Origin: an uncultured Prevotella sp.
GTDB taxonomy: Bacteria > Bacteroidota > Bacteroidia > Bacteroidales > Bacteroidaceae
Length of the DNA stretch: 64,000 nucleotides
Direction of reading: 5' to 3'
Assembly: GCA_900314455.1 (NCBI GenBank)
Contig: OMVI01000040.1
Location: 3,821-67,820, forward strand
Shown piece by piece: positions 1-64,000 of the stretch. Within the stretch, counting starts at the first letter, position 1, and every line of letters starts with the position of its first letter. Made by a program: the position numbers and the translations under genes. The notes beneath the pieces were generated by a model. It saw only the letters and a program-made list of their open reading frames with translations, had not been told where the DNA came from and ran no database searches.

Positions 1-1
1 T

Positions 2-1396
2 CGCAAGCGCACACTTATCCTCAGTGATATATTCCAAAGTGGATTGACTGACGAAGAGTTGTACAGCGAGGTCGCAGACTTGTGCAAAAAGCGTGGTGTA
101 GAGAAGTTCATTGGCATTGGCAAGCACCTTCTTGCAAATCAGAAGTTCTTTGAAGGCATACCCGAAAAGAATTTCTATGCCGATATGAATGAGTTTATCA
201 GGAGCAAGGAGTTCAGTAATCTTCATGACGAGGTAATACTTCTGAAAGGCGCTCGTAACTTTGGCTTCGACCGTCTGACTGACTTGCTGGTTAAGAAAGT
301 TCACGAGACAGTACTTGAAGTGAACCTTGGCGCAGTGGTGAAGAACCTAAACTGGTATCGTTCCTTCATGAAGCCGGAGACTAAACTCGTCTGTATGATA
401 AAGGCTGATGCATACGGAGCCGGTGCTGTCGAGATTGCCAAGACTCTCCAAGACCATCGTGTCGATTACTTGGCAGTGGCTGTTGCCGATGAGGGCGTTA
501 CCCTTCGCCGCAATGGTATCACGGCAAATATCATGATAATGAACCCGGAGATGTCTGCATTCAAGACGATGTTCGACTACGACTTGGAACCGGAAGTCTA
601 TTCGTTCCGCCTGCTTGATGCTCTTGTAGCTGCTGCACAGCGTGAGGGAATTACCGGATTTCCTGTTCATATTAAGCTTGACACGGGCATGCATCGCCTC
701 GGCTTCGACCCAGTACATGACATTGATAAGCTCATTGAGCGTCTGAAACATCAGAATGCTATAATTCCACGCTCGGTGTTCAGCCATTTCGTCGGCTCAG
801 ACAGTGACGGCTTCGATAACTTCTCAGAGCATCAGTTCGCTTTGTTCGATACTGCCAGCAAGAAACTTCAAGGTGCATTCAAGCATAAGATCCTTCGTCA
901 TATCGACAATAGTGCAGGCATTGAGCACTTCCCGCAGTATCAGTTGGATATGTGCCGCTTAGGTCTCGGCCTCTATGGAATAAACAGCCGCAACAATGAA
1001 ATTATAAATAATGTGTCGACTTTGAAGACAACAATACTGCAAATGCGCAATGTGCCGAAGGGAGATACTGTAGGTTACAGTCGTAAAGGAACGATTGAGC
1101 ATGACAGTGTTATAGCCGCCATTCCTATTGGATATGCTGACGGACTGAACAGGCATCTCGGCAATCGTCATTGCTACTGTCTCGTGAATGGCAAGAAAGC
1201 AGAGTATGTCGGCAATATCTGCATGGATGTGGCAATGATTGATGTCACTGGAATTGACTGTAAAGAAGGAGACAGCGTCGAAATCTTTGGCGACGACCTT
1301 CCGGTGACGGTGCTCAGCGATGCTCTTGATACAATTCCTTATGAGGTTTTGACGACAATTTCGAATCGAGTAAGAAGGGTTTACTTCCAAGACTAA
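2..1396 (+). CDS. alr: Bifunctional MurF/alanine racemase, 5'-truncated by the window edge
   Basis: The frame is open from position 2 (RKRTLILSDIFQSG...). A MurF C-terminal-like segment (ILLKGARNFGF) is followed by Alr motifs MIKADAYGAG (PLP lysine), HIKLDTGMHRLG, VGYSR and GNICMD. Confidence 0.93.
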   Translation, partial: RKRTLILSDIFQSGLTDEELYSEVADLCKKRGVEKFIGIGKHLLANQKFFEGIPEKNFYADMNEFIRSKEFSNLHDEVILLKGARNFGFDRLTDLLVKKVHETVLEVNLGAVVKNLNWYRSFMKPETKLVCMIKADAYGAGAVEIAKTLQDHRVDYLAVAVADEGVTLRRNGITANIMIMNPEMSAFKTMFDYDLEPEVYSFRLLDALVAAAQREGITGFPVHIKLDTGMHRLGFDPVHDIDKLIERLKHQNAIIPRSVFSHFVGSDSDGFDNFSEHQFALFDTASKKLQGAFKHKILRHIDNSAGIEHFPQYQLDMCRLGLGLYGINSRNNEIINNVSTLKTTILQMRNVPKGDTVGYSRKGTIEHDSVIAAIPIGYADGLNRHLGNRHCYCLVNGKKAEYVGNICMDVAMIDVTGIDCKEGDSVEIFGDDLPVTVLSDALDTIPYEVLTTISNRVRRVYFQD

Positions 1397-1411
1397 GGAA
1401 GTTTAGAATAT

Positions 1412-1500
1412 AGAAAGAATGAAAGAATGAAATGCATTGATAACGCATGGATTTCTTTCATTTTTCATTTTTTATGATATTTCATTGTTTCATTCTTTCT
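1412..1500. repeat. 22-bp inverted repeat built from 8-mer (GAAAGAAT) units
   Basis: AGAAAGAATGAAAGAATGAAAT (1412-1433) and ATTTCATTGTTTCATTCTTTCT (1479-1500) are reverse complements with 1 mismatch. Confidence 0.75.
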
Positions 1501-1519
1501 TTCATTAATTTTTTTTTAT

Positions 1520-1527
1520 TATCTTTG
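1520..1527 (+). promoter_or_regulatory. Bacteroidota sigma-A -7 element for the gatC-kduI-exuT operon
   Basis: TATCTTTG matches TAnnTTTG, about 70 nt upstream of the ATG. Confidence 0.7.
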
Positions 1528-1598
1528 CAACCAATATGGGCTTGTTGCGTGCCCTTATCTACTAAGAACGAAAACTAAAACAAAACTAAATAGTATAA

Positions 1599-3056
1599 AT
1601 GGAACAAGTTTTTAGCTATATCATCAGCTTTGGTGCTTCGGTGATGATGCCAATCATCTTTACAATTATTGGATTGTGTATTGGCATGAAGTTCGGTAAA
1701 GCCCTTAAGTCTGGTCTCTTTGTTGGAGTAGGTTTCGTCGGCCTTGGCATAGTAACTGCATTGCTGACCGATAACTTCAGTAACCCACTTAAGGCGATTG
1801 AAGACATCTTTCGTCTAAAGCTGGATGTCTTTGATATGGGATGGCCGGCTGCAGCAAGTGTTGCTTACAACACAGCGGTGGGCGCATTAATCATCCCTAT
1901 CTGCCTTTGCATCAACTTCCTGATGCTTATTACGAAGACAACTCGTACCGTTAATATCGATCTTTGGAACTATTGGCACTTCGCTTTCATAGGTGCAGTG
2001 GTTTACTTCCTTACCGGTGAGAGCCTTGCATGGGGCTACTTTGCTGCCATCGTCTGCTATATTATCACACTTGTCATGGCTGATATAACCGCCGAAAAGT
2101 TCCAGGGATATTACAATTTGCCTGGTATCTCAATTCCACAGCCATTCTGTCAGAGTTTCACCATTTTCACATGGGTTGTGAACTGGGTACTCGATAAGAT
2201 ACCAGGATTCAGCAAACTCGACATTGACGCTGAGGGATTGAAGAAGAAGTTCGGCGTTCTGGGTGAGCCAATCGTTCTTGGTGTTATCGTCGGCGGACTC
2301 ATTGCCGCAGTCGCTCACGTAGGTGACTACACTAATTTCTCAGGCTTTATGGATAAGCTTCACGAGACTCAGCCGGATGCAACGACTACTGACGGCGTGA
2401 TGAAGATAGTCAAGGATATTCTCTTCCTTGGTGTTACGATGGGTGCCGTTATGGAACTTATACCTCGAATCACTAAGTTGTTCATCGATGGACTTATGCC
2501 AATATCTGATAAGACAAAGGAACTTGTTGACAAAAAGTTCCATGGCAAGAAGGTTCACATTGGTATGAGCCCTGCTCTTGTCATAGGTCATCCGACCACG
2601 TTGGTATGTACGCTGCTTCTGATACCTACTTATATTATTATAGCAGTGTTCCTTCCAGGCAATCAGTTCTTGCCATTGGCTTCACTTGCCGGACTGTTCT
2701 ATCTGTTCCCAATTATGCTTCCGTATACCAAAGGTAATGTAGTAAAGACATTCATCGTTGGTCTCGTTGCTCTCATCGTTGGTCTTTGGTTTATCACCGA
2801 TATGGCTCCAGACTTCACAAGCGCTGCAAATCAGGTCTATGCAGCTACGCAGGACAAGGCTGCTCACGTCCCAGATGACTTTCAGGCTGGTAGTATGGAC
2901 TTCGCTTCATCACTCTTCGGCTACTGCATCTATGCAGCTATCAAGTACATAAAGTGGATTGGTGCTGGTATACTTGTTGTTATTACCGTCGCTATGATGT
3001 TCTTCAACCGCCGCGCTATCATCAGAGATGAAAAGAAGGCTGCTCAGAAAGCATAG
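1599..3056 (+). CDS. PTS galactitol-family (GatC/SgcC-like) IIC membrane component, orphan
   Basis: Polytopic membrane protein with GatC-family motifs (DMGWPAAASVAY, TRTVNIDLWNYWHFAF, PALVIGHP, PGNQFLPLASL). No IIA or IIB gene nearby. Confidence 0.85.
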   Translation: MEQVFSYIISFGASVMMPIIFTIIGLCIGMKFGKALKSGLFVGVGFVGLGIVTALLTDNFSNPLKAIEDIFRLKLDVFDMGWPAAASVAYNTAVGALIIPICLCINFLMLITKTTRTVNIDLWNYWHFAFIGAVVYFLTGESLAWGYFAAIVCYIITLVMADITAEKFQGYYNLPGISIPQPFCQSFTIFTWVVNWVLDKIPGFSKLDIDAEGLKKKFGVLGEPIVLGVIVGGLIAAVAHVGDYTNFSGFMDKLHETQPDATTTDGVMKIVKDILFLGVTMGAVMELIPRITKLFIDGLMPISDKTKELVDKKFHGKKVHIGMSPALVIGHPTTLVCTLLLIPTYIIIAVFLPGNQFLPLASLAGLFYLFPIMLPYTKGNVVKTFIVGLVALIVGLWFITDMAPDFTSAANQVYAATQDKAAHVPDDFQAGSMDFASSLFGYCIYAAIKYIKWIGAGILVVITVAMMFFNRRAIIRDEKKAAQKA

Positions 3057-3108
3057 GACAAAAAACTCAAAAACTCACTATACTAAGAAACTTAAAAACT
3101 AAAGAAAT

Positions 3109-4077
3109 ATGAAGAAAGCATTAATGACAGTAGCCGTCTGTATGTTTGCCTTTGCTGGATTTGCCCAGTGTGGGTTTAAAGGCTACGAGGTGAAGGCTGA
3201 AAATGCCTACACTAATTACAATGTTCGGTGGGCTACGGGTCCTGAGGATGCAAAGCACTACACCACCGACCGCCTGCGTAAGGAGTATCTTATAGAGAAG
3301 GTATTCGCACCAGGCGAAGTCAATTGGACCTATACTCTGTATGACCGTTTCCTCATTGGCGGTGCAGAACCTACTGCAACACCTCTGAAGCTTACGTCTA
3401 TTGCACCGTTGTATGTCGACGAAAGCAAGGGAACAAATGGCCGCAACCTGCTTGATAACCGTGAACTTGGTATCATAAACATTGGCGGTGAAGGAACAGT
3501 CACAGTTGATGGAAAGTCTTATGACCTTGGCTTCCAAGAGGCATTGTATGTCGGTCGTGGTGCTAAGGATATCGTAGTCGCAAGTAAGAACGCAGCTGAG
3601 CCAGCCAAGTTCTATCTGAATTCAGCTTGTGCACAGACTTCATACCCTACTAAGAAAGTCACTTTGAAAGAGGCTAACAATATTAAAGCCGGAAAGATGG
3701 AGGAGAGCAACGACCGTGTTATCCACCAGATGATTATCGACGGTGTAGCCGGTGTCCGCACATGTCAGCTCCAGATGGGTATCACAGAGTTGAAGCCGGG
3801 TTCTGTTTGGAACACAATGCCGGCTCATACTCACCTCCGTCGCATGGAAGCTTATATGTATTACAAGGTTCCTGAGGGACAGAAGATACTGCATATCATG
3901 GGCGAACCACAGGAGACTCGTCCTATTTGGCTGAATAACGAGCAGGCAGTTATCGCTCCGCAGTGGTCAGTACATTGTGCAGCAGGTACAAGCAACTATA
4001 CATTTATTTGGGGTATGGCCGGTGAAAACCTCGTATACACCGATATGCAAGTTGTTCCAATCCCAAGCCTTGAATAA
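3109..4077 (+). CDS. kduI: 4-deoxy-L-threo-5-hexosulose-uronate ketol-isomerase with an N-terminal signal peptide
   Basis: Motifs RELGIINIGG, CQLQMG, WNTMPAHTHxRRME, WSVH and FIWGMAGEN. The N-terminus is MKKALMTVAVCMFAFAGFA-Q. Confidence 0.92.
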   Translation: MKKALMTVAVCMFAFAGFAQCGFKGYEVKAENAYTNYNVRWATGPEDAKHYTTDRLRKEYLIEKVFAPGEVNWTYTLYDRFLIGGAEPTATPLKLTSIAPLYVDESKGTNGRNLLDNRELGIINIGGEGTVTVDGKSYDLGFQEALYVGRGAKDIVVASKNAAEPAKFYLNSACAQTSYPTKKVTLKEANNIKAGKMEESNDRVIHQMIIDGVAGVRTCQLQMGITELKPGSVWNTMPAHTHLRRMEAYMYYKVPEGQKILHIMGEPQETRPIWLNNEQAVIAPQWSVHCAAGTSNYTFIWGMAGENLVYTDMQVVPIPSLE

Positions 4078-4113
4078 CTTATAAACATAGAAACAAACAA
4101 AGATAATCCAGCG

Positions 4114-4157
4114 TTATCATCAATATGGATGTATAATTTTGATAATATTGATGATAA
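4114..4157. promoter_or_regulatory. Perfect 13-bp inverted repeat enclosing a TAATTTTG -7-like box
   Basis: TTATCATCAATAT (4114-4126) pairs with ATATTGATGATAA (4145-4157). TAATTTTG lies at 4134-4141. Confidence 0.5.
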
Positions 4158-4181
4158 TCGGTGGAGAGAAACGAATAAGAT

Positions 4182-5657
4182 ATGTCACAGATTAAACCAG
4201 CAAAAATGACAAATTATCGTTGGCTGATATGCTTTATGCTGTTCATGGCTACAACGATAAACTATATGGATCGTCAGGTTCTCTCGCTAACATACCCTGG
4301 TGACGGTGGTATTGAGGCTGAGTTCCACTGGACTGATGAGAACTATGGAATGATAACCATGGTATTCTCGTTTGCTTATGCTATCTGCCAGTTGATTTCT
4401 GGTAAAGTAATCGACTGGCTGGGAACTAAGAAAGGATATTTCACGGCTATTGGTGTATGGTCGCTCGGTGCATGTTTGCATGCCCTTTGCGGTGTTGCTA
4501 CAGAGGCCGTTTACTCAGATCAGCTCATGGCCGCATTCGGTACTACATCACTGAAGGCCGCTAATGCATTGGCAGCAACAGGAGACTTGATGGTTGCGGT
4601 GGCAACGACGAGTATGTTCTTCTTCCTCGCAGCACGTTGCGTACTTGCTCTTGGTGAGGCTGGAAACTTTCCAGCAGCTATCAAGGTTACGGCAGAATAC
4701 TTCCCGAAGAAGGACCGTGCGTTCGCAACTTCTATATTTAACAGCGGCGCATCTATAGGCGCTCTCATTGCTCCGTTCACAATTCCGGTACTTGCTAAGT
4801 ACTTCGGTTGGGAAATGGCATTCATCATCATCGGTGCTCTTGGTTTCATCTGGATGGGCTTCTGGGTGTTTGTTTACAAGAAGCCGAATGAAAATCCGCG
4901 TGTCAATGAGGCAGAGTTGGCTTATATAAACCAAGATGCTGATTCCGACGAAGACCCGACTGAGGTTACTGACGAAGGTCCGAAGATTCCGCTTTGGAAA
5001 CTGTTCACATATCGTCAGACATGGTCTTTCGTCGTAGGTAAGTTCCTTACCGATGGTGTTTGGTGGTTCTTCCTGTTCTGGACACCTGCATATCTGAAGG
5101 CACAGTTCAACATTAACCCGACCGATACACTTGGAATGGTTCTCATATTCATACTGTATCTCATCACAATGTTGAGTATTTTAGGTGGTAAGTTGCCTAA
5201 CTTCTTCATCAATAAGGGAATGAATCCATACGCTGGTCGTATGCGTGCAATGCTTATATTCGCATTCTTCCCATTGGCAGGACTTTTGGCCCAGCCTCTT
5301 GGTGACAAGTTCGGTACACCTTGGTTCCCAATCATTCTGATTGGTATTCTTGGTGCTGCACACCAGAGTTGGTCAGCTAACATCTACTCAACGGTCAGCG
5401 ATATGTTCCCGAAGTCTGTTGTTGCAACTGTTACAGGTATCGGCGGTATGGCCGGCGGTATTGGTTCGGCAGCCATCAACGGTATTAGCGGTGTACTCTT
5501 CACTTATGCTGATGAGACTCAGATGCAGCTTTTGGGCTTCACAGGTAAGCCTGCTGGATATATGATTATATTCAGTTTCTGCGCTGTTGCTTATCTTATC
5601 GGTTGGTGTATTATGAAAGCTCTCGTGCCTAAGTATAAGCCAATCGTTGTAGATTAA
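4182..5657 (+). CDS. exuT: MFS hexuronate transporter (ExuT-like, ACS family)
   Basis: Motifs NYMDRQVLS, GEAGNFPAAIK, FNSGASIGA and DGVWWFFLFW; located next to kduI. Confidence 0.85.
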   Translation: MSQIKPAKMTNYRWLICFMLFMATTINYMDRQVLSLTYPGDGGIEAEFHWTDENYGMITMVFSFAYAICQLISGKVIDWLGTKKGYFTAIGVWSLGACLHALCGVATEAVYSDQLMAAFGTTSLKAANALAATGDLMVAVATTSMFFFLAARCVLALGEAGNFPAAIKVTAEYFPKKDRAFATSIFNSGASIGALIAPFTIPVLAKYFGWEMAFIIIGALGFIWMGFWVFVYKKPNENPRVNEAELAYINQDADSDEDPTEVTDEGPKIPLWKLFTYRQTWSFVVGKFLTDGVWWFFLFWTPAYLKAQFNINPTDTLGMVLIFILYLITMLSILGGKLPNFFINKGMNPYAGRMRAMLIFAFFPLAGLLAQPLGDKFGTPWFPIILIGILGAAHQSWSANIYSTVSDMFPKSVVATVTGIGGMAGGIGSAAINGISGVLFTYADETQMQLLGFTGKPAGYMIIFSFCAVAYLIGWCIMKALVPKYKPIVVD

Positions 5658-5710
5658 TAGTGATATACCCGCCCGTGAGGGTCGGAAAACAAGAATATAC
5701 TAAGTTAATG

Positions 5711-5743
5711 GAGCGGCCTTCATTCCCGAAGACCGCTCTTTTT
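5711..5743 (+). terminator. Intrinsic terminator after exuT
   Basis: GAGCGGCCTTC/GAAGACCGCTC stem followed by a T-tract. Confidence 0.75.
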
Positions 5744-5814
5744 GTGTTTTTTATTTTGTGTCATCATTCTTTTTTACTATTTTTGTACAATAATAATTCA
5801 AACAATCTGTCTAT

Positions 5815-7269
5815 ATGGAAACAATCTTATATTTAATAGTAGGGCTCGTTATCGGCGCCGCTTTAGTTTATCTTCTGAAACGTAATGCCGCTGCGGAGGC
5901 TGTTGCCACTGTGCAGGAAAGTCTTAATAAGGAAAAGGAACAGTTTGCAACAGAGAAGTCAGCGTTGCAGCAACAGCTTGCCGTAGCTCAATCCCAACTT
6001 GAGACTGAGCGTCAGACAGCAGCCGACAAACTAGCTACGGCCAACAAAACTGCCGAAGAGAAGCTTCAGTCAGCAATGGAAGCAGCTGACGAACGCTTAC
6101 AGTCCGAACGTCAGGCAGCATCCGATAAGTTGGCAGCGGAACACAATCATGCTGAGGAACTTCGTCAGGAGCAACAGCGGCAGCATGAATCGGCAGTCAA
6201 GGCTGTACGTGAAGAAGTCTTGAACCTTGCTACCAAGATGCTCACGGACTCAAAACAGCAACTCACGACCGAAAATAAGGAGAAGATAGAGAGTCTGCTT
6301 TCGCCTCTAAAGGAACAACTCGACTCTTTCAACCGCAATGTAACAGCATCGACGAAGGAAGGCACTGCTAATAAGACTGAGATTAAAACAGCTTTTGAAG
6401 ATGCAATGAAGAAACTCCATGACGAGCAACTTCAAACCGTGAAAAGCATGCAGGAGTTGCAGGATAGAACAGTTCGTGAGCTTAAAGAGCAGACCGAGAA
6501 GATTGGCGACGATGCTGCATCGCTGACGAAAGCTTTGAAAGGAGACTCCAAGATGCAAGGCGATTGGGGTGAGATGATTCTCGACAAGACCCTTGAGGAC
6601 TGTGGGTTGGAGAAAGATAAGCAGTATTTCTTACAGGAGAACTTCAAAGACGACGATGGCAACAACTTCCGTCCCGATGCCGTTGTCGTATTTCCTAACA
6701 ACGAGCGTGCCGTCATTGACTCCAAGGTTTCACTCACAGCATATCAGGAAGCAGTGCGTACAGATGACTCGGAAGAGCGCGAGCGTCTGCTTAAGGAGCA
6801 TGTTGCATCAGTCAAGAAGCACATTGACGAGTTGTCGGCGAAGAACTACGAGAAACTTGTTCCTGGTTGCATAGGCTACGTTTTGATGTTTATCCCTTAC
6901 GAGAGCGGCTATTCCGCTGCACTGAAGACTGACCCCGGAATTCTGCAATACGCCTACCGCAAGCACATTATCGTCCTTAGTCCGTCGAATTTGCTCATGG
7001 CTTTGCAGCTAACACATACCATGTGGCAGAACTACCGCATGAATAAGAACGTGGAAGAGATACTTCGCCAGTCGAACGATTTGTACGATAAGTTCTGCGG
7101 TTTCGCTGAGACCTTCGTCAAGATTGGTGCCGATATAGAGAAACTTCGCAAGGATTACGACACCAGCCACGGTCAACTCAGCGAAGGAAAGGGCAACGTC
7201 ATCCGCCGTCTCGACAATATGAAGCAGTTGGGTATTACTCCGAAGAAGAGCATACCCGACAGCCTCTAA
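5815..7269 (+). CDS. rmuC: DNA recombination protein RmuC
   Basis: N-terminal TM helix, long coiled coil, then QGDWGEMIL, RPDAVV, VIDSKVSL and VLMFIPYE. Confidence 0.92.
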   Translation: METILYLIVGLVIGAALVYLLKRNAAAEAVATVQESLNKEKEQFATEKSALQQQLAVAQSQLETERQTAADKLATANKTAEEKLQSAMEAADERLQSERQAASDKLAAEHNHAEELRQEQQRQHESAVKAVREEVLNLATKMLTDSKQQLTTENKEKIESLLSPLKEQLDSFNRNVTASTKEGTANKTEIKTAFEDAMKKLHDEQLQTVKSMQELQDRTVRELKEQTEKIGDDAASLTKALKGDSKMQGDWGEMILDKTLEDCGLEKDKQYFLQENFKDDDGNNFRPDAVVVFPNNERAVIDSKVSLTAYQEAVRTDDSEERERLLKEHVASVKKHIDELSAKNYEKLVPGCIGYVLMFIPYESGYSAALKTDPGILQYAYRKHIIVLSPSNLLMALQLTHTMWQNYRMNKNVEEILRQSNDLYDKFCGFAETFVKIGADIEKLRKDYDTSHGQLSEGKGNVIRRLDNMKQLGITPKKSIPDSL

Positions 7270-7289
7270 CCATTAATTTCTTATCCCCG

Positions 7290-10200
7290 CTACTTCTTGT
7301 ATTGTGACGGCATGACGCCGTACATCTCCTTAAAGTACTTCGAGAAGTAGCGGGGATTATTGAATCCCACGCTATAAGCAATCTCACTAACCGACATCTT
7401 ACTCTCACGCAACATCTGCTCGGCACGTCTGAGACGTATCTGGCGGATGAATTCCGATGGCGTACTGCCCGTTAGCGATACCAGTTTCTTGTACAACTGT
7501 ACGCGGCTCATTCCCAGATTTGATGCCATTGCCTCTACGTTAATTGTACTGTCAGACAAGTTATCGTCGACATATTGAGTTGCCTTGTCGACGAATACCT
7601 TATCGCGTGACGTAATCTCAATGTGCTTCAGCTCCGGTTTCAGCAGCTTACCCTTATCCGGTACATCGCTTGAATGGTGCCATTTCAGCAGATTGTCGAT
7701 ACGCATGTAGAGCAAGTCCATATTGAACGGCTTCGTTATATAGTCGTCTGCACCGCTCTTCATACCCTCAATCTGATGCTCTTCTGCCAATCGTGCAGTC
7801 AGCATAATGAACGGAATGTGAGTCGTAGCCTTATTCTCCTTTACCGCATGGCAAAGCTCTATACCATCCATCACTGGCATCATGACATCGCTAAGGATAA
7901 TATCAGGTTGATGCTCGCTAATACTGTCGAGTGCCTTACGCCCATTGACAGCCGTGCGGACGTAATATTTCGAAGACAATTCCTCTGTCATGAATTCGAG
8001 GAAATCAGTACTGTCATCTACCAGCAGCAGACAAGGCTTGTTCTTAATGGTTTCCGAATCGTCCTGCTCCTTTGTCGTAGAAGTCTCAGACCCACTATCG
8101 TTAACCTTCTCGCTGGCCTCCTTTTCATCCGTGTCCTGAGGCAGACTTTCCTCTATAAGTTGAGTCAGCGACGGGTCATGACGTATCGGAAGCAGAACGC
8201 TGAACACCGTTCCTCCGCCTGTGTTATCCTCTACAGTCACGTCACCGCCGTGGAGTAGGGCATAATCGTGTACAAGGTTCAGGCCAACACCTGTGCCACC
8301 ATACGGAGACGATACCTTGTTGACCATATAGAACCTCTCGAATATGTGCTTTTTATCCTTGTCGCTGATTCCTATTCCATTGTCGGCAACACGTATAACG
8401 AGCATGTCTTCTTTCAGACTTTCGTCCGAACCCTTCAGCCGCAGGGACAGTATGACATCTATTTTACCATTCTCGCCAGTGTATTTCATCGCGTTCGAGA
8501 GCAGGTTGTCTACAATCTTGCGAACCTTACCGGCATCGAATGCCATGTTGAGGCTCTCTACTTGTGTCGTAAACGTCAGCGATGTGCTCTTGCCGCCTAT
8601 TGCCTGGAATGTGTTTACAATATTACGAATATACGCAATGATGTCTGCCGAAATCAGATTCAGCTTTTCTTGGTTCTTCTCAACCTTACGGAAGTCGAGA
8701 ATTTGAGTAACCATCTCAAGCAGCCGTTGCGCGTTACGGTACACAAGTTCAAGCTTACGGTGCTTGTCCTTGTCAGTTTCCTTCTTCATCAACGACTCTA
8801 TTGGCGAGATGATAAGCATCAGAGGAGTACGGAACTCATGGCTGACATTCGTGAAGAACGTCAACTTTATATCCTCCAACTCTTTGGTCCTCTTTGCTTC
8901 ACGCTCTATCTGCATCATGCGGAATTTCTCTTTCTGCCGGCGAAGCATTAACTTTCTGCCAAACCAAAGTGCGGCTACTAATATAATAATGTATAGCAGC
9001 ATTGCCCATATTGACATATAGAACGGTGGCTTGATTGTTATTGCCAGCTCGCTGGTCTTATTGCTTACCGAACCATCGCGGTCGAGCACCTTTGCCTCCA
9101 ATGTGTAGGAGCCTGGCAGCAGGTTTGTAAACGTAACGCTGCTTTGTCCCTCTGCCGTGGTTATCCATTTGTCGGAGAATCCTTTAAGTCTATATATGAA
9201 GCGTGCTTTCTGCGGTATTGCAATCTGGTTTGAAGCCAAGTCAATGGTAAAAGCATTCTCGCCGTAGTTCAGTTTTAGCTTACGGCTGACGTCAATGCTC
9301 TCGTCCAGGATGACATGCTTATTGTATTCTTCACCAACATGAACCGGACGCCCGAACACTTCCAGTCCCGTGAAGAGCACCATTGCGTCGTTTTGCTTCT
9401 TTTTGATGCTTTGCGACGGAATGATATTTATTCCGTCCTGTCCGCCGACGATTATCTCGCCGTTGCGTGCTGTCAGAATAGAGCGGTAGTTGAACTGCCT
9501 TTCCTGCAATCCATCTAAGTTGTCGAATACCGTAGAAGTATAATCCCACGTTCCGTCCGAATTCTTCTGTACCTCCACTCTTACGACATCATGTCCGCAA
9601 ACAATCCACATGTTGTGCGCATAATCCTCGGTAACGGAGCACGAGACATAGCTCTGGACATCAGAGTGTGGCTTAATGGCATCCACCTGCTGCGTCTTGG
9701 GGTCGTAGACGTTCATTCCCGAAGCCGTGGCACACCAGATGAGCCCGCGGGAGTCGACATATATCTGATTGAAAAGCTTACTTGTAAACTTTGTGCTTTT
9801 TACATTTTCTATTTTCCCTGACTTAAGATTAAGGAACGAGAACCCCTCAGAATGAGCTATCAGAAGGTTGCCATTCTTGTCTACAGCCAACGAGTTGATG
9901 AAGTCCGACGGCAGCTTTGAGTTCGCCATACTGTAGTTTGTGTAGTGTCCCGACTTAACGTCAAGCAGCTGGACACCCGACCCCAGAGTACCAATGGCTA
10001 TTCTCCCGTCAGGCAATTGGCACAGCGCCCAGACGTTATCGTTGAGCAATCCCGACTTACCATCGGCCCGGTAGACCTTCCATTGTCCACCTTCGAAGTG
10101 TGCCATGCCACCGTTGTATGTTCCGAACCACAGCGAACCGTCTCTTGCAGTCAGTGAGCTGACGACTGTATTCATGCCTAGTCCAGTCTCTTCCATACCG

Positions 10201-11381
10201 TAGTGCCGCGTGTCGTGTGTCGCGAGGTCATACGTTATGATACCGTTGTCGTTGGAGCCGCACCACAACAGTCCTGCTGCATCCTGCGTTATGGTGCATA
10301 TATCACCGATTTCGGCAAATCCGAACTTCTTCTGCGTCAGCGAGCAGTAGGCTACTCCGTTCTTGTATGAGCCAATCCAGAGTGCTCCTGCTTTATCTAC
10401 ATAAAGGCTCTGGACGGTATTATCCGGTATTGAATTTATGTTGTTCTTGTCGTAAAGGAACTGTCTCACCTCCTTACTGCCAGGCTCTATGAGCAGCAAG
10501 CCTAAGTGCTCGGTTGCTATCCACAAGTTGCCGACATGGTCGTCGATAACTCCCTTGACGAAGATATAGTCATTGAATGGGACGCTATAGTGATTTTCAG
10601 AGAAATACTGACGTACCGAAGAGTACCATTTGCCAGTCTTTCTTTCGCAAATAAATGTCTGCTTGTCCGACGTTATCCAGAGATTGTTATCTTGAGTCAG
10701 GAATGAAGTGTACTTATTTGTAGGTAGTTCCTTGTTCTTAACAATGAAATCGCTTTGCCAGTCCACCTTCCTCGTGTCACTGTTAAGGCTGCAAATGAAC
10801 CCGTCGTTGAAGTTGACGTATATGCTTTTGCCCATTTGCCTGACGCTGGTAATCTCAGAGCGGTGCAATTGTCTGCCGTAAGCCAGGAACTCCGTGTGTC
10901 CGGTAGCGCCGTCTATCCTGTATAGCCCTTTGCCGCTGACGGTGACCCACAAGTTCTTATCATTGTCAACGTACATGTTATGTGGTTCCGCATTGATACC
11001 ATACTGGCTGAGATAGTCCTGCGCATTTGCCGAGAACGTCTCTGTGAGTGCATCGTAAATGCAATACCCTATAGCTGTCTCGACAATCATCCTGCCCTGC
11101 CTGTCCTCTTGTATGTCAAGAACGTCGTTTGAGTTAAGGCTGCCCGGAAGGTCATTCTTATAGAAAACACGGAACCGGAAGCCATCGTATCTGTTGATAC
11201 CGAGTTGCGTTGCCATCCATACATATCCGCGCGAATCAACCATTATGTTGTTGATTTGCGAGCTCGACAGTCCGTCGTTCATGTTTATTCTGCGGAAATA
11301 GACATCGTTGGCAGAATATCCAAGAGCGGATGGCAGTAGTAATGCCGCCGTTATTAGTAGAGAAATAATGTGCCGTTTCAT
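7290..11381 (-). CDS. Hybrid two-component sensor/regulator (HTCS: beta-propeller, Y_Y_Y, His kinase, receiver, AraC HTH)
   Basis: Signal peptide from the ATG at 11381 (MKRHIISLL...), propeller repeats, H-box FFTNVSHEFRTP, DNLLSNAMKY, GTGVGL, receiver SDVMMPVMDG and a C-terminal AraC-type HTH. Confidence 0.95.
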   Translation of the reverse strand: MKRHIISLLITAALLLPSALGYSANDVYFRRINMNDGLSSSQINNIMVDSRGYVWMATQLGINRYDGFRFRVFYKNDLPGSLNSNDVLDIQEDRQGRMIVETAIGYCIYDALTETFSANAQDYLSQYGINAEPHNMYVDNDKNLWVTVSGKGLYRIDGATGHTEFLAYGRQLHRSEITSVRQMGKSIYVNFNDGFICSLNSDTRKVDWQSDFIVKNKELPTNKYTSFLTQDNNLWITSDKQTFICERKTGKWYSSVRQYFSENHYSVPFNDYIFVKGVIDDHVGNLWIATEHLGLLLIEPGSKEVRQFLYDKNNINSIPDNTVQSLYVDKAGALWIGSYKNGVAYCSLTQKKFGFAEIGDICTITQDAAGLLWCGSNDNGIITYDLATHDTRHYGMEETGLGMNTVVSSLTARDGSLWFGTYNGGMAHFEGGQWKVYRADGKSGLLNDNVWALCQLPDGRIAIGTLGSGVQLLDVKSGHYTNYSMANSKLPSDFINSLAVDKNGNLLIAHSEGFSFLNLKSGKIENVKSTKFTSKLFNQIYVDSRGLIWCATASGMNVYDPKTQQVDAIKPHSDVQSYVSCSVTEDYAHNMWIVCGHDVVRVEVQKNSDGTWDYTSTVFDNLDGLQERQFNYRSILTARNGEIIVGGQDGINIIPSQSIKKKQNDAMVLFTGLEVFGRPVHVGEEYNKHVILDESIDVSRKLKLNYGENAFTIDLASNQIAIPQKARFIYRLKGFSDKWITTAEGQSSVTFTNLLPGSYTLEAKVLDRDGSVSNKTSELAITIKPPFYMSIWAMLLYIIILVAALWFGRKLMLRRQKEKFRMMQIEREAKRTKELEDIKLTFFTNVSHEFRTPLMLIISPIESLMKKETDKDKHRKLELVYRNAQRLLEMVTQILDFRKVEKNQEKLNLISADIIAYIRNIVNTFQAIGGKSTSLTFTTQVESLNMAFDAGKVRKIVDNLLSNAMKYTGENGKIDVILSLRLKGSDESLKEDMLVIRVADNGIGISDKDKKHIFERFYMVNKVSSPYGGTGVGLNLVHDYALLHGGDVTVEDNTGGGTVFSVLLPIRHDPSLTQLIEESLPQDTDEKEASEKVNDSGSETSTTKEQDDSETIKNKPCLLLVDDSTDFLEFMTEELSSKYYVRTAVNGRKALDSISEHQPDIILSDVMMPVMDGIELCHAVKENKATTHIPFIMLTARLAEEHQIEGMKSGADDYITKPFNMDLLYMRIDNLLKWHHSSDVPDKGKLLKPELKHIEITSRDKVFVDKATQYVDDNLSDSTINVEAMASNLGMSRVQLYKKLVSLTGSTPSEFIRQIRLRRAEQMLRESKMSVSEIAYSVGFNNPRYFSKYFKEMYGVMPSQYKK

Positions 11382-11430
11382 ATTGAGAGAAAAAGGTTTT
11401 TGCCCAAATGTGCTTATTGTTTCCAATATG

Positions 11431-11438
11431 CAAAGATA
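11431..11438 (-). promoter_or_regulatory. -7 element for the HTCS gene
   Basis: TATCTTTG on the minus strand, 50 nt upstream of the ATG. Confidence 0.65.
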
Positions 11439-11524
11439 CGGTTTTTTTATTATACGGCAAAAGAAATGTACATTTTGTTCTGTTTTTTATAATTGTAATC
11501 ATTACAGAATTTACCCGCCACATC

Positions 11525-11612
11525 CATCTTTTTACCTTTTTACCTTTCTACCTTTTTACCTTTCCCCACATCTTTTTACCTTTTTGCCTTTCTGCCTTTT
11601 TACCTTTCCCCA
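11525..11612. repeat. Tandem 2 x 44-bp polypyrimidine block, each made of TTTTTACC-type 8-mers
   Basis: CATCTTTTTACCTTTTTACCTTTCTACCTTTTTACCTTTCCCCA is repeated twice with 2 A>G differences. Confidence 0.9.
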
Positions 11613-11677
11613 TCCCCATTTTTAGGTATTTGCAAATCAAAAGTAGAAAATGCAACCTAGTTGAATATAATTATTTG

Positions 11678-11685
11678 TACCTTTG
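11678..11685 (+). promoter_or_regulatory. -7 element for feoAB
   Basis: TACCTTTG, 25 nt upstream of the ATG. Confidence 0.7.
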
Positions 11686-11710
11686 CACCTTGAAATAAAA
11701 GGAAGAAACA

Positions 11711-14176
11711 ATGAAGCTTTCAGAGTTAAAGACAGGCGACAAAGGTGTCATCGTCAAGGTGAACGGTCACGGTGGCTTCCGCAAGCGCATCATAGAGATG
11801 GGCTTTATCAAAGGAAAGGAGATAGAAATTCTTCTTAATGCACCGTTTAAAGACCCTGTCAAGTATAGGATAATGGGCTATGAGGTCAGCCTCCGCCATA
11901 GTGAGGCAGAACTTATAGAGGTTATTACTTTGGACGAGGCACGCCGATTGGAGTTAGGCGACGAGAACGCTCCTGCCATAGAAGTTGACAGCAACGACCC
12001 CGACGAGAGACCTCTGACCCCGCAACAGCTCACCGACGCTGCTATGAAGAAACGTAAGACAATCAGTGTGGCACTTGTCGGTAATCCTAACTGCGGAAAG
12101 ACGTCGCTCTTCAATTTCGCTTCCGGAGCCCATGAGCGTGTCGGAAACTACTCCGGCGTTACCGTTGATGCAAAGACCGGTCATGCCGAATTCGAAGGAT
12201 ACCATTTCGACCTTGTCGATTTGCCTGGAACTTATAGCCTTTCTGCCTATAGTCCTGAAGAGCTTTACGTTCGTAAGCAACTTGTCGACAAGACACCGGA
12301 TGTTGTCATCAACGTCATCGATACTTCCAACCTCGAGCGAAACCTTTACCTGACCACGCAACTCATTGATATGCATGTGCGTATGGTTGTTGCCCTTAAC
12401 ATGTTTGATGAGACACAGGAGCGTGGCGACAATGTCGATGTCGACAAGTTGTCGGAGCTCTTCGGCGTTCCTATGGTACCGACTGTGTTCACCTCGGGAA
12501 AGGGTGTCAAGGAACTATTCCATACCGTTATCGAAATGTATGAGGGCACGGAGGATGCCAATCCGCACTTCCGTCACATCCATATAAACCACGGTCACGA
12601 GATAGAGAATGGTATTAAGGACATGCAGGAGCACTTGAAGAATGAGCTTGATGTCCGTCAGCGCTTCTCCACCCGTTATCTCGCCATAAAACTTCTCGAG
12701 CACGACAAGGACATCGAGAACTATATAAGCAAATTCCCTGATGCAAAGGAGATACTTGAGCACCGCGACCATGCCGCTGCTCGTGTTAAGGAGGAAACCG
12801 GCTCCGACAGTGAGACTGCGATTATGGATGCCAAGTATGGTTTCATACACGGTGCCCTTGCCGAGGCTGGTTATAAACCGGGAAACAAGAAGGATACCTA
12901 CCAATTGACTCATGTACTCGACAATGTGCTGACTAATAAGTGGCTTGGCTTCCCGATATTCCTGCTCATCCTCTTCGTCATGTTCACGGCGACGTTCGTC
13001 ATCGGACAGTATCCTATGGAGTGGATTGACGACTTTGTAGGTTTCATAGGCGATAAACTTGGCGAGTATATGCCCGTGGGACCAGTCAAGGCAATGCTCA
13101 TCGACGGTATCATCGACGGCGTCGGAGCCGTCATCGTTTTCCTTCCGCAAATCCTTATCCTCTATTTCTTTATCTCGTTCATGGAGGATAGCGGATATAT
13201 GGCACGCGCGGCGTTCATCATGGATAAGCTGATGCACAAGATGGGACTGCATGGTAAGTCGTTCATACCCCTTATCATGGGCTTCGGATGTAACGTTCCG
13301 GCAGTCATGTCAACGCGTACGATAGAGAGCCGGCGCTCCCGCCTCGTCACGATGCTCATCCTTCCGCTTATGAGTTGTGAGGCGCGCATACCTATATATA
13401 TAATGATTATAGGCACGTTCTTCGCCGTCAAGTATCAGAGCCTTGTCATGATGAGCCTCTATGTCATAGGTGTGATAATGGCGGTTATCATGGCGCGCGT
13501 CTTCACGAAGTTCGTCATAAAGGGCGAGGACACACCGTTCGTTATGGAACTGCCGCCATACCGCTTCCCGACATGGAAGGCTGTGGGCCGCCACACGTGG
13601 GAAAAGGGTAAGCAGTACCTCAAGAAGATGGGTGGTATAATCCTCGTTGCCACAATCATTGTATGGGCTCTGGGCTACTTCCCTCACAACGAATCACTGT
13701 CGAAGGCACAGCAGCAGGAGCAGAGTTACCTTGGTCACATAGGCAAGACGATAGAGCCTGTTTTCCGTGCACAGGGCTTCAACTGGCGTCTTGATGTCGG
13801 TCTTGTAGCCGGTGTGGGCGCTAAGGAAATCGTTGCATCTACAATGGGCGTCCTTTATAGCAACGACGACAGTTTCTCGGAGGACAACTCTTACAACGAT
13901 GAGAATGGCAAGTACGAGCGCCTCCGCAACGAAATGCAAAGCGACGTGGCTAAGACACACGGCATAAGCTACGATAAAGCGGGACCGATAGCGACGCTGA
14001 CGGCATATTGCTTCTTGTTGTTTGTCTTGCTCTACTTCCCTTGCGTGGCGACGATAGCAGCCATAAAGGGCGAGTCGGGTTCATGGAAGTGGGCAGCATT
14101 TGCCGCAACCTACACGACCTGCCTTGCGTGGGTAGTGAGTGCAATAGTATTCCGAGTCGGTTGCCTGTTTATATAG
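11711..14176 (+). CDS. feoB: Ferrous iron transporter, FeoA-FeoB fusion
   Basis: N-terminal FeoA domain (RKRIIEMGF...APFKDP), GTPase motifs GNPNCGKT, NYSGVTV, DLPG and NMFD, and a membrane domain with GFGCNVPA and FVMELPPY. Confidence 0.95.
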   Translation: MKLSELKTGDKGVIVKVNGHGGFRKRIIEMGFIKGKEIEILLNAPFKDPVKYRIMGYEVSLRHSEAELIEVITLDEARRLELGDENAPAIEVDSNDPDERPLTPQQLTDAAMKKRKTISVALVGNPNCGKTSLFNFASGAHERVGNYSGVTVDAKTGHAEFEGYHFDLVDLPGTYSLSAYSPEELYVRKQLVDKTPDVVINVIDTSNLERNLYLTTQLIDMHVRMVVALNMFDETQERGDNVDVDKLSELFGVPMVPTVFTSGKGVKELFHTVIEMYEGTEDANPHFRHIHINHGHEIENGIKDMQEHLKNELDVRQRFSTRYLAIKLLEHDKDIENYISKFPDAKEILEHRDHAAARVKEETGSDSETAIMDAKYGFIHGALAEAGYKPGNKKDTYQLTHVLDNVLTNKWLGFPIFLLILFVMFTATFVIGQYPMEWIDDFVGFIGDKLGEYMPVGPVKAMLIDGIIDGVGAVIVFLPQILILYFFISFMEDSGYMARAAFIMDKLMHKMGLHGKSFIPLIMGFGCNVPAVMSTRTIESRRSRLVTMLILPLMSCEARIPIYIMIIGTFFAVKYQSLVMMSLYVIGVIMAVIMARVFTKFVIKGEDTPFVMELPPYRFPTWKAVGRHTWEKGKQYLKKMGGIILVATIIVWALGYFPHNESLSKAQQQEQSYLGHIGKTIEPVFRAQGFNWRLDVGLVAGVGAKEIVASTMGVLYSNDDSFSEDNSYNDENGKYERLRNEMQSDVAKTHGISYDKAGPIATLTAYCFLLFVLLYFPCVATIAAIKGESGSWKWAAFAATYTTCLAWVVSAIVFRVGCLFI

Positions 14177-14217
14177 GACTTGTAAATATATTTCTGACAG
14201 CAATTTTATAGGAAACG

Positions 14218-14366
14218 TCTTCGTAACTGATTGATAGTCAACGCTCAATCAAAAGGGCAACTTCCGGCTTGCAAAAGGGCAGGTTCTGCGTTGCGAAAGT
14301 TTAGCTTTTGCAGTCCAGAACCTGCCCTTTTGCAATGCTATTCGGCACCTCCCGCATTCGTGTAAA
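14218..14366 (+). repeat. Dispersed 'IHF-like head + 5 x 22-bp' element, copy A
   Basis: Head CGTAACTGATTGATAGTCA at 14222. Units start at 14249, 14271, 14293, 14315 and 14337. Tail CGTGTAAA at 14359. Confidence 0.8.
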
Positions 14367-14460
14367 ATAAAAGTCATATTCCTTCGGCAAACGTATAGTG
14401 TTTTTATAATACCTTTAAGAAGAAATGAAAGTTTAATTGATGTCAGAGCATACCTACAAA

Positions 14461-14494
14461 TAAAGGGGATATTACTCGAGTAATGTCCCCTTTA
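14461..14494. terminator. Hairpin between convergent feoB and tRNA-Ser (likely terminator)
   Basis: TAAAGGGGATATTAC-TCGA-GTAATGTCCCCTTTA. Confidence 0.75.
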
Positions 14495-14503
14495 GAGTTG
14501 TAG

Positions 14504-14592
14504 CGGAAAGTGAGGGATTCAAACCCCCGATACCACGAAACGGGTATACCAGATTTCGAGTCTAGCGCATTCGGTCACTCTGCCAACTTTCC
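14504..14592 (-). tRNA. tRNA-Ser (anticodon CGA)
   Basis: Minus strand: GGAAAGT/ACTTTCC acceptor stem, anticodon arm CTAGA-CTCGAAA-TCTGG, long variable arm, T-arm GGGGG-TTTGAAT-CCCTC, discriminator G, CCA not encoded. TACCTTTG -7 box at 14605-14612. Confidence 0.93.
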
Positions 14593-14708
14593 TTTAACTG
14601 CGTGCAAAGGTAGTGATTATTTTTGTAATAACATAAAAAAGTGATAAAAACTTTGGTCGCACCACATTTATGATATCACTTTGCCTTGACCTATAGACAA
14701 GAATGCGA

Positions 14709-16712
14709 TTACAATTTGGGCTTCGTCTTTCTCTCTTTCTCTGTTATTATGCCATGACGGTATGCATAGAGCAGTTCCTCAAGGTCAGCTATCTGCTGAC
14801 GGATTTCGACTCCTTTGTCCGTGTCCGCTACACGGAGGCGTCGCTGGTTGAACTCTACAATTTGCGTAGTGCCCTTGATGTCGGCTCCGGTACGTATGGC
14901 GTCCTCGGCGCTTGTGAACGGTTCATGCTGTACAAGTTGGAAACCGCGACTGTGATATATAAGCGTGTAGCCTGCTATACCTGTGTCCTTATGGTACGCC
15001 CGTGAGAATCCGCCGTCGATGACCATCAGTTTTCCATTTGCCTTGATAGGGTTTTCGCCTTTCACCGCACGCACCGGGACGTGTCCGTTTATGATATGGC
15101 GGTTCGGTCCTTTTACTCCGAAGGCATCGAGTATTCCGTTTACTACTTTCTCGTTGTCACGCATCTTGAAGTAGTTGCCTTTAATCTCCTCATGCGTTTC
15201 CTTGTCCTCGATGAAGTAACGCTCAAAGGTCGCCATCTTACTCTTGTCGAACAATGGTGAGTCCGGTCCGCACCAGAGATACAGGAAGTAGTCCTTGGCA
15301 TAGTCACGCTCCACTGCATCGGAGTCAGACTGGAACGCTGCGCGCAGAAGTATGCCTGTATGGTGCATTAAGTCCTTGCCGCTATACTTGCGGCCGGGAT
15401 ATATTTCTACGGTTTTAGGTGTCCCGTCATCGTTTAGTGGGACAGAGGCATGGAACAGAAGGTTGTTGTTGAAAATGGCGAACATGCATCCGTGCTGAAG
15501 CATGGCGCGTATGTGGCGGTGCAGTTTTTCGCTGACAGTGAAGGAATGGTGTATCTTTTCCATTACCGCAGCTTCCTCTTCCGTCAGCTTTATAGGGTCG
15601 GAAGGGTCGACAGTAGGGAAGTTGCATGAGCGCATCTTGTAAGTCTTGCCATCAACAACGCACGTCCCTTTTTCGTAGTCAACAGCCTTAAGCAACTCTC
15701 GGTCAGTCATTTTCCACATAGGATGCTTCTCGAAGAGTTGAGCCTCGAGCTTGAATTGAATAATGCTTATTGCCTTGTGCATCTTTGCTGACAGGCTTCT
15801 TGACTTATCAGTCATCTCGTTCTCGTAAGATGTTTTTGGCATAAACTCTGTGCAAGGGTCATCCTTGTACTCCTCCATAGCAAACGTTGCGAGTGGTATG
15901 AGATTGATACCGTAACCGTCTTCGAGTGTTGTCATATTGCTGTAGCGCAGTGCTATGCGAATGACATTGCATATACATGCATCGTTGCCGGCTGCTGCAC
16001 CCATCCATAGGATATCATGGTTGCCCCACTGGATGTCCCAACTGTGATAGTCGCAAAGCGTGTCCATGATAATGTGGGCACCGGGACCACGGTCGTAGAC
16101 ATCGCCGAGGATGTGCAGCTGGTCGATGATGAGACGCTGAATGACGTTGCATATCGCTATGATAAAGTCGTCGGCACGTCCCGTAGTTATGATAGTGTCG
16201 ATGATAGCACTGACATAGTCGCTCTTATCCTTATCGTCCGGGCGCTCGTGGAGTAATTCCTGGATGATGTAAGAGAAGTCGTCGGGGAGGTTCTTGCGGA
16301 CTTTTGAGCGTGTGTACTTGCTCGATACGTCGCGGCAGACTAGCACCAGATGATGAATAGCTATATGATACCAGTCGTCGAGTTCCTTTTCCTCGGCTTT
16401 GACAAGCTCCAGTTTTTGCTCTGGATAGTAGATTAGCGTGCACAGTTCACGTTTCTCGGCTTCACGCAATGTGTTGCCGAAGAGCTCGTTCACCTTGCGC
16501 TTGATATTACCCGACGCATTTTTAAGTACGTGCTGGAAAGCTTCGTACTCTCCGTGAAGGTCGGCAAGGAAGTGCTCAGTGCCTTTAGGCAGGTTCAATA
16601 TAGCCTGAAGGTTTATTATCTCAGTGCTTGCCTCGGCTATCGTCGGAAAGGAGTTAGACAGTAGTTCAAGGTAGCGTGTGTCCTTGGCGAAATCAAAATT
16701 CTTTGTTGTCAT
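14709..16712 (-). CDS. fbp: Fructose-1,6-bisphosphatase class III
   Basis: Motifs LPKGTEHFLADLHGE, GDVYDRGP, DIQWGNHD, NGHVPV and IDGGFS. Confidence 0.95.
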   Translation of the reverse strand: MTTKNFDFAKDTRYLELLSNSFPTIAEASTEIINLQAILNLPKGTEHFLADLHGEYEAFQHVLKNASGNIKRKVNELFGNTLREAEKRELCTLIYYPEQKLELVKAEEKELDDWYHIAIHHLVLVCRDVSSKYTRSKVRKNLPDDFSYIIQELLHERPDDKDKSDYVSAIIDTIITTGRADDFIIAICNVIQRLIIDQLHILGDVYDRGPGAHIIMDTLCDYHSWDIQWGNHDILWMGAAAGNDACICNVIRIALRYSNMTTLEDGYGINLIPLATFAMEEYKDDPCTEFMPKTSYENEMTDKSRSLSAKMHKAISIIQFKLEAQLFEKHPMWKMTDRELLKAVDYEKGTCVVDGKTYKMRSCNFPTVDPSDPIKLTEEEAAVMEKIHHSFTVSEKLHRHIRAMLQHGCMFAIFNNNLLFHASVPLNDDGTPKTVEIYPGRKYSGKDLMHHTGILLRAAFQSDSDAVERDYAKDYFLYLWCGPDSPLFDKSKMATFERYFIEDKETHEEIKGNYFKMRDNEKVVNGILDAFGVKGPNRHIINGHVPVRAVKGENPIKANGKLMVIDGGFSRAYHKDTGIAGYTLIYHSRGFQLVQHEPFTSAEDAIRTGADIKGTTQIVEFNQRRLRVADTDKGVEIRQQIADLEELLYAYRHGIITEKERKTKPKL

Positions 16713-16784
16713 TGTTTTTATGTAGTTCGTTTTTGTTTGTTTTATAAGTAGGATTAGCAGTCGTTAGTAATTTATGCATGAAGT

Positions 16785-17933
16785 TCAGTGCAACAGCAAG
16801 GTTTGTATCTTCTTTGCTTTTGCATCGTCAATGGGGTCGTCAGGCATGAAACCTTCCTCGAGATGCAGCTCGTTCTGCATTATCTGAAGTATTCGTTGCA
16901 TGAACCTACGGACTCCAAGACTTCTTGCTATTTCGACAAAGCGGTCCTCGTCGTAGTCGCAATACTTTATCTTCTCATACAATTCGGCAAGATGCCGCAT
17001 GCTGAAAGTGTGCTCCTTGATAAGATAACGTGCATTCAACAGCATTATTGCCAATTCTTGCAGTTCTTTTGTATCAGAGCCGGTTGTCTCTTCGAGCTCC
17101 TTTCTCAGTTTGCGCGACTTCTCCAAGATACGCTTGTCCTCCAGAGGCTCTGTGCACTTTTTCAATGCCGGGGTATAGCGGCTGATGGCAGAAGTGTCTA
17201 TCTGCGGTGGCATAAGATGCATAATCTCAATCGCTGTATCGTAGATTTCGCGTAAGCCTTCATCATCGCCGTAAAGCAGGATAAGCCTCCATTCCTCCGG
17301 TTTCAGGCTGCGCATAGCGAGCAATTGCTCACTTCTGACGAGTGCCCACGGCTCCTTGTGCGACTTGCCGACACGTACCAGAATTCGTATAGCTTCCTTC
17401 TCATCATTAGTCAGAGCAAGTTGATAGCGCGTGTTCAGCACTTTGTTGTAGAATGCAAGAAGACTGTCGCCAAACGTTTCCTCTGTAACGGAACTGTCGA
17501 GCAACGGTGTTCTGATGACATCGATGTTGCGTTGCCACTTGAGTTGCTGTAAATCAGTCAGCTCAAAGTTGTTTGATGCTATAAGTGCGTCGGCATGTTC
17601 TATCATCCAACGTTGGTATTCAGCTAGATAAACGGATTTCTCTGCCTTGTGCTCATGCTTCATTGCGTATGAGTCAAGACCGCCACATGGAGATATAACG
17701 ACAGCGCATTGCTTCTCAATTGCGGCATGCATGAGCTTGCTTGCATTCCTATCCCATAGCCCTATGATATGGACGACATCGGGATTCTCATCAAACAGAG
17801 TAAGCTTAAAGTCTTCTGTGCGTGCAACTACATACGTATCACACTTTCCGCTAAGCGATGATAGCAGAACGTCAAGATAGTCACTCTTTATGTCGTGGCT
17901 CTTCTTCTCGTGTATGTAGTATAAAACTTTCAT
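16785..17933 (-). CDS. Hypothetical protein with a GT4-like N-terminal domain and an unassigned helical C-terminus
   Basis: NPDVVHIIGLW...VVISPCG resembles the N-domain of GT-B glycosyltransferases. Its start overlaps the stop of the upstream GT2 gene. Confidence 0.55.
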   Translation of the reverse strand: MKVLYYIHEKKSHDIKSDYLDVLLSSLSGKCDTYVVARTEDFKLTLFDENPDVVHIIGLWDRNASKLMHAAIEKQCAVVISPCGGLDSYAMKHEHKAEKSVYLAEYQRWMIEHADALIASNNFELTDLQQLKWQRNIDVIRTPLLDSSVTEETFGDSLLAFYNKVLNTRYQLALTNDEKEAIRILVRVGKSHKEPWALVRSEQLLAMRSLKPEEWRLILLYGDDEGLREIYDTAIEIMHLMPPQIDTSAISRYTPALKKCTEPLEDKRILEKSRKLRKELEETTGSDTKELQELAIMLLNARYLIKEHTFSMRHLAELYEKIKYCDYDEDRFVEIARSLGVRRFMQRILQIMQNELHLEEGFMPDDPIDDAKAKKIQTLLLH

Positions 17934-19093
17934 TATATTTTGTGGCTGATGAAATCTGTCTTGTCGGCTTTTGCGTATTTAAGTTTGTATGAGAGCCAGT
18001 GCCAAACGAAGCTCAGGTCATACCAAACTGACTTCCAATGAGGAACGTCCACGCCCCATTCGTCAAGTGCTTTGCCTGCAAGGATATTGCGGATACATGT
18101 CGTTACAATCATAGCAATTGCTGCGGCAGCGGCTATTACCCACTTTTGAGTAATCACGCTATATGCTATCGCTGCAAGGATGACGAGATAGTCGAGGTGA
18201 AGAAATGTCTGGTCGAAAGCTATAGGAAGCCTGTGACGTGCACGTCCTCTCAGGTGTTTGCGGTCTTCCTGATAGAAAAGCTGTTTGTCCTTCCATTCTT
18301 TGTCGGTCGGTTCTTCCTCTTCCATCCACGCGTCTGGGTCCGTCTCGAGCAGTGTCTCACCGTAAGTGAAATACTTGTTGGCAATAAAGTCGTATTCGCC
18401 GCGTAGGTATTTGAGGTTTCCACGGAACCCTTCCCAATCTACAAAAGCCTGTTTGGCGAACATGAGGCAGGTGCTGTTGCAGCGGAAAGTTCTCCCGTGC
18501 TCAGTCTCCCGCATAAGATAGAGGTCGTCGACAAACTTCAGGTACTGTCGATATGAGCTCGTTTCACTATTATAATATGTGTAACCAAGGACAAGACTGA
18601 CTCCTTCACGGCAGTTGCGGGCAAGTGTTGCAAGCCAATTGTCGCCTGCCGGCTTGTTAGTAGCTTCTGTCATGACAACCCAGTCGTACTTAGCGGCTTT
18701 AACACCGAGTGTAATCGACAATTTCTTGCGACTCATATAGCGCGAGGAATCGGGAATGTACGTGACGTAAAGATGTGGATTTGATGAAAATCCTTTTAAT
18801 ATATCGGCAGCCTCTGTGTCGCTTTTCCATATTACAAGCACTACTTGAAAGTCGCCTCCATACTGTTGATTCAAGAATAGAGGGAGGTTTTCCTTCAGTT
18901 CCTGACCATTCTCGTGTGGGGTGAGAACGACCGTTATGCCAGGTAGCGGCGTATCGTCTTCCGGGTCTTCGCCATCAGTTTCGTATTGCTTCGGATGCGG
19001 ACGACGAACGAAAATACTTATCCACGGCGTTGCAACCGCTAGCACGAGCAGCACCGCAATTACTATTATAGATATGTTGTCTATTACAATCAT
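17933..19093 (-). CDS. Membrane glycosyltransferase family 2-like protein
   Basis: N-terminal TM helix, ITVVLTPHEN, KKLSITLGVKAAKYDWVVMTEA, and C-terminal TM helices. Confidence 0.75.
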   Translation of the reverse strand: MIVIDNISIIVIAVLLVLAVATPWISIFVRRPHPKQYETDGEDPEDDTPLPGITVVLTPHENGQELKENLPLFLNQQYGGDFQVVLVIWKSDTEAADILKGFSSNPHLYVTYIPDSSRYMSRKKLSITLGVKAAKYDWVVMTEATNKPAGDNWLATLARNCREGVSLVLGYTYYNSETSSYRQYLKFVDDLYLMRETEHGRTFRCNSTCLMFAKQAFVDWEGFRGNLKYLRGEYDFIANKYFTYGETLLETDPDAWMEEEEPTDKEWKDKQLFYQEDRKHLRGRARHRLPIAFDQTFLHLDYLVILAAIAYSVITQKWVIAAAAAIAMIVTTCIRNILAGKALDEWGVDVPHWKSVWYDLSFVWHWLSYKLKYAKADKTDFISHKI

Positions 19094-20256
19094 ATTTCGG
19101 ATAAATCCTCTGTGATATAGCCTTGTGGCAGTTTGCGGCAGTTATACTGGCTTGCCATGATTTCGCCATAGGCTCCGGCAGAGCGTATTGCCAGCAAGTC
19201 GCCACGACTGGTCTTGTTTAAATCAATTGCTTTGGCGAAGACGTCGCTCGACTCGCAGATAGGTCCAACCACATCGTAGGTCGTCAGCGGCTCTTCGCTT
19301 GTTATGTTTTCAATCTTATGATATGCCTGATAGAGTGCCGGACGGATAAGGTCGGTCATTCCGGCGTCGACGATAACGAATTGCTTTGCAGTTCCCTGCT
19401 TGACATAAAGGCAGCGGGTGATGAGCGAACCCATTTGTCCGACAACTGCACGGCCAAGTTCGAAGTGGAGCTTTTGGCCCGGACGCAGTTTCAGATGTCG
19501 TGCGTATGTGTCGAAGTAAGCCTTGAAGTCGGGCACGGGGATACGGTTCGGATGCTGATAGTCAATGCCAAGACCTCCGCCAACATTAATATTCTCGACT
19601 TTTATGTTGTGAATTTCGAGTTCGTCCTGAATGTTGTTGATGCGGTTACACAAGGCTGAGAAGTCTCCCATGTCAAGGATTTGTGACCCAATGTGGAAGT
19701 GCAGCCCTGCAAAACGTACATTTTTCATCTTCGCTGCCTCAGCGATGGCAGGCTCCATGTCGCGCATTGCGATACCAAACTTGTTCTCTGCGAGTCCGGT
19801 CGTTATCTTTGCGTTCGTATGAGCACCTACATCAGGGTTTATTCGCAGACAGATGTCGGCTACTTTTCCCTTCTTTTCGGCAAGTTCATTTATGACTTCG
19901 AGTTCTGCAACACTCTCAACGTTGAAGCAGAAGATACCTTTGTCGAGTCCGAGGTTAATCTCCCAGTCTGCCTTTCCTACTCCGGCGTACACGATTTTGC
20001 GAGGAGAGAAACCTGTCTCGAGGCATCTGTGTATCTCACCACCACTGACACAGTCGGCTCCAAGACCTGCCTGGCTGATTATGTTGAGCACTTTCGGATT
20101 GGCGTTTGCCTTTATCGCATAGTGAACATAGAAGTTATTGTGTTTCGCAACTTCGTCATTGATAGCCTTGAGCGTTCTGTGCAAGAGTTCCGTGTCATAA
20201 TAGTAGAATGGTGTTTCCACCTTCTGGAACTTATCTGTAGGGAAATTACCTTTCAT
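19090..20256 (-). CDS. lysA: Diaminopimelate decarboxylase
   Basis: Motifs HYAIKAN, HFHIGSQ, NVGGGLG, ELGR, GPICESSD and AGAYG. Confidence 0.96.
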   Translation of the reverse strand: MKGNFPTDKFQKVETPFYYYDTELLHRTLKAINDEVAKHNNFYVHYAIKANANPKVLNIISQAGLGADCVSGGEIHRCLETGFSPRKIVYAGVGKADWEINLGLDKGIFCFNVESVAELEVINELAEKKGKVADICLRINPDVGAHTNAKITTGLAENKFGIAMRDMEPAIAEAAKMKNVRFAGLHFHIGSQILDMGDFSALCNRINNIQDELEIHNIKVENINVGGGLGIDYQHPNRIPVPDFKAYFDTYARHLKLRPGQKLHFELGRAVVGQMGSLITRCLYVKQGTAKQFVIVDAGMTDLIRPALYQAYHKIENITSEEPLTTYDVVGPICESSDVFAKAIDLNKTSRGDLLAIRSAGAYGEIMASQYNCRKLPQGYITEDLSEI

Positions 20257-20305
20257 CTTCTGTCTTCCGTTATCTTGTTTTGTGTTGTAGTTATCGCCCT
20301 TATCT

Positions 20306-21628
20306 CTATTTGTTGTTGAACAGTTTGTCGCTCAAACTCTGCAAGGCACGTTTCTTATCGGCCTCGCGAATGAGGAATGAGATGTTGTAGTTGCTGCCTC
20401 CGTAAGAAATCATACGTACAGGGATGTCCTTCATAGCGTCGGTAGCCAGAGTCTCGAAGCCGATATTGCTCCAGTCCAAATCACCTACAACGCAAACTAT
20501 ACACATATCGCCATCAACAGTGACGGTGCCGTATTTCTTCAGTTCATCTACGATTTCATCAATGTGAGTACCATCGTCAACGGTCATGGAGACGCCGACC
20601 TCACTTGTTGCGATCATGTCGATGGAAGTCTGATAACTCTCGAATATCTCAAAGACCTTGCGCAGGAAACCGCTTGCACCAAGCATTCTGCTAGACTTAA
20701 TCTTAATTGCAGTGATGTTATCCTTAGCCGCAACAGCCTTTATCTTTCCACGAACGAGGACATTGTCGATAATCGTTCCCTCTGCCTCAGGGTCCATTGT
20801 GTTCTTCAAGCGAACAGGTATCCCGGCATATTTAGCTGGCTGAACGCAAGTCGGATGAAGTATCTTGGCACCGAAGTAAGCAAGCTCAGAAGCCTCCTCG
20901 AAGTTCAACTGACGAACAGCCTCGGTCTTATCGACAACGCGCGGGTCGTTGTTGTGCATACCATCGATGTCCGTCCATATCTGTATTTCTTCGGCTCCGA
21001 TTGCTGCTCCGATAAGTGACGCTGTGTAGTCGCTGCCTCCACGCTGCAAGTTATCGACCTCACCGTAGGCGTTCCGACAAATGAATCCTTGCGTAACGTA
21101 TATCTGATAGCCTTTCTCGTCGTCCATTATCTTGCCCAACTTCTCCTTGATGTACTGCGTGTCAGGCTCTGCATTCTTGTCTGTTCGCATGAAATCAAGG
21201 GCGTTGAGCAATACTGCCTTTGAACCAGTCTCCAAAAGATAGTTCGTCATCATGTTCGTACTCATTATCTCGCCTTGAGCTACGATGCTCTTAGCCTCGA
21301 ACGATGTGAAGAGGTCCTTGGTGAAACTACGAAGATAATTGAACTCTTCGAGCAGGAACTGACGCGTCTTCTCCTTGTATTGCTCTGTGGAATATAGTTC
21401 TTCGATATGCTGTAAGTACTTCTTTTCGAGATTGTTTATGACCTCGTTAGCACTCTCCGGATTCTTCTTGTAAAGGTAGTTGCTTATCTCGATGAGTGAG
21501 TTTGTGGTACCGCTCATAGCTGAGAGGACCACGAAAACAGGCTCGTCGTTCTTACGAACTAATGCCGCTACATCTTTCATTCGCTGAGGACTACCAACCG
21601 AGGTGCCTCCAAATTTCATTATCTTCAT
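20306..21628 (-). CDS. lysC: Aspartate kinase
   Basis: Start MKIMKFGGTSVG (ATG at 21628), RGGSDYTA, WTDIDG, GAKILHP and ACT domains. Confidence 0.95.
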   Translation of the reverse strand: MKIMKFGGTSVGSPQRMKDVAALVRKNDEPVFVVLSAMSGTTNSLIEISNYLYKKNPESANEVINNLEKKYLQHIEELYSTEQYKEKTRQFLLEEFNYLRSFTKDLFTSFEAKSIVAQGEIMSTNMMTNYLLETGSKAVLLNALDFMRTDKNAEPDTQYIKEKLGKIMDDEKGYQIYVTQGFICRNAYGEVDNLQRGGSDYTASLIGAAIGAEEIQIWTDIDGMHNNDPRVVDKTEAVRQLNFEEASELAYFGAKILHPTCVQPAKYAGIPVRLKNTMDPEAEGTIIDNVLVRGKIKAVAAKDNITAIKIKSSRMLGASGFLRKVFEIFESYQTSIDMIATSEVGVSMTVDDGTHIDEIVDELKKYGTVTVDGDMCIVCVVGDLDWSNIGFETLATDAMKDIPVRMISYGGSNYNISFLIREADKKRALQSLSDKLFNNK

Positions 21629-21678
21629 AGTGTCTTGTTGTTTAATTTCTTTTATTACTGTTGTTGGAAGCATTACGA

Positions 21679-22422
21679 TTATTCCTCGTCAGTACCGTTG
21701 TCTTCGCCCAGGAATTCTGCCTCGGCATACTGACCGCCACCGTAATACTCTTCTGTAACGTCTTTGCACTCGCCGTCCTTGCACCTGTATACAGTGCCAG
21801 GGAACTTGTCGAGCAATGAGATGTTGTGTGTTGACATGATTACTGCTGCACCGTTCTCGCTCTGTTTCTTAAGTAGCGAAACGATGTTCGACGCCGTTTC
21901 AGGGTCGAGGTTGCCTGTTGGCTCATCGGCGAGGATAATCTTCGGCTTGTTGAGGATGGCACGGGCAATAGCTATACGCTGCTGTTCACCACCGGAAAGC
22001 TCGTGAGGCATGCTGTCGCGCTTGTCCGTCATTTCGACTTCCGATAGCACTTCGTTAATGCGGTCGTCAATTTTTGAGCGGCTCTTCCAGCCGGTTGCCC
22101 TCAGCACAAAGCGCAAATTCTTGTACACTGTACGGTCGTGGAGCAACTGGAAGTCCTGGAATATGATACCCATCTGCTTACGCAGAGCCGGTATCTTCTT
22201 GCGTTTTATTTCAGCGATGTTCTCTCCAAGTACATCAGCCTGTTCTTCGTCGCTCTTGTCAACGTCAAGTTCACCATACATGGTCTTAAGCAATGAACTC
22301 TTACCGGAGCCCACACGACCAATCAAATATATGAAATCGCCCTCGTCGGCATGCAGGTTCACATTCTTCAGAATTGGCTTTTCGTCCTGAAAGACGTTTA
22401 CGTTTTTATAATCAATCAGCAT
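21679..22422 (-). CDS. ftsE: FtsE-like ABC ATPase
   Basis: Motifs [24 protein letters not shown] and [10 protein letters not shown]. Confidence 0.8.
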
Positions 22423-22431
22423 AATCTGTAT

Positions 22432-23082
22432 CTATCTTTTATATGTTCCGTTGTATTTGGCAATACGTCTGTCCTTGTCCCAGTCGGGGGAATGGCGCTT
22501 CAAAAGTTCTGCGGCGACATCGCCAATGCCAAGTCCCTTGTCGGCAAGGAGCACCATCAGATGATAGAGAAGGTCGGAAGCCTCGCCTATTAGCTTCTCG
22601 TCGGTACCCGAAACAGCCTCAATGGCAGTTTCAATGGCTTCTTCTCCCACCTTTTGAGCTATGCGCTTCGGTCCTTTTTTGAACAATGCGGTGGTGTAAC
22701 TGTTCTCAGGCATCTCCTTCTTACGGGTATTTATGACTTCCTGTAGTTCGCTAAGGAAGTTCACGGGGTCGTAAACATTGTCTTCAGCCCAGCAAGTATC
22801 CGTTCCCTTATGGCACACAGGTCCAACTGGATTGACGCGCACAAGCAGCGTGTCATTGTCGCAATCGTTCTTGATGCTGACAAGATTGAGGAAGTTGCCT
22901 GAAGTCTCTCCCTTTGTCCAAAGACACTTGCGGGTACGGCTCCAGAAAGTAACTTTCTTGGTTTCTATCGTCTTTTTGTAGGCTTCCTCGTTCATGAAGC
23001 CAAGCATGAGGACGTTGTTTGTGCGTGCGTCCTGGATGATTGCAGGAACGAGACCTCCCATTTTATCGAAATCTATTTCCAT
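22432..23082 (-). CDS. hisIE: Bifunctional PR-AMP cyclohydrolase / PR-ATP pyrophosphatase
   Basis: Motifs WTKGETSG, DCDNDTLL, CHKGTDTC, KVGEEAIE and EASDLLYH. Confidence 0.96.
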   Translation of the reverse strand: MEIDFDKMGGLVPAIIQDARTNNVLMLGFMNEEAYKKTIETKKVTFWSRTRKCLWTKGETSGNFLNLVSIKNDCDNDTLLVRVNPVGPVCHKGTDTCWAEDNVYDPVNFLSELQEVINTRKKEMPENSYTTALFKKGPKRIAQKVGEEAIETAIEAVSGTDEKLIGEASDLLYHLMVLLADKGLGIGDVAAELLKRHSPDWDKDRRIAKYNGTYKR

Positions 23083-23087
23083 TTCTA

Positions 23088-24578
23088 CTATATTCTTACG
23101 TTTATCCCCTCGCTTCGAAGGTACTTTTTCAGCTCGGGTATCTTAATCTCACCGAAGTGGAAAACACTTGCTGCCAATGCCGCATCAGCCTTTCCCTTGA
23201 CGAAAGCATCGCGGAAATGCTCCATATTTCCGGCTCCTCCGCTTGCAATTACCGGTATGCTGACCTCATCGGCAATACGTGCCAGAGCCTCATTGGCAAA
23301 CCCTTGCTTAACGCCATCATTGTCCATAGAGGTGAAAAGGATCTCACCTGCGCCACGGTCGGCAACTTCACGTGCCCAATCGAACAATCGGACTTCAACT
23401 CGTTCACGCCCTCCCTTGACATAGCAGTACCACCCGTCGGCATCATGACGTGCATCGATAGCACACACGCAGACCTGAGAGCCATAGTTGGCGGCTATCT
23501 CATTGATGAGCTGAGGACGCCTAAGAGCAGCTGAGTTGACACTAACCTTGTCGGCTCCGGCATCCAGCAACTTCTTGACATCTTCGAGTTCGTTGATTCC
23601 TCCGCCTACAGTGAACGGTATGTTTATCTCTTTTGCAACACGAGTAACCATATCCGTGAATGTCTTGCGTCCCTCGAAGCTGGCTGTGATGTCAAGGAAT
23701 ACGAGCTCATCAGCACCGGAATCAGAGTAAGCCTTACCCAGTTCGACCGGGTCTCCGGCTTTTCGAAGGTTTACGAAGTTGGTCCCCTTCACCGTCTCTC
23801 CATTCCGAACATCAAGGCACGGGACAATTCTCTTGGCAAGTCCACGGCTGTTGTTGCGTCCCATAAGTTTACGGCAGACATCAGCAGACACCTTTCCCTC
23901 GTACCATGCTTTACCCGTCACAACTGAAGGGATACCGTTTGCGTCGAGCTGCTGCAAGTCGTAATTACTCGAAACGCCGCCTGAAGCGATGAGATTCAAG
24001 TCGGGATATTCCGCCATTATCTGCTTATATAGCTCAAGGGCAGGACCTTGCATGGTGCCATCCTTGCTTATATCTGTGCAAAGTACATTCTTAACGCCTG
24101 CGTCGACATACTTCCTGAGGAACTCAGACAAGCCCACAGACGAGTCGTCTTTCCAACCGTTTATGCTTATTTTGCCATCGCGGACATCCGCTCCAAGTAT
24201 CAGTTTGTCAGCACCATAGCGCTTTAGCCATTCGAAGAACAGCTCCGGCTTTGTGACCGCGACACTGCCTATCGTCACCATTGACGCTCCAGCAGCAAAC
24301 GCCTCACGAATATCATCATCGCTTTTTATGCCTCCGCCAAAGTCAACTGTCAGTCCGGTAGCATCGGTTATGCGCTTAAGTACAGCCTGATTGATGATAT
24401 GCTTCGACTTAGCTCCGTCCAAATCGACGATATGAAGACGGCGGAAACCCTCGCGTTCGAACTCGCGAGCCTGCGCAACGGGGTCTTCGTTGTAAACTTT
24501 CATCTGCCCGTAGTTGCCTTTGGTAAGGCGAACGCACTTCCCGTCAATTATGTCTATTGCTGGAATTATCTCTATCAT
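23088..24578 (-). CDS. hisA/hisF: Fused HisA (ProFAR isomerase) - HisF (IGP synthase cyclase subunit)
   Basis: The N-half has [21 protein letters not shown] and TDISKDGT. The C-half has [23 protein letters not shown] and [10 protein letters not shown]. There is no stop between them. Confidence 0.93.
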
Positions 24579-25174
24579 AGGGCAAGAAAGTTTTTAAGTA
24601 TGCGTGCACCGACATCTCCGCTCTTCTCAGGATGGAACTGAGTCGTCCAGAAATTGTCCTTATGTAGGGCAGCCGAATAGGGTAGGATGTAGTCGGCTTC
24701 GGCTATCGTCCACTTGCAAAGGGGAACGTAGTAACTATGTACGAAGTAAGTATAAACGCTGTCACCAAGGTCTTTGAAAATACCATTCTCTGTGTTTTGC
24801 CTAATGGAAATGTCCTGCCAGCCCATCGCCGGAACCTTATCCTCATGGCGTGAAGGCTGAAAACGGCGGACATCAGTGTCGAAAATGCCGAGGCAATCGG
24901 TATCTCCTTCCTCCGAATGCTTACAGAGAAGCTGTTGGCCAATGCATATTCCCAGAACCGGCTGGGTGAGATTCTTGATTACTTCGTCAAGATGATGCTC
25001 ACGAAGATAGTGCATTGCCGTGGCTGCCTCGCCCTGTCCGGGGAACAAAACCTTATCGGCTTTGCGCAAAGCATCGGCATCGTCGGTCAGCAATGGCTCG
25101 ATGCCAAGGCGGTTCAGACCGTTGACGACCGAGCGGATATTGCCCGCGTTATATTTAACTATTGCTACATTCAT
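24575..25174 (-). CDS. hisH: IGP synthase glutaminase subunit
   Basis: Motifs [20 protein letters not shown] and QFHPEKS. Confidence 0.96.
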
Positions 25175-25202
25175 TTCTAATCAGACCTTTACAGCGTCTC
25201 GA

Positions 25203-26078
25203 CTATGAGAATATTATAGTCTTATTATTATATGTGAGGATTTTCCTTTCTATGTGCTTGGTGACTGCACGCGAAAGAACAATCTTCTCCAAGTCCTTGC
25301 CTTTGAGTACAAGACTTGCCGGGGTGTCCTTATGACTGACACGCATGACATCCTGCTCGATTATCGGTCCGGCGTCGAGCTCTGCCGTTACGTAGTGGCT
25401 TGTGGCTCCGATAATCTTCACGCCACGCTCCCACGCCTGATGATAGGGCTTCGCACCGACGAAGGCTGGTAGGAAAGAGTGGTGTATATTAATAATGTGG
25501 TGAGGGTAAGCCTTTATCATCTCGTCGCTGATAATCTGCATATAGCGAGCCAGGACGATGAAGGTGACCTGCTTCTCCTTAAGCAACTTCATCTCGGCGG
25601 CTTCAACCTCAGCCTTGTTTGAGTGGTCTTTCTTTATCGACCAGACGTAGTATGGTATACCGAACTGCTCTCCTACGTAGCGCAAATCTTCATGATTGCT
25701 GACTATGCATGGGATGTCGACGTTCCACTCTCCTGCTTTCCAGCGTGCAAGAAGGTCGTAGAGGCAATGGCTCATCTTGCTGACGAATATCGCCATGCGC
25801 GGTTTCACATCACTGAAATAGAGATGGAAGGTCATGTCGTAGCGCTGACCGTAGAGCGTATGAATGTAGTCGTCAATCTTATCACGCGGAATTATGAAGT
25901 CCTTCAACTCCCATTCTATGCGCATGAAGAACATTCCGTCCTCTCTGTCAACGTACTGGTCGAGGTAAACGATGTTGCCGTTATTGTCGGTAATAAACTT
26001 CGTAACCTCCGATATAATGCCCTGTTTGTCGGGGCAGTGCAACAGCAATATAGCTGTAGGGTTTGTTTCTTTTTCCAT
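25203..26078 (-). CDS. purU: Formyltetrahydrofolate deformylase
   Basis: ACT domain (CPDKQGII), LARYMQ, INIHHSFLPAF and LDAGPIIEQ. -7 box TAATTTTG at 26101-26108. Confidence 0.95.
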   Translation of the reverse strand: MEKETNPTAILLLHCPDKQGIISEVTKFITDNNGNIVYLDQYVDREDGMFFMRIEWELKDFIIPRDKIDDYIHTLYGQRYDMTFHLYFSDVKPRMAIFVSKMSHCLYDLLARWKAGEWNVDIPCIVSNHEDLRYVGEQFGIPYYVWSIKKDHSNKAEVEAAEMKLLKEKQVTFIVLARYMQIISDEMIKAYPHHIINIHHSFLPAFVGAKPYHQAWERGVKIIGATSHYVTAELDAGPIIEQDVMRVSHKDTPASLVLKGKDLEKIVLSRAVTKHIERKILTYNNKTIIFS

Positions 26079-26156
26079 TCCTATTATAATAATGCGAATG
26101 CAAAATTACTAAAAAAGATTTATTAACGTAGCTTATTGTTCGGAAAAGTCATAAAA

Positions 26157-28364
26157 TTATAACCTTCTGACTTCCTTCACGCCTTTTATCGTTCTGAGTT
26201 TCTTCATCAGCATGTTGAGTTTCGACGTATCATCGAGCAACACTACGAGGTTGCCGGAGAAGAGTCCGTCGTGGCTGTCGATGTTTATCGAGCGCATTAC
26301 GAGCTTTTCGTCCTTCGAGATAACATTCGTTATGTTGTTGACAATGCCAATATCATCGTTGCCGATAATCCTCAATGTGATGGCATACTGGCTCTGCCCT
26401 TTTCCGCTCCAGCGCGCCTTGACGATGCGATAACCGTAGCGGCGGCGCAGCTCCGGGGCATTCGGGCAGTCCATACGGTGGATTTTGATGCCTCCATTGA
26501 CTGTTACAAAGCCGAAAACAGGGTCACCGTAGATTGGATGACAGCACTGTGCAAGTTGGAAGTCAATGCCCTTGAGGTTCTTGTCGATAACGAGCACGTC
26601 GTCATTGCGGGCAATCTCCTCGCCCGGATTGTCGAATTCGAAGTTTTGTGCACTCTCTGCGACTTTCGACTCGTTGAGGTTATGGTCGTGGTCGTAGGCC
26701 TCCTGGTACTTGTCTATTATGGCATTCGGGTCCAGTTTGCCCTCCGCTATCTGCTGATAGAACTCACTTGCCTCCCTGAAGCCCATCTGCTTGATGAGAT
26801 GAGACATCACGCCGTCTTCCCACTCAATCTTACGGTTCTTCAACCGACGCTCAAGCAACTCGCGGGCGTAGGCTCCGTTCTTCGTCTGAATTTCCTTCAG
26901 GGCAAGCCTAATCTTTGACTTCGCACGCGAGCTCTTGACGATTTTCAACCACTCTAGCTTAGGCTGCTGGTGTGCCGATGTGTTTATCTCGACTGTGTCG
27001 CCACTGTTCAACTGAGTTTTAAGGCTGACATTCTTGCCGTTAATCTTACCGCCTACGCAAGTATTTCCAATCTTCGAGTGAATATGATATGCAAAGTCAA
27101 GTACCGTTGCACCCTTCGGGAACTTCAGCAAGTCGCCCTTTGGGGTGAAGACATATATCTCCTTGTCATACAAATCACTCTTGAACTGGTCCATAACTTC
27201 GAGGTCGTTGCCAGCCTCAAGAGCCGAACGGATGCTTGCAAGCCAGTCGTCGAGACCTCCTTCAGCCTTGATTCCCTTGTAGCGCCAGTGAGCCGCGAGA
27301 CCGTGTTCGGCAATCTCGTCCATGCGCTCGGTACGTATCTGAACCTCGACCCATTTGTTCTCAGGACCGAGGACCGTGATGTGCAGACTCTCGTAGCCAT
27401 TCGACTTCGGTACCGAAAGCCAGTCGCGAAGTCGCTTAGGGTTAGGCTGATACATGTCGGTGATAATGGAATAAACCTGCCAGCACTGCATCTTCTCTTT
27501 CTCAGGGGGCGAGTCCAAGATGATTCGGATTGCAAAGAGGTCGTAGATTCCATTGAATCCGCAATGCTGCTTGTTCATTTTCTGCCATATAGAGTGTATG
27601 CTCTTAGTGCGTCCCTTTATGTGGAACTTCAGCCCGGCAGCCTCAAGACGAGCCTTAACCGGCTTGATAAACCGCTCTATATATGCATCACGCGAACGCT
27701 TAGTAGCATTCAAGTCATCCTTAATCTCATAGTATGCGTCATGCTCCAAGTACTTGAGGCTCAAGTCCTCGAGCTCGCTTTTAAGCTGATATAGTCCCAG
27801 TTTGTGAGCCAAAGGAGCATATAGGTAGCTTGCCTCCTCAGCAACCTCGTGGCGTGCCTCAGTGTTCTCCGTGTCACGAATTTGCCTCATGAGGTTCACC
27901 CTGTCAGCAATCATTATGAGAATGACACGCATATCCTCGGCAAAACTCAAAAGAAGGTTGCGGAAGTTCTCGCTTTCTATCTTCGGGTTCTTCTTGTACA
28001 GTTCCTGAATTCTGACCAATCCGTGTATAATCTTGCTGACTCCTTCGCCGAAGTCAGCCTTGACATCATCTATAGAAACGCTGGAAGACAATACAGGCAC
28101 ATAGAGCAGAATGGCGATAACGCCGTCGCGCCGCAATCCGATATCGTCGATGGCAATCTTCGCTGTCTGCAAAGCCTCGACGAAGGGATTGAAACCGAAG
28201 GCGTCGCGGGTAATCAGTCCGCTGTTGATAGAGCCTTCAATGGTCGTTTTCAGTTTCGTTTCGTCGTCAGGTTGCAACGAGTCGGCAATCTTCGGACGCA
28301 GCTCATTACACAGCTCTTCGACCTTTGTCTTCTCTTCTTCTGTAAATATTAATTTCTCTTCCAT
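26157..28364 (-). CDS. relA: Long RelA/SpoT homolog, (p)ppGpp synthetase with a degenerate HD domain
   Basis: YAPLAHKLG, GRTKSIHSI, DLFAIRI, NGYESLH, EVQIRT, AAHWRYK, TGS (VFTPKG), CCHP and ACT. -7 box at 28404-28411. Confidence 0.93.
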   Translation of the reverse strand: MEEKLIFTEEEKTKVEELCNELRPKIADSLQPDDETKLKTTIEGSINSGLITRDAFGFNPFVEALQTAKIAIDDIGLRRDGVIAILLYVPVLSSSVSIDDVKADFGEGVSKIIHGLVRIQELYKKNPKIESENFRNLLLSFAEDMRVILIMIADRVNLMRQIRDTENTEARHEVAEEASYLYAPLAHKLGLYQLKSELEDLSLKYLEHDAYYEIKDDLNATKRSRDAYIERFIKPVKARLEAAGLKFHIKGRTKSIHSIWQKMNKQHCGFNGIYDLFAIRIILDSPPEKEKMQCWQVYSIITDMYQPNPKRLRDWLSVPKSNGYESLHITVLGPENKWVEVQIRTERMDEIAEHGLAAHWRYKGIKAEGGLDDWLASIRSALEAGNDLEVMDQFKSDLYDKEIYVFTPKGDLLKFPKGATVLDFAYHIHSKIGNTCVGGKINGKNVSLKTQLNSGDTVEINTSAHQQPKLEWLKIVKSSRAKSKIRLALKEIQTKNGAYARELLERRLKNRKIEWEDGVMSHLIKQMGFREASEFYQQIAEGKLDPNAIIDKYQEAYDHDHNLNESKVAESAQNFEFDNPGEEIARNDDVLVIDKNLKGIDFQLAQCCHPIYGDPVFGFVTVNGGIKIHRMDCPNAPELRRRYGYRIVKARWSGKGQSQYAITLRIIGNDDIGIVNNITNVISKDEKLVMRSINIDSHDGLFSGNLVVLLDDTSKLNMLMKKLRTIKGVKEVRRL

Positions 28365-28509
28365 AAACCACCAAATTTCTCATTCATAATGGTTATATGC
28401 TTACAAAGTTATTAAAAAAAATCTATTTAGCGGATAAGATTTTGGTATTTTAATTATTTTGCCGTATCTTTGCTCAATAAAATGAATAAATAACCTTAAA
28501 CAATTCAAT

Positions 28510-30027
28510 ATGTTATCTGAAAAGGACAAACAACAAATTGCCGCTAAAGGCATATCAGAAGAGAAACTCAACGAAGAGTTCGAACAGTTCAAGACAGGCT
28601 TCCCGTTCCTTAAACTCGAAGGAGCGGCTGCAATTGGCAAGGGCATAATGGCTCCTACCGATGCTGAACGTGATAAGTACATTGCCGCCTGGGAGAACTA
28701 CAAGTCAGCCGGACACCGCATCGTGAAGTTCGTACCGGCAAGTGGCGCAGCAAGCCGCATGTTCAAGAACATGTTCGCATTCCTCAATGCGGACTACGAT
28801 ACTCCTCAGACCGACTTTGAGAAGCAATTCTTCGCTGGCATAAAGAAGTTCGCTTTCCATAAGGAACTGTGCGACAAGTGCAAGGCGACGACAGGCAAGA
28901 GCATCAAGGAACTGCTCGATGAAGGAAACTACAAGGCTATTGTGGCAGCCATGCTGAATGCTGACGGACTCAACTACGGTCAACTGCCGAAGGGCCTGCT
29001 GCTCTTCCACAGCTATCCGGAGGGACCGCGCACGCCAATGGAGGAACACCTCGTAGAGGCTGCACTGTATGCAAGCTCAAACGGCGAGGCACACGTTCAC
29101 TTCACTGTCAGCCACGAACACATGGAACTTTTCAAGGCTAAGGTGGCCGAAAAGGCTGACAAGTACGCCGAGAAATATGGTATCAAGTATGACATTACAT
29201 TCTCTGAGCAGAAGCCAAGTACCGATACCGTCGCTGTAAATCCTGACAACACACCATTCAGAAACGACGATGGCACACTGCTGTTCCGTCCGGGTGGCCA
29301 CGGCGCTCTTATCGAGAACCTCAATGAGATAGATGCTGATGTCGTCTTCATCAAAAACATCGACAACGTCGTTCCTGACCGTCTGAAAGGCGATACCGTT
29401 ACATATAAGAAACTGATTGCCGGCGTTCTCGTCACACTTCAGAAGAAAGTATTCGAGTATCTGCGCATTCTCGACAGCGGAAACTACAACCACGAGAAGC
29501 TTGAAGAGATTATCCGCTTCCTGCAACGCGACCTTTGCTGCCGCAAGCCGGACATCAAGGAGCTTGAGGACGCAGAGCTGGTAATCTATCTGAAGAAGAA
29601 GTTGAACCGTCCGATGCGTGTCTGCGGTATGGTGAAGAATGTCGGCGAGCCTGGCGGCGGTCCGTTCCTTACGTACAATCAGGACGGTACCATCAGTCTG
29701 CAAATACTCGAATCGAGCCAGATAGACCAAAATAACGCAGAATACGTAGCCATGTTCAAGCAGGGCACACACTTCAATCCGGTCGACTTGGTTTGCGCAA
29801 CTAAGGACTACAAGGGCAAGCCATTCAATCTGCCTGACTATGTTGACAAGACCACGGGCTTCATTTCGAGCAAGAGTAAGGACGGCCGCGACCTCAAGGC
29901 ACTTGAGCTGCCTGGATTGTGGAACGGTTCTATGAGCGACTGGAACACCGTATTCGTCGAGGTTCCACTGTCTACATTCAATCCTGTTAAGACTGTTAAT
30001 GACTTGCTGCGTGAGCAACATCAGTAA
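28510..30027 (+). CDS. DUF4301 family protein (UDP-sugar pyrophosphorylase-like motifs)
   Basis: Motifs KFVPASGAASRMFK, FRPGGHGAL, IKNIDN, GEPGGGPF and FNPVKT. -7 box TATCTTTG at 28465-28472. Confidence 0.85.
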   Translation: MLSEKDKQQIAAKGISEEKLNEEFEQFKTGFPFLKLEGAAAIGKGIMAPTDAERDKYIAAWENYKSAGHRIVKFVPASGAASRMFKNMFAFLNADYDTPQTDFEKQFFAGIKKFAFHKELCDKCKATTGKSIKELLDEGNYKAIVAAMLNADGLNYGQLPKGLLLFHSYPEGPRTPMEEHLVEAALYASSNGEAHVHFTVSHEHMELFKAKVAEKADKYAEKYGIKYDITFSEQKPSTDTVAVNPDNTPFRNDDGTLLFRPGGHGALIENLNEIDADVVFIKNIDNVVPDRLKGDTVTYKKLIAGVLVTLQKKVFEYLRILDSGNYNHEKLEEIIRFLQRDLCCRKPDIKELEDAELVIYLKKKLNRPMRVCGMVKNVGEPGGGPFLTYNQDGTISLQILESSQIDQNNAEYVAMFKQGTHFNPVDLVCATKDYKGKPFNLPDYVDKTTGFISSKSKDGRDLKALELPGLWNGSMSDWNTVFVEVPLSTFNPVKTVNDLLREQHQ

Positions 30028-30054
30028 CAAAATATTAAAGTTCTAATATCTAAT

Positions 30055-30098
30055 GGCTATCCGCACGCATTCATCCGGATGCTCTGCGGATAGTCTTT
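30055..30098 (+). terminator. Hairpin after the DUF4301 gene
   Basis: GGCTATCCGCA...TGCGGATAGTC followed by TTT. Confidence 0.6.
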
Positions 30099-30107
30099 AA
30101 ATTCTAT

Positions 30108-30767
30108 ATGTGCATGGGAAAACATAAGATTGCATTTGGGATAAACTTAAAAAAACTATTTGGTTCAGCACTTCTGCTGTTTGCTACAATGAGCGTTTCG
30201 GCTCAGACAGTACAGACCTTCTTTGTCGACAACATTGATTTGCCGTATCTTACAACGGCTCAGAAGCAGCAACTTGTAGATGATTTCAAAGACAAGAAAG
30301 GCGATGCACTCGTTGTAAACAGCCTCGGCGACACTACATTGCTGGAGAGTTCGACTGCGAATTTCATACAACTGAAGTGCAACAATGCCCATACTATCCA
30401 GATAAAGTCCTTGCGTCGTCAGTCGGACAACGACAACGTCTTCTGCGTTGTGAACACATACAAGGCTCCTGCGGCAGAAAGCACGATAGAGTTCTTTACC
30501 AAAGATAACGTAAAGATAAATGAACAATTATTCACTATGCCACAGGTGTCATCTTTATTACAAAAGCCCGACACACTGAGCAATGACGATTTCAAGCAGC
30601 TAACAGAGATGTTCGACCCGCAACTCATAGAGCTTCGGTTGTCGCCAACTGATAATTCAATCACCGAAACGCTGTCTTTGCCATCAGTACCTCGTGACAA
30701 GAAAAAGATTCTCAATGGTTTAAAGCTGCAAAGAAAACTTAACTGGAACGGAAATAACTTTAATTGA
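30108..30767 (+). CDS. Exported protein, DUF3256-like
   Basis: Signal peptide ending in ...SVSA-Q. The motifs LPYLT...LVD, VVNTYKAPAAESTIEFF and the C-terminal LNWNG resemble DUF3256 (from memory). Confidence 0.6.
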   Translation: MCMGKHKIAFGINLKKLFGSALLLFATMSVSAQTVQTFFVDNIDLPYLTTAQKQQLVDDFKDKKGDALVVNSLGDTTLLESSTANFIQLKCNNAHTIQIKSLRRQSDNDNVFCVVNTYKAPAAESTIEFFTKDNVKINEQLFTMPQVSSLLQKPDTLSNDDFKQLTEMFDPQLIELRLSPTDNSITETLSLPSVPRDKKKILNGLKLQRKLNWNGNNFN

Positions 30768-30835
30768 AGTTAAACATTTGAGGAATTTAATCCTCATTGC
30801 TTGCATTAAAGAAACAGATATTGTAATTTTACAAT

Positions 30836-30907
30836 ATGTTTTTCATGGTATTAGATTATTAAGGTTAATAAGGAAGGTTGGTTGTCGTGAGACACCCAAC
30901 CTTTTTT
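30836..30907 (+). ncRNA. Candidate ~70-nt trans-acting small RNA
   Basis: -7-like TAATTTTA at 30824-30831, an unstructured 5' part TTTTTCATGGTATTAGATTATTAAGGTTAA, and a GTGA-capped terminator AAGGTTGGTTGTC-GTGA-GACACCCAACCTT-TTTT. The 5' end is estimated. Confidence 0.6.
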
Positions 30908-31002
30908 AGTGTCCGTTAGTTAAGTCAGATAATGAAAAGAATAGCAAAGATATAATGTTTTTGAAGGTAAATAATTTTTATTTTAGCTTAGCTTAAAATA
31001 TA

Positions 31003-31151
31003 TCTTCGTAACTCATTGATTATCAGTACTCCCGCAAGAGGTCAACTTTGGGCTTCTAAAAGGTCAACTTTGAGGCTGTAAAAGCTAAGGTATTGCAATG
31101 CGAAAGGTCATCTTTTACAAGGCAATACGTCAACTCCCGTTTTGCTGTAAG
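31003..31151 (+). repeat. Dispersed 'IHF-like head + 5 x 22-bp' element, copy B
   Basis: Head CGTAACTCATTGATTATCA at 31007. Units start at 31034, 31056, 31078, 31100 and 31122. Tail GCTGTAAG at 31144. Confidence 0.85.
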
Positions 31152-31339
31152 AATATTTCTTATTTGTTACAGCTGCTGATGTTTTATTTCAGTGAAGTTG
31201 TTCGGACATGATATAGTTATATTGAAAGTAACAATTTTGTAGTATGACCAATCAAAAATCCTATTGATAATTCGTTATATCACTAATTTTCTGTACCTTT
31301 GCACTCAAATAATAATTCTATCAAAAACATATAAAATAT

Positions 31340-33109
31340 ATGTATCGTACAAATACTTGTGGCGAGCTTCGCTTGAGCGATGCCGGCAAGGAAGTAACAC
31401 TTGCAGGATGGGTTCAGCGTTCCCGCAAAATGGGAGGAATGACATTTATCGACTTGCGCGACCGTTATGGCATTACGCAGCTTGTCTTCAACGAGGCTAT
31501 TGACAAGGCTCTATGTGAGAAGGCTAACCAGCTTGGACGTGAATACTGCATTCAGGCGAAAGGTACTGTCAGTGAGCGTCAAAGCAAGAATGCCAAAATA
31601 GCAACCGGTGATATTGAGATTATAGTCAAGGAACTGAATGTTCTCAGTCCGTCGCTTACCCCTCCGTTTACAATTGAGGATAATACAGACGGTGGTGATG
31701 ACCTCCGCATGAAATACCGCTACCTTGATTTGCGCCGCAACTGTGTACGCAAGAACCTCGAACTGCGCCACCGCATGACCATTCTCATACGCAACTTCCT
31801 CGATGCAAGGCAATTTATGGAGATTGAAACTCCTATGCTCATCGGCTCAACGCCGGAGGGTGCCCGCGACTTCGTGGTCCCTTCACGTATGAATCCAGGT
31901 CAGTTCTATGCTCTGCCACAAAGTCCGCAGACGCTGAAGCAGCTCCTTATGGTTGCTGGCATGGACCGTTACTTCCAGATTGTGAAGTGTTTCCGTGACG
32001 AGGACTTGCGTGCCGACCGTCAGCCGGAGTTCACACAGGTCGACTGCGAGATGTCATTCGTCGACCAGGACGATGTCATCAATCTGTTCGAGGAGATGTG
32101 CCGCATGCTGTTCAAGGAGATTCGCGGTGTCGATTTGCCAAAGCCATTGCAGCAAATGACATGGGCTGAGGCTATGAGACGCTTCGGAAGCGACAAGCCT
32201 GACCTGCGTTTCGGTATGGAATTCGTCGAGTTGAAGGACGCTTTCGACAGCAAGGGCGACTTCGCCGTGTTCAATGAGGCTAAGTATATCGGCGGTATCT
32301 GTGTTCCTGGGTGCGCTTCCTACAGCAGAAAGCAGCTCAACGAGCTCACTGACTTCGTAAAGAAGCCGCAGATTGGAGCAAAGGGACTCGTCTATATCAA
32401 ATACAATGCCGACGGAACAGTCAAGAGTTCAATAGATAAATTCTATAGCCCTGAAGTTCTTGCTGAAATCAAGAACGTCATGGGCGCTAAGGACGGCGAC
32501 CTCGTTCTTATCCTTTCGGGTGCAGATGCCAACAAGACAAGAATTCAGCTCTGCTCACTTCGTCTCGAAATGGGTGACCGTCTCGGTCTGCGCGATAAGA
32601 ATACGTTCAAGTGTTTGTGGATTATCGACTTCCCATTGTTCGAGTGGAGCGATGAGGAACAGCGCCTTATGGCTACACATCATCCGTTCACTATGCCGAA
32701 TCCGGACGATATTCCATTGCTCGACGAGCACCCGGAGAAGGTACGTGCCAAGGCTTACGACTTTGTTTGCAACGGTATCGAAGTCGGCGGTGGCTCACTC
32801 CGTATCCATGACACTAAGCTTCAGGAGAAGATGTTCGAAGTTCTCGGCTTCACGCCGGAGCGTGCTGAGGCACAGTTCGGCTTCCTGATGAATGCCTTCA
32901 AGTACGGAGCACCACCTCATGCAGGACTTGCTTTCGGATTGGACCGTTTCGTAAGCATCCTCGCCGGTCTCGACAGCATTCGCGATTGCATTGCATTCCC
33001 GAAGAATAACTCCGGGCGTGATGTCATGCTCGATGCACCATCCGAGCTTGACCCCAAACAGTTGGATGAATTGCAGATAAAGGTTGACTTACATCAAGAA
33101 AATCGTTAA
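31340..33109 (+). CDS. aspS: Aspartate--tRNA ligase
   Basis: [50 protein letters not shown] and GLDR. -7 box at 31294-31301. Confidence 0.97.
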
Positions 33110-33247
33110 AATTCAGCTAGTTGTCAAAAAAAGTCGCAATTTTCTGTAAAAAAGTATAAGTATTACGATAAAAAATGGTACTTTTGCAGCATAAATAGTT
33201 GAGAATTAAATATATTCGATATATCTTTATTCTAAATTTACTAAATT

Positions 33248-33544
33248 ATGGCAACAGAGAAGAAAGCTACAAAGGCTGCACCAAAGGCAGCAAAAAAGAC
33301 AACAGCAAAGAAGGCAACTGTAAAGAAGGCTGCTGCAAAGGCTGCTGTTGAGTTGAATGCAACAAACGTCGGCTACAGAGCTGGTGATGTTTACCAGACT
33401 CTTGCAGCAGAGAACAAGGCCCTGACTCCTGCCGAAATTGCAAAGGCAGCTAAGATTAGCGCAGAGGAAGTTTACCTCGGCATGGGCTGGCTCTTCAAGG
33501 AGGGCAAGATTAAGGATGAGGACAACAAAGTTACATTGGCTTAA
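33248..33544 (+). CDS. Winged-helix protein (DUF2582-like) with a Lys/Ala-rich histone H1-like N-terminal tail
   Basis: MATEKKATKAAPKAAKKTTAKKATVKKAAAKAA followed by VGYRAGDVYQTL...YLGMGWLFKEGKI. It has its own -7 box (33179-33186) and terminator. Confidence 0.75.
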   Translation: MATEKKATKAAPKAAKKTTAKKATVKKAAAKAAVELNATNVGYRAGDVYQTLAAENKALTPAEIAKAAKISAEEVYLGMGWLFKEGKIKDEDNKVTLA

Positions 33545-33565
33545 TCATCAGAGCAAACAATAAGG

Positions 33566-33602
33566 AAAGAGCCGCTCACTTGTTGAACGAGCTCTTTTTT
33601 TT
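33566..33602 (+). terminator. Intrinsic terminator
   Basis: AAAGAGC...GCTCTTT stem followed by a long T-tract. Confidence 0.65.
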
Positions 33603-33614
33603 CAATAATTTAGA

Positions 33615-33938
33615 ATGGCTTACGAAGCGGCGATAATCAAAGTTTTGAAAGAAGCTGGAAGCGAAGGGCTGTCAGTTAAGAAAATAGCCTATCATGTTTT
33701 CAACTCTACAAATTCGCTTTTCGAGCCATTGTCAAAGACCGATATACAACAGTCGGTGCAGCAATACCTCGCTTACCACAGCAAGAAACCGAAAGACACT
33801 ATAGAGAAAGTGGGGCGGGGGAGATACCGGCTGAATATGAAGTCTAAGAGGGTGCAGATCTTTCTTGCCCGTCTGGCTGACGATAATGGTGATAGCCTGA
33901 GGGTAATACCGAAAGATTTGAGCCTCAGCCTTTTTTAG
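33615..33938 (+). CDS. Small basic hypothetical protein, probable winged-helix
   Basis: IIKVLKEAGSEGLSVKKIAYHVFN...IEKVGRGRYRL fits a helix-helix-helix-wing pattern. Confidence 0.6.
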   Translation: MAYEAAIIKVLKEAGSEGLSVKKIAYHVFNSTNSLFEPLSKTDIQQSVQQYLAYHSKKPKDTIEKVGRGRYRLNMKSKRVQIFLARLADDNGDSLRVIPKDLSLSLF

Positions 33939-34001
33939 TAAAGAGCAGAAAATCCTTTGTAAACCAACAATTAAAACAATAACTAACTTAATAAAAACAA
34001 T

Positions 34002-35498
34002 ATGTCGAAAAGATATTTATTAGGCTTCGATGTGGGCAGTAGCAGCGTCAAAGCATCACTTGTCAACATAGAGACCGGTGTTGTAGAAGCTGACGCACAT
34101 TATCCTGAAAAGGAAGCGCCAATAACAGCTGTCAAAGCTGGATGGGCAGAACAAGAGCCGCAGATGTGGTGGGACAATGCCAAGAAATCGCTGAAGGACA
34201 TCATGCAGCGTACAGGAGCCACCGGCAAGGACATCAAGGCAATCGGTATCTCGTATCAGATGCACGGACTCGTGTGTGTCGACAAGAACTTGAACGTGCT
34301 CCGTCCGAGTATTATCTGGTGCGACTCGCGCGCCGTGCCATACGGAGAGAAGGCTTTCAAGGATTTAGGTTCAGAGAAGTGTCTGTCTCATTTGCTTAAC
34401 TCTCCCGGTAACTTCACTCTTTCGAAACTCGCTTGGGTTAAGGAGAACGAGCCGGAGACTTTCAAGAAGATTTATAAGGCAATGCTGCCGGGTGACTACA
34501 TCGCCATGAAACTGTCCGGGAAAGTAAATACTACCATCAGTGGACTGTCCGAAGGCATTGCATGGGACTTCAAAGAGAAGCGCCCGGCAAAGTTCCTGCT
34601 CGACTATTTCGGCTTCGACGAGAGTCTGATACCTGATATTGTTCCGACCTTCAGCGTACAAAGCACGGTTTCAGCCGATGCAGCAGCAGAGCTCGGACTT
34701 GAGCCTGGAACTCCTATTTCGTACAGGGCCGGCGACCAGCCTAACAATGCTCTGTCGCTGAACGTATTCAATCCGGGTGAGATTGCATCAACGGCAGGAA
34801 CAAGCGGAGTTGTCTATGGCGTGCTTGGCAGTGTCAATTACGACCCGAAATCAAGAGTCAATACCTTTGCCCATGTCAACTACACTACAGATGTTGACCG
34901 TTTGGGAGTGCTTCTTTGCATTAATGGAACTGGCATTCTTAATGCTTGGGTCCACCGTAACGTTGCCTCCGACTTGTCATATCCTGAGATGAACGACCTC
35001 GCAGCCACGGTTCCGGTTGGTTCAGAGGGAGTGACGATAATTCCATTTGGCAACGGCGCTGAGCGTGTATTGGAGAATCGTGAGGTAGATTGTTCTATTC
35101 ATGGTCTCAACTTCAACAAGCACAATCGTGCTCACATTGTCAGGGCTGCCCAGGAAGGTATCGTATTCTCGTTCTGCTACGGCATGGAGATAATGGAGAA
35201 AATGGGCATGGACATTCACAATATTCATGCCGGAAAGGCGAATATGTTCCTAAGTCCGTTGTTCTGCGATACTCTTGCCAATGTCAGCGGAGCTACTATT
35301 GAGCTCTATGACACTGATGGTGCAGCAGGAGCGGCTAAGGGTGCCGGCATAGGATGCGGCATCTACAAAGACCATGACGAGGCTTTCGCAACGTTGAAGA
35401 AGTTGTCGGTCATCAAGCCAAATGACGATGTACGCTCCAGTTACCTTGATGCTTACGCCAACTGGAAGGAGCTTCTGAACGAAATTTTGCATCTATAG
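34002..35498 (+). CDS. xylB: Xylulokinase (FGGY family)
   Basis: Motifs LGFDVGSSSVK, ISYQMHGLV, IWCDSRA, AGDQPNNA and AGTSGV. Confidence 0.85.
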   Translation: MSKRYLLGFDVGSSSVKASLVNIETGVVEADAHYPEKEAPITAVKAGWAEQEPQMWWDNAKKSLKDIMQRTGATGKDIKAIGISYQMHGLVCVDKNLNVLRPSIIWCDSRAVPYGEKAFKDLGSEKCLSHLLNSPGNFTLSKLAWVKENEPETFKKIYKAMLPGDYIAMKLSGKVNTTISGLSEGIAWDFKEKRPAKFLLDYFGFDESLIPDIVPTFSVQSTVSADAAAELGLEPGTPISYRAGDQPNNALSLNVFNPGEIASTAGTSGVVYGVLGSVNYDPKSRVNTFAHVNYTTDVDRLGVLLCINGTGILNAWVHRNVASDLSYPEMNDLAATVPVGSEGVTIIPFGNGAERVLENREVDCSIHGLNFNKHNRAHIVRAAQEGIVFSFCYGMEIMEKMGMDIHNIHAGKANMFLSPLFCDTLANVSGATIELYDTDGAAGAAKGAGIGCGIYKDHDEAFATLKKLSVIKPNDDVRSSYLDAYANWKELLNEILHL

Positions 35499-35578
35499 GA
35501 TGCTATACATTATATATATATAGGAAGAATAGTACTTGTTCCAAAGGGAACGAAAACGTTTTTCTATAGAAAAATGAC

Positions 35579-35607
35579 AAAAAGGCGGCGTTTAATGTCG
35601 CCTTTTT
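35579..35607 (+). terminator. Terminator hairpin after xylB
   Basis: AAAAAGGCGGCG-TTTAA-TGTCGCCTTTTT. Confidence 0.7.
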
Positions 35608-35653
35608 GTTTTTTTTTATTAACTTTGCCAAATTAACAACGATACAAGAGAAA

Positions 35654-36709
35654 ATGAATCACCTCGTTATTATGGCAGGCGGCGTTGGTAGCCGCTTTTG
35701 GCCTATGAGCACAGCTGAACGTCCTAAACAGTTCATTGACGTTTTGGGAGTTGGGCGGACGTTGCTTCAACTTACATTCGACAGATTCGAAGGCATTGTT
35801 AATCCGGAGAATGTGTGGGTCGTTACAAATCAAAATTATACAGAGCTTGTCAAGGAACAACTGCCTGAAGTTCCTGCCGGCAATATCCTAAGTGAGCCTT
35901 GTCGTAGGAATACGGCACCGTGTATTGCCTATGTCAGCTGGAGAATAAAGAATTCTGATGCCAAGGCTAATATCGTTGTTGCACCAAGCGACCATATCGT
36001 TACCAACGTGGCAGAGTTCAAGCGCGTTGTAAAAATGTGCATGAAGTTTACTGCTGAAACCGATTCTATCGTTACGCTTGGAATGAGACCGACGCGTCCG
36101 GAGACAGGATATGGTTATATTGAAGCTGATTTATCGGCTACGAGTGCACGTAATAAGGAAATATTCAGGGTAGATAAGTTCCGCGAGAAACCAGAGCTGG
36201 AAACCGCCATTAAATATATTCAGCAGAACAATTTCTACTGGAATGCGGGCATATTCATCTGGAGTGCCGCTACAATTATTAATGCTTTCCGACTTTATCA
36301 GCCGTCAATAGCAAAGATATTTGATAGAATTAGGGAGAAACTCGGTACACCGGAAGAGCAGGAAATAATCAATACGGTCTATCCGGATTGCGAGAACATA
36401 TCTGTCGACTATGCTATTATGGAGAAAGCTGACGAAATTTTCGTGTGCCCGGCGGACTTCGGATGGAGTGACCTTGGTACTTGGGGCTCTCTGCTTATAC
36501 AAAGTAAGAAAGACCTTTATGGCAACGCCGTAATCGGTAGTGATGTTGATGTGTACAACACGAAGAACAGTATCATCAATGTCCATGATATGAAGAAGAC
36601 GGTCGTTCAGGGTCTCGATGGTTATATTGTGGCAGAGCACGACGGTACGTTGCTTATCTGCAAGCTCAGTGAAGAGCAAAGAATAAAACAATTTTCAGGA
36701 GAAAACTAA
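35654..36709 (+). CDS. manC: Mannose-1-phosphate guanylyltransferase
   Basis: [38 protein letters not shown] and WSDLGTW. -7 box at 35620-35627. Confidence 0.92.
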
Positions 36710-36722
36710 CAAAAGAAATACA

Positions 36723-37817
36723 ATGGATAGAAAAGTAGCACTTATCACCGGAGTTACAGGACAGGACGGCAGCTATCTCTCGGAGTTGCTGTTGTCGAAA
36801 GGATATGATGTTCACGGTATCATTCGTCGTTCATCAGTAGACTATCGTGAACGTATTGCCCATCTCGAAGGCAAGCCTAATTTCCACCTTCACTATGCAG
36901 ACATGGGCGACTCTATGAGCCTTGTCGGACTGATTGGAAGGGTTCGTCCAACAGAAATATACAACCTTGCGGCTCAGAGCCACGTACAGGTCAGCTTCGA
37001 TTCTCCTGAGTACACCGCCGATGTAGATGCAGTTGGTGTTCTGAGAGTTGTCGAGGCAGTACGCCAATGCGGTCTTGCTGACACTTGCCGCATATATCAG
37101 GCTTCAACTTCCGAGCTCTATGGCAAGGTTGAAGAGGTCCCACAGAATGAGAATACGCCGTTCCATCCATACAGTCCGTATGCCGTTGCCAAGCTCTACG
37201 GTTTCTGGATAATGAAGGAATACAGAGATGCTTACCACATGTTCTGCTGCAATGGAATTCTTTTCAATCATGAGAGCGAACGTCGTGGTGAGACTTTCGT
37301 AACGAGAAAGATTACTCTTGCAGCTGCACGCATCAAGCAGGGCAAACAGGATAAGCTTTATCTTGGCAACCTTTCGTCGAAGCGCGACTGGGGATACGCC
37401 AAGGATTACGTTGAGTGCATGTGGCTTATACTGCAAAACGATAAGCCTGATGACTTCGTCATTGCTACCGGCGTGCAGCACACGGTGCGTGAGTTTGCTA
37501 CTTTGGCATTCCATTATGTTGGCATCGAACTTGAGTGGCAAGGTGAAGGAGTAAACGAAAAGGGAATTGACAAGGCAACGGGCAAGGTGCTCGTTGAGGT
37601 AAGCCCAGACTTCTTCCGTCCAACTGATGTCGTCAATTTGTGGGGCGACCCGACAAAGGCAAAGGCACAGTTGAAGTGGAATCCTACAAAGACTTCATTC
37701 GAGGAACTCGTCAAGATTATGGTTGACAGTGACATGAAGAAGGTTGCAGGCGATGATGCGGCAGCTAGAGTACGCGTAAACCTGGAGGAATACCTTGAGA
37801 AGGGTATAGTAAAATAG
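36723..37817 (+). CDS. gmd: GDP-mannose 4,6-dehydratase
   Basis: Motifs [37 protein letters not shown] and FVTRKIT. Confidence 0.97.
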
Positions 37818-37882
37818 GCCTAATTTATAAGTCAAGTATATTCAATTATTCTCAGACAATTATATAAGGGAAAAACAAAGAA

Positions 37883-39100
37883 ATGTCTTCATTAAGCAAA
37901 GATTCAAAAATTTATGTAGCCGGACATCACGGACTGGTAGGTTCGGCAATATGGAACAATTTGAAATCAAGAGGCTATAATAACCTTGTAGGTCGCTCGC
38001 ACAAGGAGTTGGACTTAACTGAACAACTGGCAGTAAAGAAGTTCTTCGACGAGGAACAGCCTGATGCAGTTGTCCTTGCCGCAGCTTTCGTTGGCGGCAT
38101 TATGGCAAACTCGCTCTATCGCGCTGACTTTATAATGCAGAATATGAAGATACAATGCAACGTAATAGAGCAGGCTTACAAGCACAACGTAAAGAAGCTG
38201 TTGTTCCTCGGCTCTACTTGCATCTATCCGAAGAACGCTCCTCAGCCAATGAAGGAGGACTCGTTGCTTACTTCTCCATTGGAGTACACTAACGAAGAGT
38301 ATGCTATTGCGAAGATTGCAGGTCTGAAGATGTGCGAGAGCTACAACCTTCAGTATGGCACCAACTATATTGCAGTGATGCCGACGAACCTTTATGGTCC
38401 TAATGACAACTTCCATCTGGAGAACAGTCACGTCCTTCCGGCAATGATGCGCAAAGTTTATCTTTCGAAGTTGATACACGATGACGATTGGGATGCTATA
38501 CGTGTTGACATGATGAAGCGTCCTATCAATCCTCCATCAAAACTTGCCGAAGAGATTGGAACTGACAATGTTGATGGTAATTCAGATAAGGAGCGCATCC
38601 TGAAGGCTCTTGCTTACTATGGTATAGAGAACAATAAGGTTACTCTTTGGGGCGATGGCTCACCATTGCGCGAGTTCCTTTGGAGTGAGGATATGGCTGA
38701 TGCATCTGTTCATATCTTACTCAACGTCGACTTCAAGGATATCATAGGCATTGAGAAATACTCAAGTGTATTCTATGGTGTCAAAACTGATGGCGAGGTA
38801 AACCGCAACAACTCTGAAGGAAGAGGTGGCGCAATACCATCGCTTGGAGAAATCCGCAACTGCCATATCAATGTCGGTACAGGCAAGGAACTGACAATCA
38901 AGGCTCTTGCAGAGCTTGTTATAAAGACTGTAGGCTTTGAAGGAGAACTCGTTTGGGATAAGACGAAGCCAAACGGAACCCCTCGTAAGCTTATTGATGT
39001 TACCAAGCTGCACAGTCTTGGTTGGCATCATAAGGTGGAAATAGAGGACGGAGTCGAGAAGCTATACGAGTGGTACCAGAACTCTTTGGCTACGAAATAA
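37883..39100 (+). CDS. fcl: GDP-L-fucose synthase
   Basis: AGHHGLVGSA, FLGSTCIYP, YAIAK, PTNLYG, SHVLP and KPNGTPRK, with two internal insertions. Confidence 0.94.
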   Translation: MSSLSKDSKIYVAGHHGLVGSAIWNNLKSRGYNNLVGRSHKELDLTEQLAVKKFFDEEQPDAVVLAAAFVGGIMANSLYRADFIMQNMKIQCNVIEQAYKHNVKKLLFLGSTCIYPKNAPQPMKEDSLLTSPLEYTNEEYAIAKIAGLKMCESYNLQYGTNYIAVMPTNLYGPNDNFHLENSHVLPAMMRKVYLSKLIHDDDWDAIRVDMMKRPINPPSKLAEEIGTDNVDGNSDKERILKALAYYGIENNKVTLWGDGSPLREFLWSEDMADASVHILLNVDFKDIIGIEKYSSVFYGVKTDGEVNRNNSEGRGGAIPSLGEIRNCHINVGTGKELTIKALAELVIKTVGFEGELVWDKTKPNGTPRKLIDVTKLHSLGWHHKVEIEDGVEKLYEWYQNSLATK

Positions 39101-39107
39101 GTGTGAT

Positions 39108-39386
39108 ATGAGAACTTTTGGTTTCTTATCCATTATTGCTTTCTTGTTGCTTTTTTGCAGTTGCGCTGCAAAAAAGCAACAAGAAAGCGTTTTTATTTGC
39201 ACCGGTGCAGCTGATGACTCTTATCATTCAACGCCCAAATGCAAGGAATTGCGAAATTGTGATGGAGAGATAGGAGACGTGTCTCTCAGCGATGCCTTGG
39301 AGATTGGATTGCATCCGTGTAAGCAATGCTTTCCCAAGGACAGCATAGAAGCATTCAAGAAAAGGTATCCTGGCGTAATGCAATAG
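39108..39386 (+). CDS. Small lipoprotein with a Cys/His metal-binding motif
   Basis: Lipobox-like LLFCSC, then VFIC...YH...C...C and HPCKQC. Confidence 0.65.
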   Translation: MRTFGFLSIIAFLLLFCSCAAKKQQESVFICTGAADDSYHSTPKCKELRNCDGEIGDVSLSDALEIGLHPCKQCFPKDSIEAFKKRYPGVMQ

Positions 39387-39418
39387 CAGGATACCTCTGG
39401 TTTTTATTCCTTTGTATC

Positions 39419-40054
39419 TTATTCTTTTCCCGTAATTCTTTTCCTACGCTTAATGAGCCACTTAGCCATGAAGAATACAACGGCAATGCCAACAAGCAGG
39501 GAAATTACGAATTTTATGTACTCTCCGTACTCCATTATCTTATCGTTGAGTTGTTCCTCTGGCACGAAAGAGTGAAGATACCACCCAAGACTGGCAAGAA
39601 TGCAGTTCCAAATTCCCGCTCCTAATGTCGTGTACAGAATGAATTTCCAGTACTTCATCTTAGCAAGACCGGCAGGAATGGAGATGAGGTGACGTATGCC
39701 AGGTATCAGACGGCCTGTTATCGTGGCAACCATACCATGGTCGTCGAAGTACTTTTCGCTCTTTTCTACTTTTGCCTGGTTAAGCAGACACAGGTGTCCA
39801 AGTTTGCTATTGGCGAACTTATAGATTATCGGACGCCCCAGGAAATAACCTCCAAGGTAGTTGATTGTAGCGCCGATATCAGCTCCCAATGTTCCGAAAA
39901 GCACTACAAGGATAACGTCCATGTTACCTGCTGCAGAATGGTATGCCGCCGGTGCGACTACCAATTCTGATGGTACAGGTATGACTGTGCTTTCGAGAAG
40001 CATCAAAAGGAATACGGAACCATAAGTGAGATTGGCTAATAATGAAGTCAACAT
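39419..40054 (-). CDS. DedA family membrane protein
   Basis: Motifs LESTVIPVPSE, GATINY and GRLIPGIRHLISIPAG. Confidence 0.92.
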   Translation of the reverse strand: MLTSLLANLTYGSVFLLMLLESTVIPVPSELVVAPAAYHSAAGNMDVILVVLFGTLGADIGATINYLGGYFLGRPIIYKFANSKLGHLCLLNQAKVEKSEKYFDDHGMVATITGRLIPGIRHLISIPAGLAKMKYWKFILYTTLGAGIWNCILASLGWYLHSFVPEEQLNDKIMEYGEYIKFVISLLVGIAVVFFMAKWLIKRRKRITGKE

Positions 40055-40081
40055 ATTCTGAATATAATCTTTTTTATACAG

Positions 40082-41464
40082 CTATTTGTTCTCTACAGAT
40101 TTTTTTGCCTTTTCAAGTGCCCATCTTTCTTCTTCCTTAAGTCCAAGTATCTTGCAACACTTTGCCAAATACTCGAATCCAAGCGGGTCGATTTCTTTCT
40201 TTGATTCGGTAACAAGACCATGTAAGATGTTATAAGAATATCTTACATATCCGCATTCGAAGGCCGACGCAGCTATCTTTATATAAATATCGTTTGACTC
40301 ATTCGAGTCTATAATAGCCTGTCCAAACCAGTCGATGGCGTTGCCAATGTCCTCTTGCTCGAGGTACAACAGACCATGTGCACAGTCCAAATCGGCAAGG
40401 CTCTTGCTAAGTTGCTCGCAATCGTCGATAAGATATATCTTATAGACATCTTCCAACTTGTCAAGGTATTGGTGAGCTAGGTCATAGTGCCCAAGCACAT
40501 CTTCTATATAAGAAAGGTGGTAATACGTGTCCGCTCTGTTCTGCCATGAATACGCAACATCGTGCAAATTAGCTTTCAAAGCTTTCAGAAGACTTTGCTC
40601 TGCCTCCTGAAATCTGTTCTGAGCTATTTGAGTCACCCCAAGCATAAGATAGCCGATGTCCTTTTTCGGTACTAACTTTATATAGTTGGCAAATTGCTTT
40701 GCAGCCCCGCTATAGTTGCCGAGGTTGTACATACTGTTGCCTTTATTGAAGATGGCGGCGCTGTCATCAGGGTTGATGGCTATGGCGTAGTCGCATGCGG
40801 TGATACAATTTTCAAAGTTGCCGGAAAGGAATTTAGCCTTGATAATTACGTCCCAGTAGTCAGAGGAATATGGGTCGTTGTCAAGGAGTTCATTTATAAT
40901 CTTCTCACCGGCATCGTACTGTTCTTTGCTGATTAGTATTTCTGCATTGACATATTTATAATCGTTCTCTTCAACTTCGTCAGAACGCTTAAGCCACTTT
41001 GCAGAAAGGTCCCACTCTTCGTAGTCGGCGAAAAGCAGCGCCACATCTAGAGGCATGTCGTCATGCTCGTCGTAGTCTGCTGTTTGGGAGTAAACGTCTT
41101 CGAGATAACGGTCTGCGTCGTCCGAGCGGTTACCGAATATCATTATTTCTGCCTTCAACAAGACATAGTCCGGGTCGGTTTTGTCGTCTATGGCCTCAGC
41201 AAACTCATCTGCTTTGGCAGGGTCATTATTAACAAATAATGCATATCTGGCGCGGAATGCCAGTGGACCGACACTCCCCGGATATAGTTCCAAAGCCACA
41301 TTTATGGCCTGCAAAGACTTGTCTGACTCCTTTAACTCATAGAAATATTGGGCTATCTCACACAAGTCATCAGTATCAAGAGAGCCTAAAGAACCACTTT
41401 CGAGAAAGTCCTCATATCCTTTAAGCTTGCTCTTGAACTTTTCTGATTTGTAATATTTGTCCAT
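40082..41464 (-). CDS. Tetratricopeptide-repeat protein
   Basis: Acidic helical repeats such as CDYAIAINPDDSAAIFNKGNSMYNLGNY. Confidence 0.8.
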   Translation of the reverse strand: MDKYYKSEKFKSKLKGYEDFLESGSLGSLDTDDLCEIAQYFYELKESDKSLQAINVALELYPGSVGPLAFRARYALFVNNDPAKADEFAEAIDDKTDPDYVLLKAEIMIFGNRSDDADRYLEDVYSQTADYDEHDDMPLDVALLFADYEEWDLSAKWLKRSDEVEENDYKYVNAEILISKEQYDAGEKIINELLDNDPYSSDYWDVIIKAKFLSGNFENCITACDYAIAINPDDSAAIFNKGNSMYNLGNYSGAAKQFANYIKLVPKKDIGYLMLGVTQIAQNRFQEAEQSLLKALKANLHDVAYSWQNRADTYYHLSYIEDVLGHYDLAHQYLDKLEDVYKIYLIDDCEQLSKSLADLDCAHGLLYLEQEDIGNAIDWFGQAIIDSNESNDIYIKIAASAFECGYVRYSYNILHGLVTESKKEIDPLGFEYLAKCCKILGLKEEERWALEKAKKSVENK

Positions 41465-41501
41465 CAATATTCTTTGTTTCCTTTCGGAGACCTAGTAAAA
41501 A

Positions 41502-43208
41502 CTATTTCTTCTTCCAGCTGTCCTTAAGTCCAACAGTCTTGTTGAATACCAAGTGGTCTGCGGTGCTGTCCGGATCCATCATGAAATAGCCGATACGCTG
41601 GAACTGTAGGTAATCGCCAGGCTTCTTTTCCTTCAGATAATCCTCTACATAGCAGTTTGTCCTTACCTTGAGGCTGTCAGGGTTAAGCAGCTCACGGAAG
41701 TCACGTTCGTCAGCTGATGGGTTCTCAACATTGAACAGACGGTCGTACTCACGAACCTCAGCCTTCACGCAGTCATCAGCAGAAACCCAGTGCAGCGTAC
41801 CTTTGACACGACGGTTTGCGCCCGGCATACCGCTCTTGCTCTCCGGGTCATACTCTGCTTGAATCTCTGTTATGTTGCCATCAGCATCCTTGGTGCATCC
41901 CGTACATTTTACTATATAAGCATTCTTGAGACGGACCTCCTTGCCTGGGGTCATGCGGAAGAATTTCTTTGGAGCGTCTTCCATGAAGTCGGCACGCTCT
42001 ATCCACAGATTCTTTGTGAACGCAATGGTATGCTCTCCAGCAGTCTCATCCTCAGGATTGTTAATTGCCGTCATGTATTCCTTCTTGTCGTCAGGATAGT
42101 TTGTGATGACAAGTTTTACAGGGTCAACGACTGCGCTGACACGTGTGGCACGCTTGTTCAAATCCTCACGTACCGCAGCTTCCAACAATGCGACATCGTT
42201 CAATGCGTCAAACTTCGTATAACCGATAGAGTCTATGAACATACGGATGCTCTCCGGCGAGTAGCCACGACGACGCATGCCACACAAAGTCGGCATTCGT
42301 GGGTCATCCCAACCATTTACCAGACCTTCGTCAACTAAGGTATGAAGCTTGCGCTTCGACATTACAGTGTATGTAAGGTTCAGACGGTTGAACTCAATCT
42401 GGCGTGGACGGTTGTCGTCAAGACCATCTTTTGCAGTACCGTCCATTTCCTTCAGATAGTCAATGAACTTATTGTACAGCGGGCGGTGAGGAACGAACTC
42501 AAGCGTACAGATGGAGTGTGTCACTCCTTCAAAGTAGTCGCTCTGTCCGTGAGCGAAGTCGTACATTGGATAACAATGCCACTTCGTTCCCGTACGATGG
42601 TGCGGAGTCTGGATTATACGATATATAACCGGGTCGCGGAAGTGCATATTCGGGTTCGCCATATCGAGCTTTGCGCGAAGTACCATACTTCCTTCCACAG
42701 CTTCCGGAGTATTCATGTGTTGGAAAAGTCTCAGATTTTCCTCTACAGGACGGTCACGATACGGACTTGCAACACCTGGTTCTGTCGGTGTGCCTTTCTG
42801 CTCGGCAATCTGCTCTGAGGTCTGCTCGTCGACATAAGCATGTCCGTTCTTAATCATCCAAATAGCGAAGTCCCACAACTTGTCGAAGTAGTCGCTTGCA
42901 TAATAGATGTGTCCCCACTTGAATCCCAGCCAGCTAATGTCGTTAAGGATATTCTCGACATATTCTGTATTTTCCTTTGAAGGATTCGTATCGTCAAAAC
43001 GAAGGTTGCAAACGCCGTTGTAGTGTTCGGCAACACCAAAGTCCATGCAGATGGCTTTGGCATGACCAATGTGCAAGTATCCATTCGGCTCTGGCGGGAA
43101 ACGTGTCTGAATGCGGCCTCCGTTCTTTCCGTCCGCCAAGTCTTCCTCTACTATCTGCTCTACAAAGCTGAGTGATTTCTTACTTTTGTCTAACTTTTCC
43201 TCTGACAT
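41502..43208 (-). CDS. glnS: Glutamine--tRNA ligase
   Basis: TRFPPEPNGYLHIGH, MSKRKL, WDDPRMPT and QFQRIGYF. -7 box at 43237-43244. Confidence 0.97.
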   Translation of the reverse strand: MSEEKLDKSKKSLSFVEQIVEEDLADGKNGGRIQTRFPPEPNGYLHIGHAKAICMDFGVAEHYNGVCNLRFDDTNPSKENTEYVENILNDISWLGFKWGHIYYASDYFDKLWDFAIWMIKNGHAYVDEQTSEQIAEQKGTPTEPGVASPYRDRPVEENLRLFQHMNTPEAVEGSMVLRAKLDMANPNMHFRDPVIYRIIQTPHHRTGTKWHCYPMYDFAHGQSDYFEGVTHSICTLEFVPHRPLYNKFIDYLKEMDGTAKDGLDDNRPRQIEFNRLNLTYTVMSKRKLHTLVDEGLVNGWDDPRMPTLCGMRRRGYSPESIRMFIDSIGYTKFDALNDVALLEAAVREDLNKRATRVSAVVDPVKLVITNYPDDKKEYMTAINNPEDETAGEHTIAFTKNLWIERADFMEDAPKKFFRMTPGKEVRLKNAYIVKCTGCTKDADGNITEIQAEYDPESKSGMPGANRRVKGTLHWVSADDCVKAEVREYDRLFNVENPSADERDFRELLNPDSLKVRTNCYVEDYLKEKKPGDYLQFQRIGYFMMDPDSTADHLVFNKTVGLKDSWKKK

Positions 43209-43393
43209 AATTTAATCTGATAAATGTTCGTAAGTGCAAAGTTAGTGTAAAAATCTGATTAAGCAAAAGATTATATTTTTATTTTGCCCATTTTATCATT
43301 ATTATAATTATTTTCCTTGCAATCATTTTGACTTTCGACTTTTTAGTAGTACATTTGCAAACAATTTACAGTTAGAGATTAATTTGAATAAAA

Positions 43394-44278
43394 ATGGAAA
43401 ATATATTTCACGGACTTGGTATCGCGCTCATTACTCCTATGCGTGGGAAAGGTGAAGTTGACTATGATGCCCTTGAAAGGCTTGTAGAATATCAGATAGA
43501 AAATGGTGCTGACTTCCTTTGCATATTGGCAACGACGGGTGAAGCTCCTTGCCTCACTCCGGAGGAAAAGGACAAGATAACCGAGACTATAAAGAAAGTC
43601 AATAAAGGCCGGATTCCTATATTAAAGTATTGTGGCGGAAACAATACGAAGGCTGTTGTCGACGAGATAAAGTCAACTAATTGGACTGGCATAGATGGCA
43701 TTCTGAGTATTTGCCCATACTATAACAAGCCGTCGCAAGAGGGCTTATACCAGCATTTCCGTGAGATAGCTAAGGCAAGTCCACTGCCGGTTGTAATGTA
43801 TAATGTCCCTGGTCGCACGGGCGTTAACATGAAGGCAGCGACAACAGTACGCATTGCGAAAGACTTTCCGAATGTCGTTGCCATTAAGGAAGCTTCCGGT
43901 TCATTGGAGCAGATTGATGAAATCATAAAGAACAAGCCCGACAACTTTGAGGTTATTTCTGGTGATGATGCTCTTACTTTCTCAATGATTGCCAGCGGAG
44001 CAGTAGGCGTTATCTCTGTCATCGGCAATGCATTACCAAAGGAATTCTCAAAGATGATACGCCTCGAGTTGAACAATGAGTTCGAGGCAGCTCTGAAGAT
44101 ACATCATAAGTTTACGGAATTGTACAAGCTTCTCTTTGTCGATGGAAATCCGTCAGGTGTAAAAGCGCTGTTGAACGATATGGGAATGATAGAGAATGTA
44201 CTACGTCTTCCGCTTGTTCCAACGACTATTGAGACCCGTCAGAAGATGGATGAAATCATAAAGAAGATACGTGAATAA
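43394..44278 (+). CDS. dapA: 4-hydroxy-tetrahydrodipicolinate synthase
   Basis: ATTGE, PYYNKP, YNVPGRT, AIKEASG and SGDD. -7 box at 43350-43357. Confidence 0.95.
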   Translation: MENIFHGLGIALITPMRGKGEVDYDALERLVEYQIENGADFLCILATTGEAPCLTPEEKDKITETIKKVNKGRIPILKYCGGNNTKAVVDEIKSTNWTGIDGILSICPYYNKPSQEGLYQHFREIAKASPLPVVMYNVPGRTGVNMKAATTVRIAKDFPNVVAIKEASGSLEQIDEIIKNKPDNFEVISGDDALTFSMIASGAVGVISVIGNALPKEFSKMIRLELNNEFEAALKIHHKFTELYKLLFVDGNPSGVKALLNDMGMIENVLRLPLVPTTIETRQKMDEIIKKIRE

Positions 44279-44334
44279 TATCTTTTAATGGCTATCTGCA
44301 AACGACCAAACTGATACAGAAATAGTAAATAAAG

Positions 44335-44480
44335 TTTACAGCAAGACGGAAGCTAACGTATTAGCTCGCAAAAGCTGACTTTTCGCAACGCAAAAGGTCA
44401 GCTTTTGTCGTTTAAAACCTAAGCTTTTGGAAGCTCAAAGTTGCCCTTTTGCAGCGGCATTGATAATCAACAGGATACGG
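44335..44480 (-). repeat. Dispersed 'IHF-like head + 5 x 22-bp' element, copy C
   Basis: Minus strand: head CGTATCCTGTTGATTATCA from 44479, units from 44452, 44430, 44408, 44386 and 44364, tail GCTGTAAA from 44342. Confidence 0.85.
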
Positions 44481-44576
44481 GGGCGAAAGTACTAATAAGC
44501 GAAAAGGAAAAATCCTGACATTGTAAGCATCATAGTCTTGCATTACTTCGTTCGTTACCTTTATCGTATTTAGTTA

Positions 44577-44764
44577 CATCCGACATTTAGAGTGATAGCT
44601 AACACATGCAGCAATAACCTCGAGAGGTTAAATATCGGTTACCCCACATAAGCGATGTCACATAACCCCAGGCTGCGGTCGTTGCACTCCCTTGCCAGGG
44701 GTTATCGAGAATTAAACTTCTTCGAAGTTAGTGGATGCCATCACTCCGAATGTCGGATGAACCA
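44577..44764. repeat. REP/REPIN-like nested-hairpin element, short (internally deleted) copy
   Basis: Outer IR 44577-44599 / 44737-44759, palindromes AACCTCGAGAGGTT and AACTTCTTCGAAGTT. Closely matches both ends of 56837-57155. Confidence 0.8.
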
Positions 44765-44790
44765 TATTTTATCGCTATGGCAGTCTAATA

Positions 44791-44840
44791 AAAATAAAAA
44801 CATCCATTGCAGGACTACCTCTTGTGTCTGCAATGGATGT
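44791..44840 (-). terminator. Terminator of the flavodoxin gene
   Basis: ACATCCATTGCAG/CTGCAATGGATGT stem with an A-rich tract on its left. Confidence 0.7.
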
Positions 44841-44877
44841 ATCGTCTGAATCTATGACTTAACTTTGCCTCCTTAAC

Positions 44878-45465
44878 TTACTTCTCGCTTTCCTCTATCC
44901 AAGCCTTCAGCTCGCTATCGGACTTGCTGTTAAGGCGTACAGCAGGTTTCCAGTTGACCTCATAGTTTATAGACTTGTGGAGGTGCTCGTCAGTCTTGCC
45001 GCGTCCACTGCTGTATGAAGTGAAGAAAGGAACAATAGTCTTTCCTTTGAAATCCTGTGTCTCAAAGAACGTGTTTATGATGTTTGGCTCGATGTACCAC
45101 CATATTGGGAAACCGAGGAACGCCACATCATAGTCCTTAAGGTTATCAACCTTCTTTGCGATTGCAGGCCGGCTGTCCGGATTAGTCTTCATTTCCTGAT
45201 TCACACGGCTATTGTCGTTTGTCCAATCAACATCTGCATCAGTGTATGGCTGTGCTGCCTGAATTTCAAAAAGGTTAGCACCAGCAATCTTTGCTATTCT
45301 TTCCGCGTAGCCCTTAGTCGTTCCCGAGAATGAGAAGTAGGCTACTAAGACCTTCTTTGCATTGTTGTTATTACTTTCCATATTATTTTCCTTCGCTTTT
45401 ACATTGCAGCCTACGAATACAAGTAGAGCCGCTAAGACAGTTAAAAATTTATTCATCGTTTTCAT
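44878..45465 (-). CDS. Flavodoxin-like protein with a lipoprotein signal
   Basis: VAYFSFSGTT, LGFPIWW, PFFTSYSSG and lipobox VFVG-C. -7 box at 45497-45504. Confidence 0.85.
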   Translation of the reverse strand: MKTMNKFLTVLAALLVFVGCNVKAKENNMESNNNNAKKVLVAYFSFSGTTKGYAERIAKIAGANLFEIQAAQPYTDADVDWTNDNSRVNQEMKTNPDSRPAIAKKVDNLKDYDVAFLGFPIWWYIEPNIINTFFETQDFKGKTIVPFFTSYSSGRGKTDEHLHKSINYEVNWKPAVRLNSKSDSELKAWIEESEK

Positions 45466-45697
45466 ACTATATATTTATTCATCTTATTAACGGTTGCAAA
45501 GTTACGGCAAAATCCATTTGGTTCCTTTATAAAAATAACTGCTTTATGTATCCTTTTTACAGAAAAAGAATAGAATTTATTATGCCTTATTGGCAATAAT
45601 AAATTATGTTTTCACGTTATTTACTTTGTAGATTGGCATAAAGTCAGTATCTTTGTATGAAATTAAAGAAGTCAACAGAACCTAACAACAAAGTAAA

Positions 45698-47011
45698 ATG
45701 AATCTGAAAGCAAGACTTATCGTAATGAATTTCCTCGAGTTCGCCGCTTGGGGAGCTTATTTGACATGCATGGGCAACTACCTGGCAAAGTCTGGTATGG
45801 GACCGCAAATATCCTGGTTTTATGCAATCCAGGGTATCGTTTCTATTTTTATGCCTACGCTCGTAGGCATCGTGGCCGACAAGTGGATACAGCCTCAACG
45901 CTTGCTGGGCCTTTGTCATCTGTTGGCAGGCATCTTTATGCTGGCTCTTTGTGGCTATGGCTATTCTGTCGGGTTAGGAAACGAAATACCGAACAAGGCC
46001 CTTTTCATCGGATTATACACGCTCAGCGTAGCCTTCTATATGCCAACCGTAGCCCTTTCCAATACAACAGCATTCACGTTGCTTAAGAAGCATGGGCTAA
46101 GCACTGTTACGGACTTTCCTCCTATACGTGTTTTCGGTACTGTCGGCTTCATTCTTACGATGGTCTTCGTCAACTGTGCGGCATACGATGGTAACGGCTT
46201 CAGCTTCACTTTCTCACAAAACGATTTCAAATTCCAGTACACTTATATGCAGTTCTTCGTCTCAGGACTGCTTAGCATTTTCTTGTTCCTTTATTCTTTC
46301 ACTCTACCGGAGTGCAAGTTGGAAAAGAAACCGGCGCAATCAATATCCCAGCGTTTAGGACTCGATGCCTTTAAACTTTTCAAGACAAGAAGAATGGCTT
46401 TGTTCTTCATATTCTCTGCTCTGCTCGGAATGTCACTTCAGGTGACCAATGGCTATGCCGGACCTTTCATTACGAGCTTCAAGGCAAGCGCAGACGCTCT
46501 TGTTGCCAACTCGTTTGCAGCCAATAATGCTACGTTGCTGACATCAATATCACAGGTTAGTGAGGCTGTTTGCATTCTTATGATACCATTCTTTATGAAG
46601 CGTTACGGCATCAAGATAGTCATGCTGATTGCTATGGCGGCATGGGTTCTTCGCTTTGGACTTTTCGGAATTGGTAGCCCAACAATGCCGGGAGTTCTGC
46701 TGTTCATCTTTTCCTGTGTTGTTTATGGAGTCGCTTTCGACTTCTTTAATGTATCCGGAGGCATATTCGTCGACCAGGAATGTGACCCGAGCATCAAGGC
46801 GTCGGCACAGGGCATGTTCATGCTTATGACCAATGGTTTAGGCGCAACTATAGGAACGCTTTCTGCCGGAGCTGTTGTCAATCATTTCTGCACCAACGAA
46901 GGAGGCTATATCGTTGGCAACTGGCAGGCTTGCTGGTTCATATTCGCAGCTTATGCCCTCGTTGTCTTCCTCGCATTCGCATTCATGTTTAAGCCGAAGA
47001 AGGTCGAGTGA
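45698..47011 (+). CDS. MFS nucleoside:H+ symporter (NupG-like)
   Basis: MNFLEFAAWGAY, FPPIRVFGTVGF, SQVSE and YGVAFDFF. -7 box at 45648-45655. Confidence 0.88.
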   Translation: MNLKARLIVMNFLEFAAWGAYLTCMGNYLAKSGMGPQISWFYAIQGIVSIFMPTLVGIVADKWIQPQRLLGLCHLLAGIFMLALCGYGYSVGLGNEIPNKALFIGLYTLSVAFYMPTVALSNTTAFTLLKKHGLSTVTDFPPIRVFGTVGFILTMVFVNCAAYDGNGFSFTFSQNDFKFQYTYMQFFVSGLLSIFLFLYSFTLPECKLEKKPAQSISQRLGLDAFKLFKTRRMALFFIFSALLGMSLQVTNGYAGPFITSFKASADALVANSFAANNATLLTSISQVSEAVCILMIPFFMKRYGIKIVMLIAMAAWVLRFGLFGIGSPTMPGVLLFIFSCVVYGVAFDFFNVSGGIFVDQECDPSIKASAQGMFMLMTNGLGATIGTLSAGAVVNHFCTNEGGYIVGNWQACWFIFAAYALVVFLAFAFMFKPKKVE

Positions 47012-47093
47012 TAATCGTCGTGGCAACTCTTTAGCATTAGAAAAGTAAATAATACATCCACCAAACAAGAATAACAGTAGGAGAAAATAGATT

Positions 47094-47645
47094 TTGAGAA
47101 AGATAAAACTGATATTCCAAGGCATTTCGGAGATAATTGAAGGTCCCGAGCTTGCAATAATCATACTTACTGATGAAGCTAAAGAACGACAACTGTCCAT
47201 AGTCTGCGACAAGCACATGGAATACCAGTTCGGCTTGAGAATGAGCAAGACTGCATTGAAAACAGAGCGCTTGCTTCCGGAAGTTCTTACCAATGTAGTT
47301 AAGAATCAGGGAGGCATGCGCTTCGAAATCCTTATCAGCGATGTCATAGACGGAGAGTATCGATGCATGCTTGTCAACGAAACGACATTCGAATCGCTGC
47401 CGATGCGTGCCAGCGATGCCATCCTTTTCGCCAACATAAGCAACTCGCCGATATATATCGAGTACAACCTTATGATGCGTCAGAGCGTCCGCTACAGTGC
47501 CAATCCAAACGGAATGGCTCTGCCGATAAACTCGCTGAGCGACGAAATGCTGCGTCAGGCTCTTGACAAAGCTGTCGCCGATGAGAACTACGAGCTTGCT
47601 TCAAACCTCAGGGACGAAATGAACCGCCGCAAAGAACGCCAGTAA
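47094..47645 (+). CDS. Bifunctional nuclease (DUF151) family protein with a C-terminal UVR domain
   Basis: TTG start, MRASDAI, and C-terminal ALDKAVADENYELASNLRDE. Confidence 0.8.
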   Translation: MRKIKLIFQGISEIIEGPELAIIILTDEAKERQLSIVCDKHMEYQFGLRMSKTALKTERLLPEVLTNVVKNQGGMRFEILISDVIDGEYRCMLVNETTFESLPMRASDAILFANISNSPIYIEYNLMMRQSVRYSANPNGMALPINSLSDEMLRQALDKAVADENYELASNLRDEMNRRKERQ

Positions 47646-47657
47646 TCAACTCACCTT

Positions 47658-48383
47658 ATGAAAGAAGAGCACTTTTTCTATGTTCCCAATGCCGACAAGG
47701 CAGAGCAACTTCCGGAGGAAGAAGCAAAGCATGCCATAAGGGTATTGAGACTTAACAGTGATGACAAAATATACCTTCAGGACGGACAAGGAACGTTCTA
47801 CCATGCCGAAGTGACAATGACGGACAAGAAGCATTGCTTTTATAATATTCTTGAAGCTATGCCTCAGGAAAAGTCATGGAAAGGTCACATCCACCTTGCG
47901 ATTGCCCCTACAAAGATGATGGAACGCATGGAGTGGATGGTTGAAAAAGCTACTGAGGTCGGCTTTGATGAGATAAGCTTCCTAAACTGCAAATTCTCTG
48001 AGCGCAAGACTATCCGCAAGGACCGCATTGAGCGCATTGTTGTTTCGGCATTCAAGCAAAGTCGTAAGCCTTGGATGCCTATTGTGAACGAAATGACTTC
48101 ATTCGATGATTTCATATCCCAGAAGCGCAGAGGCCTTAAATATATCTGTCACTGTTATAACGAAATACCTAAATCAGACTTCTTCAACGACATTACCAAT
48201 ATTACTGATGCTGAAGATATTACTGTTCTCGTTGGTCCGGAGGGCGACTTCTCTATCGACGAGGTCCGTCTTGCTTTGCAGCAAGGCTATAAATCCGTAA
48301 CTCTTGGAGACAGTCGCCTTCGTACTGAGACGGCGGGGCTTGCCGCTGTCATGATGAGCCAGCTCGCTCGGCGTAAGGATTAA
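47658..48383 (+). CDS. rsmE: 16S rRNA m3U1498 methyltransferase
   Basis: Motifs HAIRVLR, EKATEVG, VGPEGDF and LRTETAG. Confidence 0.95.
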   Translation: MKEEHFFYVPNADKAEQLPEEEAKHAIRVLRLNSDDKIYLQDGQGTFYHAEVTMTDKKHCFYNILEAMPQEKSWKGHIHLAIAPTKMMERMEWMVEKATEVGFDEISFLNCKFSERKTIRKDRIERIVVSAFKQSRKPWMPIVNEMTSFDDFISQKRRGLKYICHCYNEIPKSDFFNDITNITDAEDITVLVGPEGDFSIDEVRLALQQGYKSVTLGDSRLRTETAGLAAVMMSQLARRKD

Positions 48384-48504
48384 TTACCTTTTGAACATTT
48401 TCTTATCTTTTTCTTGTTTCTGTAACATCTGTTTGAAATATTTTATATATATTTGCAGCAGAATTCAAAACATATCACACATTACTTTAAAATCAACCCT
48501 CATT

Positions 48505-51500
48505 ATGCAGAGAAAGCTACTCTTCTTGATGACATTATTCTTAATTATGGCATCATCAGTAATGGCCCAGGTCACCACTTCGGGCATCAGCGGCATTGTA
48601 ACATCAGACGGTGAGTCGGTCATTGGTGCTACAGTGACGGCAACACATCAGCCTTCGGGAACGGTCTACCGTGCGATTACAAATGTTGACGGTCGCTTCA
48701 CCATCCAAGGTATGCGTGTCGGCGGTCCTTACAAAGTAGAGATAACCTACATCGGAAACCAACCGAAAGTATTCAACAACGTCAATCTGCGCCTTGGAGA
48801 GACCGAGGACCTTTCCTGCACATTGCAAGAGAACTCGCGTGAGCTTCAGGAAGTCGTGGTAACCGGTAGTGCAGGACTTAACGCTACCAAAACTGGTGCT
48901 GCTCAAAGTCTGACAGCCCAGCAAATAAACGACATGCCGACGATAAGTCATAGCATTGCCGATGTAGCTCGTCTGAACCCTCAGCTGACCACAACGAACT
49001 CCGGTGTCATGTCCTTTGCTGGCACAAACAACCGTTACAATCAGCTTTTAATCGACGGAGCAGCCAACAATGATGTGTTCGGGCTTTCCAGTACAGGCTC
49101 TAACGGTGGTCAGGCAGGAACGCAGCCGGTATCGCTTGAGACTATTGAACAGATACAAGTGAACGTAGCACCTTTCGATGTGCGTCAGAGCGGCTTCACC
49201 GGCGGTTCTGTGAATGCCATCACCAAGAGTGGTACGAACCAGTTCCACGGCAGCGTTTACGGCTATGGCTACAACCAGAACCTTATGGGTCATCATTACA
49301 AGCTTGCCGATGGTTCAGGCTATGCTCCTAAATACAATAAGGAGAAAGACTACAACTGGGGCGTAACACTCGGCGGTCCTATCATTAAGGACAAGCTCTT
49401 CTTCTTCGCCAACTATGAGATGAACGACAAGTCATATCCTAACCTCTATGCTTACGGTTCTTCTGAGTCGCGTGTTGACATGGACAAGGCTTCCGACATC
49501 ATAGACAAAATCCATCAGATGGCTGACAGACAGGGCGTCAACTACCCCGGAACATTCTCTACTGAAGATATTTACACCAAGAGTCACAAGGCTGGAGTGA
49601 AGATAGACTGGAATATAAACGAGTTCAATAAGTTCACTCTTCGTTGGAGTCTTGTCAACGCAAAGCAGCTCAACAACGGTGGAAGCCGCAGCGCATTGAA
49701 TGACAATCTCTACAGCTATCCTTTCAAGAGCGTCACCAACTCTTTCATAGCTGAGTTGCAAAGCCGCATATCTCCGTCGTTAAGTAATGAGGCTCGTGCC
49801 AGCTACGTTCGTGTCCGCGATAAGCGTGATGTAGGTGCTGCATTCCCGAGCATCTCCATTGCAGGTGTCGGTGGCGGCACAGTGAACCTCGGTAATGAGC
49901 GTTCGTCTATGGCAAACTCTCTCGATCAGGACATCTGGACCATCGAGGACAACCTGACATGGTACAAAGGAAATCACACTTTCACCTTTGGTACACACAA
50001 CGAGATATACAACTTCTCGAACCTCTTTATTCAGGACTTATATGGAACTTACAGCTTCCAGACCTACGATGACTTCAACAGCTACTATAACGACTATATG
50101 GACGACGGCCAGTTGGACCCGACAAAGAGCTATCTGAACTACTATCGCTACGGACACGCCAACGTCAACGTAACCGGAGACCCACGTTGGGAGGCAAGTT
50201 TCGGTGCGGCACAGCTTGGTTTCTACGCTCAGGACAAGTGGAATGCTACTCCTAACTTCCAGCTCACCTACGGTCTGCGTATGGATATGCCAATCTTCTT
50301 CGACACACCGGCTGCCAACACCGAGTTCAATGAGTATGCCATTCAGCGTGGTTGGAACCTTAAGACCAACCAGAAACTTTCGAGCACTCCTCTGTGGAGC
50401 CCTCGTGTAGGCTTCCGTTGGGACATTAACGGTGACCGTCGCTTCATCCTTCGCGGTGGCGCGGGTATCTTCACCGGACGCATACCTTTCGTATGGATTT
50501 CCAACAACTTCTCGAATACGGGTATTCAGATGTCGCAGTACTATCTGAACAAGCCTAAAGGCATCAATGTTATCCTTGACCCGAACGGTCAGGAGGCTAA
50601 TGTCGCAGGTGCCGTTGCCGCTTCCGGCAACCAGACTGTCAACGTTTACGACAAGCATTTCAAGTTTGCTCAGAACTTGCGCTTCAACCTTGGCTTCGAC
50701 TTCAAGGCTCTCGGCATCGACTGGACGGCAGAGGCTTTATACTCGAAGACACTGAACGACATTCTCTATAAGAACCTCGCTGTTGATGAGACAGGCACAA
50801 CATTCGGTCAGCAGTATTATACCGGAACTGATATGGTTGCCGACAATCGCCCTATGTTTGAGAAAACAACTACGGGAACGCCGTTTAACAACATTTACGC
50901 ACTGTACAACACCAGCAAGGGATATACCGTTAACCTCTCCCTTAAGGCAGAGAAGCACTTCGATTTCGGACTCGACCTCATGGCAAGTTACACATGGACG
51001 AAGTCGAAGAGTGTCAACAATGGCGGTAGCTCTGTTGCCGAGAGTAACTGGCGTTACAACTACACGTACATCAATCCTAACAGCCCGGAGCTCGGAAACT
51101 CGGCCTACAACGTCCCTCACCGCATACAGGCAAGCGTTTACTACCATGTTCAGTACGGTGCACGGAAGCAGTGGCAGACCACCGTCGGTGTCATCTACAC
51201 AGCTAAGAGCGGTTCACCTTATACATTATATATATATGGTGACATGAACAATGATGGTGCAAGCGGTAACGACTTGTTGTTTATCCCGACCCGTGAGCAG
51301 GTCGAAAAGATGAACTTCGAGACTCCGGCAACATACAGTGTAAATAGCTTCATAACGAGCGCCATTGGTCCTGGAACCGAGGCTTGGGCTGCAAACGGAA
51401 ACGCATATCCAGAGAAACTCACTCCAGAGGTACAGCGCCAGCTCCTTAACGCATGGATTGACGGCGACTCATACCTTAGCAAGCATCGTGGTGAATACTA

Positions 51501-51804
51501 CAAGCGTTATGCCGATAACCTTGCTTTTGAGCAGCACTTCGACGTACACTTCGGTCAGAAATTCTCCTTCAAGGTTGCAGGACAGATTAATAGCATCGAA
51601 TTGACATTCGACATTCTGAACGCAGGTAACCTACTTAACAAAAAGTGGGGACACACCTTCGGCGATGGCTTCGGTGTTTACTACAGTCCGCTCAACTACC
51701 GTAGCAATGGCGACTTCTACTTCGACGGAAGCCATGTCAGCCGTGACTACAGCGATATTTACAGTCGTTGGCGTGGTCAAATCGGTCTGAAGTATACATT
51801 CTAA
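48505..51804 (+). CDS. TonB-dependent outer-membrane receptor (Oar-like)
   Basis: Signal peptide MQRKLL...VMA-Q, carboxypeptidase-regulatory-like N-domain, plug IDGAANNDVFG...GFTGGSVNAITKSG, and C-terminal GLKYTF. -7 box at 48448-48455. Confidence 0.9.
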   Translation: MQRKLLFLMTLFLIMASSVMAQVTTSGISGIVTSDGESVIGATVTATHQPSGTVYRAITNVDGRFTIQGMRVGGPYKVEITYIGNQPKVFNNVNLRLGETEDLSCTLQENSRELQEVVVTGSAGLNATKTGAAQSLTAQQINDMPTISHSIADVARLNPQLTTTNSGVMSFAGTNNRYNQLLIDGAANNDVFGLSSTGSNGGQAGTQPVSLETIEQIQVNVAPFDVRQSGFTGGSVNAITKSGTNQFHGSVYGYGYNQNLMGHHYKLADGSGYAPKYNKEKDYNWGVTLGGPIIKDKLFFFANYEMNDKSYPNLYAYGSSESRVDMDKASDIIDKIHQMADRQGVNYPGTFSTEDIYTKSHKAGVKIDWNINEFNKFTLRWSLVNAKQLNNGGSRSALNDNLYSYPFKSVTNSFIAELQSRISPSLSNEARASYVRVRDKRDVGAAFPSISIAGVGGGTVNLGNERSSMANSLDQDIWTIEDNLTWYKGNHTFTFGTHNEIYNFSNLFIQDLYGTYSFQTYDDFNSYYNDYMDDGQLDPTKSYLNYYRYGHANVNVTGDPRWEASFGAAQLGFYAQDKWNATPNFQLTYGLRMDMPIFFDTPAANTEFNEYAIQRGWNLKTNQKLSSTPLWSPRVGFRWDINGDRRFILRGGAGIFTGRIPFVWISNNFSNTGIQMSQYYLNKPKGINVILDPNGQEANVAGAVAASGNQTVNVYDKHFKFAQNLRFNLGFDFKALGIDWTAEALYSKTLNDILYKNLAVDETGTTFGQQYYTGTDMVADNRPMFEKTTTGTPFNNIYALYNTSKGYTVNLSLKAEKHFDFGLDLMASYTWTKSKSVNNGGSSVAESNWRYNYTYINPNSPELGNSAYNVPHRIQASVYYHVQYGARKQWQTTVGVIYTAKSGSPYTLYIYGDMNNDGASGNDLLFIPTREQVEKMNFETPATYSVNSFITSAIGPGTEAWAANGNAYPEKLTPEVQRQLLNAWIDGDSYLSKHRGEYYKRYADNLAFEQHFDVHFGQKFSFKVAGQINSIELTFDILNAGNLLNKKWGHTFGDGFGVYYSPLNYRSNGDFYFDGSHVSRDYSDIYSRWRGQIGLKYTF

Positions 51805-51820
51805 TTTGACAGTTAACAAG

Positions 51821-51884
51821 TAATGGGTGACAGATGTCGCGGGGAAGGTTAAACTATCATCCGGCATTTGTCACCCATTATTTT
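51821..51884 (+). terminator. Long hairpin/terminator after the receptor gene
   Basis: TAATGGGTGACA...TGTCACCCATTA followed by TTTT. Confidence 0.7.
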
Positions 51885-51904
51885 ACAGAAAACATATAAG
51901 CATT

Positions 51905-52243
51905 ATGATTATTGATTTTGATAAGATTCCGGAGGTTCATCAGATGAACTTCAAGGGAGGCAGAGGAGCACTTGACACACGCAACTACGTTGACGGTAAA
52001 GTAAAGATAATGTATTCAACTCTCCGCCCAGGTGCATCGTCAGGGTTGCACACGCATGAAGGCAACTGCGAGATAGTATTCGTCATCAGTGGAGTTGCTA
52101 CGTTCCATTATGACGATACCATTGAGGAAGCACATGTCGGTCAGTGCCACTATTGCCCTGAAGGACACTCCCATTACATGGAAAATCGCACTGACCACGA
52201 CCTCGTTTACCTCGCCATCGTACCCGAACATAATGTAGGATAA
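51905..52243 (+). CDS. Cupin-domain protein
   Basis: Motifs GLHTHEGNCE and PEGHSHYMEN; ATG at 51905. Confidence 0.85.
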   Translation: MIIDFDKIPEVHQMNFKGGRGALDTRNYVDGKVKIMYSTLRPGASSGLHTHEGNCEIVFVISGVATFHYDDTIEEAHVGQCHYCPEGHSHYMENRTDHDLVYLAIVPEHNVG

Positions 52244-52357
52244 GTATATTATATATAATTCTTACTGTCTTTTATCAGTATTGGATTTCAAAAAGTTTGT
52301 CCATTATTTTGTAGTGTCAGCAAATAGTTGTACTTTTACACCCAAAAGATAACTGCT

Positions 52358-53041
52358 ATGACAGAGTTCTATAATGGTGAAGAGAAGTTGCTGGTTGCCG
52401 TCGACAGCATCATATTCGGTTTCAAGGACGGAAAGCTGAAGTTGCTTATCGGAAAGCGTATCGTAGAGCCGGGTGCAGGAATGTGGTCACTTTATGGCGG
52501 CTTTGTTCGTATAAATGAAGATTTGGAGGAAGCTGCCAGACGTGTACTCTATCAGTATACAGGCATCAAAGACATCTTCATGCAGCAAGTAGGAGCCTTC
52601 GGAAAAGTCAACCGTGACCCTGGTGATAGGGTTGTCTCTGTTGCTTACTGTGCCCTTATCAATGTTGACGACTACGATACAAGCCTTCTAGATAAATACG
52701 GACTTATATGGGCCGACCTCGACAACCTTCCTGAGATGTGGGGCGACCATAAGGAGATGATTAACAAGTCGCTTAATCAGCTTCGTCATCAAATTTCGAC
52801 AGAGCCGTTAAGTTTCAATCTGCTTCCCGACTTGTTCACCTTGACACAGCTTCAAAATGTATATGAGGCAATAATAGGTCATGAAGTCGATAAGCGCAAC
52901 TTCCGTAAGCGAATCAAGCAGATGGACTTCATCGAGAAGACAAGCCTCATTGACAAGGTCACCAGCAAACGTGGCGCTTCTCTTTATCGCTTTAATAAAA
53001 AGGCATACGACAGTGATGGCGAACATTCGTTCAAGCTGTAA
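52358..53041 (+). CDS. NrtR-family (Nudix + wHTH) sugar regulator, XylR/AraR-like
   Basis: VDSIIFGF, WSLYGGFV, RDPGDRVVSVAY, FTLTQLQ, DKRNFRK and KRGASLYRF. Confidence 0.88.
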   Translation: MTEFYNGEEKLLVAVDSIIFGFKDGKLKLLIGKRIVEPGAGMWSLYGGFVRINEDLEEAARRVLYQYTGIKDIFMQQVGAFGKVNRDPGDRVVSVAYCALINVDDYDTSLLDKYGLIWADLDNLPEMWGDHKEMINKSLNQLRHQISTEPLSFNLLPDLFTLTQLQNVYEAIIGHEVDKRNFRKRIKQMDFIEKTSLIDKVTSKRGASLYRFNKKAYDSDGEHSFKL

Positions 53042-53047
53042 GAAAAC

Positions 53048-53079
53048 AAAAGTGGCAGGGTTGTTACCTTGCCACTTTT
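53048..53079. terminator. Bidirectional terminator between the regulator and smpB
   Basis: AAAAGTGGCAGGG-TTGTTA-CCTTGCCACTTTT. Confidence 0.8.
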
Positions 53080-53121
53080 ATTATATACTTTAAATGTGAT
53101 TGCTGTAGGATAAAGAAAGCA

Positions 53122-53601
53122 TTAGTAGTGCTTCATGACTCTGTCCATCGACCGCATGTCCTCTTTCTCCCTCAGGCTCTGTCGCTTGTCATATTCCTTC
53201 TTGCCTCGTGCGAGAGCGATGTCCATCTTCGCCCTTCCGTTTTCGTCAATGAAAACTAACAGAGGCACGATGGTCAATCCCGGGTTCTTGCTTTCTTCTT
53301 CCAGCTTATGTATTTCACGCTTGTTAAGCAGCAGTTTACGTTCACGTCGTGACGGATGGTTAGCATACGAGCCATAGAAGTATGGACTGATGTTCATGCC
53401 CTGCACCCATATTTCGCCTTTGTCGATATAGCAGAACGAGTCGACAAGTGAGGCTTTGCCAGCCCGTATCGACTTAATCTCAGTTCCCGTAAGCACAATG
53501 CCAGCGGTATATGTATCAAGAAAAGTGTACAGGAACGAAGCTTTCTTGTTCCTTATCTGCACAGGACTTTTCTTTCTTATCTCTTGTTCTTCCTTGTTCA
53601 T
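53122..53601 (-). CDS. smpB: SsrA-binding protein
   Basis: Motifs [26 protein letters not shown] and GKKEYDKR. Confidence 0.97.
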
Positions 53602-53616
53602 TTCGTTTTCCTCTAT

Positions 53617-54102
53617 TTAGTCATTGACCTCGAAGTTGTCAGAGTTCGCCAGCACATAGTCGGCTATTTGCTGTTGCCATTCCTCTTCGTTAACGATAAA
53701 CTCATCGTCGAATGTATCAAACTCCGGCATCTGTTCGTATAGAGCCATGAAATCCTCGTCAGACATGTCACGCTCTATTGCTTCGTGATATTTGTTATAA
53801 TATTTCCGGCAGTGGTTGACATGAGTGTACAGAGTCGCGACACCCCAGTCCCTCATTGCCTTTGCAAACGGATTGCGGAAGATGAACTCACCATAGCCGT
53901 TGTAAATGAGCTGAATGTATCCGCCCTCCATTACCTCATCATGCAGGTAACTCCACCCAAGTAGCGTTATCTGGTCGGAGTTCAACATCGAAATATTATC
54001 TGCTGTCAACTCCCCGCCGATATGTTTCTTAATCTTATCGACATAACCATTGACTACGTTATCGGCTTCCTGCGTCCGGTCTATTTTGTTCTTGCTGTCC
54101 AT
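53617..54102 (-). CDS. DMP19/DUF4375 family acidic protein
   Basis: LHDEVMEGGYIQLIYNGYG and a very acidic composition. -7 box at 54134-54141. Confidence 0.75.
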   Translation of the reverse strand: MDSKNKIDRTQEADNVVNGYVDKIKKHIGGELTADNISMLNSDQITLLGWSYLHDEVMEGGYIQLIYNGYGEFIFRNPFAKAMRDWGVATLYTHVNHCRKYYNKYHEAIERDMSDEDFMALYEQMPEFDTFDDEFIVNEEEWQQQIADYVLANSDNFEVND

Positions 54103-54254
54103 ATTATCTGATTACCATATAGCAAATATTTTGCAAAGATACTCATTTTCCTTCAATATCTGTATCTTTCTGCATCGGTTTAAGGTGAAAATATTTGCAT
54201 AGCCAATGTAGCAGGAGTATTTCCCTTGCAACTTCTCCGTCGCATTTATCCTTT

Positions 54255-55625
54255 TCAACTACCTGCCAAGACTTTATGTCTCAGTACGATGACCTCAACC
54301 AAACCACGGCATGAAAGGAAGGAAATGAAAGCCAGCCACAGAGCGTTGTTGCCGATACTGCCGTTGAGATAGAAGAAGACGATGAAGAAGACAATTGCCG
54401 CTGTAGCCGATGATAGCAACATTCCTTTCGTTGCCGTTATCCCGACGAAAATCCCATCGTAAATGAATGCTGTCACACCGCAAAGAGGTATGGCGCACGC
54501 CCAGGGCAGATAATGCAACGAAGCCTCGACAACTGCGGCGTCACTGGTGAGCAATCCCATGAACTCTCTGCCTCCGATGATGTATATTATAGTGAATGTC
54601 ACCGCCATAGCAATGCCCCAATGGTTGAGACAACGTACTATATTCAGGAACCTTTCCTTGTTGCCATTGCCATAATACTTGCCACAAAGGGCCTCGCCGG
54701 CATAAGCAAAGCCATCCATGAAGTAAGAGAAAACAGTATAGAGAGTTATGACTACCGAGTTGACAGCAAGGACAAGCGCTCCCTGATGGCCACCTGCCGA
54801 CGTAAAGAAGAGGTTGACTGCAACGAGGAAAAGCGTGCGGAGGAATATGTCGCGGTTAACTGTGAAGAATCTCTTCAGCGAGATATTTTCCTCCGTATCA
54901 CCGTTTATTGCCTCCGATTGTGACATGTCAGTATCCTTAGAATCCACAGATGATAAATTCTCCGTTCTGCGTTTCCACAACCTTTCAGTACTTTTCCTTT
55001 TCAGCAGTACACCACATACTGCAAGCAAAGCTCCGAACCATTGCGCAAATAGGGTACCCGTGGCAACGCCTTCTATCCCCCAGCGAAGAATGATTACTAA
55101 GAACAGGCTTGCCACAATGTTAGCGATATTCTGCGTGATTGCCACCACCATCGTTATCTTAGTGTCCTGCATGCCAACGAACCAACCGTTCATGGCGTAT
55201 AGACTGAGCATTGCCGGTGCTCCCCAGATTACGATGTTGAAGTATTGGGAGACGAAAGGCACCGACTCTTCCGGCGTGTTCATCAGCCACAACATTAGCC
55301 GGAGGATAAGGCTTTGCAGAAGAATGAAAGTCAAGCCTATTACGATTGCCGTGCCAACCGACTTGCGCAGAGCTCCGTAAACCATAGTGCGGCTCCTTCG
55401 TCCGTAAGCCTGAGCCGTCAGTCCACTCGTCCCCATGCGGAGGAAACCAAATATCCAGTATATTACATTGAATATCATTGACCCCACGGCAATAGCTGAT
55501 ATGTAGGCAGCATTGCCTATGTGTCCGACAATAGTCAGGTCGACGAGTCCCAGCAAAGGGACAGTTATGTTGCTGACTATTGACGGAACAGCAATCTGTA
55601 GTATTGTTCGGTTGTCCTTATGCAT
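54255..55625 (-). CDS. MATE family efflux transporter (DinF-like)
   Basis: PLLGLVDLTIVGH, FLRMGTSGLTAQ, DIFLRT, MDGFAYA and YDGIFVG. Confidence 0.93.
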   Translation of the reverse strand: MHKDNRTILQIAVPSIVSNITVPLLGLVDLTIVGHIGNAAYISAIAVGSMIFNVIYWIFGFLRMGTSGLTAQAYGRRSRTMVYGALRKSVGTAIVIGLTFILLQSLILRLMLWLMNTPEESVPFVSQYFNIVIWGAPAMLSLYAMNGWFVGMQDTKITMVVAITQNIANIVASLFLVIILRWGIEGVATGTLFAQWFGALLAVCGVLLKRKSTERLWKRRTENLSSVDSKDTDMSQSEAINGDTEENISLKRFFTVNRDIFLRTLFLVAVNLFFTSAGGHQGALVLAVNSVVITLYTVFSYFMDGFAYAGEALCGKYYGNGNKERFLNIVRCLNHWGIAMAVTFTIIYIIGGREFMGLLTSDAAVVEASLHYLPWACAIPLCGVTAFIYDGIFVGITATKGMLLSSATAAIVFFIVFFYLNGSIGNNALWLAFISFLSCRGLVEVIVLRHKVLAGS

Positions 55626-56361
55626 AGCTGTGCATACCCGTGAGGAAGTAGTTCACGCCGAAGTAAGTCATGATAATGCTGAGGAAAGCAAGCGCTGGAT
55701 AAATGTGATAGTTTCTCGGCTTTTGAAAGACGGGAAGGCTTTGCGAGTGCAGAACCACAGCGTAAATCATGAAGGTTATGAGCGACCATGTCTCCTTGGA
55801 GTCCCAACTCCAGTAGGTGCCCCAGCTTACGTTTGCCCAAATGGCTCCGATGAAAATTCCGATACCGAGCATCGTCATAGCCTGATACAGGAAAACACGG
55901 CTCAGTGCCTGCAACTCAGCTGCATGGGAGTGCATGCAGAGTCCCATGATTGCGCAGATGAATGTCAGCGACAGCAACGCGTAGCTCATCATAATTATGC
56001 TTACGTTGATGCTCAGCAGCGGACTGTTGAGAACCGGCATGACCTGACCGATAGCCGGATCCATCTGGTTTATGTGGCTTAGAAGCAGGAAGAAGCCTGA
56101 CAGCAGGAAACCGAATACGAGGACAATCTTGAACTTATGCTGCATGGCGAGGGCTATGAGTTCCACTATCCATGCAACGGTAAGCATTGTCTCGTAGCCG
56201 TTGCCTGCTACAACGAGTAGAGCCCAAAGAGCAACGAACCACCATGAGCCGTATATGGCACTGTGGACAAAGTCCGTTCCGCTGCTTTTCCCGATTATCG
56301 TGGCTGCCGCCATCACCGGAAGTATTACAACGTATATTGCAAATAAAATCTTCTTTGGCAT
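55618..56361 (-). pseudogene. ccsA: Internally deleted, degenerate cytochrome c biogenesis CcsBA (ResB-CcsA) remnant
   Basis: 53 aa of a CcsB-like N-terminus are joined directly to NGYETM of CcsA. The WWD motif reads WGTYWSWDSKE, LSINVS stands where a His is expected, and it ends in GMHSYA. -7 box at 56387-56394. Confidence 0.7.
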
Positions 56362-56595
56362 ATTTTTGGGTTGTTTTTTCGTGGTGCAAAGGTAATACCA
56401 GAAATCGCAATAAACAAATTTTCGACGTTTGTGAAATGTTAATGGAAGTTAACGAGGCCGCTTCTGTCGATTTCGAAGTCATCCCTTGTGGGCGCTTGTC
56501 TCATCTTAAAAACCGGCAATAAAAGCAAAATCTTGGCATATAGAGGAAGCTTTGTACTGTCAATAGATTTCAATTTATGCTTTCACGGAATAAGT

Positions 56596-56743
56596 CCTTG
56601 TAACTCGTTGATTATCAAAGGTTCCGCAAAAGCATAGCTTTGGGCTTGCAAAAGATGAAGTTTGAGGCAGCAAAAGATGAGGTCTTGGAAGACGAAAGTT
56701 CACCTTTTGGAACGCAAAAGTTTAGGTTCGGGGAAACTGTAAA
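56596..56743 (+). repeat. Dispersed 'IHF-like head + 5 x 22-bp' element, copy D
   Basis: Head TGTAACTCGTTGATTATCA at 56599. Units start at 56626, 56648, 56670, 56692 and 56714. Tail ACTGTAAA at 56736. Confidence 0.85.
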
Positions 56744-56836
56744 GATTTGTTCCACATATTAAGCAGAAAATATAATACAGCATAATGATAGTGAGCATCA
56801 TATTATTTGGCTCATCAAGGATTGGGAATGATATAA

Positions 56837-57155
56837 AACACATGCAGCAATAACCTCGTAGAGGTTAAACTAACGAAAACCCCACATAAGCGATAGCGCA
56901 ATGTGGGGGGATACAGAGACGTAAATAATTCTACTCGGCGCTTCGAAAATGCGCTACAGCACGAAGTGCGCTTATTCATTGAAAATCAGCTTTATAAACA
57001 TTTCACGCTGTAGAGCATCTTCGAATCGCTGGGTTGTGAGCTGTTCGTTACATTACCCCCAGGCTGCGGTCGTTGCACTCCCTTGCCGGGGGTTATCGAG
57101 AATTAGACCTCTTTGAGGTTTGCGGATGTCATCAATCTAAATGAGGAATGAACCT
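56837..57155. repeat. REP/REPIN-like nested-hairpin element, long copy
   Basis: In order: AACCTCGTAGAGGTT, CCCCACAT...ATGTGGGG hairpin, inner IR 56938-56960 / 57007-57029, CCCCCAGGC...GCCGGGGG hairpin, ACCTCTTTGAGGT. Confidence 0.8.
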
Positions 57156-57315
57156 TATTCTTATGTTCATCCGTCCTATTTCAACAGACTTGTTCACTTT
57201 GCAGATATTCTTTTATGATTTGAAAGAGCGGAAAATCTGACTAAAGCAGACAACTTAAGCAAATCCTCCGCGCCTTATGCAATAAAAAGGGGCAGACTTA
57301 CGTTATAATAAAACT

Positions 57316-59706
57316 ATGAGCAAGAATTTATTAAAACTCTACATAACTATCGGACTTCTCTTTGTGTTGCAATCTGTTGCGGCACAAACCTTTACCTTGC
57401 AGGGTAAAGTTTCCGACAGAAATGGAAACCCTATAGAACTTGCAAGTGTATCTGTACTATCGCAGGGGAAGCTTGTCATGACGAACCTTCGCGGCGAATT
57501 CAACATGGAACTCAAGAGTGAGGATAGCGTGAAGGTAAATTTTGCAATGGTAGGCTATAAGACGAAGACGAGAATTCTCAAACGTCCACGTGGTAAGCAG
57601 ACCCTCCTTGTGCAGCTCTCCGATGACAACGTCCTCGGTGAAGTCGTAGTCGAAGGTAAGCAGGCGCAGCACGGTACTACTCAGCAACTTGACATTAAGG
57701 ACGTGAAGAACGGGCCGTCGACCTCGGGCAATGCCGTCGAGGAGATGATTCAGAGTCAGGCGGGTGTGTCTACCCACTCAGAATTGTCGAGTCAGTACAA
57801 CGTTCGTGGTGGTTCATTCGACGAGAACTCAGTATATATAAATAATGTAGAGGTGTACCGTCCGTTCCTTGTCAGAAGTGGACAACAGGAGGGACTGAGT
57901 ATCATCAATCCAGATATGGTCGATAAGGTAGGCTTCTCTACTGGTGGCTTTGAAGCTAAGTACGGCGACAAGATGAGCTCGGCACTCGACATAACCTACA
58001 AGCGTCCGAAGCGAACAGAGGGCAGTATCTCTGCTTCTCTGCTTGGAGCAAGCGGCTATTTCGGACTTGCAACGAAGAAGTTGACATGGACTAACGGACT
58101 GCGTTATAAGACTAACCGTTATCTGTTGGGCTCTCTTGAGACGAAGGGAGAGTACAACCCTAACTTCCTTGACTATCAGACCTATTTCAGTTGGCAACCT
58201 TCGAAGAGATGGCAGATTGACTTCATCGGTAATATATCTGACAACCACTACAACTTCGAGCCAGAGGACAGAGAGACGAAGTTCGGTACTATGGAGGACG
58301 TAAAGAGCTTCCGCGTCTACTTCGATGGTAAGGAGAAGGACCTCTTCCGCACTTATTTCGGTACACTTGGTATTACACACAAGTTCAAGAACGATAAGAC
58401 GAGTGTGTCACTCCTTGCTTCCGGCTTCTCTACGCGTGAGCAGGAACGTTATGACATTCAAGGTCAGTACTGGCTGACGCAGACCGAGACGTCCGAGAAT
58501 CTTGGTGTCGGAACATACATGCAGCACTCTCGCGACTATCTGAAGGCCAACGTGAAGAGTGTCAAACTCATGATGAAGCACCGCACGCAGAACCATAATA
58601 TAGAGGGCGGTCTGACATACAAGATTGAAAGAATAAAGGAAAATTCGAATGAATACGAATATCGTGACTCGGCAGGATACAGTGTTCCGCACACCGGTAA
58701 GGACTTGTACATGATTTATTCGATGCGTGCCCTGAACGAATTGCATGCCAATCGATTCGAAGCTTACTTGCAGGACAACTGGCGTTTCCAAGGTCGTCAG
58801 GACTCAGTGCCTACGCTTTACACTCTGAACTATGGAGTTAGACTGGCGCACTGGAACTTCAATGGCGAGACGTTATTCTCTCCGCGAGTATCGCTGACAA
58901 TATCTCCGCACTTCAACCGCAATCTTATATTCAGGTTTGCAACGGGTCTTTATTACCAGGCTCCTTTCTATAAGGAATTGCGTGACACATCTACTGTAAA
59001 CGGAATAACTTACGCCACGCTCAATAAGAATATCAAGTCGCAGCGCTCGATACACTTCATAGCGTCAATGGACTATATGTTCAAGATGATGGAACGTCCG
59101 TTCAAGTTCACTGCAGAGCTGTACTATAAGGCTCTGTCACGACTGGTTCCGTATTCCGTCAATAATGTGAAGGTGGTCTATTATGGCGATAATGAGGCAA
59201 GTGGACATGCAATGGGACTCGACCTCAAACTCTTTGGTGAGTTCGTTCCGGGCAGCGATTCGTGGCTCACTTTCTCACTGATGGACACAAAAATGAAGCT
59301 CAACGGCAAGAGCATTCCGCTTCCGACGGACCAGCGTTACAGTGTGAACCTCTACTTCACTGATTACTTCCCCGGCACGACGAAGTGGAAGATGAGTCTT
59401 AAACTTGCATACGCTGACGGACTTCCGTTCTCGGCACCGCACCGTGAACTTGAGAATTCGTCCTTCCGTGCACCTGCCTACAAGCGCGTGGACATTGGTA
59501 TGAGCTATCGTTTATATGACAACAACGAGAGGGCAAAGAAGAATATCTTCCGCAATATATGGCTCGGAGTTGACTGCCTCAACCTCTTTGGCATTGACAA
59601 CGTCAATTCATACTACTGGATAACGGACGTGACCGGTCAGCAATATGCTGTTCCAAACTATCTCACTGGTCGGCAGATAAACGCCAGAGTGCTATTTGAA
59701 TTCTGA
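57316..59706 (+). CDS. TonB-dependent outer-membrane receptor
   Basis: Signal peptide ending in ...VAA-Q, plug YNVRGGSFDEN...FSTGGFEAKYGDKMSSALDI, and a C-terminal Phe. Confidence 0.9.
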   Translation: MSKNLLKLYITIGLLFVLQSVAAQTFTLQGKVSDRNGNPIELASVSVLSQGKLVMTNLRGEFNMELKSEDSVKVNFAMVGYKTKTRILKRPRGKQTLLVQLSDDNVLGEVVVEGKQAQHGTTQQLDIKDVKNGPSTSGNAVEEMIQSQAGVSTHSELSSQYNVRGGSFDENSVYINNVEVYRPFLVRSGQQEGLSIINPDMVDKVGFSTGGFEAKYGDKMSSALDITYKRPKRTEGSISASLLGASGYFGLATKKLTWTNGLRYKTNRYLLGSLETKGEYNPNFLDYQTYFSWQPSKRWQIDFIGNISDNHYNFEPEDRETKFGTMEDVKSFRVYFDGKEKDLFRTYFGTLGITHKFKNDKTSVSLLASGFSTREQERYDIQGQYWLTQTETSENLGVGTYMQHSRDYLKANVKSVKLMMKHRTQNHNIEGGLTYKIERIKENSNEYEYRDSAGYSVPHTGKDLYMIYSMRALNELHANRFEAYLQDNWRFQGRQDSVPTLYTLNYGVRLAHWNFNGETLFSPRVSLTISPHFNRNLIFRFATGLYYQAPFYKELRDTSTVNGITYATLNKNIKSQRSIHFIASMDYMFKMMERPFKFTAELYYKALSRLVPYSVNNVKVVYYGDNEASGHAMGLDLKLFGEFVPGSDSWLTFSLMDTKMKLNGKSIPLPTDQRYSVNLYFTDYFPGTTKWKMSLKLAYADGLPFSAPHRELENSSFRAPAYKRVDIGMSYRLYDNNERAKKNIFRNIWLGVDCLNLFGIDNVNSYYWITDVTGQQYAVPNYLTGRQINARVLFEF

Positions 59707-59729
59707 TAAAGTTTTAGGTCGTAAATAAT

Positions 59730-59767
59730 AAAAAAGGCACGGAACCATTTAAGTTTCGTGCCTTTTT
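59730..59767. terminator. Bidirectional terminator
   Basis: AAAAAGGCACGGAAC...GTTTCGTGCCTTTTT between convergent genes. Confidence 0.8.
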
Positions 59768-59822
59768 GCTTTAGGTTGATTTACCTTTTATTCGTAAAAT
59801 CCAATGTCTGAGACAGTATTGC

Positions 59823-61478
59823 TTACTTGCATGTGTTGCAAGGTGTCCATGGCTTGAGCTCCTTGAAGAAGTCATGACCCTTGTCATCGACGAGGATGAA
59901 AGCAGGGAAGTCCTTGACGGTAATCTTCCAGATAGCTTCCATGCCGAGTTCAGGATACTCTACGCACTCGATACTTGTGATGCACTCCTTGGAAAGTACT
60001 GCTGCAATACCGCCGATGGTACCAAGGTAGAAGCCACCGTGCTTCTTGCAGGCGTCTGTAACTACCTGTGTGCGGTTGCCCTTTGCAATCATGACAAGTG
60101 AACCGCCGTGGTCTTGGAACTCGTCAACATACGGATCCATACGGTTTGCAGTAGTTGGTCCCATCGAACCGCAAGGATATCCCTCCGGTGTCTTTGCCGG
60201 TCCAGCATAGAGAATAGGATGGTCCTTGAAGTATTGTGGCAAATCCTCGCCAGCGTCAAGGCGTGCCTTAAGCTTTGCATGTGCAATGTCGCGGGCAACG
60301 ATGATAGTACCATTGAGGCTGACACGTGTCGAAACAGGGTATTTGGTGAGCTCGGCACGTACTGCGTCAATACCCTTGTCGAGGTCAATCTCAATGCCCT
60401 TGCCGCCTTCACCTGGACGACGGTATTCCTCCGGAATGAGTTCACCGGGGTTGTCGTCCATCTTCTCGAGCCATATACCATCTTCGTTAATCTTCGCTTT
60501 GATGTTGCGGTCGGCTGAGCAGCTGACGCCAAGACCTATAGGACAGCTTGCACCGTGACGTGGCAGACGGATAACGCGGATGTCGTGGGCGAAAGCCTTG
60601 CCACCGAACTGTGCTCCGAGTCCAATCTCATGGGCCTTTTCAAGGAGTTTAGCCTCGAGGTCGAGGTCACGGAAAGCGCGTCCTGTCTCGTCGCCTGAAG
60701 TAGGAAGACCATCATAGTATTTTATGCTTCCGAGTTTAACGGTGAGCAGGTTGCGCTCTGCCGATGTACCGCCGATGACGAAGCAGATGTGGTAAGGAGG
60801 GCAGGCTGCCGTGCCGAGGCTCTTCATCTTCTCAACGAGGAACGGCAGCAATGTGCCTTCGTTCTGTATTGTTGCTTTCGTCATAGGGTAGAAGTAGGTC
60901 TTGTTAGCGGAGCCACCGCCCTTTGCGACCATGATGAAACGGTATTCTGCGCCTTCTGTAGCCTCGATGTCGATTTGCGCAGGAAGGTTGCAGCGTGTGT
61001 TAACCTCTTCGTACATAGTCAGCGGAGCATTCTGAGAGTAGCGCAGATTATCCTGTGTGTAGGTGTTGAAGACGCCACGCGACAGTGCTTCCTCATCGTC
61101 GAAGCCAGTCCATACCTGCTGTCCTTTTTCACCGTGGATGATGGCTGTGCCGGTGTCCTGACAGAAAGGCAGTACTCCCTTCACTGCTGTCTCGGCGTTG
61201 CGAAGGAACTGCAGAGCGACATACTTGTCGTTCTCCGATGCCTCGGGGTCGTGGAGGATTGCTGCAACCTGCTTGTTGTGGGCACGGCGGAGCATGAACT
61301 CGCAGTCGTGGAAAGCCTGTTGCGCAAGCAGGGTCAGAGCCTCTTTGCTCACTTTGAGGATTTTCTTTCCTTCAAATTCGCTTACTGATACGCCTTCTTT
61401 GGTAAGCAAACGGTACTCGGTCGTGTCCTTTCCCGTCTGGAACATTGGCGCATACTTAAATTCAACCTGTTTTGCCAT
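59823..61478 (-). CDS. fumA: Class I (Fe-S) fumarate hydratase
   Basis: Motifs [35 protein letters not shown] and GPTTANRM. Confidence 0.94.
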
Positions 61479-61571
61479 AATGCTTTTTTAAAGGTAAAAA
61501 GGAAGAAAAGCAATACTGTCTTTTCTCAACCTCTTTATCGAATTAATTGATATTTTGTTAGTTACTTTTTA

Positions 61572-63998
61572 TTAGTATCCGAATATTTCTTCTGTTGTTA
61601 GCTTGTGTATCGGCGCAATCTTCTCAAGCGACTTCATGTCGAGGACCTTCTCGTCGCCAAGGATTATGTAGCGGTAAGCCTTGTTGGCAATGTTCTGGCG
61701 TGAGAAGTTTACAATGTCCTGCATTGTCAGCGTTGGAGTAGCCTTGTATACATCAGCCTGGTAGTCGTGGTCGAGCCCCATCTGCTTGAGCCAATAGTAG
61801 CGCGTAAGGATGTTGAACTTCGTGTAACGCTCCGTGGCGATGTCTTTCATGACATTCTGCTTAGCCAAATCAAAGTTGATAGGATGTTGAGGCATACTGT
61901 CGAGCAATGTGTTGAACTCCTTGATGCAGTCCATCAGCTTGTCGGTCTGCGTTACTATGTATGTGAAGAAGTACTCTTTGTCCTGTTTGCGGTTAGGATG
62001 GACGTAGCGTGAACTTGCCGAATAGGCGAGTCCGCGTGCCTCGCGAAGCTCTTGGAAGACGATGCCGTTCATGCCACCATAATAATAGTTGAAGATGTTC
62101 TCAACGGCTTCCTGGTCCGGACTCCAAGGCTTGTCCTCGTTGTGGAACTGATACATGATGGCGTTCGGTGCATCATAGTTGGCAAGGTAAATCTCAGTAG
62201 AGTCAGTTCTTTCCTTCTCGTAAGACTTACTTGCTGGCAGAGGCTTGAACGTTTTAGGGGTCTTGATGGTCTTCGAGATAATCTTGTCGAGCTCAGAAAG
62301 GTTCATCGGACCGTAGTAGAGTACTGTCTGCTTGTAATTAATGAGTTCCTTCAGCTTGTCGAGGAGGGCCTGCGGGTTCTCTGCTTTAAGTTCTTGCTCA
62401 CTCATTATGTTACGGTAAGGGTTGTAAGCTCCCATCATTCCATAGTTCATCAAGGCTCTTGCGTTGTCGTCCTGACTTGTTTTGGCATCGGCACGGTCCT
62501 TGAGAACCATCGCAACATACTTGTTATACTGGGCTGTATCAGCCTTAGCGTTCATGATGAGGTTGTTGAGCAATGCCAGAGCCTGTGGCATATTAGCTCC
62601 GAGACCATTGAGTGTTATGTATGTTTCATTGCTTCCTTCGCTGATGCTATAGTCGCATGCCATCTCATAGAACTTCTCCTTTATCTGTTGTGATGTCAGT
62701 TTGTCGGTGCCGACATATTCGAGATAGCCTGCGGCATTGTTGTATCTCGGGTCAGACTCTGTGCCGAAAGGAATGCGGAATTGCAGGGTGAAGAGGTCGT
62801 TCTCTTTGTTCTGCTTATATAATATGTCAAGTCCGCGCTTGCTGGTTGCCGTCGTCAGGTCTTTCTTGAAGTCGAGGAACTGTGGCTGGATAGGCTCCGG
62901 CTTGCTATTGACTATCTCGTGTTTGAAATCCGATTCTTTGTCGTTGTTGGTCGGAATTGGAGTTATCTGTGGCTTGTCGACGCGGTGAAGGGTCGTGTCC
63001 TTGCCTTGAAGCTTATATACGCAAGCATATCCGTCGTTGAAATATTTGTTGGCGAAGTCAACAATATCTTTCTTTGTAATCTTTGAAAGTCTGTCGAGGT
63101 GTCCAACAACGTTGCTCCATTTCTTCTCGTTAATGAAGGCATCGACGAACTGATCGGTACGGAAGTCGTTTCTGTCGAGTTGCTGATAGTAGTAGCGCTT
63201 GTAGTTGTTGACGATTGCCGGCAGAAGTTCGTCAGAGAATTCGCCCTTCTTCATTTTGTCGATTTCGGCTAAAGTCAACTTGCGGAGGTCGTCGAGCGAC
63301 TGTCCTTCCTTAGGTTGCGCAATGATGTATAATACTGAATAGTCGTGAAGACCATAAAGTCCGTCATCAATGCTCTGAACCTTCATAGGCTGATTGAGGT
63401 CAACATCGAACAGCCCGGCTTTGCCGTTGCAGAGCAGTTGGTTGATTACGTCGAGTGTGTCCTGCTGCTGTGAGTTTGCTCCGTTGAACCTCCATGCCAT
63501 CAACAGGTACTCTGCATCTTGTCCGATGACGCTTGTATCCTGTGGCGTTGTGAACATTGGCTGAGCTTCATACTGAGGATATTCAACCTTGCCGTAGCCT
63601 TTCCAGTTGCCGAAATACTTGTCGATAGTGGCAATGGTCTTGTCTGGGTCAAAGTCGCCGGCCATCATTATGGCAATGTTATTTGGCTCGTAATACTTGT
63701 GGAAGTATTTCTTGATGTTCGTTATCGACGGGTTCTTGAGGTGCTCAGGTAGTCCGATAGTCGACTGGGTACCATATGGGTGGGTAGGGCAGAGCTTCTT
63801 CAACATTGCGTTGAATGCCTTGTAACCATCGGAAGCAATATTAATATTGTACTCTTCGTACACGGCTTCAAGCTCGGTATGGAAGCCGCGGATTACCATA
63901 TTTCGGAAACGGTCGGCTTGAACCTTTGCCCAAGTGTCGATTTCGTTGCTCGGAATGTCCTCCTGATATACGGTTTCGTCATTGCCCGTCCATGCGTT
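61572..63998 (-). CDS. M16 (insulinase-family) zinc peptidase, 5'-truncated by the window edge
   Basis: The frame stays open beyond the listed ATG (NAWTGNDETVYQEDIP...). Motifs ELEAVYEEY, HPYG, YYEPNN...AGDFD and VFQELREARGLAYS. Confidence 0.9.
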   Translation of the reverse strand, partial: NAWTGNDETVYQEDIPSNEIDTWAKVQADRFRNMVIRGFHTELEAVYEEYNINIASDGYKAFNAMLKKLCPTHPYGTQSTIGLPEHLKNPSITNIKKYFHKYYEPNNIAIMMAGDFDPDKTIATIDKYFGNWKGYGKVEYPQYEAQPMFTTPQDTSVIGQDAEYLLMAWRFNGANSQQQDTLDVINQLLCNGKAGLFDVDLNQPMKVQSIDDGLYGLHDYSVLYIIAQPKEGQSLDDLRKLTLAEIDKMKKGEFSDELLPAIVNNYKRYYYQQLDRNDFRTDQFVDAFINEKKWSNVVGHLDRLSKITKKDIVDFANKYFNDGYACVYKLQGKDTTLHRVDKPQITPIPTNNDKESDFKHEIVNSKPEPIQPQFLDFKKDLTTATSKRGLDILYKQNKENDLFTLQFRIPFGTESDPRYNNAAGYLEYVGTDKLTSQQIKEKFYEMACDYSISEGSNETYITLNGLGANMPQALALLNNLIMNAKADTAQYNKYVAMVLKDRADAKTSQDDNARALMNYGMMGAYNPYRNIMSEQELKAENPQALLDKLKELINYKQTVLYYGPMNLSELDKIISKTIKTPKTFKPLPASKSYEKERTDSTEIYLANYDAPNAIMYQFHNEDKPWSPDQEAVENIFNYYYGGMNGIVFQELREARGLAYSASSRYVHPNRKQDKEYFFTYIVTQTDKLMDCIKEFNTLLDSMPQHPINFDLAKQNVMKDIATERYTKFNILTRYYWLKQMGLDHDYQADVYKATPTLTMQDIVNFSRQNIANKAYRYIILGDEKVLDMKSLEKIAPIHKLTTEEIFGY

Positions 63999-64000
63999 TG

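Follow-up and report, generated by a model that had tools for sequence, protein, structure and literature searches.

Introduction

The window analysed here, a 64,000-nucleotide stretch of DNA from an uncultured Prevotella sp. (NCBI GenBank assembly GCA_900314455.1, contig OMVI01000040.1, positions 3,821 to 67,820), carries four intergenic copies of a dispersed element in which a head resembling an IHF site is followed by a run of phased 22-bp quasi-palindromes. A sequence-only reading of the window, made without database searches, proposed that strict spacing combined with heavy sequence drift reflects selection on geometry, i.e. a cooperative protein-binding or DNA-wrapping platform (for nucleoid organisation, or as a target or substrate of a recombinase), rather than a recent transposon. 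The question raised by this locus is what kind of element it is: a mobile sequence, a local control or RNA element, or a platform on which proteins shape the chromosome.

Anatomy and copy number of the F1 element

A profile search of the whole genome carrying the window (G000; assembly of 2.45 Mb, 87% complete) found 61 full-length copies of the element, designated F1, of about 192 bp each. The iterated profile matched 85 distinct places, 62 of them at E<1e-10, and had no match in the reversed genome, so that the further copies expected by the sequence-only reading are indeed present. All four copies in the window are there, in register and indel-free, and unit 1 lies 27 bp past the head start used in that reading, as it had reported. 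Its bounds for the element were too narrow, as conservation runs from 37 bp upstream of its start through the tail (63 copies), which brings in a terminal box that had been missed and places copy B at 30966-31158. The features are as follows.

30966..31158, + strand: F1 copy B, the whole PINSR-like element, between a 219-aa ORF with the FopS sRNA and aspS
30966..30979, + strand: left terminal box of copy B, 14 bp; the published PINSR-F primer begins with a homologous sequence
31008..31026, + strand: head motif of copy B and homologue of the head of PINSR, whose profile scores highest here (11.7 bits, median -26)
31009..31021, - strand: IHF-consensus-like 13-mer within the head; exact in 28/51 copies, one mismatch in 21/51
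31034..31121, no strand given: the four strong 22-bp units of copy B, each a 19-bp imperfect palindrome plus a 3-bp spacer
31122..31143, + strand: fifth, decayed 22-bp unit of copy B, by slot scores
31146..31159, + strand: right terminal box of copy B, repeating the left box in direct orientation at a distance of 180 bp; not a target-site duplication
14181..14373, + strand: F1 copy A, directly downstream of feoB
44328..44520, - strand: F1 copy C, where dapA and a flavodoxin gene converge
56558..56750, + strand: F1 copy D, flanked by genes for cytochrome c biogenesis and for a TonB-linked outer-membrane protein

Column statistics, computed over the 63 copies with an intact 5' part, show a constant order of modules. 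A 14-bp terminal box is separated by a spacer of low conservation from a 19-bp head, after which come five 22-bp slots and finally a repeat of the box in direct orientation, offset by 180 bp from the first. Sequence-specific invariant positions are present in the unit cores, the head and the boxes. Slots 1-4 score >5 bits in 98-100% of copies and slot 5 in 58%, and the slots flanking the five units do so in just 0-2%, which is where the lattice stops. The earlier count of exactly five units thus holds for four strong ones, the fifth being decayed, while a constant number of units and a constant head-to-unit distance (26 in 57/58 copies) extend beyond the window to the rest of the genome. The reported resemblance of the head to the E. 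coli IHF consensus, on the minus strand and with the consensus as given in the sequence-only reading, extends to 49/51 copies at no more than one mismatch; the terminal boxes do not match this consensus.

Sequence drift among copies is considerable and length drift is slight. Mean pairwise identity is 61% across the 61 copies, 3/1830 pairs reach at least 80% identity, and relative to the model 55/61 copies have no indel, the other six being 1 bp short (five) or 1 bp long (one). Likeness is higher when units of one slot are compared across copies (0.67) than among the units of a single copy (0.59), indicating that F1 spread as a whole element, without minisatellite behaviour; a mobile element would produce this likeness too. 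Most copies (56/63) lie outside called ORFs and 7/63 overlap a mechanically called ORF. Their neighbours occur in all gene orientations, at distances from 0 to >1 kb, and have unrelated functions.

Several observations concern individual loci. One F1 fragment (G000:C94:5037-5082) consists of the head alone and ends within unit 1, and is possibly interrupted or truncated. An Rfam FopS sRNA (window 30836-30910) lies 55 bp upstream of copy B, whose 219-aa neighbour ORF had no relative in a metagenome search, and a tRNA (window 14504-14592) lies 130 bp downstream of copy A. Downstream of copy C, window 44600-44730 is another multicopy sequence, with raised depth and many loose ends in four of four DNA runs. 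The sequencing runs that contain most of the window are labelled as bovine or sheep gut wherever they name a habitat.

A sister family and other arrays on a 22-bp lattice

The weaker matches in the same genome proved to belong to a sister family, F2, with 71 arrays, 59 of four AT-rich units and 12 of three (reversed control, 9 matches), on contigs other than that of the window; an example is C37:54038-54119 (L093:1137-1218). The AT-rich units are embedded between F1-type units, both kinds sharing a single uninterrupted 22-bp lattice, and the F2 consensus has no conserved termini. The exact F2 pattern was found in 1/300 other genomes of the genus (G026). F1 and F2 together make 134 arrays, so the estimate of well over a hundred copies in the sequence-only reading is reached with both families and not with F1 alone (about 63 in 2.45 Mb).

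A motif-free detector, which uses 22-bp periodicity and no sequence motif, recovered 59 F1 arrays, 70 F2 arrays and 9 other matches in G000 at lag 22; lags 20, 21, 23 and 24 yielded no more than one known array. Intergenic arrays at lag 22 numbered 56 in G158, 49 in G274 and 26 in G026, against at most 3, 3 and 6 at other lags. A- and T-tracts are conserved across lineages and unit cores differ; the 22-bp period is kept also in arrays with little tract character. Within G000 the two families occur in blocks (contigs C58, C41, C50, C37 and C120), with 60/80 neighbours of the same type against 40.6 expected, a value reached in 0/5000 shuffles.

Rare 22-bp arrays of other sequence occur in G000 at C96:19569, C23:3872 and C38:1606, the first of them midway through a 26-kb gap separating known arrays, and one F2 array (G000:C32:14872-14953) lies about 120 bp downstream of dnaA. 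The first 400 kb of contig C1 of G158 (L317-L336) contain at least four distinct 22-bp array families alongside PINSR-type copies, and one of these families matches the array preceding the HU-HIG homologue of that genome. G000 also has a REP-like family of GC-rich palindromes (129 matches in about 99 clusters, reversed control 0; e.g. L093:944-995).

Homology to PINSR and distribution in the genus

The sequence-only reading knew of no named element with this architecture, and on this point it has to be corrected, since a described repeat shares both the modules and their order. PINSR, the Prevotella intermedia repeat, is 188 bp long, was reported at 177 and 184 copies, is intergenic and occurs on both strands (Naito et al., PMC4755523). 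The available text of that description gives it no terminal inverted repeats and no coding role, leaves its function unassigned, and names four species as its range (PMC4755523). For comparison we took 30 primer-positive copies out of the 101 matches that G158, G041 and a P. nigrescens record together yielded. These PINSR-type copies consist of a box, a head, four strong and one weak 22-bp unit and a box, in the same order as F1, and the PINSR-F primer begins with the terminal box. Scored along F1, the PINSR box profile is highest at positions -37 and 143 and the head profile at position 5, and the PINSR profile matches 58/63 F1 copies on the same strand (reversed control, 8). Matching box and head profiles make F1 homologous to PINSR; the PINSR primers found no match in G000 (none for the forward primer with as many as 8 mismatches allowed, none for the reverse primer with 2), which makes it a relative of PINSR rather than PINSR itself. 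Judged by its modules, F1 is thus a diverged PINSR homologue, PINSR-like and not PINSR proper.

Both elements are about 190 bp long, intergenic and multicopy (about 180 copies of PINSR and 61 full-length F1), but the right box is inverted in PINSR and direct in F1, the unit cores differ, and the F1 box-to-head spacer is 11 bp longer. The spacers vary between species in a particular way. The head-to-unit distance is 26 in G000, 25 in 20/20 copies of G158, 37 in 9/9 copies of G274 and 26 or 37 in 7/8 copies of G026, and the box-to-head distance is 42 in G000 and 31 in G158, so that in genomes with many copies the differences equal 11 bp, plus or minus 1, or one helical turn. Box orientation also varies: the boxes are direct in G000 and inverted in G158 (PINSR-type), and most G274 copies have both of them reversed.

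A generic three-unit lattice pattern matched 145/300 genomes of the genus, 51 of these at least 20 times by hand count, and found nothing in 155/300; the control for this pattern was unclean, several genomes having control matches and no forward matches, so that genomes scored as zero may carry arrays in another register. The F1 profile matched 37/149 other genomes of the genus and 1/149 other genomes of the order. A phage collection gave no match, and the two 34-bp matches in a plasmid collection are at chance level. The closest other species found (aspS 92% and dapA 89% amino-acid identity) has no array at either gene; together with the 155 genomes lacking a lattice match, this indicates that the system is not universal. 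Its far flanks are non-syntenic, and these array-less loci are therefore not clean empty sites. In 5/27 other genomes (L263, L268, L270, L274 and L288) an array immediately follows dapA, as copy C does in the window, which suggests that some sites are old and shared.

The available text of the PINSR description is silent on a 22-bp lattice, on how copies are spaced, on sister families and on any candidate protein (PMC4755523), and our literature search, which covered few subscription papers, returned no description of a 22-bp lattice, spacing or a protein partner. Within the literature searched, four things are new: the anatomy of 22-bp units, the existence of a sister family, even spacing in each of two species and the association with HU-HIG.

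Even spacing along the chromosome

The 134 arrays of G000 define 80 within-contig gaps with a median of 15 kb, a minimum of 7.6 kb and a CV of 0.37; none (0/80) is under 7.5 kb. Four nulls (uniform placement, and placement in randomly chosen intergenic gaps with a lower size limit of 100, 200 or 300 bp; 2000 draws each) had mean CVs of 0.74-0.89, and the observed value was reached by 0/2000 draws in every one. Large intergenic gaps less than 7.5 kb apart were both occupied in 1/243 pairs against 21 expected, and the exclusion acts between F1 and F2 as well as within each family.

Evenness differs among genomes. In 400 kb of G026, 26 arrays have a minimum gap of 8.1 kb and a CV of 0.38 (0/2000 nulls); by motif-free count the CV is 0.54 (p 0.0055). 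G158 (CV 0.75, p 0.21) and G274 (CV 0.68, p 0.08) are denser, with about half of the large gaps occupied, and they differ significantly from the null in the minimum gap alone (p 0.007 and p 0.001, respectively). G093 and G213 have just 7 and 6 arrays in 200 kb, and the published PINSR positions on the first chromosome of OMA14 give a CV of 1.22 for 120 copies (PMC4755523).

F1 strand relative to local GC skew is 32 to 27, showing none of the replichore bias that the sequence-only reading had raised, and adjacent copies lie on the same strand in 10/24 cases. In G026 (C3, 0.6-1.06 Mb; L132-L151, L237), F2 is concentrated around a switch of GC skew from negative to positive near 0.8 Mb, which is possibly the origin; parB (1.18 Mb) and dnaA (a different contig) lie elsewhere, and a link between F2 and the origin is no more than a lead. 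The F2 domain was not significantly conserved between G000 and G026 (23:6 vs 16:10, p 0.23).

Arrays upstream of HU-HIG genes

HU-HIG proteins are candidate readers of the arrays, through an association that concerns F2 arrays and not F1. G000 has one clear HU-HIG gene (contig C37, 54402-54812), which starts about 280 bp behind an F2 core, besides three classical HU/IHF genes and one fusion, and its homologue in G026 (60% identity) likewise lies behind an F2 array. Among 29 other genomes with the best-scoring homologues, 14 carry a 22-bp array no more than 600 bp upstream of the HU-HIG gene and one carries it just downstream. The control genes dapA and aspS in the same genomes had an upstream array in 1/27 and 4/27 cases, respectively, or 5/54 in total (Fisher p 2e-4, with genomes treated as independent although related); arrays flank both genes in G000, which makes the comparison conservative. 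Metagenome HU-HIG loci, many of them near-duplicates, had an array in 6/35.

The array sequence upstream of HU-HIG genes varies by lineage; that of G158 has its own sequence, with 13 relatives in 400 kb of G158 and none in the other genomes tested. At seven loci (L187, L188, L189, L190, L191, L192 and L198), short arrays of 22-bp palindromes of various sequences lie 110-230 bp upstream of distant HU-HIG homologues, and these are candidate operator/protein pairs. HU-HIG copy number found no support as a predictor of arrays, since matches are fewer where the lattice is abundant: the family occurs in 46/46 genomes tested, with a median of 7 matches (hand-counted, and not copy numbers) in array-rich genomes and 15 in those that the lattice pattern did not match.

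The HU-HIG protein of G000 (136 aa) has a predicted HU/IHF fold (pLDDT 81), with 4FMR, IHF and HU as its best structural matches, and a PDB sequence search with it returned no match. In 4FMR an Ig domain is said to block the clasp (PMC5499826); the 136-aa protein is too short to contain an Ig domain of this type. Burroughs et al. considered HU-HIG proteins unlikely to be sequence-specific regulators (PMC5499826).

Discussion

With moderate confidence, we propose that F1 and F2 arrays are likely candidate docking sites for HU/IHF-family dimers that would bend or wrap DNA and thereby organise chromosomal domains. Such dimers would sit two helical turns apart on the same face of the helix and bend or wrap about 190 bp, creating regularly spaced organisers, about one per 15 kb. 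The F1 head would probably be read by classical HU/IHF, and the AT-rich F2 core probably by the HU-HIG protein of the downstream gene, amounting to autoregulation. The copies may have arisen by ancient duplication of the whole element and then been kept by selection on geometry, with one platform per 10-20 kb probably favoured because nearer platforms would probably be redundant or harmful. The basis of this proposal is the architecture, the homology to PINSR, the fixed geometry, the 11-bp spacer steps, the even spacing and the arrays preceding HU-HIG genes. Counting against it, evenness is weak in the denser G158 and G274, and the system occurs in only part of the genus.

Mu and Tn7 have 22-bp transposase sites, and the main and serious rival, although we rate it as unlikely, is a non-autonomous mini-transposon whose 22-bp units are transposase sites, whose spacing stems from target immunity as in Mu/Tn7, and whose transposase was lost or is unassembled. 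It predicts the same exclusion distance as docking platforms, and Mu cis-immunity, strongest at about 5 kb and decaying across 5-25 kb, agrees with the 7.5-kb exclusion seen here (PMC7350765). The slot-specific signatures of whole-element descent, the inverted boxes of PINSR-type copies and the different positions of arrays in different species would also fit. This rival is nevertheless weakened by the missing duplications and by the changes in box orientation. No target-site duplication was found in 51 F1 copies or in 30 PINSR-type copies, and the boxes are not duplications themselves, as the left and right boxes of one copy were as alike as permuted pairs (0.633 vs 0.627, p 0.23). Terminal inverted repeats are absent from F1, whose boxes are direct, and transposon ends would not tolerate boxes that are direct, inverted or reversed depending on the genome. 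F2 is under the same exclusion despite a consensus lacking conserved termini, and hardly any F1 pairs are close in sequence. PF01797 (Y1_Tnp; RAYT) had 0 matches in the 87%-complete G000, a control having matched in 6/14 genomes. In strain contigs from four studies, copies B and C are bridged intact with few differences, and none of the joints listed, 84 weaker ones aside, skips a copy. Of the MITE and REP/BIME characters with a clear outcome, F1 has the IHF-consensus site and lacks terminal inverted repeats, target-site duplications, a hairpin kept by compensatory change and a RAYT gene in the 87%-complete genome. The view that geometry is under selection and transposition was not recent, put forward from the sequence at the outset, is supported by 61% identity with few indels, no target-site duplication, 11-bp steps and even spacing. 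The recombinase-substrate option offered alongside it is not, as the four tyrosine-recombinase genes found do not adjoin arrays and copies B and C are intact across the four studies.

Gyrase wraps about 130 bp. Curved DNA for topoisomerase loading is an improbable alternative, in which A- and T-tracts with an 11-bp period over 110 bp would be preferred places for gyrase to wrap and would release supercoils at intervals of ~15 kb, with no HU-family protein dedicated to reading them. Arrays do fill 32/74 large convergent gaps, 51/177 tandem and 13/74 divergent ones, tracts are conserved across lineages where unit cores are not, and E. coli BIMEs are candidate supercoiling barriers (PMC6907758). 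Wrapping by gyrase would not account for the invariant positions in unit cores, head and boxes, for arrays that stay 22-bp periodic with little tract character, or for the enrichment of arrays upstream of HU-HIG genes.

That the arrays act locally, as operators, terminators or sRNAs for adjacent genes, we consider quite improbable. Nearly all copies are intergenic, the arrays before HU-HIG genes resemble operators, and in 30 copies the F1 unit block has a better fold than shuffled sequence (median z -3.1). An RNA hairpin, however, is contradicted by the dyads, whose complementarity equals the expectation from column composition at all 9 pairs, and Rfam at its gathering score matched FopS and one tRNA in the window and nothing over the F1 copies, so that the known RNA family which would have overturned the sequence-only reading did not appear. 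Contigs from four metatranscriptome runs barely reach copy B, in one low-depth piece, which weighs neither for nor against an RNA. Neighbours at all orientations and distances, with unrelated functions, also speak against local control, and a regulon would not be expected to space evenly. A neutral minisatellite or REP/RAYT mosaic module, comparable to BrickBuilt in Porphyromonas, is very improbable. A REP-like palindrome does lie within 500 bp of 28/71 F2 arrays, but near just 5/63 F1 copies. The number of units is constant, those of one copy have not been homogenised, a search of G000 for RAYT-family genes had no match, and spacing is non-random.

BIME-1 (RIB/RIP) contains an IHF site, a likeness to F1 as scored above against the consensus of the sequence-only reading. 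E. coli BIME/REP elements (about 600 BIMEs) are also hundreds of intergenic palindromic mosaics that have been proposed as topological-domain barriers (PMC6907758). REPs, however, are GC-rich hairpins tied to RAYT transposase (PMC8049555), whereas the arrays have no covariation, no RAYT found, a fixed unit number, a two-helical-turn period and even spacing, a property on which the available text of that REP paper has nothing (PMC8049555). The BrickBuilt MITE of Porphyromonas gingivalis is, like F1, a dispersed intergenic Bacteroidales element with a leader, a tail and internal 23-nt repeats, but its repeats are 1-23 in number and near-identical and its terminal inverted repeats are IS-like (PMC4596501), whereas F1 combines direct terminal boxes with palindromic 22-bp units that are diverged and constant in number. 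With Mu/Tn7 the arrays share a kilobase exclusion zone around each copy (PMC7350765), and differ in lacking target-site duplications, a consistent end orientation and an identified transposase.

Implications

Returning to docking platforms, a bolder version, which we regard as possible though doubtful, is a sequence-encoded chromosome-folding code in Prevotella. Fast-evolving HU-HIG paralogues would each recognise, and autoregulate through, their own 22-bp-phased array, and some array families would have spread to provide one nucleoprotein anchor per ~15-kb domain, with different families in different regions of the chromosome. If true, this would give a joint function to PINSR and the enigmatic HU-HIG family, and would supply fixed, evenly spaced candidates for bacterial topological-domain barriers. 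The identity of supercoil-domain barriers is an open nucleoid question, and their placement in E. coli has been described as random (PMC6907758). More than 100 fixed sites at near-regular 15-kb intervals, together with a candidate protein family, make this question testable. Should the transposon rival prove true instead, the arrays would be a genome-wide fossil record of target immunity. PINSR, a ten-year-old orphan repeat, also gains an anatomy and a much wider range.
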